Shown: positions 1 to 64,000 of the stretch, piece by piece
Layout: every line of letters starts with the position of its first letter
Position numbering within the stretch: the first letter of the stretch is position 1
Sequence record: OZ556245.1
Strand: one strand, 5' to 3'
Source of the DNA: a phage
Length of the DNA: 64,000 nt
Notes under the pieces: model-generated
Seen by the model: only the letters and a program-made list of their open reading frames with translations
Told to the model about the DNA's origin: nothing
The model's database searches: none
Program-made: the position numbers and the translations under genes

Positions 1-262
1 CAATAGTGCGCGCGAGCTGAGACCGACGTTGACGAATATGACTTAGAACTGCACTGAATCCTTGTTTAGAACGCTGATTACCTACATAAAATCGTGCAGA
101 TACGCATGAACCATATGAACCATCGAATTCGCTTATTAAAAAGTAAAATCCAGGTTTAGATAAAATATCTTTGTGCGGAGTTCCCAAAAACCATTCACCG
201 CCCTTGATTGTACCAATAACAGTAGCACCTGCATTATTCAGATCAGTAACAGTCATGTATTT
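1..262 (-). CDS. hypothetical protein, N-terminal portion only (ORF runs off the window start)
   Basis: ATG near 262 preceded by GAGG Shine-Dalgarno; open reading frame continues to position 1 on minus strand; not in ORF track because incomplete. Confidence 0.4.
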
Positions 263-324
263 CATATTAATTTCCTCTAATTATTTTCTACTCCAAGGCC
301 GCATGAATACACACGGCCGATAAA

Positions 325-540
325 TTAATCGTCGCAGTCGACGCTCAATTCCCAGAACTCTTCTACGGTATAAGTTTCAGTATCATTTTCAATACAGAAA
401 CGTTCATTACTGTTGTTTGCTAAAGTAGCATTAACTGTCATTTTCTCGCTAGTGCTCTTAAGAGGTGAAATACGAATTAACTGATCACCACTATCTAAGC
501 AAAAAATTTCGCCAACTTTTACATCTTTAAAAATTTTCAT
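325..540 (-). CDS. hypothetical small protein (71 aa)
   Basis: ORF track; GAGGTG SD upstream; packed between neighbors. Confidence 0.5.
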   Translation of the reverse strand: MKIFKDVKVGEIFCLDSGDQLIRISPLKSTSEKMTVNATLANNSNERFCIENDTETYTVEEFWELSVDCDD

Positions 541-548
541 AATTCACC

Positions 549-659
549 TCAGGGAGTATAAAATCCAAATGCAGTTGTTGACCATCCCATCCAATACGGA
601 AAATTTGCACCGACGTAAAACATGAGAATATAAAACCAACCACTCAATAAATTCATCAT
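549..659 (-). CDS. tiny hydrophobic peptide (36 aa)
   Basis: hand-translated; ATG overlaps stop of upstream gene (ATGA); strongly hydrophobic; below ORF-track size cutoff. Confidence 0.3.
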   Translation of the reverse strand: MMNLLSGWFYILMFYVGANFPYWMGWSTTAFGFYTP

Positions 660-853
660 TTTACACCATTCCAAATTGTTTCAACCACAGATTTTAAGCC
701 ATTTTGATGAATGTCCATTCCGACAACTGCCATCAAATAAATTCCAACTACAACTGAACCTAAGGCAAAAATCAGCATGAAAATGAATAAAGCCGGAAAA
801 ATATTATCGAAAAACCATTCAATAAATGTAAAAGCACTGCGTTTACGCTTCAT
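656..853 (-). CDS. small membrane protein (about 65 aa)
   Basis: ORF track 656..874 trimmed to internal ATG with GAGGAAA SD; hydrophobic segment. Confidence 0.45.
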   Translation of the reverse strand: MKRKRSAFTFIEWFFDNIFPALFIFMLIFALGSVVVGIYLMAVVGMDIHQNGLKSVVETIWNGVK

Positions 854-860
854 ATTTTCC

Positions 861-974
861 TCACATAAATCCAAAGTAAGCGTTTAATACATCAATCATT
901 AAAACGATTGGGAATATACTCAAAACTACTAGTATTATAACTACATTCCATATAGCTTTAACAATCTTTTTCAT
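861..974 (-). CDS. small membrane protein (37 aa) downstream of conserved promoter-leader cassette
   Basis: ORF track 861..1070 trimmed: N-terminal part is translation of promoter/leader; true ATG follows GGAGGAACAGAAA leader. Confidence 0.4.
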   Translation of the reverse strand: MKKIVKAIWNVVIILVVLSIFPIVLMIDVLNAYFGFM

Positions 975-1248
975 TTTCTGTTCCTCCGTAGTTGATAGTT
1001 GTATAGTACCACAAAGGAACAGTCTTGTAAACAACTTTTTAAAAATATTCGTAATAAATGTGAATACCAATCACCACTGCCGAAACTTGTGCAACCCACC
1101 ATGCACAAGCAATAAGTACAGAATTCAAAATTTTCATAATAACCTCATTACAAAAGTAAATGTTAAACAAATTAATGGAATACTAACTAACCAAACAAAA
1201 CACCACCACAATGAACTCATAGTTCAATCTCAACGATTTTCATTTTAC

Positions 1249-1455
1249 TCAATAATCCGCTAAAAGATCGACGATTGTATCACGAAGACATTTATTCGCG
1301 ATACGTTTAAGAGCAATTTCAGTTTCTGGAGCATTTTGAATAATCATTGAATTCAATTCAGCTTCAGCAAACTGAAGTTCTTTAACTAATTCAGCTTTAT
1401 ATTTTCCTTGCCCTTTCTTAGCTTTTGCTCGTTTTAATTCAGCTGTAGTAAACAT
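1249..1455 (-). CDS. hypothetical small protein (68 aa)
   Basis: ORF track trimmed from TTG to ATG immediately after conserved leader GGAGAATAAA. Confidence 0.5.
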   Translation of the reverse strand: MFTTAELKRAKAKKGQGKYKAELVKELQFAEAELNSMIIQNAPETEIALKRIANKCLRDTIVDLLADY

Positions 1456-1487
1456 TTTATTCTCCAAATCCGTATCAGTTGATAGTT

Positions 1488-1519
1488 GTATAATACCACA
1501 GTCCTTGTGGTATGTAAAC
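1488..1519 (-). promoter_or_regulatory. early promoter (GTTTAC -35, TGGTATTATAC -10) with conserved leader
   Basis: reverse complement reads GTTTAC-17 nt-TGGTATTAT; copy of repeated promoter-leader cassette. Confidence 0.55.
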
Positions 1520-1536
1520 CATTTTGTGAAAATTTT

Positions 1537-2094
1537 TTAAATGGAAAGATACCATCCGTTGTAGTTGCTTTTTCTTACAACCTTACGAAGGTCTTCTCTA
1601 TCACCGATGAACTTCGGAGTGTACTGGATGACACCTGGATGAATTTCTTTAGTGTTGAATATAATTATACAGTCAGCGACCTGATGATTCAGAATGGGCC
1701 CTAGATTTATTCCAGAACCGTATGGATACTCTCCGCTGCATCCTGTTGTTACAGAAATCCAACGCGAGTCAGTTTGATGTGTCTTAACTTCTACGCGAAG
1801 CCCGCAGTATCTTGGATGCGCCAATACATCCCATGCGTATGTATACGGGTCATTAACATCCTCTTGGCCTTTGTTAACATACCCGCTTAGCCAATCTGCT
1901 ACAAAAAACTCTGCGTACACCGCGATACGACATCTTTCAATAACTTCTGCTTTATCCTGGTTCGGGTTTTGTTTTAAAGAGTATCTTGCTGTATCAGCAA
2001 TTTTGACCTTCATTTCACTAGTCAAGTCACTGTTCGATAGGGTAAATGTCGGAATCTGAAATAGTCTCTGTAAACCCGGATTCGTTTTCTGCAT
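1537..2094 (-). CDS. denB: endonuclease IV-like protein (T4 DenB position and length, 185 aa)
   Basis: position two genes downstream of rIIB and exact T4 DenB length; no catalytic motif verified; 5' end overlaps upstream ORF by 68 nt so start may be an internal Met. Confidence 0.55.
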   Translation of the reverse strand: MQKTNPGLQRLFQIPTFTLSNSDLTSEMKVKIADTARYSLKQNPNQDKAEVIERCRIAVYAEFFVADWLSGYVNKGQEDVNDPYTYAWDVLAHPRYCGLRVEVKTHQTDSRWISVTTGCSGEYPYGSGINLGPILNHQVADCIIIFNTKEIHPGVIQYTPKFIGDREDLRKVVRKSNYNGWYLSI

Positions 2095-2356
2095 TTAGAC
2101 TTTCCTTTTTACCGCTGAGATAAGCGTTATATACTTTAAGAGTGCCGTAATAAATTCGGTCATTTTCATCTAAAGACTCACGGTCAAGTTCATCGAGTTC
2201 CTTTTTATCCATGACTATAACATCATTGCAGTAAAGAAACCCAAGTTTTTCGTGACCAAACTCAAATTTATTGCAGTACACAATATTAGCGTGATGATTT
2301 CCGTGTAGATTAATCTCTTTTATGTCGGAATCACCGATATTCATACAATAAATCAT
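2027..2356 (-). CDS. hypothetical protein (109 aa)
   Basis: ORF track; overlaps denB 5' end. Confidence 0.45.
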   Translation of the reverse strand: MIYCMNIGDSDIKEINLHGNHHANIVYCNKFEFGHEKLGFLYCNDVIVMDKKELDELDRESLDENDRIYYGTLKVYNAYLSGKKESLNAENESGFTETISDSDIYPIEQ

Positions 2357-2374
2357 AATTTTTCCTTAAAACAA

Positions 2375-2392
2375 AAGGGCCGAAGCCCCTTA
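2375..2392 (-). terminator. UUCG-tetraloop hairpin, terminator-like
   Basis: GGGGCUUCGGCCC stem-loop followed by U-rich tract on transcript. Confidence 0.5.
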
Positions 2393-2394
2393 TT

Positions 2395-2589
2395 TTATTT
2401 GAATTGTGCAATTCTTTTTTCTAAACAATCTGCGTAAGATTTCATTGAGATGAATTGTGAAAGCAGTAATTCTTGCTCAACTTCATTAATCATTAGAAAC
2501 TTTGTGCTTTCTAAAAATTTGCTCAGTGCATTAATTTTGAGCATTAATTGATCGTATTCTTCTTTTACTCGTGCTTGATAACCTAACAT
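2395..2589 (-). CDS. hypothetical small helical protein (64 aa)
   Basis: ORF track; SD AAGGAAAA upstream; flanked by UUCG hairpins. Confidence 0.5.
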   Translation of the reverse strand: MLGYQARVKEEYDQLMLKINALSKFLESTKFLMINEVEQELLLSQFISMKSYADCLEKRIAQFK

Positions 2590-2602
2590 AATTTTCCTTA
2601 GT

Positions 2603-2620
2603 TAAGGGCCGAAGCCCTTA
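2603..2620 (-). terminator. UUCG-tetraloop hairpin at rIIB stop
   Basis: AAGGGCUUCGGCCCUU overlapping rIIB stop codon. Confidence 0.45.
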
Positions 2621-3556
2621 TTTAAATTGTTCAGTAACGTCTTCAACTACTTCGTATTGGCAGGTACGCATTTTAGCATCGTTGTAATCAATCGGAATTG
2701 ATACTACATCACGCGGATGCACTTTAACTTTTACAACTCGACTGGTTGAACTGCCAAAGTGACGAATATAAGATTTAGAACACACATGCAGACCACGAGA
2801 ACAAGTTTGTGTATCATCGTCATTCACACGAGTACGTGGCATTTTAACTACTTTACCAGGACTGTTATCAAAAGTATTTGAATGACAGTCAAAGTAATTG
2901 CTGCGAACTACTTTCCAAGCATAGAAGTAGCCATCTTCTGTAATTTCAATATCGTTTGCTACCAAGAAATCAAAGAGTCGAGATACCGCTTTTTGGCTTG
3001 GGTTTTCCAACAGATTTTCCAAGAACGGAAAATAAAATTCAAAGTTTTCGCCTTTTTCCATCGAATCGAGAATACGATCAACTAAACCAGACCGCAATTC
3101 AATATTTTGATAGAACAAGCTTCCACCTTCAATTCGAACATCACCGGAAATATATTTTTCAACGGCGCGACGAACATTAATTTTTTGTGCCGCTTCTTCC
3201 AATTTATCTGCAACAAGCAGATTAAGAATTTCCTGGAAGTTTGAATGAGTATTAGGAGTTGCGTTATAAGTTACACCATCAACAGTAATTGAAATGAATT
3301 TTTTAGATGCATTCCAAATAATGTCAGATTTAGCAACTGGAGCGATAGTTGTATCGCTATTAACTTTAACCGTAATGTCACCGCTAATGGTAACTTTGGA
3401 ACGCTCAGCTTCTTCAGCATTTTTCAAAACACGACGGATTGTGTCAACCGATACACCTTGCCAATCAGCCAATTCCTGTTGGGTGTAATTACCACTTGAA
3501 TACAGTTTGACAATTTCAGCTTGTTCGTTTTTGGTCAGGCATTTAATATTGTACAT
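2618..3556 (-). CDS. rIIB: rIIB protein (membrane-associated rapid-lysis / exclusion protein)
   Basis: 312 aa, same length as T4 rIIB, immediately downstream of rIIA. Confidence 0.85.
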   Translation of the reverse strand: MYNIKCLTKNEQAEIVKLYSSGNYTQQELADWQGVSVDTIRRVLKNAEEAERSKVTISGDITVKVNSDTTIAPVAKSDIIWNASKKFISITVDGVTYNATPNTHSNFQEILNLLVADKLEEAAQKINVRRAVEKYISGDVRIEGGSLFYQNIELRSGLVDRILDSMEKGENFEFYFPFLENLLENPSQKAVSRLFDFLVANDIEITEDGYFYAWKVVRSNYFDCHSNTFDNSPGKVVKMPRTRVNDDDTQTCSRGLHVCSKSYIRHFGSSTSRVVKVKVHPRDVVSIPIDYNDAKMRTCQYEVVEDVTEQFK

Positions 3557-3567
3557 AATTTTCCTTA

Positions 3568-5745
3568 TTAGGCCGCAAGGGCCTTCATAGTTTTAGCGAT
3601 TTGGGAAACTTCATCATCACTTAAAGAGTTGCGATAACCGATGAAGTCGGAAACAATACGGAATTTCTTGGTAAACTCAGCAACCATTTTATCACTGTTT
3701 TTTGAAGCATTATTTGATAATACATCAAAAAGATTAGTTACTGTCCAGATGTCATGACCGATGGTACCTTTTCCACCGTTGAAATATATACCCTGCAATG
3801 AACTAACCATATTACCAAGGCGAGTATATTCTTCAGAAACTTCATCTACACTGAAGTACTTCATCATAAAATCTAACTCAGGATACTTGATAATTTTATC
3901 AATATATCGTTTAGCTGAACTTGAATAACCTACATACTTATCATAATCTACAGCATCAAAAGCATCTACATATAAATCACGTAGAGTTTCAAAAATACAT
4001 TGGCACTGACCGAGTTCTTTTACCTTTTTCTGCAAAAGCGGACGAATAACATAAAATTCATTAATGCCAATAAGATTAGCCATACGAGTCAAAATACTCG
4101 TAGATGGATGACAAAGCGATGTAGTACCATCCATAGAGAAAATATCAGAACGATGCATGTATGCTACATAACCAGTAATTTCATCTGCTTCTGATGTGAG
4201 TGTAAACAGTTCCTCTTTTTCCCAGCGTCCGTCTTTAATTTCAAACTTAAATGCAGTAGCAGCTTTAGGACGAGGAGCTTTACTTTTAACTACCTTCGGA
4301 ATATAACTTTTAACTAAAGCTTCAATTTCTGACAAATAATGAATGTTAACTTCATCACTTTCAAACATCGCAATAATATCAGGAAGTAAATCAATCTGCG
4401 ATTCTACTTCCGGGTTAATAAACAGAAGACGCTCATTATGATGAATATTTAAAGTGTTATTAAATTCACTATCATCTAACGCATGTGCTAATCCACGGAC
4501 AATATTAACACGATTTTTAATATCATCAATAACGATATTAATTTTTGTTGTATTAATACCGAACAGACGATAGCTTGATGCAACGGCTGAAGTTTCATGG
4601 CTTTGCTTAATGCGTTTCAGTCGAGGGTCAAGATTTACTTCATACACAACCCCTGCATTACATAACTTACTATCAGGTTCAAACATGCTCTGCATCTTCT
4701 TATATGACAAATTTTTAGTCGTGAATTTGACTGAATTACTAATCATATAATCTCGAGCAGAATACCCCATCTTCATCAATTCGCGATATGTGTGACGAGG
4801 AGATGTAGATTCTTTAAATCGTTTTACATCTTCATTAAATGCTTGCTCACTAAGTTCTTTAACTCGTTCAATAATATTTTTACGAGTACGATCATCCAGT
4901 GAAAGAGCCTCGCGAGATGGAGCAATATCAAGTGAACCCATTGGAAACTTAATGTAATTCACTTCATTACGAATGCTTAGCCAGTTACGCTCTCTAATAA
5001 CACCATCAATAGGATAAACAATACCGCCATAGATGGCATACAATCCACCACGATCAGGCCAATATCTTTCTGGATTTACGCCATAGTAGTCATCAAAATC
5101 CGGAAAATAATCAATTTCACGGTCAAGACCATTGATGATAGCCAAATCTTTGAATGGCCGCATGATATAAGAAACTTCATAAGCAAAGTTTCTAAAGTCT
5201 TTTTCTTCAACTGGAACTACGATTTCAATACCAGTTTTATCATCTGGGCCCATTTCTTTTACAAATGTAGGTTTAATTTGTGGACCATCGCCATCCATAT
5301 AAGCTACATAACCACGAATTTCGCCTTTATGATACGAAGTAATACTAAACGTATCAGTATAACTAAATGGAGATTTAGAACCTAAACCAAATCCGCCAAT
5401 GAAATCGTTGGATTCGGCTTTAGATGAACTGAAGTATGAATTATACAGACCAGGAGAATTATCATCACCTTGAATATCAAAATCGCTCATACCCGGACCA
5501 AAATCTCGGCAAACAAATCGCGGATCTAATCGTCCTGGAACTTGAATGATAAATTTTTCATGATTTCCATTGAGAGCATGGGCGTCAATCATGTTGGTAA
5601 TCAATTCACGGACTACTGCGCGAATCTTGTTTGTATACAAATCAGATGACAGAATTTTAAATACTTTAGGAGATGCTGTGATGCTAAATGCTTTTGATTT
5701 AGAACCATTACCAAGAATTGTTTCTTTTTCAGTGGTGATAATCAT
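3568..5745 (-). CDS. rIIA: rIIA protein with N-terminal GHKL-type ATPase fold
   Basis: 725 aa as T4 rIIA; Bergerat N-box ELITNMIDA and DFGPGM G1 box near N-terminus. Confidence 0.9.
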
Positions 5746-5755
5746 AATTTCCTCA

Positions 5756-5959
5756 TTAATTCATATTGCGTTTAATAACTTCAGCAACTTCTAGTAGTTC
5801 ATCTTTAGTTGCGGTGTCGGATTGAATTTTATCTCTAATATCCTTAAAGCGGTTTTTAAACTCTTCGGCTTCTCCCATATCGAAAAAGCGTTGAATGATT
5901 CTATATTCTCGATGAACTGCTTTATCAAAAAGTTCTAAATTTACTTTATATGATTTCAT
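5756..5959 (-). CDS. hypothetical small protein (67 aa), rIIA.1 position
   Basis: ORF track; early promoter just upstream. Confidence 0.5.
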
Positions 5960-5984
5960 TTCAATATCCTCATTTGCCCAATTA

Positions 5985-6014
5985 ATTATACCACATCCTT
6001 GTGGTAAAGTAAAC
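5985..6014 (-). promoter_or_regulatory. early promoter between gene 39 and rIIA region
   Basis: GTTTAC - 17 nt - TGGTATAAT on transcribed strand. Confidence 0.6.
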
Positions 6015-7834
6015 TATTGGCTCATCCATTCTTTACGAAGGTCAGCATTATCTCCCATGAGCATTTCAAAAAGCTCTTTCCAGTTCTCAGGAAGTTTAAC
6101 AACATCATATACTGGGTTTTGAATCATCTCACGGTATTCAGATTTTTCCAAAGAGCCAAGTCCCTTAATATAACGGATGCTATGTTTAGGTAGAGCATCT
6201 TTGGCACTCTCATATTCAGCGACTGTATAAAACCATTCTTGTTTTTTACCGACCTGAGCGATGATTACAGGAGTTTTGACGAAGCGAATTCTTCCTTGTT
6301 CAAACAGTTCTGGCCAATTACTAAAAAATCCGAGCAGAGAAGGATAAATGCTTCCTAGACCATCATGGTCGGCATCGGTCATAATTGCAATATTATGATA
6401 ATTCAAGTTTTCAGCCTTTTCACCAAGAACTAATCCAGTGATTGCGCAAATATCAAACAGTTCTTTGTTTTTAAGCATATCAGCATATGACATACCCCAG
6501 CTGTTAAGAACTTTACCGCGTAATGGATAACCACCATGAAGTTCTTTATCACGAACATCAATAAGATATCCGATAGCCGAATCACCCTCAGTCAAGAAAA
6601 GAGTAGTGTCAGCATCTTTACCACAAAGATTCGCTTTAATATGTTTATGAACCTTAGCTTTAGAAGCCTTTTTAGCTGCTTTAGTTTCTGCTGCCTTTTC
6701 TGCAGCCAATTTACGAGCCAAAGCAGCTTCAATAATTGGCATTAAAATTGCTTCATTGTTTAAAATAGCGCGTGAAATCTTTTTAGCATCAAGCTGAATA
6801 TGACTACGAATTTCACCAAATGGAGAAGTCAAACGCTCTTTAGTTTGAGAATCAAATCGCATGTTTTTCATATCACGAACAAACATGACGATAGTCAAAC
6901 ATTCTTTAACACGTGCTTTAGTTACATCAATTTTGAACTTGCGTTTGATTTGTGGAATAAGGTCTTCACAAATATCATCCATAACACAGTCAATGTGATG
7001 ACCACCATTCTTAGTATGAATGTTATTAACGTATGTTAATTGACGAAAACCATCCGGTGAACGACCAACCGCAATAGAACAATTTTCTTGTTCTTGAACA
7101 ATAGCATGCTCATCATATTGGCGTGCGTATTTCTTAAAATTACCCTGAACCTTTTTACCATTAAAGGTAAATTGAATATCAGGATAAACTACTGCAAGTG
7201 TCTGGAGACGATCTAGTGTAATGTCAAGATAAACTTGAGATAGCTCATTAGTTTCAAATGACATAAAATCAGGAATGAAAGTAACACGTGTTCCTTTCCA
7301 TTTTCCAGGAATATCTTCCCATGATTTATTTTCCATGCCATTTGAACAACGAACTACAATATTATTTTGACCGTCGCCAGTTTCACCGATAAACATCACA
7401 GAAAAAATGTTAGTTAAACTAGAACCAACACCGTTCATACCGCCAGTGACGCGTTCTTTGTCATCACCAAAGTTACCACCTGCTTTTGGAATAGTCCAGG
7501 CAGCAACAGGACCAGGAATTTCTTCACCAGTAGGTGTTTTAACCATCGCTTGTGGAATACCACGACCGTTATCTTCAACTGTTACTTGATTGTTTTTGAT
7601 AGTAACATTAATTTTATTCGCGAATTTAAACTTAGTACGAATACCTTCATCTACCGAGTTATCGATAATTTCATCAATAAGCTTAACAAGACCAGGTACA
7701 TACTGAACACTTTCCCATTTACCAAACAGAAAGCGCTCATGCATTTCATTAGCGGAAGAGCCAATGTACATGCCGCTACGCTTTTTGATATGTTCAATAT
7801 CGCTCAGAATTTTAATTTCATTCTTAATCATCAC
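6014..7834 (-). CDS. 39: DNA topoisomerase II ATPase/TOPRIM subunit, single uninterrupted ORF equivalent to T4 gp39 plus gp60
   Basis: 606 aa; GHKL N-box LIDEIIDNSVDEG, G1 box EDNGRGIP, TOPRIM motifs LTEGDSA and MTDADHDG. Confidence 0.9.
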   Translation of the reverse strand: MMIKNEIKILSDIEHIKKRSGMYIGSSANEMHERFLFGKWESVQYVPGLVKLIDEIIDNSVDEGIRTKFKFANKINVTIKNNQVTVEDNGRGIPQAMVKTPTGEEIPGPVAAWTIPKAGGNFGDDKERVTGGMNGVGSSLTNIFSVMFIGETGDGQNNIVVRCSNGMENKSWEDIPGKWKGTRVTFIPDFMSFETNELSQVYLDITLDRLQTLAVVYPDIQFTFNGKKVQGNFKKYARQYDEHAIVQEQENCSIAVGRSPDGFRQLTYVNNIHTKNGGHHIDCVMDDICEDLIPQIKRKFKIDVTKARVKECLTIVMFVRDMKNMRFDSQTKERLTSPFGEIRSHIQLDAKKISRAILNNEAILMPIIEAALARKLAAEKAAETKAAKKASKAKVHKHIKANLCGKDADTTLFLTEGDSAIGYLIDVRDKELHGGYPLRGKVLNSWGMSYADMLKNKELFDICAITGLVLGEKAENLNYHNIAIMTDADHDGLGSIYPSLLGFFSNWPELFEQGRIRFVKTPVIIAQVGKKQEWFYTVAEYESAKDALPKHSIRYIKGLGSLEKSEYREMIQNPVYDVVKLPENWKELFEMLMGDNADLRKEWMSQ

Positions 7835-7858
7835 TTATCCTCGTTTGGTTTCGGGAAT

Positions 7859-7883
7859 ATTATACTCCGGTAATCATAAAGCT
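7859..7883 (-). promoter_or_regulatory. candidate MotA-dependent middle promoter upstream of gene 39
   Basis: GCTTTA MotA-box-like element 12 nt upstream of TATAAT. Confidence 0.45.
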
Positions 7884-7902
7884 AAAGGCCCGAAGGCCTT
7901 TT
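7884..7902 (-). terminator. UUCG-tetraloop hairpin
   Basis: AAAGGCCUUCGGGCCUUU. Confidence 0.5.
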
Positions 7903-8170
7903 ATTTAAAACGGATAGTCGAATCCTTGAAGAATAGACCAGAACACACGGTTCCTTCTACTTTCTGCCCAGTAGGTCCAATAGCACGAAATCCAGTATGT
8001 TGAAAATCATTTTCAGAGCAACCGAACCAGTTGTATCCAGTGATTTCAATATTAGTAAAACCACTTGAAGACAAAACTTTGGTTGCATTATCAGCATCAG
8101 TACATCCTGCTAAAGACACTGCTAATACTAATGCTGCGATAGAACGATTAATATATTTCATAGTTTTCAC
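7901..8170 (-). CDS. small lipoprotein (89 aa)
   Basis: signal peptide with lipobox LAGC. Confidence 0.55.
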   Translation of the reverse strand: MKTMKYINRSIAALVLAVSLAGCTDADNATKVLSSSGFTNIEITGYNWFGCSENDFQHTGFRAIGPTGQKVEGTVCSGLFFKDSTIRFK

Positions 8171-8538
8171 TTAAATTTAATGGCTTGAAGGAGACTAATA
8201 ATTCTCAAGCGACTTCTTTCATCTTTAACTGTAAATGAAAGAGGGTCACCAGATTTCATAGTGATAGTGCATTCAAAATCAAAACCTTCGGGGACTTCTT
8301 CGAATAGGTCAAATTCTTCATCATATATTAGAACATTACTCTGAAAACTGTGAAGAATTTTTCCATCATTTCCAGATGCTGTACTAATCATTGTAACATT
8401 ATGGCCTTTCATATCTTCAACGATAAATTCGCTTGTAGATATTACGGCATTAATAGAACCATTCCTATAAATAGAAGAAAGTAGATATTTCTTTTCTTCA
8501 CCTTCGCGAACACGATATTTCTTACCGATTTTAAACAT
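8167..8538 (-). CDS. hypothetical protein (123 aa)
   Basis: ORF track trimmed from GTG to ATG; translationally coupled to upstream zinc-ribbon ORF. Confidence 0.5.
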   Translation of the reverse strand: MFKIGKKYRVREGEEKKYLLSSIYRNGSINAVISTSEFIVEDMKGHNVTMISTASGNDGKILHSFQSNVLIYDEEFDLFEEVPEGFDFECTITMKSGDPLSFTVKDERSRLRIISLLQAIKFK

Positions 8539-8540
8539 AA

Positions 8541-8717
8541 TCACCCTTTAAGTAAGTCGTAAAAACCACCATTCACATGCTTAGGAGCAGAAGGCCGACG
8601 AGTAGACAGACGATGACATTTAGGGCAAACATCATTTTCTCGTTCAGAAATCTTTTTAATTTTTTCATATTCATGCCCACAATCTTCGGATTGGCATTTA
8701 TAATCATACATTGGCAT
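8541..8717 (-). CDS. FmdB-family-like zinc-ribbon small protein (58 aa)
   Basis: hand-translated MPMYDYKCQSEDCGHEYE...CPKCH; CxxCG...CPxC pattern typical of FmdB zinc ribbon; AAGGAATAATT SD; absent from ORF track (under 60 aa). Confidence 0.5.
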   Translation of the reverse strand: MPMYDYKCQSEDCGHEYEKIKKISERENDVCPKCHRLSTRRPSAPKHVNGGFYDLLKG

Positions 8718-8719
8718 AA

Positions 8720-9139
8720 TTATTCCTTAAAGTGTGCTTTCAACATCTGATACAAGGACCATGCCTGTTCATTATTTTCAATAGTGACTTTCATTACCGG
8801 GAATTCTGTGAAATCTTCTATTTGTTCTTGCTCTTCCTGCTCTTGTTCTTCAGCAGCCTGATATGGATTTTCCACTTCATCAAAGAATTCAGCTTCATTC
8901 GATGAAAGCCAAATAAAATCTTCATCCAAAATATCTTTACCAGAAGATAGTACTAAATTTCCAGCAAATGACATAATTTTAATAGGACGCCCAAGAGCAT
9001 CCACATCTAAAATTTTAAAAGGATGCATACCTAAACGCCGCGCATAGATTCCGTTATCAGTATGGTCTTTAATAAAATTTTCTTGAGCTTGTTTATTTTT
9101 AAATTGATACCATTTATTAACTTCAAATTTAATAGCCAT
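8720..9139 (-). CDS. hypothetical acidic protein (139 aa), goF position
   Basis: ORF track; synteny only. Confidence 0.5.
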
Positions 9140-9354
9140 TAATAAATTTCCTTCCAGTAAGTTGTACCGTCTTCAGTGATTTCACGAAATACACCGTAAA
9201 TTGGTTGTTTATCCCCAACCTTTTCATACACATAAACCGAAGTCAAGTGAGTAAACTTAGCAGTGTGTTCCTTTTGAACTACTACCAAATCTGGATCGAA
9301 TAACACATCTTCAAATTCGTCATTAGTGCAGTTCTGAACAATTTTACGTTTCAT
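9139..9354 (-). CDS. hypothetical small protein (71 aa), cef position
   Basis: ORF track; length equals T4 Cef but sequence not verifiable. Confidence 0.5.
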
Positions 9355-9525
9355 TACAATTTCCTCATTAATTGAACATTGGAGCGATGCGTTTCAGAAG
9401 AGTAGCAGCACCTTTGGCAAATTTTCCATTTTATTCTCCAAGTTATTTTCTGTATCAGTAGTTGATATTGATATAGTACCATAATCAACTACTGATGTAT
9501 ATAGTTTTATGAAAAATTTTAAACT

Positions 9526-10017
9526 TTATGCATAGCGAGCTTTGCTATAGTGTTTAATCCAACTTTCAGGAATGACTTTGTATGTTCCTAAAAATACCAC
9601 ATTGTACAACTTAACGCCATCTTCTACCCATTGATCTGTAATGTATGCACACATAGCGCGAGTACGATGAGGAAGTGGTTGTCCACCTTCAGTAAATTCA
9701 AACTCATAAGGAGCAACGAACTTAATAGCTTGACCGAGTTTCCACTTAAAGTCTACACCTACATGCGAAGTATCAATCGTTTCAATTCCTTTAGCAGGAA
9801 CAGCTTTCAAAAACGCAGATTCAAGAAATTTCGCGCGAACATAACCAAACTGAGGTTTAGACTTTCCATCTTTAGGAATGATACGAACTTTTACTTCAGA
9901 ATCTTCATCTTTAACACCATGCTTAAGCTGAATGCTTACAATTTCGACCAATTTTCCTGCTGCTTTAGAACGGGATTTATCAGATACACGAGCTAATTCA
10001 CCAATATTAATAATCAT
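9526..10017 (-). CDS. hypothetical protein (163 aa), MotB position; paralog of next gene
   Basis: C-terminal motif ITDQWVEDGVKLYNVV shared with 10094..10633. Confidence 0.55.
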   Translation of the reverse strand: MIINIGELARVSDKSRSKAAGKLVEIVSIQLKHGVKDEDSEVKVRIIPKDGKSKPQFGYVRAKFLESAFLKAVPAKGIETIDTSHVGVDFKWKLGQAIKFVAPYEFEFTEGGQPLPHRTRAMCAYITDQWVEDGVKLYNVVFLGTYKVIPESWIKHYSKARYA

Positions 10018-10061
10018 AGTTATCTCTCACTTGTTAAAAAGATTTTATACTCCGCGGGACC

Positions 10062-10091
10062 ATTATACTCTGGTCCCAAGAGTTTGTAAAC
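10062..10091 (-). promoter_or_regulatory. early promoter with palindrome GGGACCA/TGGTCCC flanking the -10
   Basis: GTTTAC - 18 nt - GAGTATAAT; 7-bp inverted repeat around -10. Confidence 0.5.
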
Positions 10092-10093
10092 TA

Positions 10094-10633
10094 TTAATTC
10101 AAAATAGCTACCACCGCACTACGAGGTACTACACTAAAATCACCTGCATGAACAACGTTCAGAAGTTCAACACCATCTTCAATCCACTGGTCTGTTACCC
10201 AACCACAGACCGAAACAAATGGGGTCTTGATAGCTACAGCACAAGTCAAAAGGTCAGTAGGATCGCATTCTTGAAAGAGGATAAGCTCTGCTTCAAAGAC
10301 TATAGTTTTAATTACTTCATCATTATCTAAGCGTTGTGCTCGAATCACATAAGCTTTATTCTTATCATGCCAATTACTTTTTGAAAAACTTTTAACCACA
10401 AACTCGCCTTCACCAAAAACACTAGTCAATGCTTTATAACCCAAACTTAGTTCAGTAGTTTTAATTTCAGTTTCAACCAGTTTGTAGGTTTTGCCGATTT
10501 CAATAGCGGTAGTCATAGTAGGTTCCTTAATTTCTAGTGGTTTAACAGGGCATACATAAGTGCTTACAACATCAAAATCAATCAGTTTAGCTACCGGATT
10601 TGGTGTGTATTCAGGATTATAATTAAATTTCAT
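10094..10633 (-). CDS. hypothetical protein (179 aa), paralog of 9526..10017
   Basis: C-terminal motif VTDQWIEDGVELLNVV. Confidence 0.55.
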   Translation of the reverse strand: MKFNYNPEYTPNPVAKLIDFDVVSTYVCPVKPLEIKEPTMTTAIEIGKTYKLVETEIKTTELSLGYKALTSVFGEGEFVVKSFSKSNWHDKNKAYVIRAQRLDNDEVIKTIVFEAELILFQECDPTDLLTCAVAIKTPFVSVCGWVTDQWIEDGVELLNVVHAGDFSVVPRSAVVAILN

Positions 10634-10635
10634 AA

Positions 10636-11136
10636 TTATCTCATTTCAATAAAATCTATAAGTTCAGCATGGGATTTACGGAACATTACTTGATGTCCGC
10701 CAATGATAACTTGGTCATCTGGCACTTCGTATACAGCAAGATAAAATCCTTTAGAAGATAATTCTTCACGCTCTTCTCGTGTGAACCATCTCATCATATC
10801 ATATTCACTAGCGAAAGCAAAATGATAAAGAGCTATAAACCATCCTGGAATATGATATTCTACTCCAACATAATCTTTCTTGAACTTAGTATTAATTACT
10901 ATATTAGCGTTTTTAACTAATAGTTTATCTTCATGTGGTACAGGAATTCTTTTATTATCATCGCTATGATGCATAAAATTAGGTCTACTATAACCTACAC
11001 GTAATAGCCACTCTTCGCTCCATGAATCTATTATACTCCTGTACGGCGTTATTTGAACACAAAGATTTCGACGTATTGTTATAGCATCTTCATAATCAAG
11101 AATACTAAACGATGATTCAACACGATAAATTTTCAT
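10636..11136 (-). CDS. hypothetical protein (166 aa)
   Basis: ORF track 10636..11175 trimmed: first 13 codons overlap promoter -10; internal ATG has GAGGATAATAAA SD. Confidence 0.5.
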   Translation of the reverse strand: MKIYRVESSFSILDYEDAITIRRNLCVQITPYRSIIDSWSEEWLLRVGYSRPNFMHHSDDNKRIPVPHEDKLLVKNANIVINTKFKKDYVGVEYHIPGWFIALYHFAFASEYDMMRWFTREEREELSSKGFYLAVYEVPDDQVIIGGHQVMFRKSHAELIDFIEMR

Positions 11137-11160
11137 TTTATTATCCTCAGTAGCTATGGT

Positions 11161-11193
11161 GTTATAATACCACAACTAACCGAGGAAGTAAAC
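11161..11193 (-). promoter_or_regulatory. early promoter
   Basis: GTTTAC ... TGGTATTATAAC. Confidence 0.5.
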
Positions 11194-11199
11194 AACTTT

Positions 11200-11883
11200 T
11201 TATCGTTTTGTTGGAAGAGACAGAGGATCGCACTCTTCCTCTGACGGAGCATCTTCAAGACCCATAGCATATCGCAAAGCATACTTCATCATCAGGATGT
11301 CTTTCGCACAGTCATGAATAGAATCATGCGCAACGAATCCGTCTAAAGTTCCCTTTGGAAGAGGACATGTAGTCATATCACGAACAAGCAGAAGTGCTTC
11401 AATTCTGGTACGAATATCACGCTGATTCCAGAATTTACATGGTTCTAACTTAAATGTATCAAGCTCATTCTCAGAAACGCCGTTAAAACGTTGAATATCA
11501 CGAATGAGATCGACTAAAATTGGAAAATCAAACGACATTCCACGGCACCAGCCTTGAGATTTCCAAGGATCAATGTTATGTGCATTGATGTAATCATTAA
11601 ATTTTGCAATACCGTCGATAGTGCTTACATCTTCATCTGATGGCGCAATATTTTTTCGAGCTTCAGGAGATTGATTTTTCCACCATTCGATAGTGCTTTT
11701 AGTAAAAAGACGATGTCCTTTTTGGCTTTTTAAATCAAACTTGATTTTAATGCCGCGTGAAACTAATTCATCAAATGTTTCAACTACTTCTGGGTTAGGA
11801 TCAAAGGCAATAACAGCTAAGTCAATAACAGCTGCTTTTTCACCGCTTCCCATTGTTTCAAAATCTATAATAAAATCAAACAT
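11200..11883 (-). CDS. dexA: exonuclease A (DEDD 3'-5' exonuclease)
   Basis: 227 aa as T4 DexA; N-terminal DFETMG exonuclease motif. Confidence 0.8.
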   Translation of the reverse strand: MFDFIIDFETMGSGEKAAVIDLAVIAFDPNPEVVETFDELVSRGIKIKFDLKSQKGHRLFTKSTIEWWKNQSPEARKNIAPSDEDVSTIDGIAKFNDYINAHNIDPWKSQGWCRGMSFDFPILVDLIRDIQRFNGVSENELDTFKLEPCKFWNQRDIRTRIEALLLVRDMTTCPLPKGTLDGFVAHDSIHDCAKDILMMKYALRYAMGLEDAPSEEECDPLSLPTKR

Positions 11884-12158
11884 TAAATTTTCCTCGCTAA
11901 ATCGCGAATTTGACCTACAGTATAATCTTGGATATAAACTTTATTAACGGGCTCATCAATAAATTTTGCCATAGATTCAATATCTTTTTGTATCTCTTCA
12001 AGACTGTATACTATCTTTAAAGCTTTTTCGCGAATAGTAACATTATCAGGTCCTGGATTTTCTTGAATGACAGCTTTAACATTTGCCATAAGAGATTTAA
12101 ACTGATGCAAACTCAATTCAATCATTAATAACCGCCTTATAAAGATGGCTAATTTCAC
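11883..12158 (-). CDS. hypothetical small protein (91 aa)
   Basis: ORF track. Confidence 0.45.
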   Translation of the reverse strand: MKLAIFIRRLLMIELSLHQFKSLMANVKAVIQENPGPDNVTIREKALKIVYSLEEIQKDIESMAKFIDEPVNKVYIQDYTVGQIRDLARKI

Positions 12159-12378
12159 CTAAAATATAATCACTGATTGTAACAGTTTTCACTTCACCGC
12201 AAAAGAATTCTAACGCAATCAAATCTCGTTCAATTTCTTCCAATTGAAGCATTAACTTGCCTGATTCAATTTTTACATTTGTACGATTTTTACTATAAGC
12301 TATTTCATAAATTTCGCTCACTTTATCTTGAAGCAGATAAAACTGGTCTTTAGTTATTTCCACGAATAGCTTCCTCAA
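12118..12378 (-). CDS. hypothetical small protein (86 aa)
   Basis: ORF track; 3' overlap with neighbor. Confidence 0.45.
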   Translation of the reverse strand: MRKLFVEITKDQFYLLQDKVSEIYEIAYSKNRTNVKIESGKLMLQLEEIERDLIALEFFCGEVKTVTISDYILGEISHLYKAVIND

Positions 12379-12610
12379 ATTTAATTAGTAATTTACAGAC
12401 ACTTTCATCTAGCGTAATTACCGTATCTGTATTACTGTGATATGATTGTTTTTCAATTCGTTTAATTGCTAGTATAGTATCACTTATAAGATTAAGCTTA
12501 TAAAGGAGCTCAGCTCCTGTTACCATAACACTGAGGTTATCTTGCTTATCAGTGTGCTTCTTTATACCATCTATTAGACGATTTAAATATTTTGAATTGA
12601 TGTTAATCAT
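12350..12610 (-). CDS. hypothetical small protein (86 aa)
   Basis: ORF track. Confidence 0.45.
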   Translation of the reverse strand: MININSKYLNRLIDGIKKHTDKQDNLSVMVTGAELLYKLNLISDTILAIKRIEKQSYHSNTDTVITLDESVCKLLIKFEEAIRGNN

Positions 12611-12616
12611 ATATCC

Positions 12617-13936
12617 TCACACATAAAACACATCATAACGACCACGAGTGACACCAACATAAAGAAGCTGCTGAGCCAATTCAGCGTCTGCATAATGAAT
12701 ACAAGGCGTATAGATGAAAGCACGGTCTACAGACATACCCTGCGCTTTATGGAACGTTGATGCAGGAAGTGCTTTCACTTTACTAAACTGTGATTTAGCA
12801 TCCCAAAAATCACTCCACGGAGCTTTTCCACCTTTATTCCAATTTTTATAAGTTTCTGCTGTTTTACCTAAAAATAGGTTAAACTTATACAGCTCTTCAT
12901 CAGATGAAATTATTTTAATCTTTTCACGATAATATTCATCATCGCCGTAAGTTTCTACTGTTAAATCCCAATGACGAATTAGATATTCTCCAGAAACACC
13001 ACGAGCTTTAACAAATGTTGATGTATACTCTGCTTCTATAATACGAACTAATTGTCCGTTATTAAAAATAATTTCTGACACAGGCTTTCCATCAATTTTA
13101 TATGTTTTAATTAATGGTTCCTGCATTACAATAATTTCACCAACGATAAAATCTTTATCAGTTTCAAAAATCTTTTTGCGAATAATGCTATTTAACTTAT
13201 CAACAGATTTATTCGTAAATGCCATTACGCGATTTTCAAACAAATCATCTAGTGATTTTACGATTGAAAAATAATTTACCATAAAATCGCGTAAAGCGGT
13301 ATCACCAGTAAATCCACGTACTCCATGGCCGTCAACAACTTTATCATAAATCCACTTACCGTTGCGAACATCAGTAGCTACATCAATAATAGGAGCATTA
13401 CTGCGTTTAACTTCAGTGAGTTCACACTGATAAAAATCTTTATGTGTAAAGAATGGACTGATATAAGCAGTGTTTTCTCCTGGGTCAACAGGTCTAATTT
13501 GCTTATTATCCCCTATTCCAATTATAGTACACCATGGCGGGATAGTTGAAAGTAGAATTTTGAATAGCTTTCTATCATACATTGACACTTCGTCGCAGAT
13601 TAATACTCTGCATTTAGCTAAATCCGGTACTTCTTTTTGTTCAAAAAGAACGTTTTCTTCATATGTTACTGGGTTAATTTTAAGAATACTGTGAATAGTA
13701 CTCGCTTCTTTCCCTGACAGTTTTGAAAGAATCTTTTTAGCTGCATGTGTAGGAGCTGCTAAAATAATGCCAGTTTCGCCTGTAGATATTAAGGCTTCAA
13801 TGATAAACTTGGTAAGAGTAGTCTTACCAGTACCGGCAGGTCCATTAATAGTCACATGATGTTTCTTTTCTTTGATAGCCCTCATAACAATGTTAAAGGC
13901 ATTTTTCTGACCTTCGGTCAAATCATCAAATGTCAT
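12617..13936 (-). CDS. dda: Dda DNA helicase (SF1B)
   Basis: 439 aa as T4 Dda; Walker A GPAGTGKTT. Confidence 0.85.
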   Translation of the reverse strand: MTFDDLTEGQKNAFNIVMRAIKEKKHHVTINGPAGTGKTTLTKFIIEALISTGETGIILAAPTHAAKKILSKLSGKEASTIHSILKINPVTYEENVLFEQKEVPDLAKCRVLICDEVSMYDRKLFKILLSTIPPWCTIIGIGDNKQIRPVDPGENTAYISPFFTHKDFYQCELTEVKRSNAPIIDVATDVRNGKWIYDKVVDGHGVRGFTGDTALRDFMVNYFSIVKSLDDLFENRVMAFTNKSVDKLNSIIRKKIFETDKDFIVGEIIVMQEPLIKTYKIDGKPVSEIIFNNGQLVRIIEAEYTSTFVKARGVSGEYLIRHWDLTVETYGDDEYYREKIKIISSDEELYKFNLFLGKTAETYKNWNKGGKAPWSDFWDAKSQFSKVKALPASTFHKAQGMSVDRAFIYTPCIHYADAELAQQLLYVGVTRGRYDVFYV

Positions 13937-14244
13937 CGTAAATTCCCTGCAATTGGTATACTAACAATACGCCCAGTATCTAAAATTCGCCGATATAATC
14001 TTTGTGTGTCTACATCAGGCTTAACACGTTTAACTTCTATTTTATTAAACCAAAACTTGCGTGGAGTCTCAACTAATCTCGGAATTCCCATACCTAAAGC
14101 TAGTCGATACTGCTCTTTAAGAGTAGTAAATACTTTATCAGCAATCTCCCTTTCAAAAAATACAGCAGGGCGATGTTCATCAAGCGGAACTGGCGCCGTA
14201 AATCCATCTTTATCTCTATAAACTATCGCATATACATAAAACAT
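13933..14244 (-). CDS. hypothetical protein (103 aa), dda.1 position
   Basis: ORF track. Confidence 0.5.
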   Translation of the reverse strand: MFYVYAIVYRDKDGFTAPVPLDEHRPAVFFEREIADKVFTTLKEQYRLALGMGIPRLVETPRKFWFNKIEVKRVKPDVDTQRLYRRILDTGRIVSIPIAGNLR

Positions 14245-14245
14245 A

Positions 14246-14992
14246 TTATCCTCGGATAAGTTTAAAAATTGAACAATTTAGCGGGTATCCTCTTTTCAGT
14301 TTAAGTTTATCAATAAAAGACAAGTTTTGATACCGCTCTACACCTTGAATAATTTTATCACACATATCATATTGCATTTCTGCTTCTGACAACTTTTTCA
14401 CAGTTTTCCAATCCGAGCCTTTAAGAAGAACGTTCAATTTAACAACTTCAGCGCCTTCTGCTATACGAGAACCATCAATACGAGCTTTGAGTGCTACAAT
14501 CGTTAGCTTAATATCAGAGGTTTGTTTTGATTTAGAAAGCTGAGAAATGTGTTCAATTCTGTTTTCACGTTTTTTCTGTATAGCTTTAATTTGATTATAA
14601 GTCTTTTTGATTTTAGCCCATTTCTTTTCATCTAAATTTAATTTATGAACTTTTTTCGCAGATGAACGACCAATTCGCAAAGCAAATAAATCACGCTTTT
14701 CAATCAACTCTTCTAAAGTATAATCAGAACGAAATGTATTGTACTTTTTCTTTACTGCAATAACATTCCCTTTAATGTATCCAACGTTATTATCAAAACG
14801 TTCTAATGATAATTTCTCTCCTTCAATATGGTTATCAAAAGGTTCTCCCGAGTAAGCGCAAACTTTCTGATCTAAAATGTTCTTAATGTAATTGAAGTCT
14901 AAGTTAAAATCTTTAGAACGTCTTTTGGCAGATGCCTGAGTGTGCTCTAGACGACGTGTAATTTTACGAATTTGATTTTTAGACAGTTTCAT
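14246..14992 (-). CDS. basic protein at T4 srd position (248 aa) carrying an HNH-like motif
   Basis: synteny between dda and modA; lysine-rich; segment LERFDNNVGYIKGNVIAV resembles HNH_3 endonuclease motif. Confidence 0.5.
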   Translation of the reverse strand: MKLSKNQIRKITRRLEHTQASAKRRSKDFNLDFNYIKNILDQKVCAYSGEPFDNHIEGEKLSLERFDNNVGYIKGNVIAVKKKYNTFRSDYTLEELIEKRDLFALRIGRSSAKKVHKLNLDEKKWAKIKKTYNQIKAIQKKRENRIEHISQLSKSKQTSDIKLTIVALKARIDGSRIAEGAEVVKLNVLLKGSDWKTVKKLSEAEMQYDMCDKIIQGVERYQNLSFIDKLKLKRGYPLNCSIFKLIRG

Positions 14993-15024
14993 ATTTTTCT
15001 CACGGACGGGTTAACTACTTATAC

Positions 15025-15052
15025 TATAACATTTTTACTTCAGTTTGTAAAC
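15025..15052 (-). promoter_or_regulatory. early promoter upstream of srd-position gene
   Basis: GTTTAC - 17 nt - TTATAGTAT. Confidence 0.45.
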
Positions 15053-15108
15053 AACTTTATGAAAAATGCTTTAAAACTTTCGTGGTATAATGAATCTAAG
15101 TCCTTCCA

Positions 15109-15711
15109 TTATAGATTAAATCCTTCAAAATCAAGAGTATAGATAGTGTATGTTGAATACTTTTTATACTCGTATCTATCCGCAATTCTAAATACACTTC
15201 CAGCTGGTATCATTACTTCTTGTTCATCTGAAACTAATTCCATATTACGATAGCGATGGCTATCTGGAAACTTAAAACTTGGACTATATTCTTTACAGCG
15301 TAGAGCTTTTATAGCATACTCCTGGAAATTAAACACCATAGGAGCTTTGAATTCAAAAATAACTTGTGTATTGTATTCTAATCCAGAAGCAAAATGTAGA
15401 GCTATATTTTTATCATATGAAGCTGATACTACTTTATCAAATGTAATAATATCAATTCCTTGATTTAACACCTGTTTAGTCTCAACTGGAACACCTCTCC
15501 AAAGAGGTTTATCGTTTGGTTCCAAACGAGATTTGATTATTTCATTTAACCAAGAATGATCGTCTGGTTTATTAGTAATACAATGAATTAAAAGTTCAAT
15601 TTCAGATAAATTAAATCCTTCGGAAAGTAATTCTTCACGAATAGAAGCACGCACCGATGCATCCATTGATTTGATTTTAAAATCTTTTAATTGCATTGCT
15701 GAATATTTCAT
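15109..15711 (-). CDS. modA: ADP-ribosyltransferase ModA
   Basis: 200 aa as T4 ModA; R-S-E ART motif elements (WRGVP, SAS, EQEVMIP). Confidence 0.8.
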   Translation of the reverse strand: MKYSAMQLKDFKIKSMDASVRASIREELLSEGFNLSEIELLIHCITNKPDDHSWLNEIIKSRLEPNDKPLWRGVPVETKQVLNQGIDIITFDKVVSASYDKNIALHFASGLEYNTQVIFEFKAPMVFNFQEYAIKALRCKEYSPSFKFPDSHRYRNMELVSDEQEVMIPAGSVFRIADRYEYKKYSTYTIYTLDFEGFNL

Positions 15712-16343
15712 TCAACTACCTCAATATCATACACTTTAAATGTTCCAAATGAATCATGTAATTTTTCTTTTGAAATAGAAGTTATTTTATACTTTCCAAT
15801 TGGAATCATCCATTCTTGTTCACGTACAATCATCATTAAGTTATCAGTACGTTCTGAATCTAATCCATCAGTATCTTCATATGTATACTTAAACTCAGTA
15901 TTAGGAGAAGAAAGTATAATATCGCTGATATGGTCAGAATAATTAAAAGCTTTATCAGTTTTTAAGCGAAATATTATTTCAGTGGAATATTCAACATAAG
16001 AAAAATCACAAGCTGTGTGCAAACTAGTAGTAAATGAATCTACTCTGTTCGTTGAAAACACTTCTCCGATTTGTAAATCTTTAATGAGTTCTTTTGTCGA
16101 TTTTGATATACCACGATATAGCTGATAAGGCGATTTAGTTAAATGCTTTTTAACGATTTTATTCAACTGCTGATGAAGAGCTTCATTCTTTTTGGCTTCC
16201 ATACATTGCCAAAGAATTGACTGTTCAAAGTCAGTAAATTTTTCACAGACCTTTTTATACATATCATATTGAAAATCGACACTTTCAGCTTTTATAGATA
16301 ACTGTTCAACATCTGCGAGATTAATAATCATGATAGCCTCCAT
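15708..16343 (-). CDS. modB: ADP-ribosyltransferase ModB
   Basis: 211 aa; ART motif elements (YRGIS, STS, EQEWMIP); adjacent paralog of modA. Confidence 0.75.
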   Translation of the reverse strand: MEAIMIINLADVEQLSIKAESVDFQYDMYKKVCEKFTDFEQSILWQCMEAKKNEALHQQLNKIVKKHLTKSPYQLYRGISKSTKELIKDLQIGEVFSTNRVDSFTTSLHTACDFSYVEYSTEIIFRLKTDKAFNYSDHISDIILSSPNTEFKYTYEDTDGLDSERTDNLMMIVREQEWMIPIGKYKITSISKEKLHDSFGTFKVYDIEVVE

Positions 16344-16398
16344 ATACTTCAGAAGCTATCATATCATTGTTAGGAAGGAAAGTAAACAACTTTTTGAA

Positions 16399-16581
16399 TT
16401 ATTTTGCCCAGGGAGCCCAAGGCGGAGGGTCAAGATGGTATGAAGCTAGTTCTTCTAGAAGAGCATCTGGGGCTTCAATTCCATAATTCTGTAATACTAT
16501 ACGGTACTCTTTCTTATAATCACTAGAATCATTCTGGATATTCGTAGAATGATTATCTTCTAACATCTCAAATAAATCCAT
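16399..16581 (-). CDS. hypothetical small protein (60 aa)
   Basis: ORF track. Confidence 0.4.
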   Translation of the reverse strand: MDLFEMLEDNHSTNIQNDSSDYKKEYRIVLQNYGIEAPDALLEELASYHLDPPPWAPWAK

Positions 16582-16589
16582 ATTAATTC

Positions 16590-17072
16590 CTAGCGATAAA
16601 AACCAAAATAACGATTAGCTTCAATAATCTTTCTTTCTTCTTCAGATATTCTCCAGCGTAGTCCAACATCAAAATGAGCCCAGACCATCTTAACAAATGC
16701 ATTTATATCTTTAATATCTTCAATAATGAATGTTTTACTTTTAGAAGGTTGACCTGCTAAATTAAGTGCTAATTTAACTTTATCGTCTTCAAACAGGGCA
16801 AAAAGACCATATTCATGAGCTCTTTTATAGCCTTTAATAGTTAAAGCTTCAGAAGAAGAAAACGGTGAATCAGTATTCTGTAAAATATCTTCAGTATGCT
16901 TTATAATTAGAATAACATTTTCTGGATATTTTCTTTCTTTTATATCTTTAATTAAAAGATCCGGATTTTCTGCTAAAGGAATAATTAATGAGCATTTTTT
17001 ATCAAGTGCATTTACTGATTTACCTTCTTTAGACATAAATTCTATTGAATAATGTTTTGCTACTTCAATCAT
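16590..17072 (-). CDS. hypothetical protein (160 aa)
   Basis: ORF track; start overlaps stop of upstream small ORF. Confidence 0.5.
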
Positions 17073-17229
17073 GTGATTTCCTTTTGCCTACTAATGGACC
17101 GTCAGGAATTTTGTTTTCCTGGATATATTTCTCATTTTCTTCCATCATTTTACTGCCAATTTTAAGAAGCAAATCCATTGCTTCATTTGCTTTAGCTTTA
17201 GCCTCTTCTAATGTCATATCTCTGTTCAT
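17065..17229 (-). CDS. small hypothetical protein (about 54 aa)
   Basis: hand-translated [19 protein letters not shown]...; ATGA overlap with upstream stop; missing from track. Confidence 0.35.
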
Positions 17230-17429
17230 GATTTATCCCCATAGATATCTCTCATCAATTTAAGCGCTGAGCGTTCTAATTTCTTTTCTTTCTCAGCACT
17301 AATCATTGATTTCATCAATTCTTCTGATTCGTTCTGCATTTCTTTATTTACCTGTTCAACCCAACCATCGTCAATGTACATTGAGTTTGGTCTATTGAAC
17401 CATTCAAGCATCTTCTTCAGAACTTTCAC
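17226..17429 (-). CDS. hypothetical small protein (67 aa)
   Basis: ORF track. Confidence 0.45.
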
Positions 17430-17901
17430 TTGTTTTACCTAAAACAATAGTAGGAGCATCGTCAAATTCATGAATTTTTAGCAATTTTGGATTTAAATTA
17501 TTCCATACATAATAAATGAAGTATGATAAAGCATCTTCACTCGCAATTATAAATTTATTTCCTTTATCTATTTTCCAGTCATATACTGAATCATATGAAT
17601 ATAATGGCAATGGTTTATTGTTATAATATGATTCAGCAACATCAATATAGTTAGATTTAGTAAATGCTTGAATTGACATAAATGGAGAATTTCGTACAGT
17701 TTCAATAATTCCGATCTTTTTAAGTTTTATTTCAACATCTTCTGGAACTGGCATTGAAATAAAATCTTCTACTAGATACATGTTATTATCATATCTTTTA
17801 TCAATTATTACTGCTACTGTAATTGGAATATCTTTAGCAAATGCCATGCTATCACTGCTAATATACATTTCAAACAAAATTGCTTCCATAATTTTCCTCA
17901 A
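17404..17901 (-). CDS. hypothetical protein (165 aa)
   Basis: ORF track. Confidence 0.5.
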
Positions 17902-18236
17902 TCACAAGATGTAGATGAACAACTAGAATCACAAGAACTTCCACATGAATCGCCCGTCCACACATGAACAGGAACATTAGTATCATATGAATCAGAACTA
18001 GACTGTGTATTCTGCGTATTAGATGATGTAGGTGTTGACCAACGCCAAGGATTTTTATAATATTCCTGGGCTTCTTCATAAGTCATAGTAACTGCTTCTA
18101 CTGTTCCATCTCCCATATAAACATATTCAACTACAGTTAAAGGAAGGTAGTCATTTGAAATAGGAACTACACCTTCTCCGGGAGTCGTAGAGAAAAAATC
18201 CGTAAAGAAACTTTTAAACCAATTAAAGATAAACAT
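17898..18236 (-). CDS. hypothetical protein with Cys/Ser-rich C-terminal tail (112 aa)
   Basis: ORF track; tail [17 protein letters not shown]. Confidence 0.45.
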
Positions 18237-18448
18237 TACAAAAAGCCTCTTTGAAATTCGACTCTTTGAAATCCACCCCAGTCAGTGTATCGCATTTCAG
18301 CATTGAACTCGACTGAACCATCTGCATGCATCATGAATGAATGCGTGACGATATCACAATCCCAGCTTTTCATACCCCATTTATCAGAGATAGCTTTATC
18401 AAGAACCTTCTGGAGGTCTTCATTTGGTTTAATCCAGCGATTTAACAT
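18236..18448 (-). CDS. hypothetical small protein (70 aa)
   Basis: ORF track; early promoter upstream. Confidence 0.45.
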   Translation of the reverse strand: MLNRWIKPNEDLQKVLDKAISDKWGMKSWDCDIVTHSFMMHADGSVEFNAEMRYTDWGGFQRVEFQRGFL

Positions 18449-18474
18449 AGTGCTCTCCTCTATAAGATAATTTT

Positions 18475-18504
18475 ATTATACCATACTTGTTTTGGAAAGT
18501 AAAC
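18475..18504 (-). promoter_or_regulatory. early promoter
   Basis: GTTTAC ... TGGTATAAT immediately after soc terminator. Confidence 0.55.
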
Positions 18505-18520
18505 CGGTAAAATGAAAAAA

Positions 18521-18540
18521 GGACTCCCGGAGGAGTCCTT
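18521..18540 (-). terminator. intrinsic terminator after soc
   Basis: GGACUCCUCCGGGAGUCC hairpin followed by UUUUUUCAUUUU. Confidence 0.65.
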
Positions 18541-18546
18541 GAATTA

Positions 18547-18792
18547 TTAACCACCAGTTACTTTCCACAAATCTTCGTTTGCAGTAATCCATGCATCACG
18601 TTGATTTTCTTCGTATACAGTAGTATATGCTGCTTTTTCTGAAGGGAATGTCTGGTAATGAGCACCAGAAATTTTGTGAACGTCAGAATAAAGAGGGAAA
18701 GCTACAGAAATTTCCTTTCCTTCAATTTTCTTATTTCCATCTAATTTTTGCTCAAATGTTTTAATATTAACATAACCGCGAGTACTAGCCAT
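18547..18792 (-). CDS. soc: small outer capsid protein Soc
   Basis: 81 aa; late promoter TATAAATA about 30 nt upstream; strong hairpin terminator downstream. Confidence 0.85.
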   Translation of the reverse strand: MASTRGYVNIKTFEQKLDGNKKIEGKEISVAFPLYSDVHKISGAHYQTFPSEKAAYTTVYEENQRDAWITANEDLWKVTGG

Positions 18793-18808
18793 GTAATTCT
18801 CCTTTTAT

Positions 18809-19018
18809 TTAAATTACATGACTATTTATAATAAATTCTTGCGGAACGTTAAAATACCCAATTTTAGTTAATATAACAACATCACCGTTAATAATTACCG
18901 GAGAATAATCGGCTGGAGCATTAAACTTCCAATGAGCTCTAATATTATATCCATCAGAACCAAATGCTCGACTAGCCGGTTTCCCGGCTTTTTGCCATGC
19001 ATAAAAATCAAATTTCAT
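18809..19018 (-). CDS. hypothetical small protein (69 aa)
   Basis: ORF track. Confidence 0.45.
   Translation of the reverse strand: MKFDFYAWQKAGKPASRAFGSDGYNIRAHWKFNAPADYSPVIINGDVVILTKIGYFNVPQEFIINSHVI
18823..18830 (-). promoter_or_regulatory. late promoter for soc (TATAAATA)
   Basis: TATAAATA on transcribed strand about 30 nt upstream of soc ATG. Confidence 0.55.
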
Positions 19019-19215
19019 TTTGAATGCTCTATAATTAATTTTAAGGCTTCTTCATGCACCTTACCTAATTGTATATGTCCAGTTTTAATTGTGTAAGCTT
19101 TGTGGAGCTGATTAGATAAGAGCTCACATACGAGCTCTTTGTCATAATTTTTAAATAGCTGGTCAATACGTTTCTTGTGGGCTTTCTTAAGCTGGCGTTT
19201 ATTTAAACGAGCCAT
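19015..19215 (-). CDS. hypothetical small basic protein (66 aa)
   Basis: ORF track. Confidence 0.45.
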   Translation of the reverse strand: MARLNKRQLKKAHKKRIDQLFKNYDKELVCELLSNQLHKAYTIKTGHIQLGKVHEEALKLIIEHSK

Positions 19216-19733
19216 TAATAACCTCGGTCTTGACGAGCGAAGTTTTCAGCATTTTTCAGATAATAAAGTTTAAAGATTTCTTCAGCCGTAAGACCGAGAC
19301 CTTGGAACATGTTCAGAACGAAATGAAGAATATCAATCATTTCGAATTTAATTTCCAACTGGTCTTGTGGAGACAAATCAGTAATCAGAGTTTCACGTCG
19401 TTCACCATGCTGAGCTTTCCAAGGCTTCCATACAGCAGATGCATCTTTTTCACCATTGCTCATACCACCAAGAGAAGTCAATAGTTCGCGGAATTCATCA
19501 TCAATATAATCTTTCTGATTACGCAGCCAATCAACAACTTCACCCGCAGTAGCCAAATCATCAGGATGACGGTTATATTCAGGTTTATCTTTAGCTAAAC
19601 GAACCTGCAGAGATTTCTGCATATCAAGCATAACCTGCAGCGGGTCTTTTTCATCACCGAGAATATCCCAGTATTCATTTTGAGCTTTATCAGCGCCTTC
19701 AATCAGTTGTGAACATTCATTAAAGTATGCCAT
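19215..19733 (-). CDS. 56: dCTP pyrophosphatase (dCTPase/dUTPase, MazG-like)
   Basis: ORF track 19215..19826 trimmed to internal ATG (MAYFNECSQ...) with AAGGAAAAATA SD, giving about 172 aa as T4 gp56. Confidence 0.8.
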   Translation of the reverse strand: MAYFNECSQLIEGADKAQNEYWDILGDEKDPLQVMLDMQKSLQVRLAKDKPEYNRHPDDLATAGEVVDWLRNQKDYIDDEFRELLTSLGGMSNGEKDASAVWKPWKAQHGERRETLITDLSPQDQLEIKFEMIDILHFVLNMFQGLGLTAEEIFKLYYLKNAENFARQDRGY

Positions 19734-19804
19734 TATTTTTCCTTTCAATTCATGGGTTAGTAGATTAATTATACAATAAATATATAAAGCAATAAGGAGG
19801 ATAT

Positions 19805-19900
19805 ATGGTACAAAAATTAATGGCACTTGTCGATGCCATAAAAGGTAATAAAAAACGTATAGCTTTTACTATTTCTGTTATGATAGGAATTTTACTCTGA
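19805..19900 (+). CDS. candidate plus-strand micro-ORF (31 codons, TGA stop)
   Basis: AAGGAGG SD 4 nt before ATG; lies in the only sizeable gap between minus-strand genes 56 and 61; followed in frame by 34 hydrophobic codons. Confidence 0.25.
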   Translation: MVQKLMALVDAIKGNKKRIAFTISVMIGILL

Positions 19901-20001
19901 AATTTTGTTTTATCACCAATTGCTATTGCTCATGGTGTTAATATTCCGGTAATTACTCTTGATACATTCGTAGATTTAGCATTTGCTTTGGTTGGGTTAA
20001 T

Positions 20002-21030
20002 TTAAATCTTAGCATATTTAGATAGCCGCATTTTAGCCATCAACCCTTGGGCAATATTATTTTTCATATATTCCATAATTTGTTTAGGGGTTGCACCTTC
20101 CTTTCTAATCATATCATTAACATCTTTTGATTTCCAGGGAGATTTGTCCCAAAACATAACCCTTTCTCCTGCATCAACTAATTTAGTCATTCGTTTAATA
20201 GTGTCAGGATGACGAGGTTCATTATCTAAAACCCATACACGTCTATCTTTAAATGGAACAATTTCTAGGTCTAATTGACCACCCGTAATAGCTATACCAT
20301 TTTCAATAAAAAGTGAATCTATAGGTCCTTCTAGAACATATACATCACCATCTTTGACTCGTTCGACTCCATAGATTTTTGTTGCCTCAGGATAAGCTTT
20401 GATGGTGATATATTTTTGAGGAGCATCTTTCTTTAATGCACGTCCTTGAAAAGACTCGGCTTTTCCGTTAGCATTATAAATTGGAATAACAAGACGAGGC
20501 TCAGGTATTTCCTTTTTATATGTTCCTGGCGCTATGCTATTAACTAATTTAGGCCATTCGGTTGTAAACCAAAGATATTTCCATTTATTCTTTGGAATAC
20601 AACGAGCTTTTACATATTTTATAATTGGATGGTCTTCCGCCAGTTTATCTAATCTAATGCATGACGGAAGAGATTTAATTATTTTCTTCTCAGGTTGTTT
20701 AGGAAGTTCTTTAGGTTTTTCTACTGGACGACTTTTACCTTTTTCTTTTCTTATTTCAAAGATATACTCACGATATAAATCAGGTTCAAACTCCTTTAAA
20801 TATATTCCGATTGGTGCATGATAGTTGCAGTTATAACAATGAATATTTCCTTCATTATTATCACCATAATACCATCCACGGGCTTTATTTTGGTCGGTTT
20901 TTGAATCTCCACAAACAGGGCATCTAAACCGTAATTTAAAAGTTGAACTATTATTTACTTGTGTGAATTTAGGTAAATGAGCTAATGCACGGTATGCAAA
21001 CTCATTATCAATCCAAGGTATTGATGACAT
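20002..21030 (-). CDS. 61: DNA primase gp61
   Basis: 342 aa as T4 gp61; N-terminal zinc ribbon CPVCG...CYNC. Confidence 0.9.
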   Translation of the reverse strand: MSSIPWIDNEFAYRALAHLPKFTQVNNSSTFKLRFRCPVCGDSKTDQNKARGWYYGDNNEGNIHCYNCNYHAPIGIYLKEFEPDLYREYIFEIRKEKGKSRPVEKPKELPKQPEKKIIKSLPSCIRLDKLAEDHPIIKYVKARCIPKNKWKYLWFTTEWPKLVNSIAPGTYKKEIPEPRLVIPIYNANGKAESFQGRALKKDAPQKYITIKAYPEATKIYGVERVKDGDVYVLEGPIDSLFIENGIAITGGQLDLEIVPFKDRRVWVLDNEPRHPDTIKRMTKLVDAGERVMFWDKSPWKSKDVNDMIRKEGATPKQIMEYMKNNIAQGLMAKMRLSKYAKI

Positions 21031-21032
21031 TT

Positions 21033-21197
21033 TTACTCTTCTTTTTCTTTAGATTCCTCTTTTTTCTTTTTAGGAATCTGTTCAGGACCTTTATTTACTA
21101 CAGCGCCTGATGTTGTTCCAGTGGAGATATTTTCAGGATTACCACCTGAATCTCCAGCTACCATATCTTCTTTAATAAATTCTTTATATGTTTTCAT
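21033..21197 (-). CDS. small Lys/Glu-rich protein (54 aa)
   Basis: hand-translated MKTYKEFIKEDMVAGDSGGNPEN...; GAGGTTAAT SD; absent from track. Confidence 0.35.
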   Translation of the reverse strand: MKTYKEFIKEDMVAGDSGGNPENISTGTTSGAVVNKGPEQIPKKKKEESKEKEE

Positions 21198-21198
21198 A

Positions 21199-21555
21199 TT
21201 AACCTCTATTCATAAAAGCATTAAAAATTTGGTCATCAATCGATGGAACAGCAACCTTTTCGGCATCATTTAGCAAATCATTAATTTCATCAGATAGCAT
21301 AACGCATGTACCTTTATTTCCTGTAATTGTTACTGCACAATTACGAACGTTTTCTTTATCAAATTTTAGGTTAATATTTTCGTAGTGAAAATCCTTTAAT
21401 GCCGAATATATTTTTAAAATGAAATTGTCTTTTACTGCAATAAACCCAACTTCACTATTAAAACGTGGTTCATGGAAACTGTAATAAACCTTTTCATCTA
21501 TAAAATCGTATGAAATTTTTTCCATTTTTAAATATGAAAATTCAGAACTGTACAT
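21199..21555 (-). CDS. hypothetical protein (118 aa), T4 61.1/61.2 position
   Basis: ORF track; synteny. Confidence 0.5.
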   Translation of the reverse strand: MYSSEFSYLKMEKISYDFIDEKVYYSFHEPRFNSEVGFIAVKDNFILKIYSALKDFHYENINLKFDKENVRNCAVTITGNKGTCVMLSDEINDLLNDAEKVAVPSIDDQIFNAFMNRG

Positions 21556-21567
21556 ACTAACCTCTAA

Positions 21568-21861
21568 TTACTCACCTACCACTTCAGCGATGATATTTTT
21601 ATTATTAAAGTTTTTATCGCAATACAGAACATAATTATACTGCATTACACCGCCAGACTTAAGCTGTTTTTGCACTTCAGCTTTCATTTCAGGACGATCA
21701 CGCTCAACGATATTCATAATATCTGCTTCAATTTGAGTTTCAACTTCAGTCTGATCTGCAGTCATAGACCATTCACACAAATCTTTGTCATAACCCGCCA
21801 TAGCAGGCTGAGCAGCGCAAGAAGATAAAGCAAAAATTGTAGCAAAGATAAATTTTTTCAT
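21568..21861 (-). CDS. sp: periplasmic protein Spackle-like (superinfection exclusion)
   Basis: 97 aa with cleavable signal peptide, at T4 sp (61.3) position. Confidence 0.6.
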   Translation of the reverse strand: MKKFIFATIFALSSCAAQPAMAGYDKDLCEWSMTADQTEVETQIEADIMNIVERDRPEMKAEVQKQLKSGGVMQYNYVLYCDKNFNNKNIIAEVVGE

Positions 21862-21919
21862 GATAATCTCCTCAGTAGTTTATGTTTATAGTATCTCAAT
21901 TTCCAATAAAAGTAAACAG

Positions 21920-22177
21920 CTATTTTAAAACTTCTGCATAATCACATGTTACAAACTGTTTCTCTAACTTGGCGATTTTACGAAAGTATCTTTTGCATTG
22001 ACGAATCTGTCGCTTCGTAGGGCGCACAGCAAACTTAATAAATTCCACTCGACCAAATGGAGGACTTTCTTCTGCTGGAATATCTAATACCAATTCCCAC
22101 GTATCTACAATAAGTGCTTTGAATTGAGTATTTTTCCTGACATTATACGGAGTAGGTTTAAATAAAACAATATGCAT
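21920..22177 (-). CDS. hypothetical basic protein (about 85 aa), T4 61.4 position
   Basis: ORF track 21920..22219 trimmed to internal ATG to remove overlap with dmd. Confidence 0.45.
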   Translation of the reverse strand: MHIVLFKPTPYNVRKNTQFKALIVDTWELVLDIPAEESPPFGRVEFIKFAVRPTKRQIRQCKRYFRKIAKLEKQFVTCDYAEVLK

Positions 22178-22178
22178 A

Positions 22179-22361
22179 TTATCCTCGGCAATCCACTTCA
22201 CATACTTTCTTGTCATCAATGAAAGCTTTAACTAATGCTTTATTAACTTCAGCGTATTGATTAGTAGCCCATTGAACGTCATCTTTCATCATTGTGATTT
22301 CTTTAGTAAACATGCTTTCGTTCTTAAACCACCCCATAAAAACTACCTTTACCAATTCCAT
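22179..22361 (-). CDS. dmd: Dmd-like small protein (60 aa)
   Basis: 60 aa as T4 Dmd, immediately downstream of gene 41 with own early promoter. Confidence 0.55.
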   Translation of the reverse strand: MELVKVVFMGWFKNESMFTKEITMMKDDVQWATNQYAEVNKALVKAFIDDKKVCEVDCRG

Positions 22362-22390
22362 AACAATCTCCTCATTTAACCAACAAGACT

Positions 22391-22420
22391 ACTATACCAT
22401 AGTCTTGTTGGCTTGTAAAC
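22391..22420 (-). promoter_or_regulatory. early promoter upstream of dmd
   Basis: GTTTAC ... TATGGTATAGT. Confidence 0.5.
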
Positions 22421-23847
22421 TAAAATTTTAATTCATTTGCCAAAGCATCTAACTGAGCTCGAGCAGATTCGTTTCTTTGATAGCGATTCTGTTCAGCCTG
22501 AATCTGCTGTGAACCTGCTACTTCGTTCACTTCAGTTGGAGTAGAATCTTGTTCAATTTCTACCCATTTCTGATTTCCTTTTTGAACACCCATCAAAAAC
22601 TTATTCCATTTATTCTTATCACCGTATCGTGATTTGATTTGCTTAATGAGTTGTTGTTCAGCAGCTGCTAACTCCTCGGTTTCAATGACCGCAAGCATAA
22701 AATCGGCTGTTGCTGGAAGACCGGCAGATTCTGCGATATCGCTCATGTTAACATCAGAAGAATCCCAAGCTTGTTTACCAACCTGTGCTGCAGTCCAAAG
22801 AACAGTTTCAGTTTCAACAGCCAGAGCACGCAATTCCTCTGCGATAGCTTTAACAGTTGTGTAACTATTTTCTGAGTAAACTCTGATGCGGCAAGATTTA
22901 CAAATACCCAGATAGTCAACAATAATGATTGTTGGAACAAAATTCTTCTTGAGCTTCAATTCATTCAAGAGAGACCTGAATGTATTAGCGTCTGCTCCAC
23001 CAGTAGGATACTGTTTAACGATTAAACGGCCGAGAGTAGATTTCTCACGCCATTTTTCCATTTTTCCTTTATACTCAGCGTAAGAAATATGCCCATCATC
23101 AATGTCATCAAGAGAAACATCAAGCATATTAGCGTCAATACGCTTAGCACAGACTTCTTCTGCCATTTCCATGGAAATGTAAAGAACATTATGTCCGAGC
23201 TGCAAATAATCTGCTGCCAATGAACACAGACCTAATGACTTACCGACGTTAACACCAGCCATTAAAACGTTCAGTGTTCCAGTTTCAGCTCCGCCTTTAG
23301 TAATTTTATTTAGAATTTTGAGTTTAAATGGAACCTTACGAGCTTTATTCATATAAGATAGCCAACGTGCTTCGTAGTCATCTATCCAATCATGACCAAC
23401 GTAACTATCAAATGAAATTGATAATGCTTGGCGCATGATGTCAGGAATAGCACCTACATCTGGCATTTTCTTATTTCGTTTTTCTGGAGGAAGCTCAGCA
23501 TTAGTTTGAATTTCAATTATTTTAGACGTAGCATTAAACATCGCCCTTTGCTGAACATATTTTTCTGTTTCTTTTACTAACCAGCTGTGGTCTTCCGGAG
23601 AATCGGCTAGTTTTGAAATAAGTGTTTTTACACCAGAATATTCTGTTTCAGTAAATGAACTATTTTCTAATGCAACATTTAACGCATTAATAGATGGAAC
23701 GCTATGGTATTCATTAACATGAGATTTAATTAATTTGAATGTATTTTTAGCTGGACCACTTTCAAAATATTCTGAATCCATATATGGCCAAACTTTTGAA
23801 AAATAAGCTTGATCAAATATGAGATGGGAAAGAATAATTTCTACCAC
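22420..23847 (-). CDS. 41: replicative DNA helicase gp41 (DnaB-like)
   Basis: 475 aa as T4 gp41; Walker A GVNVGKS. Confidence 0.9.
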   Translation of the reverse strand: MVEIILSHLIFDQAYFSKVWPYMDSEYFESGPAKNTFKLIKSHVNEYHSVPSINALNVALENSSFTETEYSGVKTLISKLADSPEDHSWLVKETEKYVQQRAMFNATSKIIEIQTNAELPPEKRNKKMPDVGAIPDIMRQALSISFDSYVGHDWIDDYEARWLSYMNKARKVPFKLKILNKITKGGAETGTLNVLMAGVNVGKSLGLCSLAADYLQLGHNVLYISMEMAEEVCAKRIDANMLDVSLDDIDDGHISYAEYKGKMEKWREKSTLGRLIVKQYPTGGADANTFRSLLNELKLKKNFVPTIIIVDYLGICKSCRIRVYSENSYTTVKAIAEELRALAVETETVLWTAAQVGKQAWDSSDVNMSDIAESAGLPATADFMLAVIETEELAAAEQQLIKQIKSRYGDKNKWNKFLMGVQKGNQKWVEIEQDSTPTEVNEVAGSQQIQAEQNRYQRNESARAQLDALANELKF

Positions 23848-23856
23848 ACTTACTCC

Positions 23857-24219
23857 TTAAAAGAATTTAAATTTTTTCTTTGACCTTTTATTAAATGCAT
23901 CTTGTAGTTGCATTGTAATACATTTTTCTACATGAGGAGCTAACTCAGCTTTTCTTTCTTGGTCAAGAACAGCAAAGTCCATTACGACTTTTCCATCAAC
24001 CCAATCTAATTTTGTCACATACACAATGTGTGTAGAACCATCTTCTAGTTTAATGACAATCTCCTGGATAACATTTTCCATGGCAGATTTAATTATCTTA
24101 AGAGATTCATTAAAAAGACGTTCTTTTCTTTCTTCTTCCCCCTCCGAAGAGGGGGATTCATCGATAATTTCTAGATCTAAATCTAAATCATCTTTATTCA
24201 TTAAATTCTTCCATATCAC
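23857..24219 (-). CDS. hypothetical acidic protein (about 120 aa), T4 gene 40 position
   Basis: ORF track; 5' end overlaps uvsX 3' end so start probably internal. Confidence 0.5.
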   Translation of the reverse strand: MIWKNLMNKDDLDLDLEIIDESPSSEGEEERKERLFNESLKIIKSAMENVIQEIVIKLEDGSTHIVYVTKLDWVDGKVVMDFAVLDQERKAELAPHVEKCITMQLQDAFNKRSKKKFKFF

Positions 24220-25375
24220 TTAACTGATCTAGGTCAGTTTCTAAATCAGCTGCTGATTTACTTTTGCTTTCTGGAGATTTAAATTTTTCAACCTTTGAGT
24301 TAATCAATTCATCAACTTCAGCTTCAACAATTTCATTACTATCAATAGCACCTAACTGATAAGCACGTTTAATAGCGTCTCGGAATGGTTGATGCTTAAA
24401 TAAAGGACCCCAGAATGTAGTGCAGTTGGTATCTTTTGCACGCCAAGATTTTTCTTCTCGAATCATCTCGCCAGTTTCTTCGTCAAGAAATTCACGAGCA
24501 TACCAGCCATTTTTAGGTTTTACCACAAATCCTAATTCAAGAGCCATATCTAACAATCCAGAATAAGGATCGATACCACCGTCAAATTTAACATCAATAA
24601 AGAATTTACTTTTTTCTTTAACGGTACGAGATTTTTCTACATTTAGAACAAATTGATACCCCTGAAGATCAGAACCATCTTTAATCTGGCGCTTACCGAT
24701 AATGAATACAGTATCAGCCGAATACATTACGCCTGTACCACCTGTCATCACGGTTTTACTGAACATTTCAATTGTTTCAATTGTATGGTTAACCGCAACG
24801 CATGGAATGTTTTTAATACTAAAATAAGGAGTAACAATACGGAATAATGACTTCAGTGATTTAGCACGAGTCATATCTGCCACAGATTTTTCATTCAAGG
24901 CATCTTCCGTTTCTTTCTTAGAAGCCATATTACCGATTGAGTCGATGAATACAATAACTTTTTCACCACGCTCAATAGCTTCAAGCTGATTCACCATATC
25001 AATTTTCAGCTGTTCAACTGACTGAATTGGTGTATGAATTACTCGTTCCGGGTCAACTCCCATGGATCGCAAATAAGCTGGAGTAATACCAAATTCGCTA
25101 TCATAAAATAGACATACCGCGTCAGGATATTTGTTCAAATACGCCGCAACCATAGTCAAAGACATATTTGATTTAAAGTGTTTAGAAGGACCTGCAAAAA
25201 TGGTTAAACCAGACTGCATTCCACCATCAATCGCACCTGAAATAGCGATATTAAGCATTGGGATTTTTGTACGGATTACATCCTTTTCATTAAAGAATTT
25301 AGATGTAGTCAGTTCAGCAGTCATTTTAGAAGTGGAAGCTTTAATCAAACGGGATTTTAAATCTGCAATAGACAT
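24194..25375 (-). CDS. uvsX: UvsX recombinase (RecA/Rad51 family)
   Basis: 393 aa; Walker A GPSKHFKS; acidic C-terminal tail. Confidence 0.9.
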   Translation of the reverse strand: MSIADLKSRLIKASTSKMTAELTTSKFFNEKDVIRTKIPMLNIAISGAIDGGMQSGLTIFAGPSKHFKSNMSLTMVAAYLNKYPDAVCLFYDSEFGITPAYLRSMGVDPERVIHTPIQSVEQLKIDMVNQLEAIERGEKVIVFIDSIGNMASKKETEDALNEKSVADMTRAKSLKSLFRIVTPYFSIKNIPCVAVNHTIETIEMFSKTVMTGGTGVMYSADTVFIIGKRQIKDGSDLQGYQFVLNVEKSRTVKEKSKFFIDVKFDGGIDPYSGLLDMALELGFVVKPKNGWYAREFLDEETGEMIREEKSWRAKDTNCTTFWGPLFKHQPFRDAIKRAYQLGAIDSNEIVEAEVDELINSKVEKFKSPESKSKSAADLETDLDQLSDMEEFNE

Positions 25376-25452
25376 TCATTTTTTCCATAGGCATCATTAT
25401 ATTTTCCTCACTGGTTAAAGATAGAGTAATTATAACACAATAAATTTAGGCA

Positions 25453-26301
25453 TTAATCAACTGCTATTGGATGAATAGCATTAAACTTATGAAACGCTTC
25501 TGATTTTTCTTTGCGCGAAACACACATGCGAAGAACCTTTAATGGCTCGTCTTCTTCACCCAACGATTTTCTCTTTTCAATATTCGATGTTTTCCAACGA
25601 GCTTGCTCTGGAAACTCTCTATTGATTTGCTCAAGAGCTCTATTATGTTTTGAATTACTACGAATTGAACTACATCCGCCAGGAGCCTGTGCTTTTCCAG
25701 ACACAACTAGATATTTGAACAGGGCCAAATGCGGATAACCTTGATTAATTAAATTGAGAAATGCATACATATCTTCGCATAAATCAATTTTTCCATACCC
25801 AATTTGTTCTGTCGTGAGTTTTCCGAGGTCATACCAAGTATTCGTGAATCCATATGAATTTTCACGATAATTACCCCAAGATGAAGTAATTTTAAAAATT
25901 GGTAAACGAGCATGACCATGATAATACCCACAATCCATGGCATCTTCAACGTATTGAATCAATTCATAGAACTGTTCACGAGTTAACTGATTAATTTTAT
26001 CTACGCAGCGACGATCATCTTTCTTTCGCATTGAACTCATACGAATAGTAGTATCATCATCAATCATCCAAATTCGTTGACCTGCATACATATCAGTAAT
26101 TGCTTTACGAGTACCAGCAATTCCATTAACATCATCAGGAATAGTTATAATTTTGGCTCTAGACCCGTAAGCGTCATAATAAGCTTTTTCTTCGTGTTCA
26201 CGTACTACAATATGCGGTTCATAATCAGATGGAAACATATCAAGGGCAGAAACTGCCCCTACGCGTTGATAGCTTGGAATTACGAATTGAATCATTTCCA
26301 C
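25453..26301 (-). CDS. DXD-motif glycosyltransferase at the beta-gt locus (candidate hmC-glucose modifying enzyme)
   Basis: 282 aa; WMIDDDTT DXD motif; sits between uvsX and gene 42 where T4 has beta-glucosyltransferase (351 aa). Confidence 0.6.
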   Translation of the reverse strand: MEMIQFVIPSYQRVGAVSALDMFPSDYEPHIVVREHEEKAYYDAYGSRAKIITIPDDVNGIAGTRKAITDMYAGQRIWMIDDDTTIRMSSMRKKDDRRCVDKINQLTREQFYELIQYVEDAMDCGYYHGHARLPIFKITSSWGNYRENSYGFTNTWYDLGKLTTEQIGYGKIDLCEDMYAFLNLINQGYPHLALFKYLVVSGKAQAPGGCSSIRSNSKHNRALEQINREFPEQARWKTSNIEKRKSLGEEDEPLKVLRMCVSRKEKSEAFHKFNAIHPIAVD

Positions 26302-27032
26302 TCACCGTTATAATCTTTTTTCGCAATATGAGTTTCGCCAGTTTTCCACCAATGGTCAACCAAATAAAAATGACGGGAATACACATGAAGGCTTCCGACA
26401 TTCCATATAATGGAACCTGCTTTATACTGACGAGTTGAATCACCTGCATTCAAATCAGATACTAATTTATCTAGTACGTATTTTTGCCATGCATAATCAT
26501 TACGGAATCCGAAGACCACGTCATTTGAACGCATGCTTACTACTGCATTGACTTTCTTATCACGAATCAGGTACTGTACTGTATTCGTACACATGAAATC
26601 TGACATACCGTCTTTATTGTAGTCAAACTGCATGGATGGACGAGTATAAATCATGATACCACGTCGAGAATCAGGATTTTGACCAAGTTCAGCTAAACAC
26701 ATATCATACTGGGCATAGTTATCTTCTGACCAGATGGCCCAACCATAATTCGAGTTAATTTCGCCTTTAGAAGATGCTACCTGCTGCCAAATCTTCGGTG
26801 TTTCACCCGGAATATCTTTAACAAACAAACTTTTAGATTTATACCATTCAAGTTCATGTTGAATGTATTCATCATTAAGAGCGCCAAAAATAAACGGTTC
26901 ATCTGCTACAAATGATGCACCAATAATTTCAATAGTTTTAACACCAGTTTTATCAACTACGAAATCTTTTTCCTTTAATGCAAGCCCCAAATGAAGACGG
27001 ATTTCTTCAACTGTCATAGAGTCACTAATCAT
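26292..27032 (-). CDS. 42: dCMP hydroxymethylase
   Basis: 246 aa as T4 gp42; position between glycosyltransferase and imm. Confidence 0.85.
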   Translation of the reverse strand: MISDSMTVEEIRLHLGLALKEKDFVVDKTGVKTIEIIGASFVADEPFIFGALNDEYIQHELEWYKSKSLFVKDIPGETPKIWQQVASSKGEINSNYGWAIWSEDNYAQYDMCLAELGQNPDSRRGIMIYTRPSMQFDYNKDGMSDFMCTNTVQYLIRDKKVNAVVSMRSNDVVFGFRNDYAWQKYVLDKLVSDLNAGDSTRQYKAGSIIWNVGSLHVYSRHFYLVDHWWKTGETHIAKKDYNGEWK

Positions 27033-27039
27033 TTAAACC

Positions 27040-27189
27040 TCAATTGATACATTCATATTTAACTTGTAACAGTAATAAACCCCAACCTATAATAAGTGTC
27101 GGAATCATAAGAGGAACTGTTACGCTATAGTATATACTTATTATAATCATCAAGATTAAAAGCAATACTGCTAAAATTTTGCTTTTCAT
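27040..27189 (-). CDS. small membrane protein (about 49 aa)
   Basis: hand-translated MKSKILAVLLLILMIII...; ATGA overlap with imm stop; missing from track. Confidence 0.35.
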   Translation of the reverse strand: MKSKILAVLLLILMIIISIYYSVTVPLMIPTLIIGWGLLLLQVKYECIN

Positions 27190-27437
27190 TCCTTCTCTCT
27201 GATGATAATTACTTGGTTTTGCTGTGCAGATTTTTTAGTTTCACCCGCAATTGACCAAATAAATGTAATAAACCAACCAATGATTGACCAGTTAAACAGT
27301 AAAGATGTGAAAAAGATTCCTACTGTCGATTTTGACCCACGCATCAAGGCGATGAACCACGGAAGCATGTATATAATAATAGCCAACACGCCTGAAACTA
27401 AAACCATAAAAATTGAACCTGCTACTAAAGTTTCCAT
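27186..27437 (-). CDS. imm: immunity (superinfection exclusion) membrane protein Imm
   Basis: 83 aa, two hydrophobic helices, next to gene 42. Confidence 0.8.
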   Translation of the reverse strand: METLVAGSIFMVLVSGVLAIIIYMLPWFIALMRGSKSTVGIFFTSLLFNWSIIGWFITFIWSIAGETKKSAQQNQVIIIREKE

Positions 27438-27444
27438 GTTTTCC

Positions 27445-27825
27445 TCACTTAGTCAAATTTTTTACGCATGAATTATAAGAATTCACTACATACTCCATTG
27501 GAGCATTTTTACCAGTACGCCATTGGTAATTATTAGCCCAATTAGCCCAAAGTTCGGCGCAGTAGTTTTCAATTTTTTCTTCGCGTGTAATTACATCCGA
27601 ATTACGATATGCTTGGGCAGATTCATCTGGACGAATAGCTTCATCAAAATTCGCCTGCATTTGTTCTACTGTCTGTTTTGGAGCTTCTTTATAACACTTG
27701 ACGTTAGGATTATAAAATTTGCTTGAACAGTTTACAATTTTTCCTACATCAGACTGATTTACTACCGGTCCTTGAGCTACACAGCCAGTAAGACCTAATG
27801 CAATAACCAAAATAGCAATTTTCAT
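27445..27825 (-). CDS. lipoprotein (126 aa)
   Basis: signal peptide with lipobox LTGC. Confidence 0.55.
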   Translation of the reverse strand: MKIAILVIALGLTGCVAQGPVVNQSDVGKIVNCSSKFYNPNVKCYKEAPKQTVEQMQANFDEAIRPDESAQAYRNSDVITREEKIENYCAELWANWANNYQWRTGKNAPMEYVVNSYNSCVKNLTK

Positions 27826-27835
27826 AATAATTTCC

Positions 27836-28093
27836 TCAAATACAAGTAGTAATTACTCCAGTAGTGCTTACACAGGTATTACCTAATTGAACACCAAGCG
27901 TTCCATTAGTATTCATATGAAGATTATCATCAATTTTTGTTGATACTTTACCATTCATGTGAATAACAGTATTAGATTCAATCACATTCTGAGTGTCATT
28001 TTCAATATCAATAAATGGAACAGCTGCTAATGCAACTAGAACAACTGCTAATGCAACTAAACACGCTGCTAAACAACCATAAACAATTTTCAT
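27836..28093 (-). CDS. small secreted/membrane-anchored protein (85 aa)
   Basis: ORF track 27836..28282 trimmed to ATG after conserved leader; N-terminal hydrophobic segment. Confidence 0.5.
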   Translation of the reverse strand: MKIVYGCLAACLVALAVVLVALAAVPFIDIENDTQNVIESNTVIHMNGKVSTKIDDNLHMNTNGTLGVQLGNTCVSTTGVITTCI

Positions 28094-28123
28094 TTTATTC
28101 TCCAAATCCGTATCAGTTGATAG

Positions 28124-28157
28124 TTGTATAGTACCACGGAAGAACAGGGATGTAAAT
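28124..28157 (-). promoter_or_regulatory. early promoter with conserved leader (cassette copy)
   Basis: ATTTAC ... GGTACTATAC followed by leader ACAACTATCAACTGATACGGATTTGGAGAAT. Confidence 0.5.
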
Positions 28158-28243
28158 AGTTTTGTGAAAAAATTTTTAATGAATTTACAGGACCTAGAAT
28201 CATCTATTTTTATTAAGTATAGATTTATATTACTTGTATGAAA

Positions 28244-28262
28244 AAGGGACCCGGAGGTCCCT
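28244..28262 (-). terminator. intrinsic terminator after gene 43
   Basis: AGGGACCUCCGGGUCCCU hairpin followed by UUUUUCAU. Confidence 0.6.
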
Positions 28263-28274
28263 AGATTTATTCTA

Positions 28275-30971
28275 TCAGCCAAACAGGAAGTCTAACGAAG
28301 CTTTTTCTTCATAGTCCATACCCGCCGATTCACACATGCCCGCAAGCGGTTTAACAAACGATTTTTGGAACAAAGTTGAGTAGTCAATCCAAGACAGTAC
28401 ATCAGAACGAATTTCTTTTGGAAGTTCTGTGCCTGATGGCCAAGCAATGCACTTGTCACCAAATGGATTTCCTTCACGTAATGGAAGAACCATTACCTTA
28501 TTTCCATCCAAAATTGGAGCTACACCTAAACCGCTAACAGCTCGACGATAAGTTAGCACACCACGAATATGGAACGGACATTTAAATCCTGGCCAACCTT
28601 TATCATCATATTTCGCTATATCGTTCGCAGTTTTTACTTCAGCAATAACTTTATAGTCAAGTTGACGATATTCTTTCTCAAAGTTCTTGTAGTATTCTTG
28701 GACAGACTCTTCGCCTTCCTGAAGAATACGACGAATACTTTCTTCGAGAGCTTCTTGTACTGCTTTTGGTGTTGAACTCTGCTGAGTTTCCATACCCATG
28801 ATTTTTAGATGTGGTTCAGCAAATCGCTTATCTTCCATATCATAAACGTTCAGAGCATAACGTTTTTTCGCTTTCCAAAATCCACCAACACCCTTTGAAC
28901 CAAGCGGAGGACAAGAAATAGCTTCACGGTCCATATGCATCAGATGCTCGCGGTTATTCATATAATCACATAACTCACGATATGCAACATCAATCATAGG
29001 TTCCATCTTTTTCTTACCAAACTGATTCATGAATTCAACTAAATCATTTTGTTCTTTAAAGCGATCAAGACCTACTTTTTCAATTACTTTATCTACACAA
29101 ACATATACCGAATCAGTATCACCTGCTGCGATGAAATCTTCACCATTAGTTCCACACACTTTATTTAGATATTCATTAATTTTGCGAGCAATCCACTGAA
29201 TACCGACTTGACCGAAAATTGTGATAGCAGTAGCATTTCGCAAATCATAGTAACGGAAATGAATATTACCAAGAGCGCCATAAAGACTGTTAATAAGAAT
29301 TTTACGGTTCAGCTGATTTGTGTTAGCAAGTGTAGCAGCTTTTTCACATTCTTCAATCAGACTGTTAAGAACAGATTCGGTGTAATTCGATAATTCGTTT
29401 AAGAAATCATCACTGAACTTAACATATCGTTCAACTTCTGGTTTAGTTGAGCAAGACCCTGCACCTTTCATAATAATCTTTTTAATAGATTCGGCATTCA
29501 TTTCTTCCGCGAACATTTTCTTTTTCCAATCTTTACGCTGGAAAAATACTTTAGCGATTTCCTTTGGAATGATACCTTCTTGGTGCTTATCATACATCCA
29601 TCCATTCGGAGAGCAAGAATATTCATCACTTGGCTTAGGAGCTGTTCCTGCGATATATTCATGAATTGGATGAACTTTAAACTGCCCGCGAATAGTCTCA
29701 GGACTAATGTTAACCTGACGAATAATGCTAGGATACAGAGACGTCAAGTCAAAACTCATAATGTATCGACGAGCAATCGGTTTAGGTTCAAACACAAATG
29801 CACCTGGAAAACTCTGTTTAACGTGCGAACCTTGTTGAGGAATAACCTTATGTTCACCTTTCAGTGAGTTAAAAATAATAGCGTCCCAAGTTTTAATAGG
29901 ACTCATTACACCAGAAAAAGGCATTTTAGCGTAATAAGACATACTTAAAACTAGATCGATAAACCCACGAATTTTATCAATTGCTTGAACTGATTCTACG
30001 TCAATGATGTTATAACTAATGTATCGTTGATGATTAGTCTCACGAAGTTTATTAATAGGACCATCGTACGGCAATTTACCTTTTTTGGTTTCATGTTGAG
30101 CAACTGATTCCAAAGAGAACGATGGCAAATTAGTAAATGCGAATTTCTTGTACAAATCTAAATAATCAAGAATAGATACGCCATCAATAGAATAAATTTC
30201 TTTACTACCGTACATATTTTGAATTAGTTTAGATTTTACTCGACCGATTGGAGAGAAGCGTTTCATACTACGTTCACCGAGAACCATTTTAACACGATTC
30301 ATGATATACGGAACGTCAAATCCCTCAATATTCCAACCAGTAAAAATAGCAGGTCGTTTCTGTTCCCAGAGATTGATATATTCCATGAGCATATCACGCT
30401 CATTATCGAATGGCATATAAATTACTCGGTCAAGAATTTCTTGAGGAACTTCATCACCACCTTCACAGTCAAGCTTAGCAGCTAACTTTGCATCCCATTT
30501 TGATACTGAACCGTACATTGAATTCAACAAATCAAAGACGTAAAAACGATCATCAATTGAATCATAATGAGTGATAGCATCAATTTCATATTCTGCTTTC
30601 ATTGGGTCAGGAAATTTATCACCAGTAACCTCAATGTCGCAGTTAGCTACACGAACAAATTTTCGGTCATAAACAATTTCTGAACCATATGTATCACTGA
30701 TATAAGCGAGTTTAAAATCGTTCATACCGAGAGCTTCGAGACCGATGTCTTCCATTCGCTTCATCCAGTCTCGTGCATCTTTCATTGATGGAAATTTTTG
30801 AGGAGCACAATTTTTACCATAAATGTCTTTGTATTTTGACTCTTCCTTACAATGCCTAAACATAGTCGGAAGATATTCTACTTCACGGGTACGTTCCTTT
30901 CCATTTTCATCAATATAACGTTCAACAATATTATTTCCGACTGTTTCGATAGAGATATAAAATTCTTTCAT
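28275..30971 (-). CDS. 43: DNA polymerase gp43 (family B, with 3'-5' exonuclease)
   Basis: 898 aa as T4 gp43; exo motif CDIEV; polymerase motif AAGDTDSVY. Confidence 0.95.
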   Translation of the reverse strand: MKEFYISIETVGNNIVERYIDENGKERTREVEYLPTMFRHCKEESKYKDIYGKNCAPQKFPSMKDARDWMKRMEDIGLEALGMNDFKLAYISDTYGSEIVYDRKFVRVANCDIEVTGDKFPDPMKAEYEIDAITHYDSIDDRFYVFDLLNSMYGSVSKWDAKLAAKLDCEGGDEVPQEILDRVIYMPFDNERDMLMEYINLWEQKRPAIFTGWNIEGFDVPYIMNRVKMVLGERSMKRFSPIGRVKSKLIQNMYGSKEIYSIDGVSILDYLDLYKKFAFTNLPSFSLESVAQHETKKGKLPYDGPINKLRETNHQRYISYNIIDVESVQAIDKIRGFIDLVLSMSYYAKMPFSGVMSPIKTWDAIIFNSLKGEHKVIPQQGSHVKQSFPGAFVFEPKPIARRYIMSFDLTSLYPSIIRQVNISPETIRGQFKVHPIHEYIAGTAPKPSDEYSCSPNGWMYDKHQEGIIPKEIAKVFFQRKDWKKKMFAEEMNAESIKKIIMKGAGSCSTKPEVERYVKFSDDFLNELSNYTESVLNSLIEECEKAATLANTNQLNRKILINSLYGALGNIHFRYYDLRNATAITIFGQVGIQWIARKINEYLNKVCGTNGEDFIAAGDTDSVYVCVDKVIEKVGLDRFKEQNDLVEFMNQFGKKKMEPMIDVAYRELCDYMNNREHLMHMDREAISCPPLGSKGVGGFWKAKKRYALNVYDMEDKRFAEPHLKIMGMETQQSSTPKAVQEALEESIRRILQEGEESVQEYYKNFEKEYRQLDYKVIAEVKTANDIAKYDDKGWPGFKCPFHIRGVLTYRRAVSGLGVAPILDGNKVMVLPLREGNPFGDKCIAWPSGTELPKEIRSDVLSWIDYSTLFQKSFVKPLAGMCESAGMDYEEKASLDFLFG

Positions 30972-31008
30972 AGATATTCCTTAGTTTATAGCCCGAGTTA
31001 TTAGGCTC
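30972..31008 (-). promoter_or_regulatory. candidate gp43 translational operator (hairpin plus SD upstream of gene 43)
   Basis: AGCCUAAUAACUCGGGCU hairpin directly 5' of AAGGAA SD and ATG of gene 43. Confidence 0.45.
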
Positions 31009-31028
31009 TTGATATATTATACTCCAAA

Positions 31029-31046
31029 TAAGGGGCCGAAGCCCCT
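31029..31046 (-). terminator. UUCG-tetraloop hairpin after regA
   Basis: AAGGGGCUUCGGCCCCUU. Confidence 0.55.
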
Positions 31047-31049
31047 TGC

Positions 31050-31418
31050 TTAATTACCAATCGTATATTTTGGAACGAGTTTCCATTCATGTTTTTGTTT
31101 AAAAGAAATAACTCGGAAGTTATTGGTTAAATCTTTCATAAAAGTTCTTTGACCAGGAACGATTTCAATCAGTCCCCAATCTTCTAACAGCCACGCAATC
31201 GAATCACGACGAACTTCATCTTCTTCTGTCATTTCAACCTGACGGCCATCCATACGAAGCATTTCTTTAAAATGAACGATATAGTATAGTCCTTTTTTCT
31301 GAAGAATATGACAGGACTGATACAGAACTTTATCTTTATTATTAGCAATTCCCATACGAGTCAAGGTTTCTTTTACTTTCAGAAAATCTTCAGGTTTTTT
31401 AAGAGTAATTTCAATCAT
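31050..31418 (-). CDS. regA: translational repressor RegA
   Basis: 122 aa; between gene 62 and gene 43. Confidence 0.85.
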   Translation of the reverse strand: MIEITLKKPEDFLKVKETLTRMGIANNKDKVLYQSCHILQKKGLYYIVHFKEMLRMDGRQVEMTEEDEVRRDSIAWLLEDWGLIEIVPGQRTFMKDLTNNFRVISFKQKHEWKLVPKYTIGN

Positions 31419-31419
31419 T

Positions 31420-31983
31420 TTACCATTCCAATGCTAGTTTTTTGAATTGTTTCTGTTCTTTTACATTCTTAGTCACTTCTTTTAAAAAATCATCCGTGAC
31501 TAAACCTTTTAGTTCTTTTAATACTAAAGGAAGTTTTCCATTTTTAGCAAGAATTGATTTATAGTTAATTGCATCATTTGTATTAACTTGATACCGCTTA
31601 GCAAGTAACTTAATAATCAATACTTCAGTAGAATCTTCAACCAGTTTTGCCCATTTACCATATCTTTTACCACGAGGAACAGCAGCCATTAGATAATTAA
31701 AATGAGCTTCATCGCTTAAACCTGATCCAATTAAATTCATAGCATATACAGCTGGCATGCACTCAGGAAATTGTGATAATGCATTCTCAACCATGTATTT
31801 TGAATAATCTTTTTGAGCAATAGAGCATTTAGTTTTATTATTAATAGCTCCAATTATTTCAAAAAATTCATTTTCAGCTTTTTCCTTAAAAGAATCAGCA
31901 GCAGATTGGACAGCTGTCCAATCTTTTGAATACCAAGCAACTTGATGCTCGTTTAATTGAATATCATCTTCAAATAAGCTCAT
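31420..31983 (-). CDS. 62: clamp loader small subunit gp62
   Basis: 187 aa; translationally coupled to gene 44. Confidence 0.85.
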
Positions 31984-31984
31984 A

Positions 31985-32959
31985 TCACTTCCACTGCATT
32001 TCGCATGCTAATTGAATGAAAAGATATGCTAAATGTAATTCCGTATTAGCCGCAATTCCATGATACTGGTTATTTTCACCAACAATTTCATACATACGAA
32101 TAATACTTTGCGGAGTTACGCGTGTATAGATTTCTTCGGCAAGTTTACCTACGAACCACGAATAATCAGCTGCATATTTTGGTGCTAAAGCTCTGAGCTG
32201 TTTAACATCTTTATTTTTGAGAGACTCAAGAACATCATCAATAGCACCACGATCGTTAGTAACCAGTGATAAAATACCAGCATCCAAAACACCTTTAGAT
32301 GAATAACTATCGAGCTCGCCGATAGTTTTACGAAAATCAGGAAAATTCTTTTTAACCAAAGCTGCTACAACTTTCATATCAGCTATAGCAATTCCTTCAT
32401 GCTTGCAGATTTCAGTCAATCGACGAATCATCTGCTTCATCATTTCAATTTTATCTTCATCGGTCGGTTGACCGAATGTAATAACACGACAGCGTGACTG
32501 AAGCGGTTTAATAATACCATCAATATTGTTAGCAGTAATAATAATACTGCAGTTTGAACTATAAGCTTCCATAAAGGAACGAAGATGTCGCTGAGACTCT
32601 GCTAACCCTGAGCGGTCAAATTCATCAATAACGATTACTTTTTGACGACCATCAAATGAAGCTGCACTAGCAAAATTAGTCAAAGGACCACGAACGAAAT
32701 CAATTTTACAATCTGATCCATTCACAAACATCATATCAGCATTTACATCATGACACAATGCTTTTGCTACAGTTGTTTTACCTGTTCCTGGAGAAGGAGA
32801 ATGAAGAATAATATGTGGAATCTTACCTTTACTTGTAATAGATTTAAAGGTTTCTTTATCAAAGGCGGGAAGAATACATTCATCGATAGTAGATGGACGA
32901 TATTTTTGTTCAAGAATGTGTTCTTTTTCATTTACAGTAATCATAATTTCCTCATTCAA
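31985..32959 (-). CDS. 44: clamp loader ATPase gp44 (AAA+)
   Basis: Walker A GTGKTT; SRC motif LQSRCRV. Confidence 0.9.
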
Positions 32960-32974
32960 GTTTTAGTGTAAATT

Positions 32975-32992
32975 TAAGGGCCGAAGCCCTTT
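32975..32992 (-). terminator. UUCG-tetraloop hairpin between genes 45 and 44
   Basis: AAGGGCUUCGGCCCUU. Confidence 0.5.
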
Positions 32993-32993
32993 A

Positions 32994-33680
32994 TTAAAAG
33001 TCGTGGGTAGAATCAGCTTCAAGAGCTACTACATAATTCGCGTGTTCACCTTCAAATTTAGCAGCACCTTGTTTACCTTTTGCCCAGAGCAGAAGTTTAT
33101 AATTTCCTGGTTGCATTTTCATATTTGCCATATTGATAATGAAATTAAATGTATTTTCACCATCATAATCACCAAGAGTCAAAGAATATTTAACACGGGT
33201 CAAAGCAGAATCTTCTACTTTATTAAAACCGTTAATTACGATTTTTCCTTCTTTTACTGTGATAGCAATTGTATCAATCTGCAGACCACGAGATACACGC
33301 AACAGCTGTTGAAGGTCTTCAGCTTTAATTTCAGTAACAACAGATGCTACCGGGAATGGAATTGGTTTATTAGGAGCAACTACTGTACTTGGATCGGCTG
33401 CTGGCCAAAAAATTGTTGAACGAGCATCAGCAATTTTAATATTTCCATCTTCTGACTGGGAAATTTCTGCATCGTCATTAACTAGGGACAGAATACCGAG
33501 AAAACCGTTCAAATCGTAAATTGCTACATCAAAATCAATAGTGTCAGAAATATTTGCTTCCGCATAAGTTGTACCATTAACTGCGCGAGTCATAATAAAT
33601 TGACCAGATTTAAGCATAATACCAGAGTTAATAGTAGCGAAATTTTTAAGCAGAGCAGTAGTATCTTTAGACAGTTTCAT
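32994..33680 (-). CDS. 45: sliding clamp gp45
   Basis: 228 aa as T4 gp45; upstream of 44/62. Confidence 0.9.
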   Translation of the reverse strand: MKLSKDTTALLKNFATINSGIMLKSGQFIMTRAVNGTTYAEANISDTIDFDVAIYDLNGFLGILSLVNDDAEISQSEDGNIKIADARSTIFWPAADPSTVVAPNKPIPFPVASVVTEIKAEDLQQLLRVSRGLQIDTIAITVKEGKIVINGFNKVEDSALTRVKYSLTLGDYDGENTFNFIINMANMKMQPGNYKLLLWAKGKQGAAKFEGEHANYVVALEADSTHDF

Positions 33681-33735
33681 GTAATTTCCTTCAATTCAAA
33701 TGAGATTTAATTTTATAACTAATTTAATAAAGCAA

Positions 33736-34125
33736 TTAACGATTAAAATCGGCAGCAATTGTTTCCGCAACAATTTGAGCAGCGACAATTAGGCGTTCAT
33801 CTGCATTACCACAATAATCGTCTTCAAGGCGTTCACCGCATGAAGTCATAATAAATTTAGCACCAGCATTTAAAGATTCTGTCGTATGTTTGCGCATTAG
33901 TTCAATCCATTTATTACTTACTTCGCGATCGATAGCTTCATAATACGCATGACGAGCAGGTGCAGATTTAATTTTGCTCTGAATAACTTCCATCGCGTTA
34001 TCAGAAAGAGACAAAACCCATGCTCGACGAATTTTATTTTGGTTTTGTGGATTTGAATCAGAACGCACGTGTTTTGGCTGAATATCTTTTACATCAACAG
34101 TATAATTCACAGTAATTTTAGTCAT
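33736..34125 (-). CDS. rpbA: RNA polymerase-binding protein RpbA
   Basis: 129 aa; between gene 46 and gene 45. Confidence 0.7.
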
Positions 34126-34134
34126 AATACACCT

Positions 34135-34323
34135 TTAGTCATAATAATCAGTAACAGTCCAAGCTTCATTTCTGTTGGACATTATTTTCGTATATTCTGC
34201 TTTAAATGCATTCTTAAGCATAGATTCAGTAACTATATGCTCTTCATTAGAAAAATTATTTCTCAGAATATATCGTTTTATTTCAGGAATAGTTAATAGA
34301 TGCTGTCCAGTTGAATATTCCAT
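34135..34323 (-). CDS. hypothetical small protein (62 aa)
   Basis: ORF track. Confidence 0.45.
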   Translation of the reverse strand: MEYSTGQHLLTIPEIKRYILRNNFSNEEHIVTESMLKNAFKAEYTKIMSNRNEAWTVTDYYD

Positions 34324-34378
34324 GTTTTTCCTCCATAGAGATTATACTCTAATAAATTAAAGCATAATCTCTTATAAA

Positions 34379-36061
34379 TTAAACCATTACAGTAAATCGA
34401 CCAACTTTCTTCATTTGAAGATGCTGACCATATTCTTGTGGGTCATGGTCTTTATGTGAAATTATAAAAACATTAGTATTTTTCATTGAATTTATAATAT
34501 TAGCTACACCTTTAATACCTTCGGCATCAAATGACCCATCAAACACTTCATCGAGTATTAATGTACTAATACTAACACCAGATACAATAGAAGCAATATC
34601 ACGCCAAGTAAATAAAAGAGCAATATCAATTCGTGCTTTTTCACCTTCACTAAATGAAGCATAACTAAAATCTTCACGACCACGGGATTTAATTGTCTCA
34701 TTAAATTCTTCATCTAATGTAAACACATAATCCGCTTCCATTATTTTAAGATAATGGTTAATCTGCTTATTAAATAATGGAATGTACTTTTTAATAATAG
34801 CACCTTTAATACCAGAATCTTTGAGCATATCAGTCAAAATTCCTCTGTGGTATTTTTCCATTACCAAATTAGTTTTTGTCTTAACAATTTTATCAAGTTC
34901 TTCTTGAAGCAGTGCTATTTCATCAGCATGGTCAATAAACTCAGATGATGCTTTTTCTATAGCTGCTTTAACTTTTTTAGCTTTATCTACCGTCGTGATT
35001 AGAGATTGCTTTTTATTGCGAATATCATTCGCCAACGTCTGCTGGGTTTTAATATTATCTCTGTATTCATCAACAAGAACTTTTAAATTATCACGATGTG
35101 TTGAAAGCTGTTCAAACGAATGTGTGCATTCAGAAACTTTATCTTTAATTTTAGAAACAACTTTATCACCGGAACTTAATTGTGACAAACAGGTTGGACA
35201 TAATCCACCTTCGTGATACATATTAATGACTTTATTATACGAGTCAATTTTTGATTTAATTAAAAATGCTTCTTGACCGATTTTATTAAATGCATCAGTC
35301 GGGTCTTCATCCAAAACAATATTAACTAATCTTTCATTAGCTTCTTCTATTTCCGATTTTAACGTTCTAGCTTCTTTTGCCAAATCATCATACATATTCT
35401 GCAGACGAGTAAGGTTATCACCGGTTAATTTTTTCTGGCGTTCAACGTTATCATTATATATTTTAATTTGCTGGATAATACTATCTTTTTTAACATCAAG
35501 CACTTGGTTTTGTGAATTTAATTCACGTATTAGTGCTTTATTAAGCTTATCCATTTCAGCTAATGTTCCTACCTCGAGCAAGTCTTCGACGAGTTTTCTT
35601 CTTGCAGGAGTGGATAGGCCCATAAAAGGGGTATATCCAGCCGTGCCGAGTACGACGATTTGTTTGAAACTGGCATATGACATTCCGATAAGCTGTTCAA
35701 ATTCTGCTTGGAAATCTTTACTGCTGGCAGATTCATTAAGACGTGTACCGTTAACGGTGATTTCGAAAACATTCGGTTTTTGTCCTCTTTTGATATAGTA
35801 CTTTTTCTCATCATATTCCATCCACAGTTCAACTAAAAGTTCTTTCTTATTTGTGCTGTTTATTAATTGACCTTTCTTTACATCACGAAATGGCTTGCCA
35901 AAAAGCCCAAATGTGATGGCTTCTAACATAGTAGACTTACCACCGCCATTTCGTCCAGTAATAAGAGTTTTTTGAACCTTATCTAGTTGAATGTCAATAG
36001 GATTTCCACCTACTGACATTATATTTTGATACCTAACTCGGTTTAGTTTAAAATTCTTCAC
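34379..36061 (-). CDS. 46: recombination/repair ATPase gp46 (Rad50/SbcC-like)
   Basis: 560 aa; N-terminal Walker A GRNGGGKST; zinc hook CPTC; C-terminal LILDEVFDG. Confidence 0.9.
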   Translation of the reverse strand: MKNFKLNRVRYQNIMSVGGNPIDIQLDKVQKTLITGRNGGGKSTMLEAITFGLFGKPFRDVKKGQLINSTNKKELLVELWMEYDEKKYYIKRGQKPNVFEITVNGTRLNESASSKDFQAEFEQLIGMSYASFKQIVVLGTAGYTPFMGLSTPARRKLVEDLLEVGTLAEMDKLNKALIRELNSQNQVLDVKKDSIIQQIKIYNDNVERQKKLTGDNLTRLQNMYDDLAKEARTLKSEIEEANERLVNIVLDEDPTDAFNKIGQEAFLIKSKIDSYNKVINMYHEGGLCPTCLSQLSSGDKVVSKIKDKVSECTHSFEQLSTHRDNLKVLVDEYRDNIKTQQTLANDIRNKKQSLITTVDKAKKVKAAIEKASSEFIDHADEIALLQEELDKIVKTKTNLVMEKYHRGILTDMLKDSGIKGAIIKKYIPLFNKQINHYLKIMEADYVFTLDEEFNETIKSRGREDFSYASFSEGEKARIDIALLFTWRDIASIVSGVSISTLILDEVFDGSFDAEGIKGVANIINSMKNTNVFIISHKDHDPQEYGQHLQMKKVGRFTVMV

Positions 36062-36321
36062 AAAAGATTCCTTTTAATGTATCTTTTAGACCATTCTATC
36101 ATATCATCATAATCTAAAAAGTATTCATCAAATTCAGCCATGCAAACAACACCTTGCGCTGCTTTTGATGTGATATAAATTATTCCAACATATCTAGAAT
36201 CTTCTTCGGTGTAATCAATATTTGCTACGAATTCATCGTTAATGTCAAATGTCGAAAACTTCACAGTATGCATCCTTAATACAAGATACAGCCATATCTT
36301 GTAATGATTTAGGTGTGTCAT
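36058..36321 (-). CDS. hypothetical small protein (87 aa)
   Basis: ORF track; overlaps neighbor, start may be internal. Confidence 0.4.
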   Translation of the reverse strand: MTHLNHYKIWLYLVLRMHTVKFSTFDINDEFVANIDYTEEDSRYVGIIYITSKAAQGVVCMAEFDEYFLDYDDMIEWSKRYIKRNLL

Positions 36322-36508
36322 TATCTAAAATGTTGAAGTTAAAAGATACAGCCCAGTCAGTGCAGACCGTAACCTTTTTAATACAATTATCTTCAACCTC
36401 TAGCGGTTCAAACCAATATTCAATAATTTCTTTATGCCCAATATCATCTTTTACTTCGCATTCAAAATGCTGACTCATCATAACATTTTTAAATTCATCA
36501 AAAGTCAT
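36245..36508 (-). CDS. hypothetical small protein (87 aa)
   Basis: ORF track. Confidence 0.45.
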   Translation of the reverse strand: MTFDEFKNVMMSQHFECEVKDDIGHKEIIEYWFEPLEVEDNCIKKVTVCTDWAVSFNFNILDNDTPKSLQDMAVSCIKDAYCEVFDI

Positions 36509-37524
36509 TGTGTTGCCTCTACATATAACTGGTTTGCATATTGAATAAGTGCTTCGCGATCAGAATCAGTGATGTCTGGAATTGCATTAATGTATTCTTC
36601 CATTAACGTCTGAAGTGATTGAACTTCAACTTCTTCACTATCATCTGACTCGACAGAGTTATCAATCTTTGACACAACTCGTAATGAATGCACAACTTTT
36701 TCTAGTTCAGATTCGAACTTCGTTAGATTTTTGTCTACTTCAGTTACTATAACACGCACTGATAGATTTGTAAAATCTTTATAGTCAATTTTTCCCTTAA
36801 ATGGATATTGAATTCGACGATGCCAGGTAGTGTTGTTTGGAATAAATTCCATTCGTTCTGTTTCTGTATCAAACATCCAGAACCCACGAGGGTCATTCTC
36901 GTCACCCGCAGTTAGTGTCCATGGTGTCCCAATATATCTGACGTTAGCAGCCTCAGAGATAGTATGGAAGTGACCAGACCACACCTCTTTATAAGTCTTA
37001 AGGAAATCAGGTTCAAGACCGTGAGATTTCATTCCTTTATAAAAATAAAATCCATTCAGTTCCCAGTGACCAACACAAAAAGAAGCAGATGAAGTTTTAA
37101 TATGTTCAAGAATTTCACCAGTATTTTCTTCACACATCCAAGGAATTAAATCAATCAAACATCCGTCAAAATCTACTGTAGTAGGCTTATCATATACTTT
37201 AACATTAGGATATTTAGCCAAAAGCTCAGTAGAAGCATTTGGAGTTAAAGTATTTTTAAAGTGCATATCATGGTTTCCTACGACAGTATGTAGGGTAATA
37301 CCAGCATCATCAAGCATTTGAACTATTTCACGAGCGAACTCCATAGTTTTATGCGTAATTGCTTTTCGCACATCAAAAATATCGCCGTATTGAATCCATG
37401 TAGTAATTCCGTTTTTCTTAGAATATTCTATTGCTTGTTTAATTCCATCCAACTGAATGGATTGAACCCATTCATCGTCGGCTTTAACACCTAAATGCCA
37501 ATCACCTAAATTTAAAATTTTCAT
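36505..37524 (-). CDS. 47: recombination nuclease gp47 (Mre11/SbcD-like phosphoesterase)
   Basis: 339 aa; motifs GDWHLG and GNHD. Confidence 0.9.
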   Translation of the reverse strand: MKILNLGDWHLGVKADDEWVQSIQLDGIKQAIEYSKKNGITTWIQYGDIFDVRKAITHKTMEFAREIVQMLDDAGITLHTVVGNHDMHFKNTLTPNASTELLAKYPNVKVYDKPTTVDFDGCLIDLIPWMCEENTGEILEHIKTSSASFCVGHWELNGFYFYKGMKSHGLEPDFLKTYKEVWSGHFHTISEAANVRYIGTPWTLTAGDENDPRGFWMFDTETERMEFIPNNTTWHRRIQYPFKGKIDYKDFTNLSVRVIVTEVDKNLTKFESELEKVVHSLRVVSKIDNSVESDDSEEVEVQSLQTLMEEYINAIPDITDSDREALIQYANQLYVEATQ

Positions 37525-37659
37525 ATATCAAGAACCGTCATTGAAATGCAAAATAAAATTATTGAAATAAATCCATCTGGAGTGCTAAAGAACCCAATCC
37601 AACATGCTCTAGTGAATAGATAAAACGCGAGAAAAAGTACCACATATCCAAGAAATATC

Positions 37660-37684
37660 ATTATATCAAACTCCGTATAAAGCT
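37660..37684 (-). promoter_or_regulatory. candidate MotA-dependent middle promoter upstream of gene 47
   Basis: GCTTTA - 12 nt - TATAAT immediately after UUCG hairpin. Confidence 0.45.
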
Positions 37685-37702
37685 AAAGGGCCGAAGCCCT
37701 TT
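37685..37702 (-). terminator. UUCG-tetraloop hairpin after alpha-gt
   Basis: AAAGGGCUUCGGCCCUUU. Confidence 0.55.
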
Positions 37703-38903
37703 ATTTTGTAATAATGTCAAACTGTTCTTTAAAGCAGAAGCTTGAATCTTGATGCTGATACAAAAATTCATAAGCTTTTTCGCGTTCACGGTCATAAAGA
37801 GCTCGGTCAGATGACAGTTCTTTAATACGTTCAAATGTTGATTCCATGTCATTTTCATCAAACCAAACGATACCGCTATCATGAGAAATTAACGGAGTAT
37901 TATCAACACGGAATTTTAAATTTTCGCCAGTAGATTTCCAAAATACCGGAATTGTTCCACACGCACCAAGCTCGAGATGAGTATATTCTAAAGAACGTTG
38001 TAGATATTTTTTATCCAACTTACTCAGCTGATAACCAAATCCGGATTTACTCATGCGTTCAAGCATTTCGCTATTTACATAACGGTCGAGAATTTGCGTC
38101 GGCAAATTAGGAGCAATTTTAATTTGGTCTACTTGATGAAGACGATAATATTCGTATGGAATTCCTTTTTCTTTAATAGGAATGAACGCTGGAGAACGTT
38201 CCAGACCTTCCATAATAGTACTTAATCCCGCAGGTTTAAGATGTTTTTCGTGAAAATCAAACATCTGATAAAAACCTTTCCATGTAGTCGTACGACCGAT
38301 CCAACGGTTGACATTCATATTAATTTCAGAAACATCTTTCCAGTAGGTTGATCGAACCTTCGCAATATCCATAGGAGGCTGAAAGTTGTATACAGTCGGT
38401 GCTTCTTCAATATCATCAAACAGAGAAACTGTTTCTGGATACCATTCTTTCATCAAAACTTTATTAAAATCGCCATTATCAGAATGACTAAAAATAACAT
38501 CAGCTCGACGAACAGTTTCTTCTAATCCCAAATTTCGGCGCAAAGAAAGAGAAGAATGGTCATGTTGATAAACTACAACACGAACCGAAGGTTTAATGTT
38601 ATCAATAATTTTTTTATAGTTATTAATAGTGTCTTCTTCGACTGAAGTAGCAGGAACTGAATTGATAATTAGAATATCACAATCATTTACCAGCTTAAGT
38701 GTTTTATCGTATTCTTTTGCCAATAAAACCGGAATTGAAAATGATTTATAATCATGCGCACAATTACGGGTAAATGATTTATCTTTAGCATAAACCAAAG
38801 TTACTTCATGACCATTTTTAATAAACCAATCACGTTGCTCGAGAGAAAATTTAGTTACGCCGCAACCTTCAAGACCTCGAGCCATAAAAATGCATACTTT
38901 CAT
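37701..38903 (-). CDS. agt: DNA alpha-glucosyltransferase
   Basis: 400 aa as T4 alpha-gt; between gene 47 and gene 55. Confidence 0.8.
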   Translation of the reverse strand: MKVCIFMARGLEGCGVTKFSLEQRDWFIKNGHEVTLVYAKDKSFTRNCAHDYKSFSIPVLLAKEYDKTLKLVNDCDILIINSVPATSVEEDTINNYKKIIDNIKPSVRVVVYQHDHSSLSLRRNLGLEETVRRADVIFSHSDNGDFNKVLMKEWYPETVSLFDDIEEAPTVYNFQPPMDIAKVRSTYWKDVSEINMNVNRWIGRTTTWKGFYQMFDFHEKHLKPAGLSTIMEGLERSPAFIPIKEKGIPYEYYRLHQVDQIKIAPNLPTQILDRYVNSEMLERMSKSGFGYQLSKLDKKYLQRSLEYTHLELGACGTIPVFWKSTGENLKFRVDNTPLISHDSGIVWFDENDMESTFERIKELSSDRALYDREREKAYEFLYQHQDSSFCFKEQFDIITK

Positions 38904-38927
38904 TTAATATCCTCATTGTTTTGGTTT

Positions 38928-38951
38928 ATTTTACCAAAAATTTATAAAGCA
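38928..38951 (-). promoter_or_regulatory. candidate MotA-dependent middle promoter upstream of alpha-gt
   Basis: TTGCTTTA MotA box about 11 nt upstream of TAAAAT. Confidence 0.45.
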
Positions 38952-38952
38952 A

Positions 38953-38972
38953 TATAGGAGCCGAAGCTCCTA
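38953..38972 (-). terminator. UUCG-tetraloop hairpin upstream of alpha-gt
   Basis: AUAGGAGCUUCGGCUCCUAU. Confidence 0.45.
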
Positions 38973-39143
38973 TCCGCATAATACACCATACAGAGGCTCA
39001 TTAGAGCTTCTAAATTTTATACGCTTATATGTTATAGTTCCTTCTGCTTTAGCTTTATCATGAGACTCTTTAAAGCGTCTCATCATTTCTGCTTTAGAGG
39101 AACGAATTTTATTATAATCTATTTCAGAAGTCTGGGTGTTCAT
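38970..39143 (-). CDS. small basic protein (about 57 aa)
   Basis: hand-translated MNTQTSEIDYNKIRSSKAEMMRRF...; ATG follows stop of upstream ORF; not in track. Confidence 0.3.
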   Translation of the reverse strand: MNTQTSEIDYNKIRSSKAEMMRRFKESHDKAKAEGTITYKRIKFRSSNEPLYGVLCG

Positions 39144-39146
39144 CTT

Positions 39147-39353
39147 TCACAGTTGCCACCATTTTTTGACTTGATAGGAATCAACCCACACTTTCATATT
39201 AGGGTCTGCTCTTACAATAGGAGGATTAACTTCTTTAATTGAACTATCATGGTATTCTTTTTCAGAAATTTTCACACAAAGATGACCGTTCAAAGATTCA
39301 GTAAATCCTGCATTAATTTTAAGACGCTTGAATTTTACGTTTGTAAGCATCAA
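39147..39353 (-). CDS. hypothetical small protein (68 aa)
   Basis: ORF track. Confidence 0.45.
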   Translation of the reverse strand: MMLTNVKFKRLKINAGFTESLNGHLCVKISEKEYHDSSIKEVNPPIVRADPNMKVWVDSYQVKKWWQL

Positions 39354-39636
39354 TCATATCCTCAATCTGCGATCTAGTAGTCTTCCAAAGAATACTAATG
39401 AGTTCATCGTTATATGGCTGTTTTAGAATATCCCGACTTTTCTTGATAGCATATTCGTATTGAGCAAAATTATTGTTTTCAGCTGCAATCTGAGCGTGCT
39501 TATAAAGACGGTTCAGTTCGCGTTTGTTTTTAGACAATAACTTATTTGCTTTTCTTTCTGCTTCAAGACGGTTCTTTTCTTCAATAGAAGAAATAAGCTT
39601 TTCCACTTCATCATTAATTTCGGGTTTATCAGTCAT
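39319..39636 (-). CDS. hypothetical coiled-coil protein (105 aa)
   Basis: ORF track. Confidence 0.45.
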   Translation of the reverse strand: MTDKPEINDEVEKLISSIEEKNRLEAERKANKLLSKNKRELNRLYKHAQIAAENNNFAQYEYAIKKSRDILKQPYNDELISILWKTTRSQIEDMIDAYKRKIQAS

Positions 39637-39637
39637 A

Positions 39638-39856
39638 TTATTTCTCTAATATAAAATAAAAATCATCATCTGTTAAATGATACCGATAGTTTAATTCTAC
39701 ACCATTAGATTTAAAAGCGGTATCATACGGATTTTCTGGATCAATATCAATGTCAAGAGCTAAAACTTCCCTGAGATACATTTTAAGTAAATAGGGAATA
39801 GCTTCAACTTCAGGTATTTCTTCCAAGAATCCGGAGAGGTTAATCGTTAGCCTCAT
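39638..39856 (-). CDS. hypothetical small protein (72 aa)
   Basis: ORF track. Confidence 0.45.
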
Positions 39857-40403
39857 ATAAAAAATCCAAACTAGGAGAATCGTCTACAACACTTTTCTTT
39901 TCAGCCCCCGGTGTTCTATAGGTTGATTCTTCGTAATGCGTCATTTTATCGTAGATGTCTTGAATAAAAGTTTCATCTACTAACGCAACCATATCGTCGT
40001 CACGACTGTCATAGACATTGTGAACGAAGTAACTGTATTTCTTTGCAACTTCCTTACGTTCTTTTTTAATACGTTGGACGAATGCATTAAAACAAGCTTG
40101 AGTTATATATGCATGCGGGTTTTTATATTTCGTTTCATCAAAATTATGAAGCCCCTTAATAGAAGCTTCTATACCATCTGCAATCATTTCTTGTTTCCAG
40201 GATTGGGTGTATCCTGAAAAGTTGAAACGTTTAGATAAGCCTTCTGCAATAAGCATAATGGCTAATCCGATAGTATCATTCTGACGAACTACTTTATTTG
40301 GGTCTTTATTATTTGCTAATTCTGTTTTCCAATCAATAATAGCTTGTAAAAGCTCTTTATTGTTTACGTAATTATATTTAGGCTTAGTTTCTGACATTTT
40401 CAC
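39840..40403 (-). CDS. 55: late-transcription sigma factor gp55
   Basis: 187 aa; position between nrdH region and alpha-gt. Confidence 0.8.
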
Positions 40404-40475
40404 CTCTTAGCTCAATTCATAGATCTATTATATCATAATATTTGAAGATCTATCTTAAAGCATAGAGGATATCAG

Positions 40476-40745
40476 TTATCTAAGTAAGCAGTATGCTTGG
40501 AACACTTTCTCCATCATCTTTTTAAATTCATGAATATCTATGTAATGACTAGTTAAATCAGCGTGATATAAAAAGTCTAAAAACTTTTCATGCGTGCTAA
40601 CATATTCGCTTTCATTTAATTCAGAAACATGGCTTTCCCAATATCCAACACCAGTCTTATTTGGGAAAAATGAAATTTTCATGTATTGATCAACATAGAA
40701 AATGCCATAATTTTCAATAGTAATAGAAATATTAATAAATTTCAT
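40476..40745 (-). CDS. hypothetical protein (89 aa)
   Basis: ORF track. Confidence 0.45.
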   Translation of the reverse strand: MKFINISITIENYGIFYVDQYMKISFFPNKTGVGYWESHVSELNESEYVSTHEKFLDFLYHADLTSHYIDIHEFKKMMEKVFQAYCLLR

Positions 40746-40963
40746 GCATTCATCAACTTAGCCGCTTCAAGAGCTGCATCTAGTGAATCAAACTGGTCAA
40801 CATATTCAATCAATTCGCCGTAATTAGCGTATAACCACCATTGGCTAAATTCATACTCAAGGATGAATCCATTTCCTTCAATTTGAGTTAAACCAATGCC
40901 ATTTGTATTTACTTCATATCCGGCAAGACGTAAATCGTTAATAAGAGCTTCGTTCATATTCAT
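40742..40963 (-). CDS. hypothetical protein (73 aa)
   Basis: ORF track. Confidence 0.45.
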   Translation of the reverse strand: MNMNEALINDLRLAGYEVNTNGIGLTQIEGNGFILEYEFSQWWLYANYGELIEYVDQFDSLDAALEAAKLMNA

Positions 40964-41286
40964 ACCTTAGCAATTTTCAGGTCAGCAAATTTTTTCTTGC
41001 GTTGATTTTTCATACGACGAATAGTTTTATCGGAAATTTCATGCTTTTGATAAGCTTTAGATTCTACACCAAAAGCTTTAACATCAAATTCTGACAAGAT
41101 ATATTGAACCAACAATTCGCGGACAGTATTGCGTCCAATCTTCTGATCGTTTTGTTTCATCGTCTGATGAAGCTCTTTTTCCCATTTATCCAAAATTTGA
41201 GGAGTTACAATATCGCCTTTTTCTAGCAAAGAAACCACTTTATCATATGCGTAAGAATTGATGGCGTTTTTAATTTGAATAGTCAT
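40960..41286 (-). CDS. hypothetical protein (108 aa)
   Basis: ORF track. Confidence 0.45.
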   Translation of the reverse strand: MTIQIKNAINSYAYDKVVSLLEKGDIVTPQILDKWEKELHQTMKQNDQKIGRNTVRELLVQYILSEFDVKAFGVESKAYQKHEISDKTIRRMKNQRKKKFADLKIAKV

Positions 41287-41323
41287 ACATTATCCTCAAT
41301 TGCGTTAAAATTTTATTATCCAA

Positions 41324-41341
41324 AAAGGGCCGAAGCCCTTA
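41324..41341 (-). terminator. UUCG-tetraloop hairpin
   Basis: AAGGGCUUCGGCCCUU. Confidence 0.5.
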
Positions 41342-41539
41342 GCTAAACTGTTTGGCGCCCTTCCAGCCTTCGTACATCATTGCGGCTGATATTAATATTG
41401 CTCCTGAGCAACTTGAATATTTGTGATTCCAAAACCAGTTTAGAAAAACTTCGTCATCAATACCTTGAGCTATCATATTTTCAAAGAACTGACGACGAGC
41501 TTCAGCAATTCGTTGCGATAATTTAGATTCAGGATTCAT
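41339..41539 (-). CDS. hypothetical protein (66 aa)
   Basis: ORF track. Confidence 0.45.
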   Translation of the reverse strand: MNPESKLSQRIAEARRQFFENMIAQGIDDEVFLNWFWNHKYSSCSGAILISAAMMYEGWKGAKQFS

Positions 41540-41671
41540 TTAAATTTTCCAGTTACCATTTTCATCAATAAATTTAATCCAGTCATTTACTGACCACTTG
41601 GTCGTATCGCCTTTTGGAGCAACATTTAAAGTGTATAATCCTTGTTTAAAAAGCATGCGTTTGATATTCAT
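41540..41671 (-). CDS. hypothetical small protein (43 aa)
   Basis: ORF track 41540..41755 trimmed to internal ATG with GGAAAAT SD after upstream stop. Confidence 0.35.
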   Translation of the reverse strand: MNIKRMLFKQGLYTLNVAPKGDTTKWSVNDWIKFIDENGNWKI

Positions 41672-41678
41672 ATTTTCC

Positions 41679-41972
41679 TCAGCTGTAACGATAGCACTCG
41701 TTTGATTTACGCTTAGCAACTCGTTGAGAAGTATTGTAATCAAAATCATCGTCAATGTAAACTGATTTTTTCAACTTTCTTACTTCACCACGTAATTGGC
41801 GATTTAACTCATCTTTAACTTCTGAATCAATGCCTTTCATTCTACGCCATTTATCAGAGCGAAAAATGTTTTCGACCATATCTTTATGACTTACACCATC
41901 AGGAGCTTTACGCTTTCCAAAATAGTCATAATCACGCACTTTTAAATCTTTACGACGATACGTTTTACCCAT
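41679..41972 (-). CDS. hypothetical basic protein (97 aa)
   Basis: ORF track 41679..42017 trimmed to first ATG. Confidence 0.45.
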   Translation of the reverse strand: MGKTYRRKDLKVRDYDYFGKRKAPDGVSHKDMVENIFRSDKWRRMKGIDSEVKDELNRQLRGEVRKLKKSVYIDDDFDYNTSQRVAKRKSNECYRYS

Positions 41973-42147
41973 GGAGTTTAATTTCCTTAGCAACTGAACT
42001 AAATACAGCACGATCACAAATCATCTGTTTATGTAACTTGAGTATAAGATAATAAACTTCAAAGCCGTTTACATAAGTAACACGAACAACATTACCATTA
42101 ATAAAATAATACTGTCCCTTTTTAATTTCTTTATCAACCACAACCAT
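41965..42147 (-). CDS. hypothetical small protein (60 aa)
   Basis: ORF track; early promoter upstream. Confidence 0.45.
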   Translation of the reverse strand: MVVVDKEIKKGQYYFINGNVVRVTYVNGFEVYYLILKLHKQMICDRAVFSSVAKEIKLHG

Positions 42148-42175
42148 ATCAATTCCTCAAAGGCAATTCATGTGT

Positions 42176-42207
42176 TAATAATACCACAGTTTGAACTTCT
42201 TGTAAAC
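42176..42207 (-). promoter_or_regulatory. early promoter
   Basis: GTTTAC ... TGTGGTATTAT. Confidence 0.5.
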
Positions 42208-42284
42208 AACTTTGTGAAAATTATTTTAGGGAATGATAAGAAGGGAACGATAGTTAGAATGGTAATATACAGAATGTGAGAAAG

Positions 42285-42303
42285 AAAGGCCCAGAGGGCC
42301 CAT
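42285..42303 (-). terminator. hairpin terminator after nrdH
   Basis: GGGCCCUCUGGGCC hairpin followed by U-rich tract. Confidence 0.5.
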
Positions 42304-42304
42304 C

Positions 42305-42613
42305 TTAGTCTTCTATGATATCTCTATCATATCCAAGTGAAATGAGAGTTTCTTTGAACTGTTTAATGTTCTTTTGTCTAGAATCATTAATGAAAATGAC
42401 TGGATACCGAATGTTAAGAGATGTGAATCCAGCACGTTTAGCAAGAGATACAATCAGTGGACGATCATACTCAATCTTACCATTATTTGTAAGAACTTTA
42501 TAGAAAGTAAAAGGAGCATTGAGCTCCTTTAAAAGTTTTGTAACTGATTGACATCCAGGACAACGACCTACTTCATCTGGAATTCCATAGACTTCAATCT
42601 TGTTCTGTTTCAC
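42305..42613 (-). CDS. nrdH: glutaredoxin-like protein NrdH
   Basis: 102 aa; CPGC redox motif; adjacent to nrdG/nrdD. Confidence 0.8.
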   Translation of the reverse strand: MKQNKIEVYGIPDEVGRCPGCQSVTKLLKELNAPFTFYKVLTNNGKIEYDRPLIVSLAKRAGFTSLNIRYPVIFINDSRQKNIKQFKETLISLGYDRDIIED

Positions 42614-42615
42614 AA

Positions 42616-42828
42616 CTATTCCTTACTAAGAGCAGCATTCAGTTTATTAGTAATTTTATCCAGACGCTCATTGAACTCGCTAGAAGACAGTCCTTTTTCT
42701 GGAGAAATCAAACTAATCACGAAAAATATAGCAATAAAAGGAATAAGAAAAATAGCACCAACTGCCATAAACAAAAAGAACGTTACAGTTGTAAGAAAAT
42801 CAGCTAAACCTTTACGAAATTTATACAT
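42616..42828 (-). CDS. small membrane protein (70 aa)
   Basis: two hydrophobic segments. Confidence 0.5.
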   Translation of the reverse strand: MYKFRKGLADFLTTVTFFLFMAVGAIFLIPFIAIFFVISLISPEKGLSSSEFNERLDKITNKLNAALSKE

Positions 42829-42943
42829 ATTTTATCCTTAATTGATTAACCAAGCATTGATAAGCACTAAACTATATTGTGAATAAAATTCTGGACCAAA
42901 ATGAAAAATCATATCATTTATAGTGTCCATAATATAATTCAAT

Positions 42944-43414
42944 TTAATCATGTTTCCACACCCCATCGGTATTTGACCAAAGTCGCTGATTATCTGATCC
43001 TCGCCACAGCTTTTTGGTCGGAAGATTTTTCTCATACTTCCCATCAATAATAACATCAACATATTTAAGCATTTCTAGTTGTTTAATATCCTCAAACTTA
43101 TATCCTGTCCACAACCAAATGCTTTTATTTGGATAAAGATTTTTTACTGTTTGAACAATGCAATGAATAACATCTCGGTTATCAGGATAGAGAGGGTCTC
43201 CTCCAGTTATAGTCAATCCTTCTATATAATCATTATTCAAACATTCAATTAATTGTTCCAGTGTTTCACCAGTGAATGGAACGCCATTTCTAGCATTCCA
43301 TGTTGATTTATTATAACACCCTTCGCATTTATGCAAACAACCTGTAACGAAAAGAACGACCCTGCATCCAGGGCCATTCACAAAATCACAAGGATAAAAT
43401 CTATCATAATTCAT
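42944..43414 (-). CDS. nrdG: anaerobic ribonucleotide reductase activating protein NrdG (radical SAM)
   Basis: 156 aa; CLHKCEGC radical-SAM cysteine motif. Confidence 0.85.
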   Translation of the reverse strand: MNYDRFYPCDFVNGPGCRVVLFVTGCLHKCEGCYNKSTWNARNGVPFTGETLEQLIECLNNDYIEGLTITGGDPLYPDNRDVIHCIVQTVKNLYPNKSIWLWTGYKFEDIKQLEMLKYVDVIIDGKYEKNLPTKKLWRGSDNQRLWSNTDGVWKHD

Positions 43415-45228
43415 CGGTGTTTAACCCTATGCATGATTTCTTTATTTTTTCCAAGATTAAATCCGCGTTCATTCGGATTTCCCAAATAACCACAAGTTCT
43501 TCTTATTGTGTTCATCTTTTTAGGATCAGTTTCTCCACAAATAGAACAAACAAACCCGTTTTCAGTAGGAGTCATTTCATGGGTACTTCCGCATGTAAAA
43601 CATTTATCTACTGGCATATTAACACCAAAATAATCTAAATGTTGTGCAGCATAATCCCATACAGCCTCAAGACCTTTTAGGTTATTTTTCATATCAGGAA
43701 GTTCAACATAAGAAATGTGACCACCTGTCGCAATGAAATGATATGGGGCTTCGCGAGAAATCTTTTCAAACGGAGTAATATTTTCTTCTACTGAAACATG
43801 GAAACTATTAGTGTACCAGCCTTTATCAGTAACATCCTTTACACTTCCATATTTCTCAGTATCAAGTTTACAGAAGCGATAGCACAGGTTTTCAGCAGGA
43901 GTAGAATACAAGCTAAAAGCAAAACCGGTTCTTTCAGTCCACTGCTTAAGACGAGCATTCATTTTAGTTAAAATTTCCTGTCCAATATCACGACCGACAA
44001 GAATATTCAATTCGTGAATACCAATGTATCCTAAGGACACTGAACTTCTACCGTTTTTAAATAACTCAATTATGTCGTCATCAGGTTTAAGACGAACCCC
44101 AAATGCACCTTCTTGGTAAAGAATAGGAGCAACAGTCGCTTTAACTCCTTTTAAGGAACTAATTCTACACATCAAAGCTTCAAAACACAAATCCATTCGT
44201 TCATTGAACAATTCAGCAAATTTCTGTTCATTGAACTGTGTTCCAATATAAGAATCTAACGCAATGCGAGGAAGATTCAGTGTTACAACGCCAAGATTAT
44301 TACGTCCATCAAGAATTTCATTACCAGTCGAATCTTTCCATACGCTCAAGAAACTACGGCAACCCATTGGAGAAACAGGAATAGATGAGCCGGTGATAAC
44401 TTTATTGTTCTTAGCTGAAATAATATCAGGATACATTCTTTTGCTTGCACACTCTAAAGCAAGCTGCTTAATATCATAGTTCGGATCGTCCTTATAAAGA
44501 TTAACACCTTCTTCAACGAACATAACAAGTTTAGGGAAAATAGGAGTTATCCCATCACGGCCAAGGCCTTTAATACGATTTTTCAGAATTGCTTTCTGAA
44601 TCATTCGTTCAGTCCAGTCAGTTCCCGTACCAAATGTAATTGTTACAAAAGGCGTTTGTCCGTTTGAACTAAAGAGAGTATTTACTTCATATTCATAAGC
44701 TTGGAATGCATCGTATACGTCTTTTTCTGTTTTAGATTGGGCATAATTCAATGCATCGGCGATTTGCCATTTTTCTGCATCCTCAATATGTTTTGCATAG
44801 GTGCGTTTAACATAAGGAGAAAGTACTTTATCTACATTCGCAAAAGTCGTTCCGCCATATTGATGAGAAGCAACCTGCGCAGTAATTTGTGCCATAATTG
44901 CAGTAGCAACGCCGATTGATTTAGGAGTTTCAATCTGCGCATTACCGAGCTTAAATCCGTTCTCAAGCATTCCTTTTAAATCTACTAAACAGCAATTAGT
45001 AAATGGAAGAGCAGGGGAATAATCAATATCGTGGAAATGGATAATTCCGCTTTCATGCGCTTTCATAATAAAAGACGGGACCATATTTTTGGCAATGTGT
45101 TTAGACACAATACCAGCCATAAGGTCCCGTTGAGTTGGAAAAACACGAGAATCTTTATTAGCATTCTCGTTTAAAAGGTCTTTATTAGTTTTATGAATCA
45201 ATCCTTCAATTTCTTTTTCAATTGTCAT
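43411..45228 (-). CDS. nrdD: anaerobic ribonucleoside-triphosphate reductase NrdD, uninterrupted
   Basis: 605 aa; C-terminal glycyl-radical motif RRTCGY and zinc ribbon CFTCG...CSICG. Confidence 0.9.
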   Translation of the reverse strand: MTIEKEIEGLIHKTNKDLLNENANKDSRVFPTQRDLMAGIVSKHIAKNMVPSFIMKAHESGIIHFHDIDYSPALPFTNCCLVDLKGMLENGFKLGNAQIETPKSIGVATAIMAQITAQVASHQYGGTTFANVDKVLSPYVKRTYAKHIEDAEKWQIADALNYAQSKTEKDVYDAFQAYEYEVNTLFSSNGQTPFVTITFGTGTDWTERMIQKAILKNRIKGLGRDGITPIFPKLVMFVEEGVNLYKDDPNYDIKQLALECASKRMYPDIISAKNNKVITGSSIPVSPMGCRSFLSVWKDSTGNEILDGRNNLGVVTLNLPRIALDSYIGTQFNEQKFAELFNERMDLCFEALMCRISSLKGVKATVAPILYQEGAFGVRLKPDDDIIELFKNGRSSVSLGYIGIHELNILVGRDIGQEILTKMNARLKQWTERTGFAFSLYSTPAENLCYRFCKLDTEKYGSVKDVTDKGWYTNSFHVSVEENITPFEKISREAPYHFIATGGHISYVELPDMKNNLKGLEAVWDYAAQHLDYFGVNMPVDKCFTCGSTHEMTPTENGFVCSICGETDPKKMNTIRRTCGYLGNPNERGFNLGKNKEIMHRVKHR

Positions 45229-45698
45229 TTTAAACTCTTTCTAAGCTGCTTCTTAAATGAAGCTATTAATTGTGTTTTAGTGTCAGATTCATTATATTCA
45301 AATCCTCTTTGAAGCATCTCAGCCATCATTTCCTCTTTTCCCAAACGAGAAAATTCCTTTGATTTATCTCCAACGAAGTTAGGGTGAATATTATTTTGGG
45401 TGTAATCGGATTTTAAATAAGTAAGTAAATTTTCTAACCATTCAAGATAATCAACGCCTTGCCCCTTTAAGCCAGAACGATTAAATTTGTGTTTCATTTG
45501 ACCTTCCGCTGCATTGCAAAGATTACAGAGCAATCCACGTACCTTTCCTGCTTTTGGTCCATTTAATTCATGGTCATGGTCAAGGTGATTAGCTTGAACA
45601 TCAGGATTTAGTTCTCGTTGGCAAATTAAGCATTTACCGTTTTGTGCGTTATAAAATTTCTGTTTTTCTTCTTTATATAATTTGCCAGTCAATAACAT
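45225..45698 (-). CDS. 49: endonuclease VII (Holliday junction resolvase)
   Basis: 157 aa as T4 gp49; Cys/His zinc-binding cluster CLICQ...HLDHDHE...CNLCN. Confidence 0.85.
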   Translation of the reverse strand: MLLTGKLYKEEKQKFYNAQNGKCLICQRELNPDVQANHLDHDHELNGPKAGKVRGLLCNLCNAAEGQMKHKFNRSGLKGQGVDYLEWLENLLTYLKSDYTQNNIHPNFVGDKSKEFSRLGKEEMMAEMLQRGFEYNESDTKTQLIASFKKQLRKSLK

Positions 45699-45739
45699 AA
45701 TAAACCCTTACCTTAAATAGATAAGGGTATTTATTATTT

Positions 45740-46225
45740 TCAAGTATTGTAAAACATTTGATGCAATCGCTTATATTGCCGAATCTTTTGGTCAGAAAAA
45801 GAAATTTGAGTTTCAAGCCATTCAATATATTCTGCTGCAGCTTGCATCAAATTTCCTTCATAACCATCATTATTTTCTTGTGCAGCTAATTTAGCTAATG
45901 CATATGAAATACGTTCACCTTGAAAAGCGGCTTTAGGTTTATGAAGAGCTTGATCAACTCGTTCTACAACTTCTTCAATTTCGCCATTTTCCGCTGATTC
46001 AGTATTCCACAAGCACCAATACGTAATTGGCTTATCATAGATGTTAATAATCTTTCCATCAGAAAGTTCAATTTCAATAATTCCAGTATCAGGTTCTATA
46101 TCATCTTCGCATTCTTTTGCAAGTTCACGAACTTTAAAGACAGTACCTGCACTAAGTTCCGGCCAGTAATTACACAGCCCTTTATCAGCACGATTAATTC
46201 TAAACCACTTATCTACTGCAATCAT
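45740..46225 (-). CDS. hypothetical protein at T4 pin position (about 161 aa)
   Basis: ORF track 45740..46243 trimmed from TTG to first ATG; synteny only. Confidence 0.45.
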   Translation of the reverse strand: MIAVDKWFRINRADKGLCNYWPELSAGTVFKVRELAKECEDDIEPDTGIIEIELSDGKIINIYDKPITYWCLWNTESAENGEIEEVVERVDQALHKPKAAFQGERISYALAKLAAQENNDGYEGNLMQAAAEYIEWLETQISFSDQKIRQYKRLHQMFYNT

Positions 46226-46348
46226 GTCCCATCTCCATATCAATTAAGTCGTTTATCGTCGGTTCATTATATACTGTTTCTTCATCAGTGTAAACCGGTT
46301 CTTCCGGCTCTGGCTCTACTGTTTCCCATCTAGCCGCCCACCAAGGTT

Positions 46349-46669
46349 TTATAGCGTAATCCATTCTCGTACTGTCTGAGTTACTACACGTTCACGGGGC
46401 TCGACTAGTTCAACAGTCGGAACTGCATAATACCAGTCAGAATGGTAAGAACCTGAGCGAGTTTCATTTACAGACACATGAACGTTATGTTTTGGACTAA
46501 AATAAACACACTGACGATAATGGCATTTACCATCTTGTACCCAATCTTCTATTTCGATAGGTTTAAGATAATCCGAAAAATCGAAATCATAATTTTCTGA
46601 AAATGCATCATGGTCTTCGATGATTTCACTCAGAACTGCATCAACATCTAATTTATTTTCAATAGTCAT
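46349..46669 (-). CDS. hypothetical acidic protein (106 aa)
   Basis: ORF track. Confidence 0.45.
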   Translation of the reverse strand: MTIENKLDVDAVLSEIIEDHDAFSENYDFDFSDYLKPIEIEDWVQDGKCHYRQCVYFSPKHNVHVSVNETRSGSYHSDWYYAVPTVELVEPRERVVTQTVREWITL

Positions 46670-46679
46670 TTTTCACCAA

Positions 46680-46889
46680 TTAATTTCGCAATTTATTAAG
46701 TTCTTCATAATCAATCCAGGATTCTAGTCCTGATGGCAAATCAGATTCAATTTCCCAAAGAAGTTCTTCAATTTTCTGAAGACGATCTAATTCTTCAGCA
46801 GGAATAGTAACCATTGACGGAGTTCTTGATACGCTAATATCGTAAATCATATTTACCCCAGTTTGACCATACAATCGCCATATTTCCAT
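46680..46889 (-). CDS. hypothetical small protein (69 aa)
   Basis: ORF track. Confidence 0.45.
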   Translation of the reverse strand: MEIWRLYGQTGVNMIYDISVSRTPSMVTIPAEELDRLQKIEELLWEIESDLPSGLESWIDYEELNKLRN

Positions 46890-47068
46890 TTAGAAATAGA
46901 CTTTTCACCATTAGAATAATAAACTTCAAGTTTAGCACGATTATTTTTAATTTGAATAACCTTTGCTGTCATCAAAGTTCCATACCCATAATAAACTGCA
47001 ACCTCATCACCTACATATACCGCGCTTCCGCGGTAGTCATGGATATAATCAGTTCCTTCGAGCATCAT
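46853..47068 (-). CDS. hypothetical small protein (71 aa)
   Basis: ORF track. Confidence 0.45.
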   Translation of the reverse strand: MMLEGTDYIHDYRGSAVYVGDEVAVYYGYGTLMTAKVIQIKNNRAKLEVYYSNGEKSISKWKYGDCMVKLG

Positions 47069-47328
47069 TTAAAGTATTCCCGCAATTGGTCAAATCCACC
47101 AATATGACTTCCATCAGGAGCAAATACTTGCGGCATTGTCAAACCAATTTGAGTATCACGACCTAGTTTCGTCAGAAGCTCAGCGATTTTCTCATCATCA
47201 AAAACACCTTTTTCCGGCATAATGTTGATAAATTCAAACGGCTGTTTCTTCACAGTCAAAAGACGTTTTGCATTATCACAATACACGCATTTATGGATAC
47301 TGCTATCATAACCATATACTTTAAACAT
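47065..47328 (-). CDS. nrdC: phage thioredoxin/glutaredoxin NrdC
   Basis: 87 aa; CVYC active site. Confidence 0.85.
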
Positions 47329-47572
47329 AATATTCCTTAATTCCTAGTACTTGTTTAAAAGTCTCGTCGTAATCAAGACTTTGGCCCGTTTGTTCTTTAT
47401 GTTTGTATATAATATCACTTACTTCTGATAGCATATTTTTATATGAACGAGTTAAAGCAGATTTAAGCACGCTGTATCTATCAGGAAATTTACCATGTTC
47501 ATAATAATAAGCTATTGCTAATTCACGGACTGCCTTTTCAGCAGTCTCCATATATTCTTTACGCTTTGTCAT
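47321..47572 (-). CDS. hypothetical protein (83 aa)
   Basis: ORF track. Confidence 0.45.
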
Positions 47573-47876
47573 TTTCTTCTCGGTTAAATCGGTGTTTGCA
47601 ATGACGGCATTTATAACGAAGATTACTAGTCTGCCAATGGACTAATTGAACCTGTTCAGTACCGCATTCAGGACAATTAGGAACGCTTTTAGAAGCCCTT
47701 TCGCGACGTTCAACCATAGCCATAATGGCATCCCAAGCTGGAGGTTTAAAATCTAAATCATCGCAACCATGAATCTTTCCACACATTTCCAGATCGTCTT
47801 CTTCACCAGCCATAATAATTTTAATTAGACTGGAATTACTTGAAGCTGCAATATCTTCTAATAAGCGCTTTTTCAT
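47559..47876 (-). CDS. zinc-ribbon protein (105 aa)
   Basis: CPECG...CRHCKH motif. Confidence 0.5.
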
Positions 47877-48802
47877 TTCAATACCTCAATAGCATTACGT
47901 AAACCATTTGCTTTTGCATTAAGAGCTTTTAACAATTTGGTGTGTTCGGCAATCTGGGCTTCAACTTCAATTAAACGAGCATTGAGATATTCACGTTCTT
48001 CGCTCAGGTTATCAACCTTTTCTACTTTAGGTTCTTTTACAGCTGTCTTATATGTATTAGGGTTCTTCAGTTTAATTAGAATGCGTGAACTGTATAACAT
48101 TGAACCATTATCTTCGGTTTCGTCATACATTTCTACTACGTCCATGATTTTTAACATCATGCGGAGTTTATAAGACAACGAACGAATAGTTTTGTTGTGC
48201 TTATTAATTTCTCTAGAGTTCATGGTGCCGAGATTACGTGAGTAATAATAAGGAACCTGGATATTAATTAGCACTGATGAACCACCTGGCTTATGTGTTA
48301 CTTCATCAGCAATAACCCAGTCCTTAACATGAACTGTATTTGTACGGTCATCACCAGCAGTAAATAGTTTGCGAGCATGCTTAAAAAGCATATTCACTTG
48401 GGTATTGAATTGACAAGCAAATTTATCAGCAAATTTAGTTTCAGGAATGGTAGATAACCAATCAGCCAAATGGGTCTTTTTAACATCGTTAACAATAGTA
48501 AATTCAACCAAATCGGTTATAGATGTCGTAGATTTAATGAAGCTCGGCTTCATAAAGTTTTTAATGTTATCGCGAGCTACAGTAGAAGATAACATACGAG
48601 AACGTTTAAACCATTCAAGCAAATTGCCTAACGAATGAGAATAAGCGTTTTGAGTATCTTTACAGATATGATTTTCCTGGCCAACATATTGAAGGAAATC
48701 ACGAAGAATATTATTGATTACTGCTCTGTGTCCGATATTATAATTACGGTGTTTAGTAATAAGGCTGTCAAAATAATCAATATAATGTTTACGAGTTTTC
48801 AT
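47873..48802 (-). CDS. hypothetical protein with C-terminal coiled coil (309 aa)
   Basis: ORF track; heptad-like C-terminal 45 aa. Confidence 0.55.
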   Translation of the reverse strand: MKTRKHYIDYFDSLITKHRNYNIGHRAVINNILRDFLQYVGQENHICKDTQNAYSHSLGNLLEWFKRSRMLSSTVARDNIKNFMKPSFIKSTTSITDLVEFTIVNDVKKTHLADWLSTIPETKFADKFACQFNTQVNMLFKHARKLFTAGDDRTNTVHVKDWVIADEVTHKPGGSSVLINIQVPYYYSRNLGTMNSREINKHNKTIRSLSYKLRMMLKIMDVVEMYDETEDNGSMLYSSRILIKLKNPNTYKTAVKEPKVEKVDNLSEEREYLNARLIEVEAQIAEHTKLLKALNAKANGLRNAIEVLK

Positions 48803-48854
48803 GTTCTTCTCACTTGGTTAATGATTTATACTCCGAGCCATCCTTGGCTTTAAA

Positions 48855-49856
48855 TTACTTAATTAACTGTAAAGCTTGTTCAAGACGATCCAGGCGATTA
48901 ACAGATTCTTCCCAAATCCTTTTAGCTTGCTCATATTCTTTCTGCGCTTTATTAGAAATTTCTAGAACTTCTTTATAAGCTTTTTCTAATGCAATAACTT
49001 CTGGACGAATTTCTACCGGTTCAGGTGAATCGTCAAGACATTCCATTAGTTTCTCAAGGGTAGTTTCTTCTTTAGGAGTATTCACAATTTCTTCACATTT
49101 TTGTTGATAAATTTCTTTATCAGTCGGTGAGTACGCACACTTTACTTCACGGAGACTAACTACAATTTTATATCCTTCCCAACCGCATATATTCTTAAAA
49201 GGATAAGTATGAATATTTTCTACTGTTTCCATACAAAGTAATGCGGTCTCTAACTGACGAGTTATATCGCTAGCAATTGAGAAAAATTTATTAATGTTCT
49301 TTTGATTAGCTTCTGGTGTAAAAAATTCATAATTCACAAAAATAGCTGCTTTATTTTTATCAAGTTCATATTCTTTTATGATAATCATATCAGAAGCCCA
49401 AGGATGAATTTGACGATAATCGCCATAGCATAATTTAGAAGCTGATTTTAGAATTTGCTTTTTGAAAAGTCTGAAATTACTAATCCAACGACGAGTAAAA
49501 ATATTCTCAGGGTCTTCTTTATTATTAAGATGATATGAATTAACATCACCGAACCAATTATATCCTACTACATCTTTAGTTCGTTTAATTTCTTTCCCAA
49601 ATTTACCGAGAATATCTTGGTTAACTAAATATGAAAGAAGACGAGAACCTTTGAAGGTTTCCTTAATATCATCTTTATATTCGCGACTAGAAATTTTATG
49701 AACTTCATGAATAAATTTGTTGGAAGAGACAATACTTGCATCAGTATTATTGAGCCATTGATTGATAATGGAAATAACACTATTCTGACTAGACACAGGT
49801 TTAACTTTATCATCAATAACGCTATTGAATGATTTGATATATTCGTTACGAGTCAT
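48855..49856 (-). CDS. hypothetical protein with C-terminal coiled coil (about 333 aa)
   Basis: ORF track 48855..49907 trimmed: first 17 codons are promoter sequence; ATG with GAGGAG SD. Confidence 0.55.
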   Translation of the reverse strand: MTRNEYIKSFNSVIDDKVKPVSSQNSVISIINQWLNNTDASIVSSNKFIHEVHKISSREYKDDIKETFKGSRLLSYLVNQDILGKFGKEIKRTKDVVGYNWFGDVNSYHLNNKEDPENIFTRRWISNFRLFKKQILKSASKLCYGDYRQIHPWASDMIIIKEYELDKNKAAIFVNYEFFTPEANQKNINKFFSIASDITRQLETALLCMETVENIHTYPFKNICGWEGYKIVVSLREVKCAYSPTDKEIYQQKCEEIVNTPKEETTLEKLMECLDDSPEPVEIRPEVIALEKAYKEVLEISNKAQKEYEQAKRIWEESVNRLDRLEQALQLIK

Positions 49857-49885
49857 ATTAATCTCCTCAGTAGAAAGTAAGAACA

Positions 49886-49914
49886 TTATACCACATCCTT
49901 GTGGCAAAGTAAAC
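49886..49914 (-). promoter_or_regulatory. early promoter
   Basis: GTTTAC - 17 nt - TGGTATAAT. Confidence 0.55.
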
Positions 49915-50936
49915 TAGTTTAGTGCATTTAGTGCATTGTTCAGTTTAGAACGTTGCTTCGTAAGATTTTTGACTTTTTCTTGAGCTTTTTCTAGCATCTT
50001 TTCAGCTTCTAACACTTCATTAGTTGCTTTAACGAGTTCATCATCTACTGCCTTGATAGACTTCTCAATCGCATCCGCATGCCATTTTTCAACAGGTTTA
50101 AGACTCGGATTTTCAACAGGAAGAAAATTCACTTTATTGAATTTCCATGCATCTTTATTACTTGAACTATACATCCAAAATTTAGGATCGTTTGATGAGT
50201 AATTGGATAAATTTAAGTTATCTTGCACTTCCTGCTTTTTCTCTTGTGGGACTTCGTCCTTTCTCAAAAAATCGTATTTAAATGAAACGATCATATCAAG
50301 TTCATACGTTGTTGTATGTTCCCAATTTCGCTCAAAATGAGGTAAAATCTTAGACTGAACAGCGGCAACAACATCCATATACTTAAATGCTTCTGTCAAC
50401 TGTGATTTAAGGCATTCGCAAATTGAAAGAGAATTTTTTGTATTAGGTTTAAAGCTAATTCGCGCAGTTCTGTTATTTTCTTTTAATGGTCTTACTTCCA
50501 TCTGAAGAGTATAATCATCAAATTTCAGATTCTTTAAGTTAATATCAGAACCTTTTAATCGACTCGCAATTGATAAAATTTGTTTTAATTGTTTACGGAA
50601 TAGAGCAATAAATCTCCATTCAATACGATAATGATTTGGATTGAAAAATCCAGATGATAAATCGACCTTACTTTGACCAACGCCTTGAACAAATAGAGGA
50701 TTTTTATAATCAATAGTTTTACAGAAATCGGTGAGCTGCTCACGAGCAGTCATTTGTGTAATATATCCTGCTTGGTTAAAATTGCGCACCCATTCACTGC
50801 TGTTCAGATGTTTAAAGGCATGAATGGAACAATTAACTTTACCAAGGTCTAAATTATTTTCACACAAAAACGTCATAGCATCACGAGTATAGCTGGCATT
50901 ACGAACCATATCTTCAATTTGAGAACGAGTTTTCAT
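49914..50936 (-). CDS. hypothetical protein with C-terminal coiled coil (340 aa)
   Basis: ORF track. Confidence 0.55.
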   Translation of the reverse strand: MKTRSQIEDMVRNASYTRDAMTFLCENNLDLGKVNCSIHAFKHLNSSEWVRNFNQAGYITQMTAREQLTDFCKTIDYKNPLFVQGVGQSKVDLSSGFFNPNHYRIEWRFIALFRKQLKQILSIASRLKGSDINLKNLKFDDYTLQMEVRPLKENNRTARISFKPNTKNSLSICECLKSQLTEAFKYMDVVAAVQSKILPHFERNWEHTTTYELDMIVSFKYDFLRKDEVPQEKKQEVQDNLNLSNYSSNDPKFWMYSSSNKDAWKFNKVNFLPVENPSLKPVEKWHADAIEKSIKAVDDELVKATNEVLEAEKMLEKAQEKVKNLTKQRSKLNNALNALN

Positions 50937-50944
50937 GGTGTTCC

Positions 50945-51856
50945 TTAAGATTTAAGTAAATCGACAATTTTAATTAACTTTTCACGCTCAGATTTAGCTT
51001 TACTACTCAGTCCAGATAGTCTGAAAATTTCATCATCATATTGTTGAATAGAAATATTCAGCTCTTCAATTTGCTTATTAAAATAATCAATTTGTTCAGA
51101 ATGTTTTTCGTTACTACGAACTGGTACAGGTTTCGTAGGCAATGTAGTTGAACTGGATTCATCCGGGCGGTAAATTAAAATACAACTTGAACCAATAGGG
51201 CATTTTGCACCAGATGAATATTCTAATGTTCCAGATTCTTTTAAAACTTCAAAAGCTAAACAGAGATGATGCCCCATATTAATATAATCTGTAGAGCGAG
51301 CTCTGATGTAATAATCATCGCCACGAATACTAAATTTAAAGCATTTAAGGTCTTCTGTATTATTGGTCTTAAAAATCATTTGTTTATCTAGACCTTTAGC
51401 TAATCGAGCGCCTAATGCTAATAATCGTCTTTGATTTTCCCACAAATCCGCAATCATTTGATCGAATGATAATTTTGGCATCAGTCGACCATAAAGGTCA
51501 TATCCTTTATTATAATTACGAAGGATTTCATTCGCGTTAATACGAGACAATGCTCCAATTTTATTAAGGGCTTTCATAATGCGATTAGATAAACTCATTC
51601 CAGATCCGTTTGTTCGCTGCAAATGTTTTTCTAATCCAAATCCAATATCAACTTTAAACTTATCTAAAATTTCTGCATGAACATCTCTGTCGATAACATT
51701 CAAATCCAAAGTTGAGTTAAATCTATGAAAAAATTTATCTGGCTCTGCACTGCGAAATACAGTCCATTCATTCATCATTTTTTTATTAACTAAAGATTTA
51801 ATTACTGCATTGACATTATTAATTACTACTGACATATTTTCCTCACTCAATTTCAA
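50945..51856 (-). CDS. hypothetical protein with C-terminal coiled coil (303 aa)
   Basis: ORF track. Confidence 0.55.
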   Translation of the reverse strand: MKLSEENMSVVINNVNAVIKSLVNKKMMNEWTVFRSAEPDKFFHRFNSTLDLNVIDRDVHAEILDKFKVDIGFGLEKHLQRTNGSGMSLSNRIMKALNKIGALSRINANEILRNYNKGYDLYGRLMPKLSFDQMIADLWENQRRLLALGARLAKGLDKQMIFKTNNTEDLKCFKFSIRGDDYYIRARSTDYINMGHHLCLAFEVLKESGTLEYSSGAKCPIGSSCILIYRPDESSSTTLPTKPVPVRSNEKHSEQIDYFNKQIEELNISIQQYDDEIFRLSGLSSKAKSEREKLIKIVDLLKS

Positions 51857-52250
51857 TTTTACTAAATATACAGAATAAGATGGAACAGACTATATAAGCA
51901 CCACACACAGATTGAACTAATACCATTCCAAAGAACCAAACAATATTATCAAACAATGTCTGTTTTACGTCGAAAGGACGTAAACTTACAGTAATATTAT
52001 CACCTTTTTCTATTGAAGAATACATCTCTGGGGAAATATATTCACTAAATCTATAACCGTCTTTTAGTTCATATACGGCAATAAACGATAAACTAGACCC
52101 TTTTCCTTGTGTTCCTGTAATGGTATTAACTACAGTAACATCATAATCTTTATAATGCATATAATCATTAATTGCGTAATAACCATATGCAATTACTACA
52201 CATAAACAACATATCAATAAATTCAATCTTTTAATTATCAACTGTTTCAT
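51843..52250 (-). CDS. membrane protein (135 aa)
   Basis: two predicted transmembrane segments. Confidence 0.5.
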   Translation of the reverse strand: MKQLIIKRLNLLICCLCVVIAYGYYAINDYMHYKDYDVTVVNTITGTQGKGSSLSFIAVYELKDGYRFSEYISPEMYSSIEKGDNITVSLRPFDVKQTLFDNIVWFFGMVLVQSVCGAYIVCSILFCIFSKIEIE

Positions 52251-52305
52251 AATAATCTCAATTAAAAGGGCTTAGAACCATTATACCATCCTTGGTATAA
52301 AGCGG

Positions 52306-52833
52306 TTATGCGAGTACCGTCTTTAACCGTTCTTCAAACTTCCGAAGAGTATTTTGGCGTTCAGCTCTTTGCTTTTTGTAAGTTTCAATACGCTCTGAAA
52401 TGAGAGAGTATCGTTCATTTACTGATTCTTTCATAAAATCAGGAATTTCACGAGAAGCTTTAATCTCGTCAAATTTATCAATAACAGCCTGCTCTTCAGC
52501 AATTAAGTTATCATACATTAAAATATCTTTCTTGATGAACTCAATATCTTCTTGAGTTACACGAGATAATTTAGATGCTTTATCCTTTTTGTACTGTTCG
52601 TTAGTATCACGAGACCAGTGTAATGTACGATTTTTATTCGTATTTTTGTAAATTTCTACAATACCGATCTCATCGATAATAACGATCCAATTCCAACGGG
52701 ATTTGTAAATTTGTCCTCCATCAACAGTGATTTCACCTCCAATTGAGATGTCATTAAAGAACTTGCTTTGCGCTTCAGATTTAAATTTACCATCGTTGTA
52801 ATTTACCAAGTTGAAAATATCTTTAGCGTTCAT
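52306..52833 (-). CDS. hypothetical protein with C-terminal coiled coil (175 aa)
   Basis: ORF track; directly follows conserved promoter-leader cassette. Confidence 0.55.
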   Translation of the reverse strand: MNAKDIFNLVNYNDGKFKSEAQSKFFNDISIGGEITVDGGQIYKSRWNWIVIIDEIGIVEIYKNTNKNRTLHWSRDTNEQYKKDKASKLSRVTQEDIEFIKKDILMYDNLIAEEQAVIDKFDEIKASREIPDFMKESVNERYSLISERIETYKKQRAERQNTLRKFEERLKTVLA

Positions 52834-52859
52834 TTTGTGTTCCTCCGTAGTTGATAGTT

Positions 52860-52891
52860 GTATAGTACCACAGAGGAACAGTCTTGTAAAC
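52860..52891 (-). promoter_or_regulatory. early promoter with conserved leader (cassette copy)
   Basis: near-identical to cassette at 1000..1032. Confidence 0.5.
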
Positions 52892-52893
52892 CA

Positions 52894-53208
52894 CTAAAAG
52901 AAACTTCTTTCACATTTTTTTCCACTGAACCATGCACTTACCGCTTTCTTGGTCTCAGGAGCAGTGTTATCCATAAACCATTCAAAGGCAGCCTTTTTAT
53001 GATTCTGGAGGGCTTCTCGGGCTTTAATCTGCTCACGGTCTATTAACACTAACATATGAGCCTTTCTTGTCACCATGGGCTTCTTATGATTTTTTGAATA
53101 CTCCCAGTCATTTGTCCATCGCATTGTCGTTGCGAACTGAAATACTGCTTCTTTAATTTTAGTTTCGTAAATTTCACGAGCCTTTGAGTATAACATCACT
53201 ACCTCCAT
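52894..53208 (-). CDS. hypothetical protein (104 aa)
   Basis: ORF track. Confidence 0.45.
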   Translation of the reverse strand: MEVVMLYSKAREIYETKIKEAVFQFATTMRWTNDWEYSKNHKKPMVTRKAHMLVLIDREQIKAREALQNHKKAAFEWFMDNTAPETKKAVSAWFSGKKCERSFF

Positions 53209-53297
53209 TCACCAGTTTAATTCTAGTCATCTTTTTAATGGCAGTCCATATAATCTATTTCTGAACTGCCTTTTTGTCATAGAAGTCCTCTTATGAA

Positions 53298-54284
53298 TTA
53301 TTTCAGAAGAGTAACCTCAGCAATTTCTTCCCAACCGTTTTTGTCGGTCATAATAAAGTCAGCAAGATAAAGAGCAGTACGCAGTGAAACATTGCGTAAA
53401 CGATTAACATTAACTTTCATCCATGATAATGCTTTATAAGTTTCTTCATCAGAAAGACCGCGCTTTTGCATCATGTCAGTTGAAAGAATAACATCTTCAA
53501 CCCTGACCATAATTTCTTCATTAGTGTGAACACCCAAATCTAAATAAACCGAGCGGGACACTAATGCTTGTAAATGTGGAGCAAGTTTAGTACCACGGTC
53601 TAATTCGCGGTCAATGTCAACGTTTGTGATAAAAACAATCGTTCCTTTAAATTCAAACTCACGCTCAATGCCTTTTTCTTCTAAGTAAGAAGACGCAGTG
53701 CTCCAGCAGACTTTACGGGTCTCTCCAGTGTCCAGAGCGGCTTTTAGAAGATTAAGAATATCCATATCAGAGAAAACATCCACATCATCAATCAAAAGGA
53801 CAGAATTCTCTTCACGATTATTCCAAAGCTGCTCATAAAGACCAATACCAGAGATTTTACCATTAATGCTTTTATATTCAATGTATCCAATATCATTTGC
53901 TTTATTCAAAGCTTTATCTAAAGAATACGTTTTACCAATACCTGCTGCGCCAGAGATAATTAATGAACGAATATTTCCATTAATAATACCATTCGTCATC
54001 ATTCCCATAACATTAAATCTTTTATTAATGCGGGTTTTCATATCTTCATATGATTCTTTAACTTCTTCAACTTTTACACCATCATATGAAATATCTGATT
54101 TGTAAACCCAAACACCGCGACGCTTACCGTCAATTTCAACAAAAACTTTACCATCTCCTTGTGCATCTACCGGAGCATTATCTGGGAACCATTCGCCTAA
54201 GAGCTCAAAAGTTCCAGAGATTTCTTTACCGAAGTAGATACCCTTATTGATAGTTACAGTTTTCATTTTATTCTCCAATTTCAC
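53298..54284 (-). CDS. AAA+ family ATPase (328 aa)
   Basis: Walker A GAAGIGKT, Walker B VLLIDDVD, sensor-1-like FITN. Confidence 0.65.
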   Translation of the reverse strand: MKLENKMKTVTINKGIYFGKEISGTFELLGEWFPDNAPVDAQGDGKVFVEIDGKRRGVWVYKSDISYDGVKVEEVKESYEDMKTRINKRFNVMGMMTNGIINGNIRSLIISGAAGIGKTYSLDKALNKANDIGYIEYKSINGKISGIGLYEQLWNNREENSVLLIDDVDVFSDMDILNLLKAALDTGETRKVCWSTASSYLEEKGIEREFEFKGTIVFITNVDIDRELDRGTKLAPHLQALVSRSVYLDLGVHTNEEIMVRVEDVILSTDMMQKRGLSDEETYKALSWMKVNVNRLRNVSLRTALYLADFIMTDKNGWEEIAEVTLLK

Positions 54285-54335
54285 ATTTGTTTTGATAGGG
54301 TAATAGTATCACACTACTACCCTACTGTAAACAAT

Positions 54336-54599
54336 TTATTTTAATGTTTGCCAAATTTTTACTGCTTCGCGACGAGATACTTCTACAGCTCCAAGTTCTA
54401 CGGCTTTTTGGCGTCGGCGAGCATGTAAGTCATAATGTTTAATGCGTTTATCTTGAAACCAAGAACGTTTCATTCCTATTGCTTCTGCCATTTTATGAAG
54501 CTCTTCAATATCTCCATCAGTGAACATATGACAATTTTTAGTTGGATGACCGCGAAGTTTCCATCCATGATTCATTAAAACATCTACGTAAACTGTCAT
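54336..54599 (-). CDS. DUF4031-like small protein (87 aa)
   Basis: MTVYVD...CHMFTDGDIEELHKMAEAIGMKRSWFQ...HYDL pattern; translationally coupled to upstream 49-aa ORF. Confidence 0.5.
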   Translation of the reverse strand: MTVYVDVLMNHGWKLRGHPTKNCHMFTDGDIEELHKMAEAIGMKRSWFQDKRIKHYDLHARRRQKAVELGAVEVSRREAVKIWQTLK

Positions 54600-54745
54600 T
54601 GATTCTGCTCCAAATATGTTTCTATAATTTTCTGAGCGAGATAAACTGCGTTATCTTCAGTTGCATCTTCTAAGAAATTTTCAAAATAAACTGAAATTTC
54701 TTCTGTGTCAATCAACTTTTTTACTTCAATTAACGTAGTTTTCAT
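54596..54745 (-). CDS. small acidic protein (49 aa)
   Basis: hand-translated MKTTLIEVKKLIDTEEISVYFENFLEDATEDNAVYLAQKIIETYLEQNQ; ATG directly after conserved leader GGGGAATAAA; stop overlaps next ATG. Confidence 0.4.
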   Translation of the reverse strand: MKTTLIEVKKLIDTEEISVYFENFLEDATEDNAVYLAQKIIETYLEQNQ

Positions 54746-54777
54746 TTTATTCCCCAAATCCGTATCAGTTGATAGTT

Positions 54778-54809
54778 GTATAGTACCATAAAGCTTTATG
54801 CTTGTAAAC
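54778..54809 (-). promoter_or_regulatory. early promoter with conserved leader (cassette copy)
   Basis: GTTTAC ... GGTACTATAC plus leader ending GGGGAATAAA. Confidence 0.5.
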
Positions 54810-54839
54810 CGTTTTGTGAAAAAATTTTGAAATAAAAAA

Positions 54840-54860
54840 GGGAGCCCGAAGGCTCCCTAT
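54840..54860 (-). terminator. UUCG-tetraloop hairpin after nucleotidyltransferase gene
   Basis: AGGGAGCCUUCGGGCUCCCUUUUUU. Confidence 0.6.
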
Positions 54861-55873
54861 CATTTATAATAACTTCGATGGTTTTCAAGATAAACCCTCT
54901 CAAGGAAGTCATCCCAAAAACACATGTCTACTTTTTGCTGCATACCGTTCTTAGAAGCTTCAATGGATGCTGCTTCTACTTGATCGACCACATCTTCCAA
55001 AAACTCTTGAACAGTTTTAAATGGATGTTTACCCAACTTCACGTCGAGAATAAATGGAGCGTCTTGAAGTGGATAGACTAAGTCACCAGTTTTGTAAATT
55101 TCCAATAGTTGGAGTCCACCACGGCAAGCATGACTCAGAGCTTTCCAGTCAATGCCCTCATTAGCTTCGGCCTTACGAGCGCGTTCGCCGTATTCAGCAT
55201 CAAGTTTATTCAAAGATTGCTTAAGCTCGATAAGAGAAAGCGTTGTTTGATATTTACGACCCAACACGGTGTAGAACGTTTGTGGGCCTGTTTTCTCATG
55301 ATTATGGAATACCCATTCACAGAATTCGTTCTCTGGAAGACGATGCTTAATATCTTCAACTTTAGTTCGACGCTGCTTAATGGAACCGTCTTCTTGGTAA
55401 TCAACCCATTGCTCAGGGATTTGATTAACTACTTTCAATACATCACGTAATGCGGCCAAACGAGAACCCTTAACACCGTATTTAGAAGCTTGCTTGCGAA
55501 CATATCCTAAATAGGATTTCATGTTAGTCGTATAAAAACGAGAACGATTGTCTTGAATAAACTTCCATACATCAGGCAAATCAGATTTAACCACTAGTTC
55601 CGGTGGAGTGTGGAGCATATCCAATGCTACAGTTTCACCATCTGCAGCTAATTTAAAGAAATACTTAAGACTATATAGTTCATGGTCAATATCATCTTTA
55701 GTGTTTTTAGATGATGTGTTGTTAGTGTTTTTACTCATATGCTCTTTAACATTTCCGATAAGAATATCGCGAGCAGGAGGAACAAAGATTTCTTTAAAAT
55801 CTACATCAGATTCTGGAGTAGAAGTTCCATAAAGATGACTACCAAAATAGCTTTTCATTACTGTTTTCATCAT
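54860..55873 (-). CDS. Pol-beta-superfamily nucleotidyltransferase (337 aa)
   Basis: N-terminal GS-x10-SDVD nucleotidyltransferase signature (GSHLYGTSTPESDVDF). Confidence 0.55.
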   Translation of the reverse strand: MMKTVMKSYFGSHLYGTSTPESDVDFKEIFVPPARDILIGNVKEHMSKNTNNTSSKNTKDDIDHELYSLKYFFKLAADGETVALDMLHTPPELVVKSDLPDVWKFIQDNRSRFYTTNMKSYLGYVRKQASKYGVKGSRLAALRDVLKVVNQIPEQWVDYQEDGSIKQRRTKVEDIKHRLPENEFCEWVFHNHEKTGPQTFYTVLGRKYQTTLSLIELKQSLNKLDAEYGERARKAEANEGIDWKALSHACRGGLQLLEIYKTGDLVYPLQDAPFILDVKLGKHPFKTVQEFLEDVVDQVEAASIEASKNGMQQKVDMCFWDDFLERVYLENHRSYYK

Positions 55874-56355
55874 TCAGCCTTATATTCAATAACAGGACAT
55901 ACTTTAGCTTTACGCGCTTTTAAAAATTCGACGATAATAGATTTCTTGGGTTGAATAGGCTCAAGTCCATTTTTGATTCGTTCTTCGTTTTGTACAATGA
56001 GCTCAATTTCTTTATTGAGCTTTCGGTCGTTATATTTGTCTAACAACCAGGAAGGACCAATTACCGCCCCGACAGCAATAAGAACCATGACCGATAATGC
56101 TAAAATGCCTATACCAATTGAAGCCGGAACTAATGTCCATAGGCTACTAAAGACAAAGAATTTAATTAAAATTTCTTGGCCAATTATTGCGGTACCCGCT
56201 AAAGTTGCAAATCCAACAATTGAAACAGCTAATACCGGGAGAAACGTTTTCCAAAAATAAGCACATAACGTTTTTGGACGATTCCATGTGCTGTTAAATG
56301 CCGAGTAAATTTTATAGTGCCAAGAGTTTTCATTAATAACCATAATTATAATCAT
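55870..56355 (-). CDS. integral membrane protein (161 aa)
   Basis: multiple hydrophobic helices. Confidence 0.5.
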   Translation of the reverse strand: MIIIMVINENSWHYKIYSAFNSTWNRPKTLCAYFWKTFLPVLAVSIVGFATLAGTAIIGQEILIKFFVFSSLWTLVPASIGIGILALSVMVLIAVGAVIGPSWLLDKYNDRKLNKEIELIVQNEERIKNGLEPIQPKKSIIVEFLKARKAKVCPVIEYKAE

Positions 56356-56873
56356 CCTTTCATTGAAGGTGTAACAGTTGTTAAATACTTAATCATAGCT
56401 TCAGCTTCTGATTTTGATAATGAAATTTCTCCATTGTTTTGACGAATAGAAATAAAATCCGGATGACGGTCACCACCAGCTTTTAAAACACACATATAAG
56501 TATCAGTTTCATCTTCAATATCTGAAATGATTGAAGCAGTTCCACATGAATGTGGTTTTTGATAAATCAATGCAGCTTTTCTTCCACCGTTTGACTGTTC
56601 ATAAACTTTTAACACATCAAACAAATCACTTCTTTTGTCAATAGCTAAGATGTTGTTTTCATCTTCAATGTTAAATCCTTCGGATACTTCATAAAGTGTC
56701 ACCCATAAATCACCTATATCAATAACAGCGTTCACTTTTCCATGACTTTCAAGAGCATGACAAATTTTCTTGATTTCATCATAACTCATTTTAATAATAT
56801 CATCTCCTTGAATAAGAAAGATGTCATTTTTAAATTCAACACGAATTAAACCGCTTTCACTTGAAATAAACAT
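56352..56873 (-). CDS. hypothetical protein (173 aa), paralog of next gene
   Basis: C-terminal SKSEAEAMIKYLTTVTPSM matches TKDEAIALKTYLDSVIPTM in 56880..57443. Confidence 0.5.
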   Translation of the reverse strand: MFISSESGLIRVEFKNDIFLIQGDDIIKMSYDEIKKICHALESHGKVNAVIDIGDLWVTLYEVSEGFNIEDENNILAIDKRSDLFDVLKVYEQSNGGRKAALIYQKPHSCGTASIISDIEDETDTYMCVLKAGGDRHPDFISIRQNNGEISLSKSEAEAMIKYLTTVTPSMKG

Positions 56874-56879
56874 ATTTCC

Positions 56880-57443
56880 TCACTTTGAAATCATAGTTGG
56901 AATGACAGAATCGAGATAAGTCTTTAGCGCAATAGCTTCGTCTTTGGTAAATGTGACAATATGTGAACGAAAATCATCAATTTGACGAATAGTTAAGACA
57001 TCTCCATCTTCATAGCATTTTGACACATTTAAAACAGTTTCATCATTTTGATCGCACTGATCGCAAGCGTTAGTAATAATAGCATTGCAATTTTTGAGCC
57101 ATTTTAAACTATGTTTTCTTTCATTAGAATAATAAAAATATTTAATCTTATCTATAAAACTATCCCAATGGATAACTGATAAACACATTGACTCACTTTT
57201 AATATTAAATCCTGGACATGAAGAATAAAAATGAATTTTGTGCTCATCATTGATGCTTACTATTTTATCAGTATAAGGATATTCAATTTGGGTTAAATGA
57301 ATGATTTCGCTAGGAGTAAAATATAGCATATCATCTTCTTGTGTCAAGCGATACATGTTATTTACTTTTTCTATAGCCAATTCACCAAAAAGCGGACTAA
57401 CTTCTAATACTAATCGTTTCATATTAATCCTTTTTACTGACAT
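56880..57443 (-). CDS. hypothetical Cys-rich protein (187 aa), paralog of previous gene
   Basis: shared C-terminal motif. Confidence 0.5.
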   Translation of the reverse strand: MSVKRINMKRLVLEVSPLFGELAIEKVNNMYRLTQEDDMLYFTPSEIIHLTQIEYPYTDKIVSINDEHKIHFYSSCPGFNIKSESMCLSVIHWDSFIDKIKYFYYSNERKHSLKWLKNCNAIITNACDQCDQNDETVLNVSKCYEDGDVLTIRQIDDFRSHIVTFTKDEAIALKTYLDSVIPTMISK

Positions 57444-57702
57444 AAATTTGTTCTAAAATTTTAGAGTATTCCTTTGTATCAGATTTACGCACAATCGATA
57501 CGCTATAAGGCATACTATCAGTGTCTTTTATAAAGCGTTCCAAATGACACTCTAACAAAATTTCTGGATTATAAATCGTGTACATCAAATTACCTGTTGC
57601 TCCACGATATTGGCAGATTTCTACTGATTGAGCATCATTCCACAATTTTGTTAAGACTAAATCACCTACTTCTAATTTCGGAAAGCTCACATTATTCACC
57701 AA
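57424..57702 (-). CDS. hypothetical protein (92 aa)
   Basis: ORF track. Confidence 0.45.
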   Translation of the reverse strand: MVNNVSFPKLEVGDLVLTKLWNDAQSVEICQYRGATGNLMYTIYNPEILLECHLERFIKDTDSMPYSVSIVRKSDTKEYSKILEQIYVSKKD

Positions 57703-57877
57703 TTAAAGTTTCAATATAAGAATCAAGATTTACTTTAGCTTCTTCCATAAGAGTTTTGTATTTAATCTTGTTAGCATATCCAGAGAAAGCTGATTCATCA
57801 ATAACTGTTGATGTATGAACAGCTTTACTATACATCTCAATTAATTCTCTTAATTTAAAAGCCTGCTCACTTGTCAT
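57692..57877 (-). CDS. small helical protein, S/T-x-EQ family (61 aa)
   Basis: N-terminus MTSEQAFKLRELIE; early promoter upstream. Confidence 0.45.
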   Translation of the reverse strand: MTSEQAFKLRELIEMYSKAVHTSTVIDESAFSGYANKIKYKTLMEEAKVNLDSYIETLIGE

Positions 57878-58006
57878 TACATACTCCTTTGAATAATATC
57901 AATAATGTTATTCACCAAATTATACGTAAACATTGGGTAATTATATTGAATCATCACATACACAACAAACAAAACTTTCATTCTCTTCTCCTTGGCAGTT
58001 GACAAG

Positions 58007-58039
58007 ATTACTATACCATAACCTTGCCAACTTGTAAAC
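58007..58039 (-). promoter_or_regulatory. early promoter
   Basis: GTTTAC ... TGGTATAGT. Confidence 0.5.
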
Positions 58040-58041
58040 CA

Positions 58042-58215
58042 TTAAATGACGTTTTCAATAAAATTCTGAAGCTTTGTGTGAGCATCAACCATGATTTTCA
58101 TTTCTTCCTTTGCGAAAGCTGTACCTCTTTCCCGAGCAGAATACTCATAGTCAGAAACTGCATTAGCATATTCTTCAATTAGCTTCATTAAAAACATCTG
58201 CTTTTCAGTTTTCAT
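58042..58215 (-). CDS. small helical protein, S/T-x-EQ-like family (57 aa)
   Basis: hand-translated MKTEKQMFLMKLIEEYANAV...; not in track. Confidence 0.35.
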   Translation of the reverse strand: MKTEKQMFLMKLIEEYANAVSDYEYSARERGTAFAKEEMKIMVDAHTKLQNFIENVI

Positions 58216-58399
58216 TATTCCACCTAATCATTTCAAGATATTGAACTAACTTAGCTTTGGATTTATCCAAATCCTTTTTAGTTGCTTCTATACCATCGTA
58301 TGAGTATCCTTCACAATGCTCAACTGCTAATTGGTATGAATCTATTTCAATATCACGTGCTAATTTAATGATTTTTTCAAACTGTTCACTTGTCAGCAT
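58205..58399 (-). CDS. small helical protein, S/T-x-EQ family (64 aa)
   Basis: N-terminus MLTSEQFEKIIKLARDI. Confidence 0.45.
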   Translation of the reverse strand: MLTSEQFEKIIKLARDIEIDSYQLAVEHCEGYSYDGIEATKKDLDKSKAKLVQYLEMIRWNNEN

Positions 58400-58401
58400 A
58401 C

Positions 58402-58605
58402 TTAAACTCTCGTATTATGATCGATAATTTCATCAAGAAACATATCTAAAGCTTCTACAGCATTATTAACTTTAGCTTCAAATTTTTCAATACCTTTATT
58501 TGCAATGCCTGCCGAAAACCAAGCAAAGTCACTAAGTTCCTCATCTGCTTTGCGAATTAAAGCTACCAATTCTTTAATTTTATCTGCTTGTTCAATTCTA
58601 GTCAT
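58402..58605 (-). CDS. small helical protein, S/T-x-EQ-like family (67 aa)
   Basis: ORF track 58402..58641 trimmed to internal ATG ([14 protein letters not shown]). Confidence 0.45.
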   Translation of the reverse strand: MTRIEQADKIKELVALIRKADEELSDFAWFSAGIANKGIEKFEAKVNNAVEALDMFLDEIIDHNTRV

Positions 58606-58838
58606 TATTCCACCACATATGAAAGAGAGAATATTGCACACGCCATATGAGTTGCAGCTTCATCACACATATCATAACGTTTCTTAAGAAGTTCTACAAG
58701 TTCTTCACTAGTAACTTCATCCATGTCGACGAAAAAATCACCATTAATGATGACGTAGATATTTCCTTCTTGATTGAGTGCTTCAATTTTCATGATGTTC
58801 TCCTCTTTATCCGATGGTTGTATAGTATCACGGCTCAA
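58605..58838 (-). CDS. hypothetical small protein (77 aa)
   Basis: ORF track; early promoter upstream. Confidence 0.45.
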
Positions 58839-58866
58839 ATTGAAAGTAAACTGGTAAAATGAAAAA

Positions 58867-58884
58867 AGTCTCCCGAAGGAGACT
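58867..58884 (-). terminator. UUCG-tetraloop hairpin
   Basis: AGUCUCCUUCGGGAGACUUUUUUC. Confidence 0.6.
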
Positions 58885-58888
58885 AATG

Positions 58889-59275
58889 TTATTCGAGGGA
58901 AAGAAGATATTTGCTCTGGTAAAACATCCCAGTAATATCATCTATCGTGCTTTGAATGGCTGGAGGCATTTCTTTATAAATGCTGTTAGATTGGTCTAGT
59001 ATGTGATCAATCATTTTAATTGTATCGGTAGGAAGTTTACTGGCATCTGGAATAGAAGGCGTGTATTTTCTACCAGAATACCCCAAATATTGCTCACCAA
59101 ATTTATCAATCAAATCTGGCAATTCAGAGAAAATAAAATCGTATGCTTTGTGTCTAGCATAACTTTTAGTTTCAAAATGTGCAGAATGAAAATAAGCTTG
59201 TGCAGCCATTAATAAACCTAAGTATTCATCTGCCTTTGAAGGTTTTCCACTTTGTGAAAAGTCGCTGAATTTCAT
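58889..59275 (-). CDS. hypothetical protein (128 aa), rI.-1 position
   Basis: ORF track; synteny. Confidence 0.5.
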
Positions 59276-59565
59276 TCAGTCTCCAATTTAATGTTCATAA
59301 TTCTAGCGTATGATTGTGCCATCTCCGCGCCTCGCTCTATACATTCAAAATCGGAAGAGCACGGGTCATTTTTATAAGTCGTTCGCATAAAACTATAGAA
59401 CTGTTCAGATGATTCTACGCTTTTATTTTCAAAAAGCATATAAACGTGTCTAATACCAGATTCCATAAATTTATCAAAATGAGGATCGACATTCGCTTCA
59501 ATTGGTGGAGATAAAGCAAACGCTAATCCTAGCATGGCAAATAGTGCCGTTGCTTTTAAGGCCAT
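59272..59565 (-). CDS. rI: lysis-inhibition regulator rI (periplasmic antiholin)
   Basis: 97 aa with N-terminal signal/SAR segment, next to tk. Confidence 0.75.
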   Translation of the reverse strand: MALKATALFAMLGLAFALSPPIEANVDPHFDKFMESGIRHVYMLFENKSVESSEQFYSFMRTTYKNDPCSSDFECIERGAEMAQSYARIMNIKLETE

Positions 59566-59577
59566 AAAGGCCTCCTA

Positions 59578-59790
59578 TCATTTTTGTCCTGTATTTACTT
59601 TATGCCGATGCACGGCCTTAACTTTATCAAGGTATTTTTCAAAATTTCGCAATCTAGTATAGTCTGCCGGAGATTGGTTGAGTGATACTTCTCGACGCAA
59701 AGCTGAAATGATATTTCCAACTTCCCTACGAATTTCATCTAATTGAAGAACAGTAAGATTGCGAAGTTGCTTTTCAGTTAATTGTAGCAT
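59578..59790 (-). CDS. hypothetical protein (70 aa)
   Basis: ORF track. Confidence 0.45.
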
Positions 59791-59832
59791 ATATACCCCT
59801 TTAGTTAGATAAACCTATTTATAACTTTTGCA

Positions 59833-60414
59833 CTAACCAAGCTTTTTAGTTAATTCATTCCAATGTTTTCTACACAAAGAAACATAAATTTCATCACCAA
59901 TACAGATTTGATTACCTTCTTTAACTGGCGTTCCATCTTCCATTAATCGAGCTGTCATAATAGCTTTTTTACCACAATGACAAACTGCTTTTAGTTCAAT
60001 AAGTTTATCTGCAATCGCCAAAAGTTCTTTAGAACCTTCAAATAATTTTCCAGCGAAATCAGTCCTTAGTCCATAAGCCATAACAGGAACATTATATGTA
60101 TCAACAATTCGGCTTAATTGATGCACCTGTTCAGTTTTTAAAAACTGGGCTTCATCTACAAATACACAATGAATATCCTTTTGTGCTTCAGCCCATTTAT
60201 AGAACTCAAAAATATCCATATCATCCGTAATAATATTCGCTTCCTGCTTAATTCCAATGCGAGAAACGACTTCACAGACAGAATCACGAGTATCAATAGC
60301 AGGCTTAAGAACTAATACACCCATTCCGCGTTCTTTATAATTATGCGCAGCAGTCAAAAGAGAAGCAGATTTTCCAGCATTCATTGCTGCGTAAGTAAAA
60401 ATTAAACTCGCCAT
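59833..60414 (-). CDS. tk: thymidine kinase
   Basis: 193 aa; P-loop AAMNAGKSASLL; C-terminal Cys cluster. Confidence 0.9.
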   Translation of the reverse strand: MASLIFTYAAMNAGKSASLLTAAHNYKERGMGVLVLKPAIDTRDSVCEVVSRIGIKQEANIITDDMDIFEFYKWAEAQKDIHCVFVDEAQFLKTEQVHQLSRIVDTYNVPVMAYGLRTDFAGKLFEGSKELLAIADKLIELKAVCHCGKKAIMTARLMEDGTPVKEGNQICIGDEIYVSLCRKHWNELTKKLG

Positions 60415-60415
60415 C

Positions 60416-60604
60416 TTAGTCCTTAGTTAAATTTTCTAAATATGTTTCTAAATCATTTTCAGCTTTATCGATAGATTTTACTAATTCGTAATATGTTTCA
60501 GCATCTCCATAATCTGAAGCCGCTTCAAAAGATAAATCTCGTTCTAAACTAACAATTTCGCTGATTAAAAATCGTATTTCATTCTTTTGTTCGCGAGTAA
60601 TCAT
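60416..60604 (-). CDS. small helical protein, S/T-x-EQ family (62 aa)
   Basis: N-terminus MITREQKNEIRFLISEI. Confidence 0.45.
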   Translation of the reverse strand: MITREQKNEIRFLISEIVSLERDLSFEAASDYGDAETYYELVKSIDKAENDLETYLENLTKD

Positions 60605-60786
60605 AAGGAATTTATATAATCAATAAGTTCTTGTTCTTTATCGTCGAAATCTTTACACAGTTCTTCGTATTCATCGGTATTAAAAGGACCGCATTCATCA
60701 CAAACTTTTTCTAATTCATTGTTTTTATCCATAACTTCATGAATAAGAGAAAACAGCCTGTCTTTCTGTTCTTTGCTTAGGCTCAT
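60601..60786 (-). CDS. small helical protein, S/T-x-EQ family (61 aa)
   Basis: N-terminus MSLSKEQKDRLFSLIHEV. Confidence 0.45.
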   Translation of the reverse strand: MSLSKEQKDRLFSLIHEVMDKNNELEKVCDECGPFNTDEYEELCKDFDDKEQELIDYINSL

Positions 60787-60955
60787 AGTATGTCAATCCC
60801 CAAAAGTTTTAAAATGACTCGTTTCTGATTCATAACCGCTACGATTGAATGACCGTTGGGGTCTTTTTGACCTGATCCAATTATAAATCCTTTTTGCGCA
60901 GAAAGTTCAATCAAAACATCAAGTTCACGTAATAATTGATATTTTAAATCATCAT

Positions 60956-61183
60956 TCATTTTGGTTTACCTTCTTTAACGAAATCGGGATAAGGATAAAA
61001 TCCTGAATAAAATCCTTCACCTTTATGATTGATGCATCCTTTATTAGAACAGTAGCACCAATAATCGAAATCACAAGCCATTTCATCATTACATAAAGCA
61101 AAAACAACCGGCCATTCACACTTTTCGCAGTGGGCATTTTTAAGAATACTAGTTTGGCTCATAACCATGTAACCTTTAAGCAA
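60956..61183 (-). CDS. Cys-rich small protein (75 aa)
   Basis: eight Cys in CEKCEW...CNDEMACDFDYWCYCSNKGC. Confidence 0.45.
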   Translation of the reverse strand: MLKGYMVMSQTSILKNAHCEKCEWPVVFALCNDEMACDFDYWCYCSNKGCINHKGEGFYSGFYPYPDFVKEGKPK

Positions 61184-61371
61184 TATTCTTCTACGTGCTG
61201 TTTACGACCTTTCTTATCAATAAAGGTATATTCAACGAATGTTCCAACATAGTCTTTATTTACATCATGTGGACTATTAATTGGGCATTTAGTACGGCAA
61301 ATGCGTTCCCATTGACGAATAATTTCCACTTTGTTTTTAGGATCAAATGGATGCGGGTAATGTACTTTCAT
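61159..61371 (-). CDS. hypothetical protein (70 aa)
   Basis: ORF track. Confidence 0.45.
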   Translation of the reverse strand: MKVHYPHPFDPKNKVEIIRQWERICRTKCPINSPHDVNKDYVGTFVEYTFIDKKGRKQHVEEYCLKVTWL

Positions 61372-61822
61372 AATCCACCACTATTAAATCAATATCAGGA
61401 GTAAACATGTCGATTAATTTAGAAACCTTATCCCAATCGCCGCCAGCAATACCGCAACCGATGCGTGGAATGTAAATTACTGGTTTAAACAAAAGGGTTT
61501 CTGCCTGTAGATTTAATTCTATCATGCAGTTTACTAAAGCACCATAATCAAGATTAGGACCCGGTTCGTATTGCGTATACAAATTATAGCACATACTAAA
61601 TCCTGTAGGATTATGTTTAAAAACAATAGACATATCGCCTAATTTATCACGAGAACCGTACTCGGTAGTGGTTTTATCTATTTCTAAAATTTTGGGATAG
61701 GCTCTTGCTAATTGACCTGCTACGCCAGAGCCCATTGTGTGGAAGCAATTACACCCGTGCGCAATAATATTACCTTGAAGAAATAGGGCGACAATATCGC
61801 CCTTGATATATTTTACAATCAT
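61343..61822 (-). CDS. macro-domain protein (ADP-ribose binding/processing fold)
   Basis: KGDIVAL...HGCNCFHTMGSGVAGQL...IPRIGCGIAGGDW matches macro-domain GDI, Gly-rich loop and second Gly loop. Confidence 0.6.
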   Translation of the reverse strand: MIVKYIKGDIVALFLQGNIIAHGCNCFHTMGSGVAGQLARAYPKILEIDKTTTEYGSRDKLGDMSIVFKHNPTGFSMCYNLYTQYEPGPNLDYGALVNCMIELNLQAETLLFKPVIYIPRIGCGIAGGDWDKVSKLIDMFTPDIDLIVVDYESTLPASI

Positions 61823-62166
61823 CTAGTACTCAATCCTCGATTATAAGAATCTACTAAACGGTCAACCATTGAATGACAAGCGGCTTTATCTTTCTCCTCC
61901 GCAACTGAACATTCTAAGGTATTCCACTTTTTAGCATATCGTTTTAACAATGTATCATTTTTGTATCTGCTTGATTTATCTCTTTCTCCGCCTTTATATG
62001 CATATATTAATTTCTGCGCAAATTCAGCTTGGCATGCTTTATTTTTCCCACAATAATCCGCGGCAGTACGGTTTACATACTCTCTAATTTCAGTATATGA
62101 TGTATCTGCTAACGCAGAAGCAGAAAATGAAATTAATCCTATACATAAAACCAAAATTTTAGTCAT
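61819..62166 (-). CDS. secreted small protein (115 aa)
   Basis: N-terminal signal peptide MTKILVLCIGLISFSASALA. Confidence 0.5.
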   Translation of the reverse strand: MTKILVLCIGLISFSASALADTSYTEIREYVNRTAADYCGKNKACQAEFAQKLIYAYKGGERDKSSRYKNDTLLKRYAKKWNTLECSVAEEKDKAACHSMVDRLVDSYNRGLSTR

Positions 62167-62704
62167 TTACTATTTCCAAAAGTTTATTATTTTTAAGGTA
62201 ATTAGCCTTTTCTAGGACTTCAGAAGCATATTTAGAACCTGCTTTAACATTCCATCCCGAATTATAAGAGGATATCGCCTTTCTTATATCGCCCTTATGT
62301 ATATTTAACCAATAAGAAAGTTCAATGTACGCCCAGGAAGCTGAATTGGACCGTTTATTCAACATTCTTTTTATTTCAGCATCGGTCATATTATAACCAA
62401 GTTCCTTAACTCTTGCTCGCATAGTAGGCAAATAATTTTGGAACATTCCATAGGCATGATGCTTTGGTTTAGATTTTAAATTAACTCCGCCAGAGCTTTC
62501 TTGCCATAAAATGGCTGCCATTATATGACCTAATCCACTCTTGTGGATATTTTTGTGCGTTTTATATTTTCCATCCTTAGAAAACTGTTCCCCGAATTGA
62601 TACGCGTAACGCATGTTATCGAGTTGGACATTACTGAAAGTATGCTCGGAGCTATGTGCCATCATTGAAATGGCCAATAGACCAGCGAGTAGTGCTTTTC
62701 TCAT
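62159..62704 (-). CDS. periplasmic lytic transglycosylase-like protein (SLT domain)
   Basis: signal peptide; catalytic-type motif ILWQESSGG and AYGMFQ. Confidence 0.6.
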   Translation of the reverse strand: MRKALLAGLLAISMMAHSSEHTFSNVQLDNMRYAYQFGEQFSKDGKYKTHKNIHKSGLGHIMAAILWQESSGGVNLKSKPKHHAYGMFQNYLPTMRARVKELGYNMTDAEIKRMLNKRSNSASWAYIELSYWLNIHKGDIRKAISSYNSGWNVKAGSKYASEVLEKANYLKNNKLLEIVND

Positions 62705-62711
62705 GCTTACC

Positions 62712-63173
62712 TCATTGAGTTTTAATTACTGCTTTAGAAGCCTTTCCTGGTAAACGACGACTGTTAATAATTGCCATCCTGCATTGAAGCGACGGGTCTT
62801 TGAACTTCGCATTAGGTTTACAAACTGTAAATCCAAGCCAAAGATTTCCATCTGTAATTTCTAAACGTCCAGGACGGTATTCAACCCCATCAATAAAATC
62901 CTCATCAATGTCAGGACGCGGAGGCATACTCAGGAATTCATTAACTTCTAAAACATGGTCTTTTATTTTGTGGAATAATTCAAAAACATATGTCTCATCA
63001 ATCTCCCGTTGAATTGCACGATCAAGAAGATGCTGAGAATATTTTAGATGAAACGATGAGACCCCTGCTGCTTTTGATGCCTCACGAATCTCATTGTTAA
63101 TTTGACGAAACTCCGACTCAAAGTGACGACGAAGCTTATTTCGACGGATAAAAACTTCTGTGTTGATAGTCAT
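62712..63173 (-). CDS. regB: RegB endoribonuclease
   Basis: 153 aa as T4 RegB; own early promoter immediately upstream. Confidence 0.75.
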   Translation of the reverse strand: MTINTEVFIRRNKLRRHFESEFRQINNEIREASKAAGVSSFHLKYSQHLLDRAIQREIDETYVFELFHKIKDHVLEVNEFLSMPPRPDIDEDFIDGVEYRPGRLEITDGNLWLGFTVCKPNAKFKDPSLQCRMAIINSRRLPGKASKAVIKTQ

Positions 63174-63201
63174 GTTATTCTCCTCTTAACTGATAGAAAA
63201 A

Positions 63202-63231
63202 TTATACCACAGTCAAGAGGAAAAGTAAACA
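63202..63231 (-). promoter_or_regulatory. early promoter upstream of regB
   Basis: GTTTAC - 17 nt - TGGTATAAT. Confidence 0.55.
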
Positions 63232-63232
63232 G

Positions 63233-63553
63233 TTATTCTTTAAATTTAATCAATTTATTCATAGACTTTGAAACTTCTGCACGGACCTCATGTAGGTTTT
63301 TAAGCTGTTCAAGACGTTGCTCATAGTAAGCAATTTCATCTTCTTCAAGACAGTCCTGTGAATCTTCTTTAAGATAACGTGCATAGTCCTGGAAAGCTTT
63401 ACGGACTACTTCTTGGAAGTCATCAAGACTTTGAATTTTCTTAGGAGCAACAGATACACGACGAGGGGCAGTATAATACTCATAACCAAACCCTGCGCTT
63501 AATTGAGCCATTAATATTTTTCCTCTGGTTGGAATACCGCGCGACAAGCCCAC
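63233..63553 (-). CDS. hypothetical protein (106 aa)
   Basis: ORF track. Confidence 0.45.
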
Positions 63554-63813
63554 ATACTAGCTTCTTTGAGTTTCGTTTTAGCAATAGTTAGCTGATCAAG
63601 GCTTTCAGCATAATTCTTTGCGAATTCGTAGTCTTCGCAATTATCTAGTGCTTCCCAGAATTCATCGTATAAAGCGTCAAAGATAAGTCCTAAACGAACT
63701 TCAGCGTCTTTAATAGCATTCACTTTATCGATTTTCTCTTCAGTGTGCGGCTTATAACCTTTAATATCTTCAATCATATTTGACTTCCTCACCCGTTCCC
63801 AAATCATATTCAA
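63511..63813 (-). CDS. hypothetical helical protein (about 100 aa)
   Basis: ORF track; start may be internal. Confidence 0.45.
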
Positions 63814-63991
63814 CTAAACGAATAGGTTCATGAATGCCATATCCTTGAACAGAAATTTCTGTCGTAGGATAAATTCCATTAATATCACCCATGTTCCACG
63901 CTTCATTAAATTGCTGTTCGCCTGAATTACTAAACCATTCGGCAAAAGCATTTAACACATCTTCAGAACCTTCAATAATCATCTTTGCCAT
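63770..63991 (-). CDS. hypothetical acidic protein (73 aa)
   Basis: ORF track. Confidence 0.45.
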   Translation of the reverse strand: MAKMIIEGSEDVLNAFAEWFSNSGEQQFNEAWNMGDINGIYPTTEISVQGYGIHEPIRLVEYDLGTGEEVKYD

Positions 63992-64000
63992 TACAAGCTC

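Follow-up and report, generated by a model that had tools for sequence, protein, structure and literature searches.

Small hydrophobic early genes between denB and ndd of a T4-like phage correspond to T4 ndd.2 to ndd.6 and probably encode accessory inner-membrane proteins

The DNA described here, called the window below, is a stretch of 64,000 nucleotides (sequence record OZ556245.1) that belongs to a Tequatrovirus, i.e. a T4-like genome. Among 639 matching phage records 455 span at least 80% of window positions 1-3600, which show the gene order rIIB-denB-...-ndd, and the DenB protein of the window is 98% identical to that of T4. On the minus strand, flanked by denB and by ndd.1 and ndd, positions 549-1220 hold five tandem open reading frames (ORFs) that start with ATG and encode 28 to 65 amino acids. 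Judged by sequence and gene order, these are the orthologues of T4 ndd.6, ndd.5, ndd.4, ndd.2a (together with ndd.3) and ndd.2, as annotated in NC_000866. They occupy the same position as in T4, in the same order as T4p270-T4p275 and on the early counter-clockwise strand, with the same two early promoters. Every one of the five peptides matches a PHROG family over its whole length (E-values from 5.6e-17 to 3.4e-30), and by our own count 34/36 residues of ndd.2, 34/37 of ndd.4, 31/32 of ndd.5 and 26/28 of ndd.6 are identical to the T4 peptides. Unlike in T4, ndd.2a and ndd.3 are here a single intact ORF of 65 amino acids, an additional ORF of 68 amino acids separates ndd.6 from denB, and an ORF of 109 amino acids is found upstream of denB. 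The genes ndd.2 to ndd.6 are already known: they have been part of the T4 annotation for decades, are members of PHROG and Pfam families, and have been covered by recent genome-wide screens.

The ndd.6 orthologue (1134-1220, minus strand; T4p275) encodes a single hydrophobic helix of 28 amino acids, MSSLWWCFVWLVSIPLICLTFTFVMRLL, that matches PHROG 8851 with an E-value of 5.6e-17. It is intact in 19 of the 20 Tequatrovirus loci that we compared; in one IMG/VR locus 2 nt have been inserted at its end. Its homologues in VR26, MY742 and PHB12 keep the motif W..(I/V)W..SIP..C. The ndd.5 orthologue (1039-1137, minus strand; T4p274; PHROG 5011, E 3.9e-26) encodes the 32-amino-acid peptide MKILNSVLIACAWWVAQVSAVVIGIHIYYEYF, which is exactly the second of two peptides quoted in a first-pass annotation of this DNA. 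It is intact in all 20 loci, and its tblastn matches are confined to Tequatrovirus. On inspection, residues 8-11 of ndd.5 (LIAC) resemble a lipobox. We rejected a lipoprotein, since a typical lipoprotein signal is longer than the ten residues that precede the cysteine.

The ndd.4 orthologue (861-974, minus strand; T4p273; PHROG 3098, E 3.1e-21) encodes 37 amino acids, MKKIVKAIWNVVIILVVLSIFPIVLMIDVLNAYFGFM, with a basic N-terminus followed by one predicted transmembrane (TM) helix. Across the 20 loci only 4 sites vary in its 114 nt. Homologues with 55-61% identity occur in Gaprivervirus and Enterobacter phages, and the Marfavirus genomes have clear relatives with an invariant P.V..ID motif.

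The longest of the five, ndd.2a/3 (656-853, minus strand; 65 amino acids; PHROG 2401, E 3.4e-30), was absent from the list of ORFs in the first-pass annotation. It belongs to the Pfam family DUF7248 (PF23906), the equivalent of PHROG 2401, which it matches over residues 6-63 with 71.9 bits against a gathering cutoff of 27. Its basic N-terminus (MKRKR) is followed by one long predicted TM helix and a conserved C-terminal tail of about 20 amino acids (NGLKSVVETIWNGVK) that is presumably periplasmic. The family as a whole has a short basic N-terminus, one TM helix and the tail ..NGLKSV(V/I)E.IW(N/E)G in common with ndd.2a/3. We see no difference of note between the two, and the label 'periplasmic protein' on some source entries is a prediction only. 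An alignment of 22 diverse members shows that G52, K54, W61 and G63 are invariant. The AlphaFold model of ndd.2a/3 is helical throughout, with helices at residues 4-17 and 19-64 and a mean pLDDT of 80. DUF7248 reaches about 100 protein clusters, whose named members are T4-like phages, while the two metagenomic members that we examined both lie within phage-like strings of genes. In phage T2 the gene has a stop at codon 45, and the T4 reference sequence carries a frameshift at codon 2-3 that may be an error. In phage Sf25 the TM segment of ndd.4 is naturally fused to the tail of ndd.2a/3, which argues that the two peptides share a topology.

The last of the five, the ndd.2 orthologue (549-659, minus strand; T4p270; PHROG 4135, E 5e-24), encodes 36 amino acids, or 35 from the second ATG; the first ATG is ATA or ATT in 7 of the 20 loci. 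The other peptide quoted in the first-pass annotation can be identified with this ORF, although it had been quoted in truncated form. The product (MMNLLSGWFYILMFYVGANFPYWMGWSTTAFGFYTP) is rich in aromatic residues, without any charged residue, and is not strongly hydrophobic. It is frameshifted in one locus (slur02), and homologues carrying G.N.PYW.G are present in MY742 and Klebsiella phage Potts1.

Two T4-type early promoters, recognized as matches to the promoter consensus, are present in this region, both on the minus strand. The one at 1490-1518 (TTTACA, 17 nt, TG-TATTAT) would drive orf68, ndd.6 and ndd.5. The other, at 1003-1031 (TTTACA, 17 nt, TG-TACTAT), would drive ndd.4, which is the first gene on its 3′ side, and then ndd.2a/3, ndd.2, ndd.1 and ndd. 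The two correspond to promoters annotated in the T4 record X75802, and a 60-nt repeat is common to both promoter regions. The upstream early transcript would begin with orf68 (1249-1455, minus strand; RB32ORF266c-like, PHROG 4535), which encodes a hydrophilic protein of 68 amino acids that is annotated in relatives and lies outside the hydrophobic peptide set. Downstream, the neighbour on the ndd.4-ndd.2 transcript is the ndd.1 orthologue (325-540, minus strand), which encodes a soluble protein of 71 amino acids. In T4 the ndd.1 product has been detected among the early proteins (PMC9697503 supplement). The peptide ORFs had been described as preceded by Shine–Dalgarno (SD) sequences; these are clear for ndd.4 (GGAGG), ndd.2a/3 (GAGG) and ndd.5 (GAGG) and weak for ndd.6 and ndd.2. 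Two pairs of genes, ndd.6/ndd.5 and ndd.2a/3/ndd.2, have ATGA stop/start overlaps.

The first-pass annotation had proposed a cluster of tiny hydrophobic ORFs at 540-1250, and the cluster is real. Five ORFs are present, with hydrophobic stretches of TM length, although 'strongly hydrophobic' describes four of them rather than all. The best 19-residue Kyte-Doolittle values are 2.29 for ndd.6, 2.18 for ndd.5, 3.05 for ndd.4 and 2.71 for ndd.2a/3, each with a hydrophobic segment of sufficient length to span a bilayer, whereas the aromatic-rich ndd.2, at 1.16, is borderline. Lysine and arginine are few or absent in the peptides. We compared the region with 2000 dinucleotide shuffles, counting hydrophobic ORFs that begin with ATG and run to 26 amino acids or more. 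The shuffled sequences held a mean of 1.2 such ORFs, and five or more occurred with P = 0.0015. The observed ORF coverage of 665 nt, a figure that includes a sixth, overlapping and probably spurious ORF across the promoter, was reached by none of the 2000 shuffles.

The cluster had also been described as lying below the threshold of ORF callers. This holds for the automatic annotations of relatives, which skip one to three of the ndd.2-ndd.6 genes, but the T4 reference annotates all of them. Across hundreds of GenBank records the annotation of these genes is inconsistent or wrong, with genes missed and a spurious overlapping ORF called. For example, an ORF of 45 amino acids at 971-1108 is a CDS in some relatives; we judge it spurious, as it overlaps the early promoter and the pattern of substitutions does not follow its frame. 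Some records carry labels such as 'outer membrane protein', lipoprotein or 'naphthalene 1,2-dioxygenase', which we discount for peptides of 28-37 amino acids that have no domain match in Pfam or NCBIfam; the labels stem from old localization predictions and annotation transfer. The NCBIfam search of the peptides returned nothing meaningful. A scan of window positions 1-3600 against Rfam (E-values up to 1) matched no RNA family, and nothing therefore points to an RNA gene in the region.

Are these reading frames maintained by selection? We counted substitutions in the 20 Tequatrovirus loci, taken from GenBank and IMG/VR (the IMG/VR scan having given 5 loci); the loci are related, and the counts are thus not of independent events. 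Pooled over the genes, the annotated frames have 48 synonymous and 38 non-synonymous changes; the same ratio becomes 25:61 and 10:76 when the other sense frames are read. The variable sites are distributed over the three codon positions as 30:11:56. This pattern is one of purifying selection on the reading frames. A score nearly as good (43:43) is obtained for the antisense frame with the same third positions, and the assignment of the strand therefore rests on the promoters, the SD sequences and the orientation of the neighbouring genes. Individually, the synonymous and non-synonymous changes number 22 and 13 for ndd.2a/3, 13 and 10 for ndd.2, 8 and 5 for ndd.5, 4 and 6 for ndd.6, and 1 and 4 for ndd.4, next to 20 and 6 for the neighbour ndd.1. 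Compared with modern T4, ndd.2a/3 has 6 substitutions, all of them synonymous. Within Tequatrovirus, the changes in ndd.6 and in ndd.4 are too few for selection on either gene to be evident by itself, and these two are supported by their conservation across genera.

All the peptides except ndd.5 have homologues beside ndd in Gaprivervirus, Mosigvirus, Marfavirus and an Enterobacter phage. In these other genera the peptide motifs are kept at 40-60% identity, where the DNA either is about 72% similar, within a short stretch only, or shows no similarity that could be detected. The frames are thus conserved both within and between genera, and the ORFs stand where a lack of conservation had been named as grounds for dropping them. 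That said, the distribution is patchy by genus, and the lesions in T2, slur02 and one IMG/VR locus indicate that individual genes can be lost.

Information on expression and fitness comes from T4. The RNAs of ndd.2 to ndd.6 are classed as early (PMC9697503 supplement 4), a class measured in T4 only, and all five proteins went undetected in an LC-MS study of the T4 proteome, for which its authors blame their small size (PMC9697503). A literature search found no ribosome profiling of T4. The genes were non-essential or without effect on fitness in CRISPRi-ART (PMC11879866 supplement 15) and in HIDEN-SEQ (bioRxiv 10.1101/2025.11.20.689424 supplement 7).

Our preferred reading, which we consider likely, is that this T4-type set encodes small proteins of the host inner membrane, most probably accessory modulators directed at the host. 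Two sigma-70 early promoters would transcribe the cluster in the first minutes of infection, and the peptide genes would share their mRNAs with ndd.1 and with ndd, the gene for nucleoid disruption. Translation would proceed from the genes' own SD sequences or through stop/start coupling, from ndd.6 to ndd.5 and from ndd.2a/3 to ndd.2. Such coupling suggests that the products of each pair might form hetero-oligomers. The peptides would then most likely enter the inner membrane, each with one hydrophobic helix of membrane length. By the positive-inside rule ndd.4 and ndd.2a/3, the two peptides with basic N-termini, would be oriented N-in/C-out, and ndd.2a/3 would display its conserved amphipathic tail on the periplasmic side. 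Once there, the peptides most likely modulate inner-membrane proteins or lipids, and would serve neither structural nor essential functions of the phage. We also considered a role of the peptides in anchoring Ndd to the membrane and set it aside, because Ndd made from a plasmid is sufficient by itself to disrupt the nucleoid.

Bacteria encode comparable proteins. The small inner-membrane regulators AcrZ, MgrB and MgtS and the type I toxins TisB, Hok, Ibs and Ldr are likewise 20-65 amino acids long with a single hydrophobic helix, and they act by binding membrane proteins or by perturbing the bilayer. By analogy, the ndd.x peptides would be expected to act in one of these two ways. They differ from the bacterial examples in being phage-encoded, promoter-driven early genes with no known antisense RNA partner, and none of the five matches the Hok/Gef, Ldr, TisB, Ibs or holin families in Pfam or NCBIfam.

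What, then, might they act upon? One possibility, to which we give a low but real probability, is that each peptide is a 'monkey wrench' for counter-defence or host takeover, binding and inhibiting a particular host inner-membrane protein (e.g. a transporter, a protease or an effector of abortive infection that acts on the membrane) and mattering only on hosts that carry the target. This would suit genes that are conserved yet non-essential on laboratory strains, that are patchily distributed among genera and that have the host-interaction genes rIIA/B, stp and ac as neighbours. The region is also hyperplastic, consisting of early-promoter cassettes whose content differs between close relatives (PMC4122927). 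Against it, one conditional comparison in HIDEN-SEQ, which covered few conditions, gave no significant change for ndd.2 to ndd.6 (q = 1.0; bioRxiv 10.1101/2025.11.20.689424), and there is no known target or homology.

The best functional lead for a target is the stimulation of phosphatidylglycerol (PG) synthesis after T4 infection, which is lost in deletions covering the interval. The deletion sa-delta-9 removes the genes from 52.1 to denB (52.1, ac, stp, ndd, ndd.1-6 and denB); the phage is viable, at 50% of the wild-type rate, and its stimulation of phospholipid and PG synthesis is virtually abolished (PMC6071114). The partly overlapping rII-delta-DD2 also loses PG stimulation, several products of the deleted interval are predicted membrane proteins according to the authors, and the effect needs protein made within 5 min (PMC6071114), to which the early peptide transcripts would be suited. 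At least one peptide could be the T4 determinant that raises PG synthesis. It might target a membrane enzyme at the PG/phosphatidylethanolamine (PE) branch point directly, or its effect might be an indirect result of a disturbed bilayer. We regard this as rather unlikely. The phenotype has been mapped to a multi-gene deletion (about 13 genes in about 3.4 kb) and not to ndd.2-ndd.6 themselves, and the peptides show no homology to a lipid enzyme or regulator in Pfam or NCBIfam. Ac and gp52.1, also predicted membrane proteins, are encoded in the same interval. Together with Stp they resemble the ndd.x peptides in being tiny, early, non-essential and removed by the same sa deletions of the rIIB-52 interval. 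They differ in lying downstream of ndd, outside the window, and Ac (acridine sensitivity) and Stp (activation of PrrC) have known phenotypes, where the ndd.x peptides have none. The earlier suggestion of membrane perturbation is in keeping with the loss of PG stimulation, but is limited by the same multi-gene mapping.

The first-pass annotation had also raised superinfection exclusion, in which peptides in the inner membrane would block DNA entry or receptor function for later phages. Exclusion proteins are typically located at the membrane and expressed early, as the ndd.x peptides would be: T4 Imm and Sp, which are made early, and HK97 gp15 are small phage proteins that act at the inner membrane or periplasm. 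The DUF7248 tail motif GLKSVVETIWNGVK also resembles a tandem repeat unit of siphophage tape-measure proteins, IK(S/T)x(I/V)ETVWNGIK (hmmsearch E 1.6e-6, summed over 9 repeats), which would fit a decoy against incoming tape-measure proteins. However, we treat this as a motif resemblance and not as homology, since hhalign gives a probability of 5% to one match of 14 columns; the matched proteins carry PhageMin_Tail (PF10145; P0012, P0016). Nothing links the peptides to exclusion: they have no similarity to Imm, Sp or an exclusion family (Pfam and PHROG, E-values up to 0.1 or 0.01), no Pfam match to holin or toxin families and no known exclusion phenotype. Imm and Sp, moreover, already account for the exclusion shown by T-even phages. 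We therefore think this role improbable.

Finally, the ORFs might not encode functional proteins and might exist only because the sense strand between the promoter cassettes is rich in T, being retained through hitch-hiking with ndd and denB or only to hold ribosomes on the mRNA. We consider this highly improbable. In its favour, a T content of 40% biases the strand towards hydrophobic codons, none of the proteins has ever been detected, knock-down and insertion give no phenotype and lesions occur occasionally, but the excess of synonymous and third-position changes, the silent differences of ndd.2a/3 from T4, the motifs kept across genera, the invariant DUF7248 residues and the shuffle test all speak against it.

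In summary, five co-expressed, cross-genus-conserved and immediate-early membrane peptides that have no loss phenotype in the laboratory would be typical of the accessory 'dark matter' of T-even phages. A bolder proposal, which we put forward as a long shot, is that a T4 phenotype long without an assigned gene is explained by the action of at least one ndd.x peptide on a specific target in the host. In its most concrete version the ndd.x cluster would be the determinant of early PG-synthesis stimulation. In a more speculative version, a presumed periplasmic helix of the DUF7248 protein might mimic the WNGIK repeat found in the tape-measure proteins of siphophages, thereby hindering the DNA entry of competing phages. 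A practical by-product of this work is that faulty ndd.x annotations have been exposed in hundreds of GenBank records. If a peptide does control host phospholipid synthesis or membrane defence, this would supply the gene for a phenotype first reported in 1968-69, and a small peptide tool would be gained.

The small hydrophobic ORFs lie in a locus shared by many T4-like phages. In total 639 phage records, mainly T4-like phages of Escherichia, Klebsiella and Shigella, match positions 1-3600 of the window, and for 455 of these the match spans 80% or more of that interval, mostly with 90-98% identity. Every gene in the region is on the minus strand. Going by the annotations of relatives and T4, rIIB (2618-3556) comes first in the direction of transcription, followed by denB.1 (2395-2589), a 109-aa RB32ORF268c-like ORF that T4 lacks (2027-2356), denB (1537-2094, 98% identical to T4 DenB) and the 68-aa orf68 (1249-1455). 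Five small ORFs of 28 aa (1134-1220), 32 aa (1039-1137), 37 aa (861-974), 65 aa (656-853) and 36 aa (549-659) come next, and downstream of them are ndd.1 (325-540) and, at positions 256-1, the 5′ part of ndd. This gene order identifies the five as T4 ndd.6, ndd.5, ndd.4, ndd.2a together with ndd.3 (here ndd.2a/3) and ndd.2. The T4 reference NC_000866 lists them (T4p275-T4p270, ndd.6 to ndd.2) as 'hypothetical predicted membrane proteins'; the feature is already known and annotated, and is not new. The 109-aa ORF overlaps the first 68 nt (2027-2094) of the full-length 185-aa denB ORF, and denB is annotated in relatives from an internal Met (158 aa).

The first-pass annotation had pointed to several small hydrophobic ORFs here, which is borne out well beyond chance. 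For ndd.6, ndd.5, ndd.4, ndd.2a/3 and ndd.2, respectively, the GRAVY values are 1.75, 1.26, 1.80, 0.85 and 0.61, and the best 19-residue hydropathies 2.29, 2.18, 3.05, 2.71 and 1.16; ndd.2 has 12 aromatic residues and no charged ones. When hydrophobic ATG ORFs of at least 26 aa were counted in 2000 dinucleotide-preserving shuffles, the mean was 1.2, the probability of at least five was 0.0015, and the observed coverage by such ORFs was attained in 0 of 2000. Reading the ORFs as small membrane peptides is reasonable. The N-termini of ndd.4 and ndd.2a/3 are basic (+3 and +4 over residues 1-10), suggesting an N-in/C-out orientation. The SD sequences claimed for the ORFs hold for ndd.4 (GGAGG), ndd.2a/3 and ndd.5 (both GAGG), and are weak for ndd.6 and ndd.2. 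The starts of ndd.5 and ndd.2 overlap the preceding ORF's stop as ATGA, which suggests that they may be translationally coupled. Residues 8-11 of ndd.5 (ORF 1039-1137), LIAC, match the lipobox consensus; a lipoprotein was rejected, as the 10 residues before the Cys are too few for the usual signal peptide.

The minus strand carries two T4-type early promoters, at 1518-1490 (TTTACA, 17 nt, TATTAT, with TG) and 1031-1003 (TTTACA, 17 nt, TACTAT, with TG). Both are inside a 60-nt direct repeat (954-1013 and 1441-1500) and match the two annotated in the T4D record X75802. Their positions make ndd.4 the first cistron of one early transcript and place orf68, ndd.6 and ndd.5 on the other. Comeau et al. 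described the locus as a site where T4 and phage PST swap small genes by way of early-promoter/stem-loop cassettes (PeSLs) (PMC4122927). Gene content differs among close relatives in the presence of a 264-nt ORF and of orf68, which fits PeSL gene exchange. The 264-nt ORF (RB69ORF270c-like; 2721-2984 in locus L001) lies between ndd.6 and orf68 in the closest relatives; it is missing from the window (site at about 1221-1248), and T4 has neither ORF. Variation of this cassette-like kind, beside repeated early promoters, is what the PeSL model describes. Several GenBank records also annotate a 37-45-aa ORF across the early promoter (971-1108, minus strand, in the window; loci L013, L016, L019 839-952), which overlaps ndd.5 out of frame and at times replaces the real ndd.4 or ndd.5. 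The substitution pattern does not follow its frame, and on that ground the ORF is probably spurious.

We aligned the window with 19 Tequatrovirus loci (n = 20). None of the 20 has a disrupted ndd.4 or ndd.5, and ndd.6 is intact in 19, with a 2-nt insertion near the end in one locus and an in-frame extra Trp in one. The 65-aa ORF is intact in 18; codon 45 is a stop in T2, and 1 nt is deleted in the T4 reference. In ndd.2, slur02 has a frameshift and an in-frame 12-nt deletion occurs once; since ATA or ATT replaces its first ATG in 7 of the 20 loci, translation probably begins at the second Met. When the five ORFs are pooled, the annotated frame has 48 synonymous and 38 non-synonymous substitutions, the +1 sense frame 25 and 61, and the +2 frame 10 and 76; these counts come from related sequences and are thus not independent events. 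Variable sites are distributed 30:11:56 over the codon positions (chi-square against uniform about 32). The antisense frame with common third positions scores nearly as well (43 and 43), therefore the strand assignment rests on promoters, SDs and neighbouring genes. Nothing can be concluded from ndd.4 (4 variable sites) or ndd.6 (4 synonymous, 6 non-synonymous) taken singly; in the 65-aa gene all six differences between the window and a modern T4 assembly are synonymous third positions. As judged from these comparisons, the ndd.x reading frames are under purifying selection.

Conservation across genera is stronger evidence than these counts. By tblastn, ndd.4 matches 596 records, including Gaprivervirus and Enterobacter phages (55-61% identity) and Edwardsiella phages; ndd.6 matches 662, with Mosigvirus at about 50-54% and weak E-values; and ndd.2 matches 519, among them 25 Klebsiella phages at about 44%. 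The 65-aa protein matches 500 records, 7 of them below 80% identity, and the matches of ndd.5 are confined to Tequatrovirus. The VR26 locus encodes MSSKNWCLIWVLSIPMICVCFSLLITA (unannotated), MKKLLKAIWNMFVLFVVLSIFPIVFMIDHVRVYFNYFF and a 68-aa DUF7248 protein with C-terminal NGLKSVVDVIWNGAKQ. Enterobacter phage MY742 has peptides like ndd.6, ndd.4 and ndd.2, Mosigvirus PHB12 has one like ndd.6, with the same kind of ATGA overlap between its stop and the following small ORF, and Marfavirus Potts1 has ndd.4-like and ndd.2-like peptides immediately upstream of ndd. Conserved motifs are P.V..ID (ndd.4), W..(I/V)W..SIP..C (ndd.6) and G.N.PYW.G (ndd.2). At the DNA level these genera are similar only in a short stretch over ndd.4 (about 72% identity), so it is the proteins that are conserved. 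The first-pass annotation had proposed frame conservation in related phages as a check, and it is found, both in the pooled 48:38 and in these homologues. Upstream of ndd in VR26 (2128-2274 of its locus) and MY742 (2248-2373), a 41-48-aa Cys-rich, zinc-ribbon-like peptide (CYECGK...H..C) sits among the tiny membrane-peptide genes; the window has no counterpart. Many records, loci L001 and L018 among them, give implausible names to these 28-65-aa peptides: ndd.4 appears as 'naphthalene 1,2-dioxygenase', for instance, and ndd.5, ndd.6 and ndd.2a as 'outer membrane protein' or 'periplasmic protein'. Such labels derive from old localisation predictions, not data.

The 65-aa protein scores 71.9 bits against DUF7248 (PF23906). 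Searching 1.84 billion representatives with this profile gave 27 matches, among them 21 small full-length proteins (47-76 aa). An alignment of these 21 with the window protein shows a common architecture of a basic N-terminus, one TM and a tail (E/x)I.(E/x)NGLKSV(V/I)E.(I/V)W(N/E)G, with G52, K54, W61 and G63 invariant. A word-indexed search with the alignment returned 103 clusters, the named ones being T4-like phages. The surroundings of two metagenomic members resemble early or replication regions of phages: each sits in a row of small genes on one strand, next to DNA ligase, PTH2 and ThyX for the first member and a UvrD helicase for the second. AlphaFold predicts helices at 4-17 and 19-64 with a kink at Pro20 (mean pLDDT 80). 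In Shigella phage Sf25, gp120 (P0007, 62 aa; precomputed families PF26889 and PF23906) naturally joins the N-terminus and TM of ndd.4, in frame, to the DUF7248 tail, implying that ndd.4 and ndd.2a/3 would share one membrane topology. In T2 (PV648363.1, locus 600-734) a GGA-to-TGA stop at codon 45 removes the conserved tail and keeps the TM part.

In NC_000866 and the older X75802 one G is missing in codons 2-3 of this gene (ATGAAGCGT to ATGAACGT, window 845-853), which yields the annotated pair 'ndd.3', an out-of-frame 26-aa ORF and PHROG singleton, and 'ndd.2a', from internal Met26. The 198-nt ORF is intact in the modern T4 assembly (OZ209057.1), the window and 17 other loci, and the T4 annotation used in HIDEN-SEQ likewise gives 198 nt. 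The annotated ndd.3 probably arose artificially, through a 1-nt error or a stock polymorphism.

In T4 the ndd.x genes are early at the RNA level and non-essential. RNAs of ndd.2, ndd.2a, ndd.3, ndd.4, ndd.5 and ndd.6 were classed as early; Ndd and Ndd.1 were detected as early proteins, none of ndd.2-ndd.6 was given a protein class, and P39249 (Ndd.4 in the supplement) was cited as too small for LC-MS (Wolfram-Schauerte et al., PMC9697503). All six annotated ORFs were 'Not Fit' in CRISPRi-ART, meaning no fitness effect of knock-down (PMC11879866, supplement 15), and in HIDEN-SEQ all were non-essential, with 86-100% of TA sites hit (bioRxiv 10.1101/2025.11.20.689424, supplement 7). We propose that the ORFs would be translated, that their products would insert as single-pass inner-membrane peptides and that these may act as accessory factors on host membrane components.

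Several roles could follow. The sa-delta-9 deletion, which removes 52.1, ac, stp, ndd, ndd.1-ndd.6 and denB, still permits production of viable phage, at 50% of the wild-type rate, and virtually abolishes the stimulation of phospholipid synthesis after infection; PG stimulation is also lost in the partly overlapping rII-delta-DD2 (Kutter et al., PMC6071114). The same authors described the ndd.1-6 products as unknown and several products of the interval as thought to be membrane proteins. Because PG stimulation is the only phenotype mapping over ndd.x, a lipid or membrane-perturbation role, the latter already put forward in the first-pass annotation, is the leading specific hypothesis, albeit a distinctly unlikely one. 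Placed after it is a conditional counter-defence or host-target role, which as a broad class we consider rather unlikely; the one conditional HIDEN-SEQ comparison gave q = 1.0 (bioRxiv 10.1101/2025.11.20.689424, supplement 7).

Superinfection exclusion, also suggested at first pass, is very doubtful. PHROG, Pfam and NCBIfam searches of the peptides gave no match to Imm/Sp, holin, type I toxin, lipoprotein or enzyme families, and family membership is supported for the ndd.x PHROGs and DUF7248 only. The DUF7248 profile also matched four 820-976-aa proteins (P0012, P0016, P0020 and P0025) through 5-10 repeated stretches, and two of these are tape-measure proteins since they carry PF10145 (PhageMin_Tail). 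Their tandem units, IK(S/T)x(I/V)ETVWNGIK, resemble the DUF7248 tail motif GLKSVVETIWNGVK. The summed hmmsearch E-value for the repeats is 1.6e-6; hhalign aligned just one 14-column segment, at 5% probability. We distrust homology here; an amphipathic-helix motif common to both probably explains the likeness, which would serve as the basis of a speculative exclusion model only. That the ORFs are non-functional, as the dispensability in T4 might suggest, is extremely improbable beside the purifying selection on their frames.

What remains of interest is the role of this conserved battery of immediate-early membrane peptides.

Follow-up and report, generated by a model that had tools for sequence, protein, structure and literature searches.

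In this work, we analysed a 64,000-nt stretch of phage DNA (record OZ556245.1; hereafter, the window) and found five repeated promoter-plus-leader blocks, which we take, with a probability of about 85%, to be copies of the T-even "plug-and-play" early expression cassette, the T4-type PeSL. The window belongs to a Tequatrovirus, a T4-like phage about 97% identical to known phages, with the early genes on the minus strand; some 690 Tequatrovirus genomes match this region.

Repeated Blocks and Their Common Plan

A sequence-only reading of this DNA had listed five blocks (approximately 981-1040, 1463-1540, 28088-28180, 52838-52900 and 54745-54830). All of them are present at these sites, each as a promoter followed by a leader on the minus strand, and comparison of the window with itself clustered them into families of 67-97 nt. 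The five sites follow a common plan: an A/T-rich UP region, GTTTAC-N18-(TG)TAYTAT, the block ACAACTATCAACT, and then one of two endings, ACGGAGGAACAnAAAATG in c1 and c4 (type A) or GATACGGATTTGGRGAATAAAATG in c2, c3 and c5 (type B). Where the leader variant of the earlier reading has GGAG, c5 has GGGG. The cassettes are as follows.

972..1057, minus strand: cassette c1, type A, 5' of ndd.4 (37 aa, 861-974); UP 1033-1057, -35 1027-1032, spacer 1009-1026, -10 1003-1008, leader with GGAGGAACAG 975-1002, ATG 972-974.
1453..1544, minus strand: cassette c2, type B, 5' of a 68-aa ORF absent from T4; -35 1514-1519, -10 TATTAT 1490-1495, RegB-consensus GGAGAATAAAA 1455-1465, ATG 1453-1455.
28091..28182, minus strand: cassette c3, type B, 5' of an 85-aa ORF absent from T4; -35 ATTTAC 28152-28157, -10 28128-28133, GGAGAATAAAA 28093-28103, ATG 28091-28093.
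52831..52916, minus strand: cassette c4, type A, 5' of the nrdC.8 homologue (175 aa, 52306-52833); -35 52886-52891, -10 52862-52867, GGAGGAACAC, ATG 52831-52833.
54743..54834, minus strand: cassette c5, type B, 5' of a 49-aa ORF and a DUF4031 ORF, neither of them in T4; -35 54804-54809, -10 54780-54785, SD mutated to GGGGAATAAAA, ATG 54743-54745.

The denB stop codon falls within the UP region of c2, and the UP region of c4 overlaps the 3' end of the upstream ORF (stop at 52894).

The copies had been called near-identical, which holds within each subfamily: the -10-to-ATG segment is 97% identical in c1 and c4 and 95-98% identical among c2, c3 and c5. It does not hold between the types (77-79% over the same segment), nor for the 18-nt spacers of the type-B copies, which have only 7-9 of the 18 positions in common. 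As had been proposed, conservation runs from the promoter through the leader to the start codon, and within the types the similarity is not limited to the -35 and -10 hexamers. The 21-nt core GTTGATAGTTGTATARTACCA occurs exactly five times (at 991, 1478, 28116, 52850 and 54768; 0 expected) with a 3-mismatch copy at 9461, and no match to it was found in 100 dinucleotide-preserving shuffles. About 15 further early-promoter-like sites in the window have leaders unrelated to the cassette leaders, and four diverged relatives of the cassettes were recognized.

9427..9527, minus strand: diverged family member 5' of motB; ATATAC-N18-TACTAT, leader ..ATCAACTACTGATACAGAAAATAACTTGGAGAATAAAATG, with an exact RegB optimum.
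54264..54357, minus strand: diverged cassette before nrdC.10; GTTTAC-N18-TACTAT, leader TACCCTATCAAAAC..TTGGAGAATAAAATGAAAACT.
57979..58064, minus strand: more distant relative; GTTTAC-N18-TATAGT, leader AATCTTGTCAACTGCCAAGGAG.
58791..58876, minus strand: more distant relative, TACTAT-ACAACCATCGG.., 5' of the mobD.5 homologue; a terminator-like hairpin lies ahead of it.

The cassettes have orthologues in T4 at ndd.4, ndd.6, imm.1, nrdC.8 and nrdC.10, and T4 bears cassettes 5' of motA and e.8 as well. The exact core TACTATACAACTATCAACT is found in T4 5' of ndd.6, motA, e.8, nrdC.10, nrdC.8 and imm.1, and diverged copies at ndd.4, frd.3, trna.4, denV, mobD.5, sp and motB. Both c1 and c4 sit in blocks collinear with T4. 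Three IMG/VR matches to the core (L007, L020 and L027) were left out because no GTTTAC -35 hexamer lies upstream of them.

Repeats of this kind could be leftovers of gene duplication, i.e., the upstream regions of paralogous genes, and several of the downstream products are indeed small and start with MK(I/T/K).. However, the similarity ends 0-4 codons past the ATG, and the products of ndd.4, the 68-aa ORF, the 85-aa ORF, nrdC.8 and the 49-aa and DUF4031 ORFs are unlike in both sequence and length, so that the chance of such an origin appears negligible.

Predicted Early Promoter

The elements of the early promoter proposed for the blocks are present in every copy: an A/T-rich UP region, GTTTAC (ATTTAC in c3), an 18-nt gap, TG and TAYTAT. 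By sequence, this matches the T4 Pe architecture (UP, -35, TGn and -10 for unmodified host sigma-70 RNA polymerase), which has been described for T4 early promoters as an "uber-promoter" (P8.1, motA early promoter; Hinton 2010, PMC2988021). The cassettes also resemble the T4 Pe in their minus-strand orientation in the early region and in their location at orthologous T4 positions, and the T4 motA cassette has the identical core. In contrast to the Pe as a class, most of which have unrelated leaders, the cassette family is a subset (about 6-13 of roughly 35-40 Pe sites) where the leader is common too.

The conserved leader had been taken as a post-transcriptional signal. This stands for its GGAG end; the ACAACTATCAAC region is more likely a promoter signal, since it matches the general T4 early-promoter start-site consensus. 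A weak consensus is also seen in the T4 early promoters outside the family, where A..C.TATCAA.TA follows the -10 and GGAG..A-rich precedes the ATG; no start-site motif is given in the DksA/T4 paper. An untranscribed discriminator probably makes up the first ~6 nt of the "leader". Each copy would act in the window phage as a very strong sigma-70 early promoter combining the UP element, GTTTAC, TGn, TAYTAT and the start-site consensus, and the 5' UTR would be very short, about 22-28 nt if +1 is assumed ~7 nt after the -10.

Putative RegB Site in the Leader

In all five copies, the SD (GGAGG, GGAG or GGGG) lies 8-9 nt before the ATG, within the conserved block. The regB product is an endoribonuclease cutting GG^AG sites, and the window has its gene.

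62712..63173, minus strand: regB (Pfam REGB_T4, PF10715, E=1.4e-68); start region GGAGAATAACATG.

In T4, RegB/S1 sites follow the 11-nt consensus GGAGRAYARAA and overlap the SD in early mRNAs (Durand et al. 2006, PMC1702504; Uzan & Miller 2010, PMC3014915); the optimum, GGAGAAUAAAA, has been defined experimentally, and the target must be single-stranded, bases 5' of GGAG not being required (PMC1702504). The earlier suggestion of a GGAG endoribonuclease signal proved correct for the type-B ending, which is this very optimum, a 13-mer also found in motB, the model RegB substrate that is cut well (PMC1702504). It failed for c5, where GGGG replaces the GGAG (GGGGAATAAAA) and the consensus is lost; since it carries GGGG, c5 should escape cleavage. 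The type-A copies c1 and c4 have a GGAGG variant (GGAGGAACAGA/GGAGGAACACA) with three mismatches in the tail to the A-rich RegB consensus, and the T4 orthologue of c4, nrdC.8, is "moderately cleaved" by RegB (PMC1702504). The motA mRNA of T4 is cleaved within its SD (PMC2988021). Throughout the 64-kb window, the consensus has only four exact matches, all of them GGAGAATAAAATG and directly behind family cassettes; exact GGAGAATAAAA is found in c2, c3 and the motB and nrdC.10 cassettes.

The SD, the predicted RegB/S1 site (type B, GG^AGAAUAAAA; type A, GG^AGGAAC) and the AUG come together where the leader ends. Since these sequences have been studied experimentally in T4, one would expect the gene behind the cassette to undergo a burst of transcription and translation right after infection and to be functionally switched off when the RegB encoded in the window cuts inside the SD.

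The conserved block is much longer than the RegB site. Long exact conservation in a 5' UTR often marks a structured cis-regulatory RNA; the leader (AUCAACUGAUACGGAUUU) might be a riboswitch, an operator for a protein or the target of an sRNA within a regulon, all the more as RegB/S1 recognition is itself an RNA-protein signal. Folding argues against this: taken from the predicted +1, the leaders should lack structure (MFE 0 to -1.3 kcal/mol), with a fold as good or better in 177-200 of 200 shuffles. Besides, RegB needs nothing 5' of GGAG. We dropped a structured leader because the leaders of the cassettes' own transcripts are unstructured, and consider such an element very unlikely. An Rfam search of the whole window gave no family at the gathering threshold, which excludes a known structured leader RNA.

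Comparison with the T4-Type PeSL

The PeSL (promoter-early stem-loop) has been defined as an AT-rich region, a TTTACW-N17-TAYWAT promoter, an SD and a start codon, situated at indels (Arbiol et al. 2010, PMC2839356; Comeau, Arbiol & Krisch 2014, PMC4122927). The window cassettes resemble it in that the same elements form one conserved unit: the promoter pattern is present in 5/5 copies as TTTACA-17-TAYTAT with TG and an A/T-rich region upstream, and the unit closes with the SD and start codon. Like the published PeSLs, the cassettes recur in hyperplastic regions and lie next to indels that distinguish close relatives, which is the position of c2, c3 and c5. The worked example of a PeSL, the ndd.4/.5 exchange between T4 and PST (PMC4122927), concerns the locus where c1 and c2 lie, and the crossovers of the RB49 mini-circles, mapped between the -10 and the SD/ATG (PMC2839356), match the junctions of the inserts in the window. 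The RegB site is not discussed in either PeSL paper (RegB has 0 mentions in PMC2839356). The difference concerns the stem-loop, as an upstream terminator was seen only at c5 and, ~60 nt away, at c3.

54839..54858, minus strand: intrinsic-terminator-like stem-loop AGGGAGCC-TTCG-GGCTCCCT followed by TTTTTT, immediately upstream of c5.
28245..28262, minus strand: terminator-like stem-loop (7 bp and a T-run), ~60 nt upstream of the c3 UP region.

By sequence, c5 with its stem-loop would be a complete PeSL, and the hairpin at 28245..28262 would be the stem-loop part of another. No upstream stem-loop was found at c1, c2 and c4, where upstream coding sequence adjoins, with ORFs ending inside the UP region; these three would count as "half" PeSLs. 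Among T4 early promoters, only 6/34 have a stem-loop within 80 nt. A further difference is that mini-circles have been demonstrated in RB49/phi1 only.

Insertions and Probable Conversion at the Cassettes

The repeats had also been proposed as substrates for recombination shuffling the downstream small genes. In line with this, comparison with T4 places an indel right at the ATG of three of the five cassettes: insertions of ~200, 260 and 460 bp begin at the ATG of c2, c3 and c5, and their boundaries carry repeats of the SD-ATG segment, namely GAG(A)ATAAAATG (c2), ATGAAAATTG (c3) and TTGGRGAATAAAATGAAAACT (c5).

1249..1455, minus strand: insertion relative to T4 immediately after c2, a 68-aa ORF; next to it comes another SD-ATG in degenerate form (GAGTAAAATG).
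1217-1243, minus strand: mini-ORF of 8 codons after this SD-ATG, overlapping the ndd.6 start.
27836..28093, minus strand: insertion relative to T4 separating c3 from imm.1, an 85-aa ORF whose N-terminal stretch is hydrophobic; direct repeat ATGAAAATTG at the edges.
54336..54745, minus strand: insertion relative to T4 separating c5 from the nrdC.10 cassette, a module of two ORFs (49 aa, and 87 aa with DUF4031); the 21-nt repeat TTGGRGAATAAAATGAAAACT at both ends.

The two-ORF module is bracketed by c5 and the cassette at 54264-54357, 477 bp apart; c1 and c2 are spaced by 487 bp. Neighbouring copies thus have the layout that mini-circle formation would need. Since all type-B inserts start at the ATG and are edged by SD-ATG repeats, the data support gene shuffling at the cassettes. 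Related phages agree with this: in other T4-like contigs the same leader is joined to at least nine different ORF starts, and across hundreds of T-even genomes the inserted ORFs are present in some and absent from others. A relocation of these ORFs to other loci found no support, as in the phage collection each was found at one place per genome and only gain and loss at a locus are seen.

Among the synteny breakpoints between the window and T4, 4/36 are no more than 12 nt from a cassette ATG, where 0.8% would be expected (p = 2e-4 in a post hoc test). For breakpoints anywhere inside the cassette interval, in a scan that missed c3 with its ATTTAC, the excess was not significant (3/36 vs. 3.8% expected, p = 0.16). 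Most window/T4 indels lie away from the cassettes, and several coincide with T4 homing-endonuclease genes (mobA region, segF, segA and mobD).

The copies also appear to convert one another. Compared with its T4 orthologue, the ndd.4 cassette has a cluster of 8 changes which make it identical to the nrdC.8 cassette, while its flanks are nearly identical to T4; this looks like patch gene conversion. The T4 recombination system acts on short homologies. A 30-90-bp block present at many loci would offer sites for both crossover and gene conversion, and small accessory ORFs could be inserted, deleted or replaced directly behind the cassette, gaining ready-made expression signals. Cassette-mediated shuffling has been published for T4-type phages, the ndd locus included (PMC4122927; PMC2839356).

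Another explanation would be convergence, each gene having independently reached an optimal early promoter, start site and RegB/SD site. The weak consensus of the non-family T4 early promoters does indicate that the similarity is partly functional, and the type-B spacers, with 7-9/18 matches, differ strongly. Yet the linker TGATACGGATTT, which is in no known consensus, is identical in c2, c3 and c5, and the first 2-4 codons still share the identity (e.g., ATGAAAAT and ATGAAAACT). Moreover, the 8 clustered ndd.4 differences switch en bloc to the sequence of another cassette, and the insert junctions fall exactly within the shared segment. We thus consider convergence unlikely, and the mobile cassette remains our preferred reading.

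Complementarity of the Promoter Spacer to the Leader

The 18-nt spacer between the -35 and -10 is usually held to be sequence-neutral. About 40% of T4 early promoters, among them c1 and c4, have a spacer complementary to their own leader or SD. The helices predicted for c1 and c4 have the following 5' arms.

1008..1022, minus strand: hairpin 5' arm in c1 read-through RNA, from the promoter spacer; pairs with 978-992 (ACUACGGAGGAACAG = SD), 15 bp, z -3.2.
52867..52880, minus strand: hairpin 5' arm in c4 read-through RNA; pairs with 52838-52851, covering the SD, 14 bp, z -5.0, 0/200 shuffles.

Both helices cover GGAGGAACAG in the read-through RNA and are absent from the transcript starting at +1, so that the RegB site of c1 and c4 is predicted to be paired in the former and unpaired in the latter. 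It is conceivable, albeit doubtful, that the main selected feature of c1 and c4 is a translational insulator in which the spacer pairs with the SD in read-through RNA, the cassette similarity being secondary; the c1 and c4 genes would then be translated only from their own early-promoter transcript.

Several observations are consistent with spacer-leader pairing of this kind. Against spacer shuffles, 16/38 T4 early promoters have z < -2, and 13 are matched by 0/300 shuffles; the same pattern is found in RB69, including a perfect 13-bp spacer-SD helix. Cognate spacer/leader pairs exceed non-cognate pairs in T4 early promoters (p = 0.001), and in the window relative at 57979..58064 the spacer is complementary to its own leader. 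Read from the sequences, the spacer-leader helices of the window and T4 show G-U-preserving and compensatory differences, and in the ndd.4 helices all four differences retain pairing. The merely moderate RegB cleavage of nrdC.8 would also agree with an insulator, as structure protects against RegB. Among the T4 promoters with stable duplexes, the sense RNA is more stable than the antisense in 17/21 and less stable in 3 (p = 7e-4), an asymmetry that could partly stem from the G/T-rich composition of the spacers.

On the other side, SD pairing is not significant at c2, c3 and c5 (z -1.1, -0.35 and 0.0, respectively), so that an insulator leaves the family as a whole unexplained, and the helix needs several G-U pairs. 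Covariation was not found for the type-A helix in the IMG/VR copies, where the core helix is invariant and the variable flanks do not covary, making this comparison uninformative. The idea that terminators and spacer-leader hairpins are mutually exclusive insulators was rejected (T4 2x2 = 2/4/14/14, Fisher p = 0.66).

Extended to T-even early promoters in general, the tentative proposal is that their spacers may have been selected to pair, in read-through RNA, with their own initial transcribed region or SD. The -10 would then lie in the hairpin loop, and in promoter-proximal genes such as ndd.4, nrdC.8, regB and motB.2 both translation and RegB cleavage would be confined to the gene's own immediate-early transcript. 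A precedent is given by T4 e, soc, 49 and I-TevI, with SD-sequestering hairpins, a nested late promoter and a "late only" logic (Uzan & Miller 2010, PMC3014915). As in that class, the 5' arm at c1 and c4 lies upstream of the proximal promoter start and the 3' arm over the SD, and only the proximal-promoter transcripts are predicted to be translatable. The c1/c4 hairpins are, however, at most analogous to this class and not members of it, because the proximal promoter is early, not late; the logic would be "immediate-early only".

Implications

The biology of the cassette is already known: PeSL-type mobile cassettes and RegB-cleavable SD sites are textbook-level T4 features, so that this part of our finding has confirmatory value. 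What the window genome adds is a nucleotide-resolution view, in which accessory ORFs are spliced exactly at the SD-ATG of a shared leader and cassette copies appear to convert one another. The spacer-leader complementarity may be a new observation: it was not found in the T4 reviews consulted (the older work of Liebig & Rüger 1989, Wilkens & Rüger 1994 and Miller et al. 2003 lay outside the search), and no relevant paper on hairpins or dyad symmetry at the early promoters of T4 came up in a literature search. If true, spacer-leader pairing would mean that T-even early promoters double as RNA switches limiting translation to the immediate-early transcript, an early-promoter counterpart of the late-promoter switch of e, soc, 49 and I-TevI. 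It would then bear on the shut-off of T4 early expression, which is still incompletely explained.

Repeated early cassettes in the window

All five early promoter–leader–ATG cassettes (c1–c5) claimed by the sequence-only reading were found on the minus strand with a promoter plus leader layout, and the repeated-cassette observation is confirmed. Their positions (+ strand numbering, as for all minus-strand features) and T4 orthologues are as follows:

972-1057, minus: c1, type A, ndd.4
1453-1544, minus: c2, type B, ndd.6
28091-28182, minus: c3, type B, imm.1
52831-52916, minus: c4, type A, nrdC.8
54743-54834, minus: c5, type B, nrdC.10
~9427-9527, 54264-54357, 57979-58064 and 58791-58876: diverged relatives

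Each cassette begins with an A/T-rich stretch and GTTTAC (ATTTAC in c3), followed after 18 nt by a TG-preceded TACTAT or TATTAT, the common block ACAACTATCAACT, and one of two endings, ACGGAGGAACA(G/C)AAAATG in type A or GATACGGATTTGG(A/G)GAATAAAATG in type B. The 21-nt core occurs in the window in five exact copies and one copy with 3 mismatches, and gave no matches in 100 dinucleotide-preserving shuffles. The likeness clearly reaches past the -35/-10 hexamers, since the identity from the -10 to the ATG is 97% within type A and 95-98% within type B. The description "near-identical" is valid within each type but not across types (77-79%), nor for the 18-nt spacers of c2, c3 and c5, which have just 7-9 of 18 positions in common. 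About 15 further early-promoter-like sites in the window carry unrelated leaders.

Over its first 8 kb, the window is 95-97% identical to several hundred T-even phage genomes; in the annotation of a close relative, this part holds the minus-strand genes ndd, ndd.1-ndd.5, denB, rIIB, rIIA and gene 39. The window and T4 are collinear, from T4 ~165.8 kb through the rIIB/rIIA origin to ~63.5 kb. T4 carries the exact core TACTATACAACTATCAACT ahead of ndd.6, motA, e.8, nrdC.10, nrdC.8 and imm.1, and diverged cassettes precede ndd.4, frd.3, trna.4, denV, mobD.5, sp and motB. The T4 gene 60/60.1/mobA segment is absent from the window (window 6349-6414 vs. T4 2793-3911), T4 2794-3910 having no counterpart; the annotation of a close relative (LR746311) shows gene 39 as a single uninterrupted gene of 1818 nt.

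Promoter and leader

All five cassettes score as TTTACA-17-TAYTAT with TG, and fit the UP/-35/TGn/-10 layout reported for early promoters of T4 (PMC2988021). A weak consensus, A..C.TATCAA.TA, follows the -10 at 28 T4 early-promoter-like sites outside the cassette family, so that ACAACTATCAAC, the beginning of the "leader", is the best version of a general start-site consensus. If transcription starts ~7 nt past the -10, the first six "leader" bases would be an untranscribed discriminator, and the true 5′UTR would comprise just ~22-28 nt.

Two other early promoters (5985-6016 and 49885-49916) have unlike leaders and a near-identical spacer and -10, which on the + strand read ATTATACCACATCCTTGTGG.AAAGTAAAC (97% identity in 32 nt) and include the palindrome CCACA...TGTGG, also present in c2. 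These promoters therefore look mosaic, with spacer and leader types assorting independently.

Probable RegB recognition of the leaders

From the predicted +1, the five leaders are essentially unstructured (MFE 0 to -1.3 kcal/mol), 177-200 of 200 shuffles folding as well or better, and no Rfam family matched anywhere in the window. The consensus for the phage endoribonuclease RegB with S1, GGAGRAYARAA, is single-stranded and needs nothing 5′ of GGAG (PMC1702504). At its 3′ end, the type-B leader reads GGAGAAUAAAA, identical to the optimal T4 RegB/S1 site derived by Durand et al. (PMC1702504). This consensus has four exact matches in the 64 kb, all GGAGAATAAAATG and directly behind family cassettes. 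The relevant features are:

c2, c3, motB and nrdC.10: exact RegB-consensus sites
11134: GGAU site of motB.2
62712-63173: regB (Pfam REGB_T4, E=1.4e-68)

In T4, motB, which carries the same 13-mer as the type-B leader, was the model RegB substrate of Durand et al., motB.2 has one of two GGAU sites that are cut, and nrdC.8, the orthologue of c4, is "moderately cleaved" (PMC1702504); the motA mRNA, with the same cassette core as the window copies, is cut within its SD (PMC2988021). By analogy with these T4 messages, and with regB present in the window, the GGAG endoribonuclease signal suggested earlier is probably genuine. It does not extend to every leader variant: the c5 SD (54746-54756) reads GGGGAATAAAA in place of GGAGAATAAAA, that is, GGGG instead of the GGAG of T4 nrdC.10. 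Since c5 lacks GGAG and sites of the GGAA type are cleaved very poorly (PMC1702504), c5 should escape cleavage; this single change is predicted to abolish RegB cutting of the mRNA of the 49-aa/DUF4031 module while keeping a purine-rich SD.

Complementarity between spacer and SD

The promoter spacers of c1 and c4 (CUGUUCCUYUGUGG) can base-pair with their SD region (CUACGGAGGAACAG): a helix of 14-15 bp whose loop holds the -10 is predicted for read-through RNA (z for helix stability vs. shuffles, -3.2 and -5.0), unlike the transcript from +1, which is predicted to be open. The arms are:

1008-1022/978-992: c1
52867-52880/52838-52851: c4

In T4, the spacers of 16 of 38 GTTTAC-N18-TAnnnT sites are complementary to their own leader/initial transcribed region or SD (z < -2), 13 of them being matched by none of 300 shuffles, and cognate pairs exceed non-cognate ones (p = 0.001). 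The T4 examples (NC_000866, -35 positions) are 65799 and 57990 (12-13 bp), 20612, 62797 (regB, 11 bp over AAGAGGAG), 8218 (motB.2), 166807 (ndd.4) and 53943 (nrdC.8); further window examples lie at 63230, 58039, 22420, 11193 and 10091. RB69, from a different genus, shows the same complementarity (7429, 19006, 43931, 20957), including a perfect 13-bp spacer-SD helix. As judged from the sequences, differences between the window and T4 preserve pairing via G-U or compensatory changes. Among 21 T4 promoters with stable duplexes, the sense RNA formed the stabler one in 17, and the antisense RNA did so in 3 (p = 7e-4), an asymmetry to which G/T-rich spacers may contribute.

SD sequestration with a nested promoter is known in T4 for e, soc, 49 and I-TevI, all with late promoters (PMC3014915), whereas c1 and c4 have early ones; no description of an early version was found in the T4 reviews consulted. 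Spacer complementarity showed no association with upstream terminators. The predicted folds of c2, c3 and c5 revealed no spacer-SD effect, and thus it cannot explain the whole family.

Cassettes as probable recombination sites

The promoter-early stem-loops (PeSLs) were defined in RB49/phi1 (PMC2839356) and extended to T4/PST (PMC4122927). They comprise an AT-rich region, the promoter TTTACW-N17-TAYWAT, an SD and a start codon, and are concentrated in hyperplastic regions beside indels (PMC2839356, PMC4122927); ndd.4/ndd.5 exchange is a worked example (PMC4122927), and RB49 mini-circle crossovers were placed between the -10 and the SD/ATG (PMC2839356). The window shows this pattern down to the base. 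Compared with T4, insertions of ~200, 260 and 460 bp start at the ATG of c2, c3 and c5, respectively, each flanked by a repeat of the cassette 3′ end:

c2: GAGAATAAAATG ... GAGTAAAATG
c3: ATGAAAATTG ... ATGAAAATTG
c5: TTGGGGAATAAAATGAAAACT ... TTGGAGAATAAAATGAAAACT

At c5, the diverged second cassette (54264-54357) would restore nrdC.10 expression, and crossing over between these cassettes would recreate the T4 layout. The inserted ORFs occur in 118-319 T-even records, vs. 689 for the window's first 8 kb, and among a small set of other T4-like contigs the same leader precedes nine or more distinct ORF starts. Of 36 synteny breakpoints, 4 fell no more than 12 nt from the ATG of a cassette vs. 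0.8% expected (p = 2e-4, by a post hoc definition; p = 0.16 under a broad one). Most indels that separate the window from T4 are not near a cassette, and several map to homing-endonuclease genes of T4. The upstream terminator stem-loop of PeSLs is found in the window only at c5 and, ~60 nt off, at c3.

The ndd.4 cassette (window 975-1026 vs. T4 166755-166807) has eight clustered changes between nearly identical flanks. With them, the window copy matches the nrdC.8 cassette exactly, and the T4 copy resembles a trna.4-type cassette (TACCCTATCAAC); the pattern looks like patchwise ectopic gene conversion. Together with the insert junctions and the published PeSLs, this supports the proposed role as a recombination substrate. 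An 8-codon mini-ORF, whose stop overlaps the ndd.6 start (ATGA), encodes MKIVEIEL in the window (1217-1243, minus), behind the inserted 68-aa ORF, and MKIAEIEL in T4 (166993-167019), behind the cassette; the first four T4 codons are those of imm.1. From its sequence, it looks like a scar of cassette exchange.

The ORF inserted behind c5 (54336-54599) codes for a protein of the DUF4031 family (Pfam E=1.6e-21). Its module recurs in an Enterobacter phage record (~90% identity), and phage records from Proteus and Aeromonas, one each, are among its matches. The terminator-like hairpin AAGGGCCGAAGCCCTT (GGGC...GCCC) forms a second repeat family, with copies at 2375-2390, 2604-2619, 7887-7900, 31030-31045, 32976-32991, 37686-37701 and 41325-41340. 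Arbiol et al. (PMC2839356) credit Mosig et al. with finding the GGGC/GCCC motif at the endpoints of T4 deletions.

Probable portable expression units

The T4 recombination system works on short homologies. Each cassette is probably a portable early expression unit, in which a very strong promoter for the host polymerase would yield a short open leader with efficient ribosome loading, and the SD and RegB/S1 target, being the same 11 nt, would allow a burst of expression followed by shut-off. The repetition of the unit would let T4 recombination insert, delete, replace or convert the downstream gene. The sequence facts and comparative junctions are observed directly; for promoter activity, start site, cleavage and recombination pathway, we infer from T4/RB49 experiments on the same or equivalent sequences. 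Taken together, the data support the earlier interpretation and allow us to conclude that the cassettes are T4-type PeSLs with RegB-cleavable SDs, which are already known; there would be a modest upside if the spacer-leader complementarity proves real and undescribed.

Follow-up and report, generated by a model that had tools for sequence, protein, structure and literature searches.

The stretch of DNA analysed here (64 kb, referred to as the window) is, judging from its sequence, a segment of a Tequatrovirus (T-even) genome. The best match to the whole window is Escherichia phage UGKSEcP2, at 97.8% identity over 25 kb, and the locus of interest is the canonical T-even block rIIB / rIIA / rIIA.1 / 39 / 39.1, with a gene order that is the same in T4, T2, T6, and UGKSEcP2. 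The features that define the locus are as follows.

3568..5745, minus strand: rIIA, 725 aa, by which the locus is recognized as the T-even rIIA / rIIA.1 / 39 block (open reading frame; comparison with relatives)
5756..5959, minus strand: rIIA.1 homologue, the downstream neighbour of gene 39 (open reading frame; position shared with T4 rIIA.1 and with the equivalent CDS of relatives)
6014..7831, minus strand: gene 39 CDS, topoisomerase II large (GyrB-like) subunit, 605 aa plus stop (open reading frame; comparison with T2 and T6; PDB 8ylu_C)
7832..7842, minus strand: ribosome-binding region, GAGGATAAGTG (upstream sequence shared with T4 gene 39)

A preliminary description of this DNA had reported a topoisomerase subunit encoded by a 606-aa open reading frame at 6014-7834 and had left the strand unstated; the strand is minus. 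The program-made list of reading frames does count 606 codons from a GTG in the interval 6014..7834, and with stop trinucleotides at a frequency of 0.072 in the window (7.2% of the strand), the chance of 606 stop-free codons is ~2e-20, so the reading frame is real. The length required correction. Upstream of gene 39 lies a Shine-Dalgarno sequence, GAGGA, in a stretch that runs ...GAGGATAAGTG and is followed by ATG at 7831, and the 44 nt located 5' of this ATG do not differ from the sequence that precedes T4 gene 39, for which ATG is the annotated start. A CDS of 1818 nt is annotated for gene 39 in T2, in T6, and in the closest database relative. We therefore rejected the GTG at 7834-7832, which lies within the spacer that separates the ATG from the Shine-Dalgarno sequence, and assign the start to ATG 7831 and a length of 605 aa to the protein. 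A scan for promoters and terminators around gene 39 returned sites no more numerous than in shuffled sequences.

Domains and predicted function of the 605-aa subunit

Four domains were delimited in the gene 39 protein (gp39), given here in order from the N-terminus.

7385..7693, minus strand: GHKL ATPase domain, aa 47-149, with N-box, G1, and G2 (Pfam HATPase_c)
6680..7084, minus strand: transducer domain, aa 250-384, with the QTK loop (Pfam DNA_gyraseB)
6356..6604, minus strand: TOPRIM domain, aa 410-492 (sub-threshold Pfam Toprim match and structure alignments)
6020..6277, minus strand: TOPRIM-associated C-terminal domain, aa 519-604 (Pfam TOPRIM_C)

The HATPase_c match scored 38.1 bits (cut-off 26.4), and the domain contains an N-box (EIIDNSVDE, aa 54-62), a G1 box (DNGRGIP, aa 87-93), and a G2 box (GGMNGVGSS, aa 130-138). 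The transducer scored 51.1 bits against DNA_gyraseB (cut-off 27) and carries the QTK loop, DSQTKERL, at aa 327-334, with the QTK-loop lysine present. The Pfam Toprim match reached 17.5 bits, which is under the gathering score of 23.1; the same region aligns end to end with the solved structures of Topo II, ParE, and T6 gp39 and contains both TOPRIM motifs, LTEGDSA at aa 413-419 and TDADHDG at aa 485-491, which supply the glutamate and the DxDxD. The C-terminal domain scored 30.6 bits against TOPRIM_C (cut-off 29). The presence of GHKL ATPase and TOPRIM motifs in a single reading frame, as originally proposed, was thus borne out by the Pfam domains and by all six signature motifs. This combination does not by itself distinguish the protein from its T4 counterpart, since the T4 split falls inside TOPRIM: T4 gp39 likewise carries GHKL and half of TOPRIM, with EGDSA in gp39 and DADHDG in gp60, whereas in the window the two motifs are contiguous. 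The real architectural distinction from T4 is the continuous TOPRIM domain, not the joint occurrence of GHKL and TOPRIM in one reading frame.

The single 605-aa polypeptide is the GyrB-like large subunit of a phage type IIA DNA topoisomerase. By analogy with characterized enzymes, the GHKL domain would bind and hydrolyze ATP and dimerize to form the N-gate, and the transducer would link ATP turnover to the DNA gate. The acidic residues of TOPRIM, E416 and D486/D488/D490, are predicted to hold Mg2+ for cleavage by gp52, the catalytic tyrosine of which would cleave and religate the DNA. The holoenzyme would be a gp39(2)gp52(2) heterotetramer that relaxes DNA with the use of ATP. We infer ATP-dependent strand passage and this quaternary structure from the published work on T6 and T2 and from knowledge of type IIA enzymes in general; T6 gp39 and gp52 together form an active enzyme with ATP-dependent relaxation activity, and structures have been solved (PMC11461880). 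Gene 52 is not in the 64-kb window, where T4 gp52 gave no tblastn match. In the closest relative, gene 52 is located ~0.6-1.9 kb past window position 1, and in the source phage the gene is expected just outside the window.

The segment that is interrupted in T4

T4 genes 39 and 60 encode the same enzyme subunit at the same genomic locus as gene 39 of the window. The comparisons that had been suggested, with T4 gp39, T4 gp60, and T2 gp39, were all carried out. With blastp, residues 1-473 matched residues 1-473 of T4 gp39 at 98.3% identity, and residues 472-605 matched residues 27-160 of gp60 at 95.5% identity (E=3e-95), while T2 gp39 showed only 2 amino acid differences over 605 aa (nucleotide identity 95.5%). 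The expected homology of the C-terminus to gp60 is therefore present, although it spans 134 residues of gp60 and not 160. Only these 134 residues have a counterpart because the remainder of gp60 is encoded by an inserted element, which specifies the first ~26-30 aa of gp60 as well as the last 43 aa of T4 gp39. No residues homologous to T4 gp39 474-516 or to gp60 1-26 were found in the reading frame of the window.

The position of the T4 insertion was delimited at the DNA level. Two blocks identified by blastn are collinear with T4, window positions 8152-6414 with T4 5650-3911, and window positions 6349-5706 with T4 2793-2150. Between these blocks, by blastn and hand alignment, 64 nt of the window (6350-6413) stand against 1117 nt of T4 (2794-3910).

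6350..6413, minus strand: empty MobA-element site, 64 nt, aa 473-494, ...AENLNYHNIAIMTDADHDGLGS (blastn blocks and hand alignment)

The 1117-nt insert of T4 holds the 43-aa tail of gp39, a remnant of mobA (a pseudogene), and 60.1, together with the start of gene 60, which provides the new N-terminus of gp60, a diverged copy of the replaced segment, and the annotated 50-nt gap. This content agrees with the published anatomy of the MobA element, which consists of a C-terminal extension, an endonuclease, an N-terminal extension with a homologous region, and a bypass cassette; the element deletes 64 nt of its target, in agreement with the size of the window site (bioRxiv 10.1101/2022.08.31.505936). 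The 64-nt segment of the window differs from that of T2 at 3 nt and from that of T6 at 5 nt, and is identical to the insert-borne copy of T4 at only 38/57 positions. Judged by these sequence comparisons, the segment is of the uninvaded (parental) type.

At the bypass site, the window reads GAT GGT CTA GGA AGC, in frame and straight through. T4 instead reads GAT GGA, then TAG CCTTCGGGCTA... for 50 nt, and then TTA GGT TCT. Hand alignment and folding of the gene 39 junction of the window revealed neither a take-off site (GGA-TAG) nor a UUCG hairpin, and the 50-nt gap is likewise missing. The take-off stem-loop of T4 forms the expected 10-bp stem and UUCG loop, whereas the equivalent stretch of the window folds no better than shuffled sequences (z = -0.75). 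The T4 hairpin motif had no match in the whole 64-kb window with up to 3 mismatches allowed, and neither 60.1 nor the T4 fragment of MobA, an HNH homing endonuclease, had a tblastn match in the window. We also considered a hidden recoding or bypass signal in gene 39 and rejected it, as folding and the motif search were both empty. The initial claim that the gene contains no split or bypass element holds for the 605-aa reading frame, in which there is no gap, take-off stop, or hairpin.

The MobA element and the history of the gene

We consider it about 97% probable that this reading frame is gene 39 of a Tequatrovirus phage, an uninterrupted topoisomerase large subunit gene in a genome free of the MobA element, and the sequence offers no argument to the contrary. 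Among its relatives, T4 and a minority of others have had 64 nt in the TOPRIM coding region replaced with ~1.1 kb by a MobA homing-endonuclease element, and this insertion divided the gene into 39 and 60 and added the 50-nt bypass gap. Gene 39 of the window is uninterrupted because the phage is without this homing-endonuclease element.

The frequency of the uninterrupted gene was estimated with a 181-nt probe across the junction, where a contiguous match with at least 80% coverage was scored as uninterrupted. The junction was uninterrupted by this definition in 466/508 phage records (~92%), and phage H93 was 100% identical over the 181 nt. The remaining records matched one flank only; HY03, a known carrier of MobA, is an example. 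In a separate search the T4 1117-nt insert was found in 43 phage records. A count of 500 records at 80% coverage or more was discarded as a total for the unsplit gene, as that search joins pieces up to 1750 nt apart and split genomes are therefore counted. The uninterrupted gene 39 is the majority state among sequenced relatives. The preliminary description had presented the unsplit gene as a feature reported for T2/T6-type phages; T2 and T6 do match, but the state is no peculiarity of theirs.

Two other origins for the continuous reading frame were weighed. The gene could once have been split by MobA and later re-fused upon loss of the endonuclease along with the bypass cassette. Secondary fusions do occur in other clades, namely in some lineages of Campylobacter phages (bioRxiv 10.1101/2022.08.31.505936), and the window is otherwise ~95% identical to T4 on both flanks. 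Against this, the re-fused genes that have been described retain C- and N-terminal extensions amounting to ~70 extra amino acids, whereas the window protein is exactly 605 aa with none extra, and its 64-nt segment belongs to the parental type, close to T2 and far from the T4 copy. Re-fusion is therefore very improbable. A precise reversion through recombination with an uninvaded phage would be traceless and indistinguishable, so that it may have occurred, and would yield the same gene. That the continuous frame is an assembly artefact (a collapsed repeat-free insertion) or a phage chimera is scarcely credible: the window is identical to no deposited genome (97.8% over 25 kb at best), which is nothing specific, whereas the same uninterrupted junction recurs in 466 independent phage records, including the perfect match in H93, the frame is unbroken, and T2 and T6 gp39 are nearly identical to the protein.

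Returning to the uninvaded gene 39, the state described here is already known: the gene encodes a T-even replication enzyme of the textbook kind and has the ancestral form, which is also that of the majority. That the T6 39-protein is equivalent to T4 39 plus 60 has been on record since 1985 (Huang, Wei and Casjens, as cited in PMC11461880). The MobA/bypass cassette was described as a mobile element in 2011 and surveyed in 2022 (bioRxiv 10.1101/2022.08.31.505936). With structures already solved for a 3-residue variant, T6 gp39, the gene has little discovery value and serves as context.

We also considered whether the small number of synonymous changes within the 64 nt that MobA targets (3 relative to T2) might confer natural resistance to homing without the bypass insert. 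If true, this would represent an alternative route to immunity; we regard it as decidedly unlikely. Natural resistance finds no support in the present analysis. MobA nicking has been demonstrated for T2, and published work summarized in the 2022 preprint indicates that nicking was not prevented by polymorphisms of far greater divergence (bioRxiv 10.1101/2022.08.31.505936). The source phage, which is without the MobA cassette and presumably susceptible to it, would be a convenient naive recipient for homing experiments, given also the general lack of T4 homing endonucleases in the window.

This lack extends over the region covered by the window. All of the homing-endonuclease insertions of T4 in this region are missing, namely mobA, segF, segA, mobB, mobC, the I-TevII intron in nrdD, and mobD, and the T4 homing-endonuclease proteins gave no tblastn matches in the 64 kb. 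The endonuclease-free sites are at 6350-6413, ~18831-19251, 25364-26309, ~38895-38918, ~43394-43415, ~44690-44693, and 55875-56854. The source phage is a mobile-element-poor T-even phage, like T2 and T6.

Other differences from T4 were observed near these sites. Gene 56 (dCTPase, 19252-19773) has 77% DNA identity to T4, compared with 93-96% for the neighboring genes, and adjoins the site of T4 segF; this is in line with the known divergence of gene 56 between T-even phages that bear segF and those that do not. The gene for the dam adenine methyltransferase, ~0.9 kb in T4, is missing, and 20 nt (19774-19793) lie between the homology blocks of genes 56 and 61. The dam gene was found in only 184 phage records, and the junction of genes 56 and 61 without dam is matched in full by the closest relatives and is common among relatives, so that it appears ordinary. 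T4 beta-glucosyltransferase is absent from the window. At 25364-26309, segA and the beta-glucosyltransferase gene of T4 (1941 nt) are replaced by 946 nt of unrelated sequence, which is annotated in the closest relative as a beta-glucosyl-HMC-alpha-glucosyltransferase, an enzyme that we take to be of the T2/T6 glucosylation type. An alpha-gt of the T4 type is located at 37704-38903, with 90.8% amino acid identity.

Three copies of a conserved ~90-nt cassette occur on the minus strand, at ~1453-1541, 28086-28179, and 54739-54833. Each carries an early promoter and a leader; the promoter elements are a -35-like GTTTACA and a -10-like TGGTAcTATA, and the leader, ACAACTATCAACTGATACGGATTTGGAGAATAAAATG, is invariant and leads into different reading frames. 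A GC-rich stem-loop, GGGAGCCTTCGGGCTCCC, precedes one of the copies. The cassettes match several intergenic sites of T4, and they resemble the promoter-early stem-loop (PeSL) cassettes known from T4-type phages.

Comparison with phage and cellular type IIA topoisomerases

The T2 and T6 genes agree with that of the window in the 605-aa length, in their neighbors, in the context of the start codon, and in having a TOPRIM region without interruption. T2 gp39 differs from the window protein by two conservative changes, F70L and I148V, and T6 gp39 by three, I148V, D173T, and Q526H, and both genes additionally show synonymous changes. Nucleotide identity to T6 is 96.2%. Among solved structures, the best match was chain C of PDB 8ylu, aligned over its full length at 1385 bits, which is gp39 of the T6 topoisomerase II (PMC11461880). 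The next was an engineered fusion of T4 gp39 and gp60, which aligned in two blocks, aa 1-473 and aa 472-605, and was followed by eukaryotic Topo II, ParE, and GyrB.

Alignments to cellular enzymes also run the full length of the window protein, both with human Topo II alpha and beta (E ~1e-59) and with yeast Topo II and ParE. The B modules of cellular type IIA enzymes, in GyrB, ParE, and the N-terminal half of eukaryotic Topo II, share with the phage protein the domain order GHKL, transducer, TOPRIM, and tail, and the phage subunit is shorter than these modules. Its sequence scores place it nearer to eukaryotic Topo II and to Topo IV than to gyrase.

Follow-up and report, generated by a model that had tools for sequence, protein, structure and literature searches.

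Phage T4T encodes Dam.1 (ADJ39749.1), equivalent to RB32ORF030w, next to the DNA primase gene 61. The T4T gene runs opposite to the primase gene, overlaps it by 4 nt and is preceded by a Shine-Dalgarno (SD) sequence and a late-promoter motif. In both T4 and T4T, dam is found between gene 56 and dam.1, and T4 additionally has segF between soc and gene 56. The resulting T4 order is soc-segF-56-dam-(dam.1 ORF)-61, and the preliminary description of the present locus was right to place dam and segF around this interval in T4. The dam.1 open reading frame (ORF) of T4 is unannotated: NC_000866.4 contains an intact, conserved 66-codon ORF between dam and 61 (~17738-17938) without a RefSeq CDS, whereas T4T and most of the newer genomes do annotate the gene. 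As for UGA stops in phage genes, classical T4 opal mutants are leaky, and in phage Q-beta programmed UGA readthrough with insertion of Trp extends the coat protein to A1. In Q-beta this stop has been conserved, and the phage cannot do without the extended protein.

The window, i.e., the whole 64,000-nucleotide stretch of OZ556245.1 that was analysed, comes from a T4-like phage (Tequatrovirus); across 8 kb, it and the nearest relative with a known sequence are 98.8% identical. Genes 56 and 61 are separated in the window by a gap of 268 bp (Table 1), which carries on its plus strand an ORF with the same position, orientation, overlap, SD sequence and late motif as T4T dam.1. The AAGGAGG, the ATG, the 31 codons, the TGA and the 34 in-frame codons listed in the preliminary description were all located where it had placed them. 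The codons after the TGA are mostly hydrophobic, include no ATG, and end with a TAA (20003-20005) that overlaps the gene 61 stop by 4 nt; an identical overlap is annotated in relatives. The window differs from T4 and T4T in that dam.1 directly abuts the gene 56 promoter region, and from T4 in that there is no segF, the place of which is occupied by two small ORFs; this layout is common to 323 of 556 matching phage records. Neither dam nor segF fits the gap, as had been suspected. Neither is encoded elsewhere in the window: T4 Dam and SegF gave nothing better than E 0.76 by tblastn against the whole window. Another small gene of a relative, EPIMAM01_00074 (58 residues), follows gene 49 and precedes the next ORF. 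Only the final 18 residues of its product have a counterpart in the window (72% identity; 45743-45796, minus strand), and the gene appears to have been replaced or to have diverged there.

Table 1. Features of the interval between gene 56 and gene 61 in the window (OZ556245.1).
Feature	Positions	Strand	Basis or remark
Gene 56 (dCTPase/dUTPase), left flank	19215..19733	-	ORF list and annotated relatives
Putative middle promoter of gene 56: MotA box ATTGCTTTA, 11-nt spacer, TATAAT	19793..19785 (MotA box); 19773..19768 (TATAAT)	-	
Late-promoter-type (gp55) motif AATAAATA; predicted start ~19788	19775..19782	+	Motif match, conservation
dam.1 SD sequence AAGGAGG, 4 nt 5' of ATG 19805	19794..19800	+	Direct reading
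dam.1 5' part: codons 1-31 and premature TGA	19805..19900	+	ORF list, translation
Candidate terminator-like hairpin, 7-bp stem and U-rich tail	19810..19839	-	Inside dam.1 codons 6-12
Opal codon TGA in place of invariant Trp32 TGG (G to A at 19900)	19898..19900	+	Comparison with relatives
dam.1 3' part: codons 33-66 and TAA	19901..20005	+	In frame with 5' part; residues match orthologs
Gene 61 (DNA primase), right flank, convergent with dam.1	20002..21030	-	ORF list, relatives

By homology and position, the gap holds an ortholog of T4T dam.1/RB32ORF030w (PHROG 2024), a plus-strand gene of 62-70 codons, i.e., a known uncharacterised gene and not a new micro-ORF. In the closest genomes precisely this position is annotated with a plus-strand CDS of 201 nt that has no interruption. 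The intact 201-nt ORF, with TGG at codon 32, was found in UGKSEcP2, vB_SsoM_113 (as RB32ORF030w), C2-3 (as 'putative membrane protein'), T4 and T4T; labels in relatives include 'hypothetical protein', 'putative membrane protein', RB32ORF030w and, in T4T, dam.1. Codons 1-31 of the window align to codons 1-31 of the 66-codon orthologs. The window and T4T Dam.1 are 91% identical (60/66), or 92% over the 65 sense codons, with six amino acid differences in addition to the stop. When the window translation was searched with Trp restored at codon 32, PHROG 2024 (function unknown) was matched over residues 2-66 at E 2.7e-30. Pfam, NCBIfam and PADLOC contained no family match for dam.1, and a PDB sequence search returned noise only. 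The suggestion of a small convergent gene was thus borne out: a conserved plus-strand gene, converging on gene 61, is annotated as a CDS in relatives, and the interval is not conserved as non-coding DNA.

Searches with tblastn found dam.1 in 698 phage records from several T4-like genera. About 500 of these were Tequatrovirus records at 89% identity or more, and ~195 were records of other genera (Mosigvirus, Gaprivervirus, Kanagawavirus) at 36-56% identity. Among the listed records and fetched loci, dam.1 adjoins the primase gene, except that a single fragmentary record names no primase at its match. The 56/ORF/61 synteny also holds in a relative that lies beyond the reach of tblastn and was picked up with a profile. 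In the window as in the family, the ORF lies on the opposite strand, between 56 (or dam) and 61, and its stop touches or overlaps that of the primase gene. When 5.8 billion proteins were searched with a profile, 109 clusters resulted, almost all of 62-73 residues; an exhaustive search by profile among 1.84 billion representatives gave only 18 matches, all but one of them small proteins (33-70 residues). Ten remote profile matches were scanned and all matched PHROG 2024. Across genera, the family ORF is 57-70 codons long, down to ~20-30% identity. The window lacks an uninterrupted ORF of this length (~57-70 codons), the frame being closed by TGA at codon 32, and is in this respect a disrupted member of the family. 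Two observations concern paralogs: Gaprivervirus genomes carry two tandem, diverged dam.1 paralogs (~22% mutual identity) between 56 and 61 (loci L013 and L014, each 395-801), and Kanagawavirus carries the second paralog type only (locus L015, 368-577), the type to which protein matches from Klebsiella phages also belong.

Comparison of alleles shows that dam.1 is a protein-coding gene under purifying selection. Among Tequatrovirus dam.1 alleles dN/dS was ~0.12-0.3, and variable sites in 16 alleles numbered 10/4/15 at codon positions 1/2/3. Across 36 diverse homologs only M1, W32, N33, P38 and G44 were invariant, and the W-N pair was retained in nine of 11 remote homologs retrieved. The window keeps Asn33 of this pair; with TGA as its codon 32, the pair itself is broken. 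The window ORF differs from the best allele by 2%, not clearly above the regional background of 1.2%, and the codons past the TGA show no extra damage. Given this background, the ORF divergence gives no sign of long-term relaxed constraint.

The putative expression signals upstream of dam.1 resemble those of a late gene. Like the family in every genus examined, the window has an nATAAATA motif and a strong SD sequence upstream of the ORF, and the AAGGAGG was kept in dam.1 relatives from all of these genera. Late promoters of T4 have the consensus TATAAATA from -13 to -6, in which T-13 is often A in T4-like phages (PMC1524935). ATAAATA is depleted ~8-fold in the window, with five copies against 39.6 +/- 7.4 expected. 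Four of the five sit 22-30 nt 5' of an ATG, in front of soc (TATAAATA), gene 49 (AATAAATA), a 70-codon ORF at 59790 (TATAAATA) and dam.1 (AATAAATA). For the combination ATAAATA-N14-24-ATG, 8.9 copies would be expected in the window, and the sole copy present is the one at dam.1; it ends at the dam.1 ATG in 22 of 22 homologous loci. A distant relative has GATAAATA 14 nt before its dam.1 ATG. From these motifs and their conservation, dam.1 would be transcribed and translated late. Two other late-type sites were seen in the window. The 70-codon ORF at 59790 is on the minus strand, with its perfect TATAAATA at 59815-59822 and an SD sequence in front. A perfect plus-strand late 8-mer TATAAATA lies at 8466-8473, inside a minus-strand ORF (8167-8547) and with no ATG in the 60 nt that follow. 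EPIMAM01 has kept this site (position 4910), which, given the ~8-fold depletion of ATAAATA, may be a functional antisense late promoter.

The minus strand of the same interval also carries putative signals. The consensus MotA box is (a/t)(a/t)(a/t)TGCTTtA, 12 +/- 1 bp from the -10 element (PMC2988021). The MotA/-10 element assigned to gene 56 (19768..19793) fits this consensus well and occupies some of the same base pairs as the plus-strand late motif of dam.1. The arrangement also occurs in sutha, VR26, MN01 and one distant relative, and would serve gene 56 as a middle promoter. The candidate terminator-like hairpin lies ~165 nt past the primase stop and was found in Tequatrovirus alleles; it was absent from Mosigvirus, Gaprivervirus and Kanagawavirus. 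No plus-strand terminator-like site was found within 2.5 kb 3' of dam.1, and it may be speculated that a late dam.1 transcript runs antisense into gene 61.

The AlphaFold2 model of Dam.1 (36-sequence alignment) had a mean pLDDT of 86 and contained three helices, at residues 2-11, 15-42 and 52-65. Residues 19-42 had a mean Kyte-Doolittle hydropathy of 2.1. Five basic residues occur among the N-terminal 18, while the C-terminal part has two acidic residues, no basic residue and a hydrophobic end. The model suggests that Dam.1 is likely an N-in, single-span inner-membrane protein with a transmembrane helix at ~19-42; the N-terminal helix is predicted to be basic and amphipathic, and the short C-terminal helix acidic and amphipathic. 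Trp32 falls inside the predicted transmembrane helix. Foldseek against viral structures returned only the dam.1 family itself. One guess at a role would be an accessory late envelope or inner-membrane protein, dispensable in culture.

A holin was considered as the identity of Dam.1 and found no support. The OE5505 ortholog bears the automatic, unreviewed UniProt name 'Holin', and Dam.1 resembles class II-type phage holins in its small size, hydrophobic helix and inferred late expression. One transmembrane domain is present, but there is no charged hydrophilic C-terminus, and the neighbours are replication genes, with no lysis cassette. No Pfam holin family was matched, and the single holin-profile match was marginal (E 5e-4) and came from a remote homolog. 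The known holin of T4 is gpT.

The 'micro-ORF' of the preliminary description arises from one nucleotide. In the alignment to relatives, the change of TGG to TGA at codon 32 is the only difference that creates it; codon 32 was TGG in every relative examined, the 15 other Tequatrovirus alleles of the comparison included. Megablast of 50,697 phage records with exact 33-mers that had the TGA at their centre, in the three commonest flank variants, gave no match, while the TGG control 33-mer had 62 matches in phage records. The TGA allele was not found in IMG/VR, its only two matches in JGI metagenomes were unrelated chance sequence, and no 31-residue product was on record. Private changes of the window among 16 alleles were the nonsense change at 19900, a synonymous change at 19948 and A25V (19878), the last of which also occurs in the PhiZZ6 cluster. 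Among the 87 CDS of the nearest relative that were compared, 84 are intact and full length in the window and only dam.1 has an in-frame stop. The TGA is therefore read as a private point mutation, with an error in base calling as the less likely alternative, and not as a conserved recoding signal. Comparative sequence evidence thus favours an ordinary nonsense allele, null or leaky, of a conserved dam.1 with a private G to A opal change, as opposed to programmed readthrough, and a probability of about 0.8 was assigned to this reading.

Other disrupted copies in the family are of varying quality. The disrupted P0102 allele is in an assembly full of frameshifts and is probably an artefact. That of P0109, from a run assembly in which the neighbouring genes are intact, has a frameshift caused by a homopolymer going from T4 to T5, and its reality is doubtful. 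In PP337211.1, a public 175-kb T4-like genome, dam, primase and dam.1 are all fragmented (11616-14186), which suggests an error-rich assembly, the truncated family members of which should not be taken as natural pseudogenes.

Under the nonsense-allele reading, most ribosomes that initiate at the ATG behind the strong SD sequence would stop at the UGA, releasing a 31-residue fragment. The fragment would comprise helix 1 and half of the transmembrane helix and would probably be non-functional; because its 13 hydrophobic residues (19-31) are too short for a membrane span, the allele would be null or strongly hypomorphic. At a small fraction of passages Trp-tRNA would misread the UGA and produce full-length Dam.1 with the wild-type Trp32. 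In an E. coli reporter, UGA readthrough by Trp-tRNA was ~2% at 37 C and 4% at 25 C (PMC10570021). The UGA context in dam.1 is CUC UGA AAU; no usable literature source was found on the effect of the fourth base on UGA in E. coli. Such leakiness is best explained as incidental and not as a designed recoding signal. The loss of function and the level of readthrough are, like late transcription and the membrane topology, predictions. Undamaged codons after the TGA would fit a very recent mutation and also continued use through readthrough.

The alternative that survives best, although unlikely, is a sequencing or assembly error, in which case the phage would truly have TGG at codon 32 and an intact dam.1. 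The change involves a single base and is present in no other genome, and imperfect consensus quality could be indicated by a homopolymer difference to the nearest relative that splits another ORF. Near 46,860 the window has G4 and EPIMAM01 has G5, and one 129-residue EPIMAM01 CDS corresponds to two overlapping ORFs in the window (46853-47068 and 46680-46889, minus strand; 71 and 69 residues). The change at 19900 is, however, a substitution and not a homopolymer indel. Private substitutions are expected in a lineage ~1.2% diverged (over 8 kb) from its nearest sequenced relative, and the ORF has the two further changes private among the 16 alleles. The 84 intact, full-length CDS also argue against error.

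Very unlikely is a programmed or selected UGA readthrough, in which a 31-residue peptide and a controlled, small amount of full-length Dam.1 would be made as a dosage device. Of the stop codons, UGA leaks most in E. coli, and because the tRNA that reads it carries Trp, the ancestral residue would be regained (PMC10570021); the 34 codons downstream are undamaged. These undamaged codons are, however, equally expected from a recent mutation, and the stop is conserved in none of hundreds of relatives. No readthrough stimulator or SECIS-like hairpin follows the UGA in the RNA fold of 19788-19960 (z = -0.2 vs shuffles), and RNA folds on both strands were not significant. A tRNA scan of the window found no tRNA or suppressor gene. 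Readthrough as a designed feature, which the preliminary description had raised, is therefore disfavoured: the relatives examined have TGG, the TGA did not turn up in any other sequence searched, stimulatory RNA structure is lacking and this phage uses TGA as a normal stop codon. It would be similarly surprising if the opal codon were tolerated or even selected for its effect, with misreading regenerating wild-type Dam.1 at a few percent so that the allele acts as a dosage-reducing switch with an abundant 31-residue second product.

It is still less probable that the plus-strand ORF is not a gene and that the interval is regulatory DNA, i.e., gene 56 promoter and primase terminator, with an incidental frame. 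The MotA-box/-10 promoter-like element and the terminator-like hairpin on the minus strand are in keeping with such a role, as is the missing annotation in the T4 RefSeq genome. An incidental frame would nevertheless not account for an ORF of 57-70 codons kept across genera with invariant W-N, P and G residues, a dN/dS of ~0.2 with a surplus of third-position changes, or the conserved strong SD sequence and late-promoter motif; the minus-strand hairpin is limited to Tequatrovirus and the ORF is not. Reading the UGA as selenocysteine, or as Trp in an alternative code, is effectively refuted, since nothing but the in-frame UGA itself speaks for it, and against it 32 of 83 long minus-strand ORFs in the window end in TGA (the standard code), no other conserved gene has an in-frame TGA, no stable SECIS-like hairpin follows the UGA and relatives encode the Trp with TGG.

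The apparent micro-ORF with readthrough is thus best read as a common type of nonsense allele, in a gene for which hundreds of relatives already have an annotation. The claim that the interval holds the only convincing plus-strand translation signal in 64 kb held approximately: in the ORF census of the window, dam.1 was the only plus-strand ORF with a full AAGGAGG outside the long minus-strand ORFs, and in the nearest annotated relative dam.1 is the sole plus-strand CDS among 88 in 50 kb. Within a block of early and middle genes that spans ~50 kb, no other late gene on the opposite strand is apparent, and dam.1 shares with gene 56 a compact divergent region of putative promoters. It is conserved across the T4-like genera examined, yet missing from T4 RefSeq; literature searches on dam.1, RB32ORF030w, T4 Ribo-seq and T4 small proteins found nothing relevant, including on dam.1 expression. 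The natural opal allele offers a handle for testing dam.1 function. It suggests that, for propagation of the OZ556245.1 phage, the gene is dispensable or very low dosage is tolerated, so that at most trace amounts of Dam.1 would be needed.

Among the known systems, the window allele resembles the leaky opal mutants of T-even phages and E. coli, with TGG changed to TGA and, as predicted for the window, a truncated product together with a few percent of Trp-containing, full-length protein. Unlike the classical opal mutants, it is a natural allele, and of a presumably non-essential gene. The window and Q-beta are alike in that a UGA is decoded by the host Trp-tRNA at a few percent to give an extended product, which for the window is a prediction. 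Unlike the stop of Q-beta, that of the window belongs to a single genome and falls within a conserved domain, in place of a residue that does not vary.
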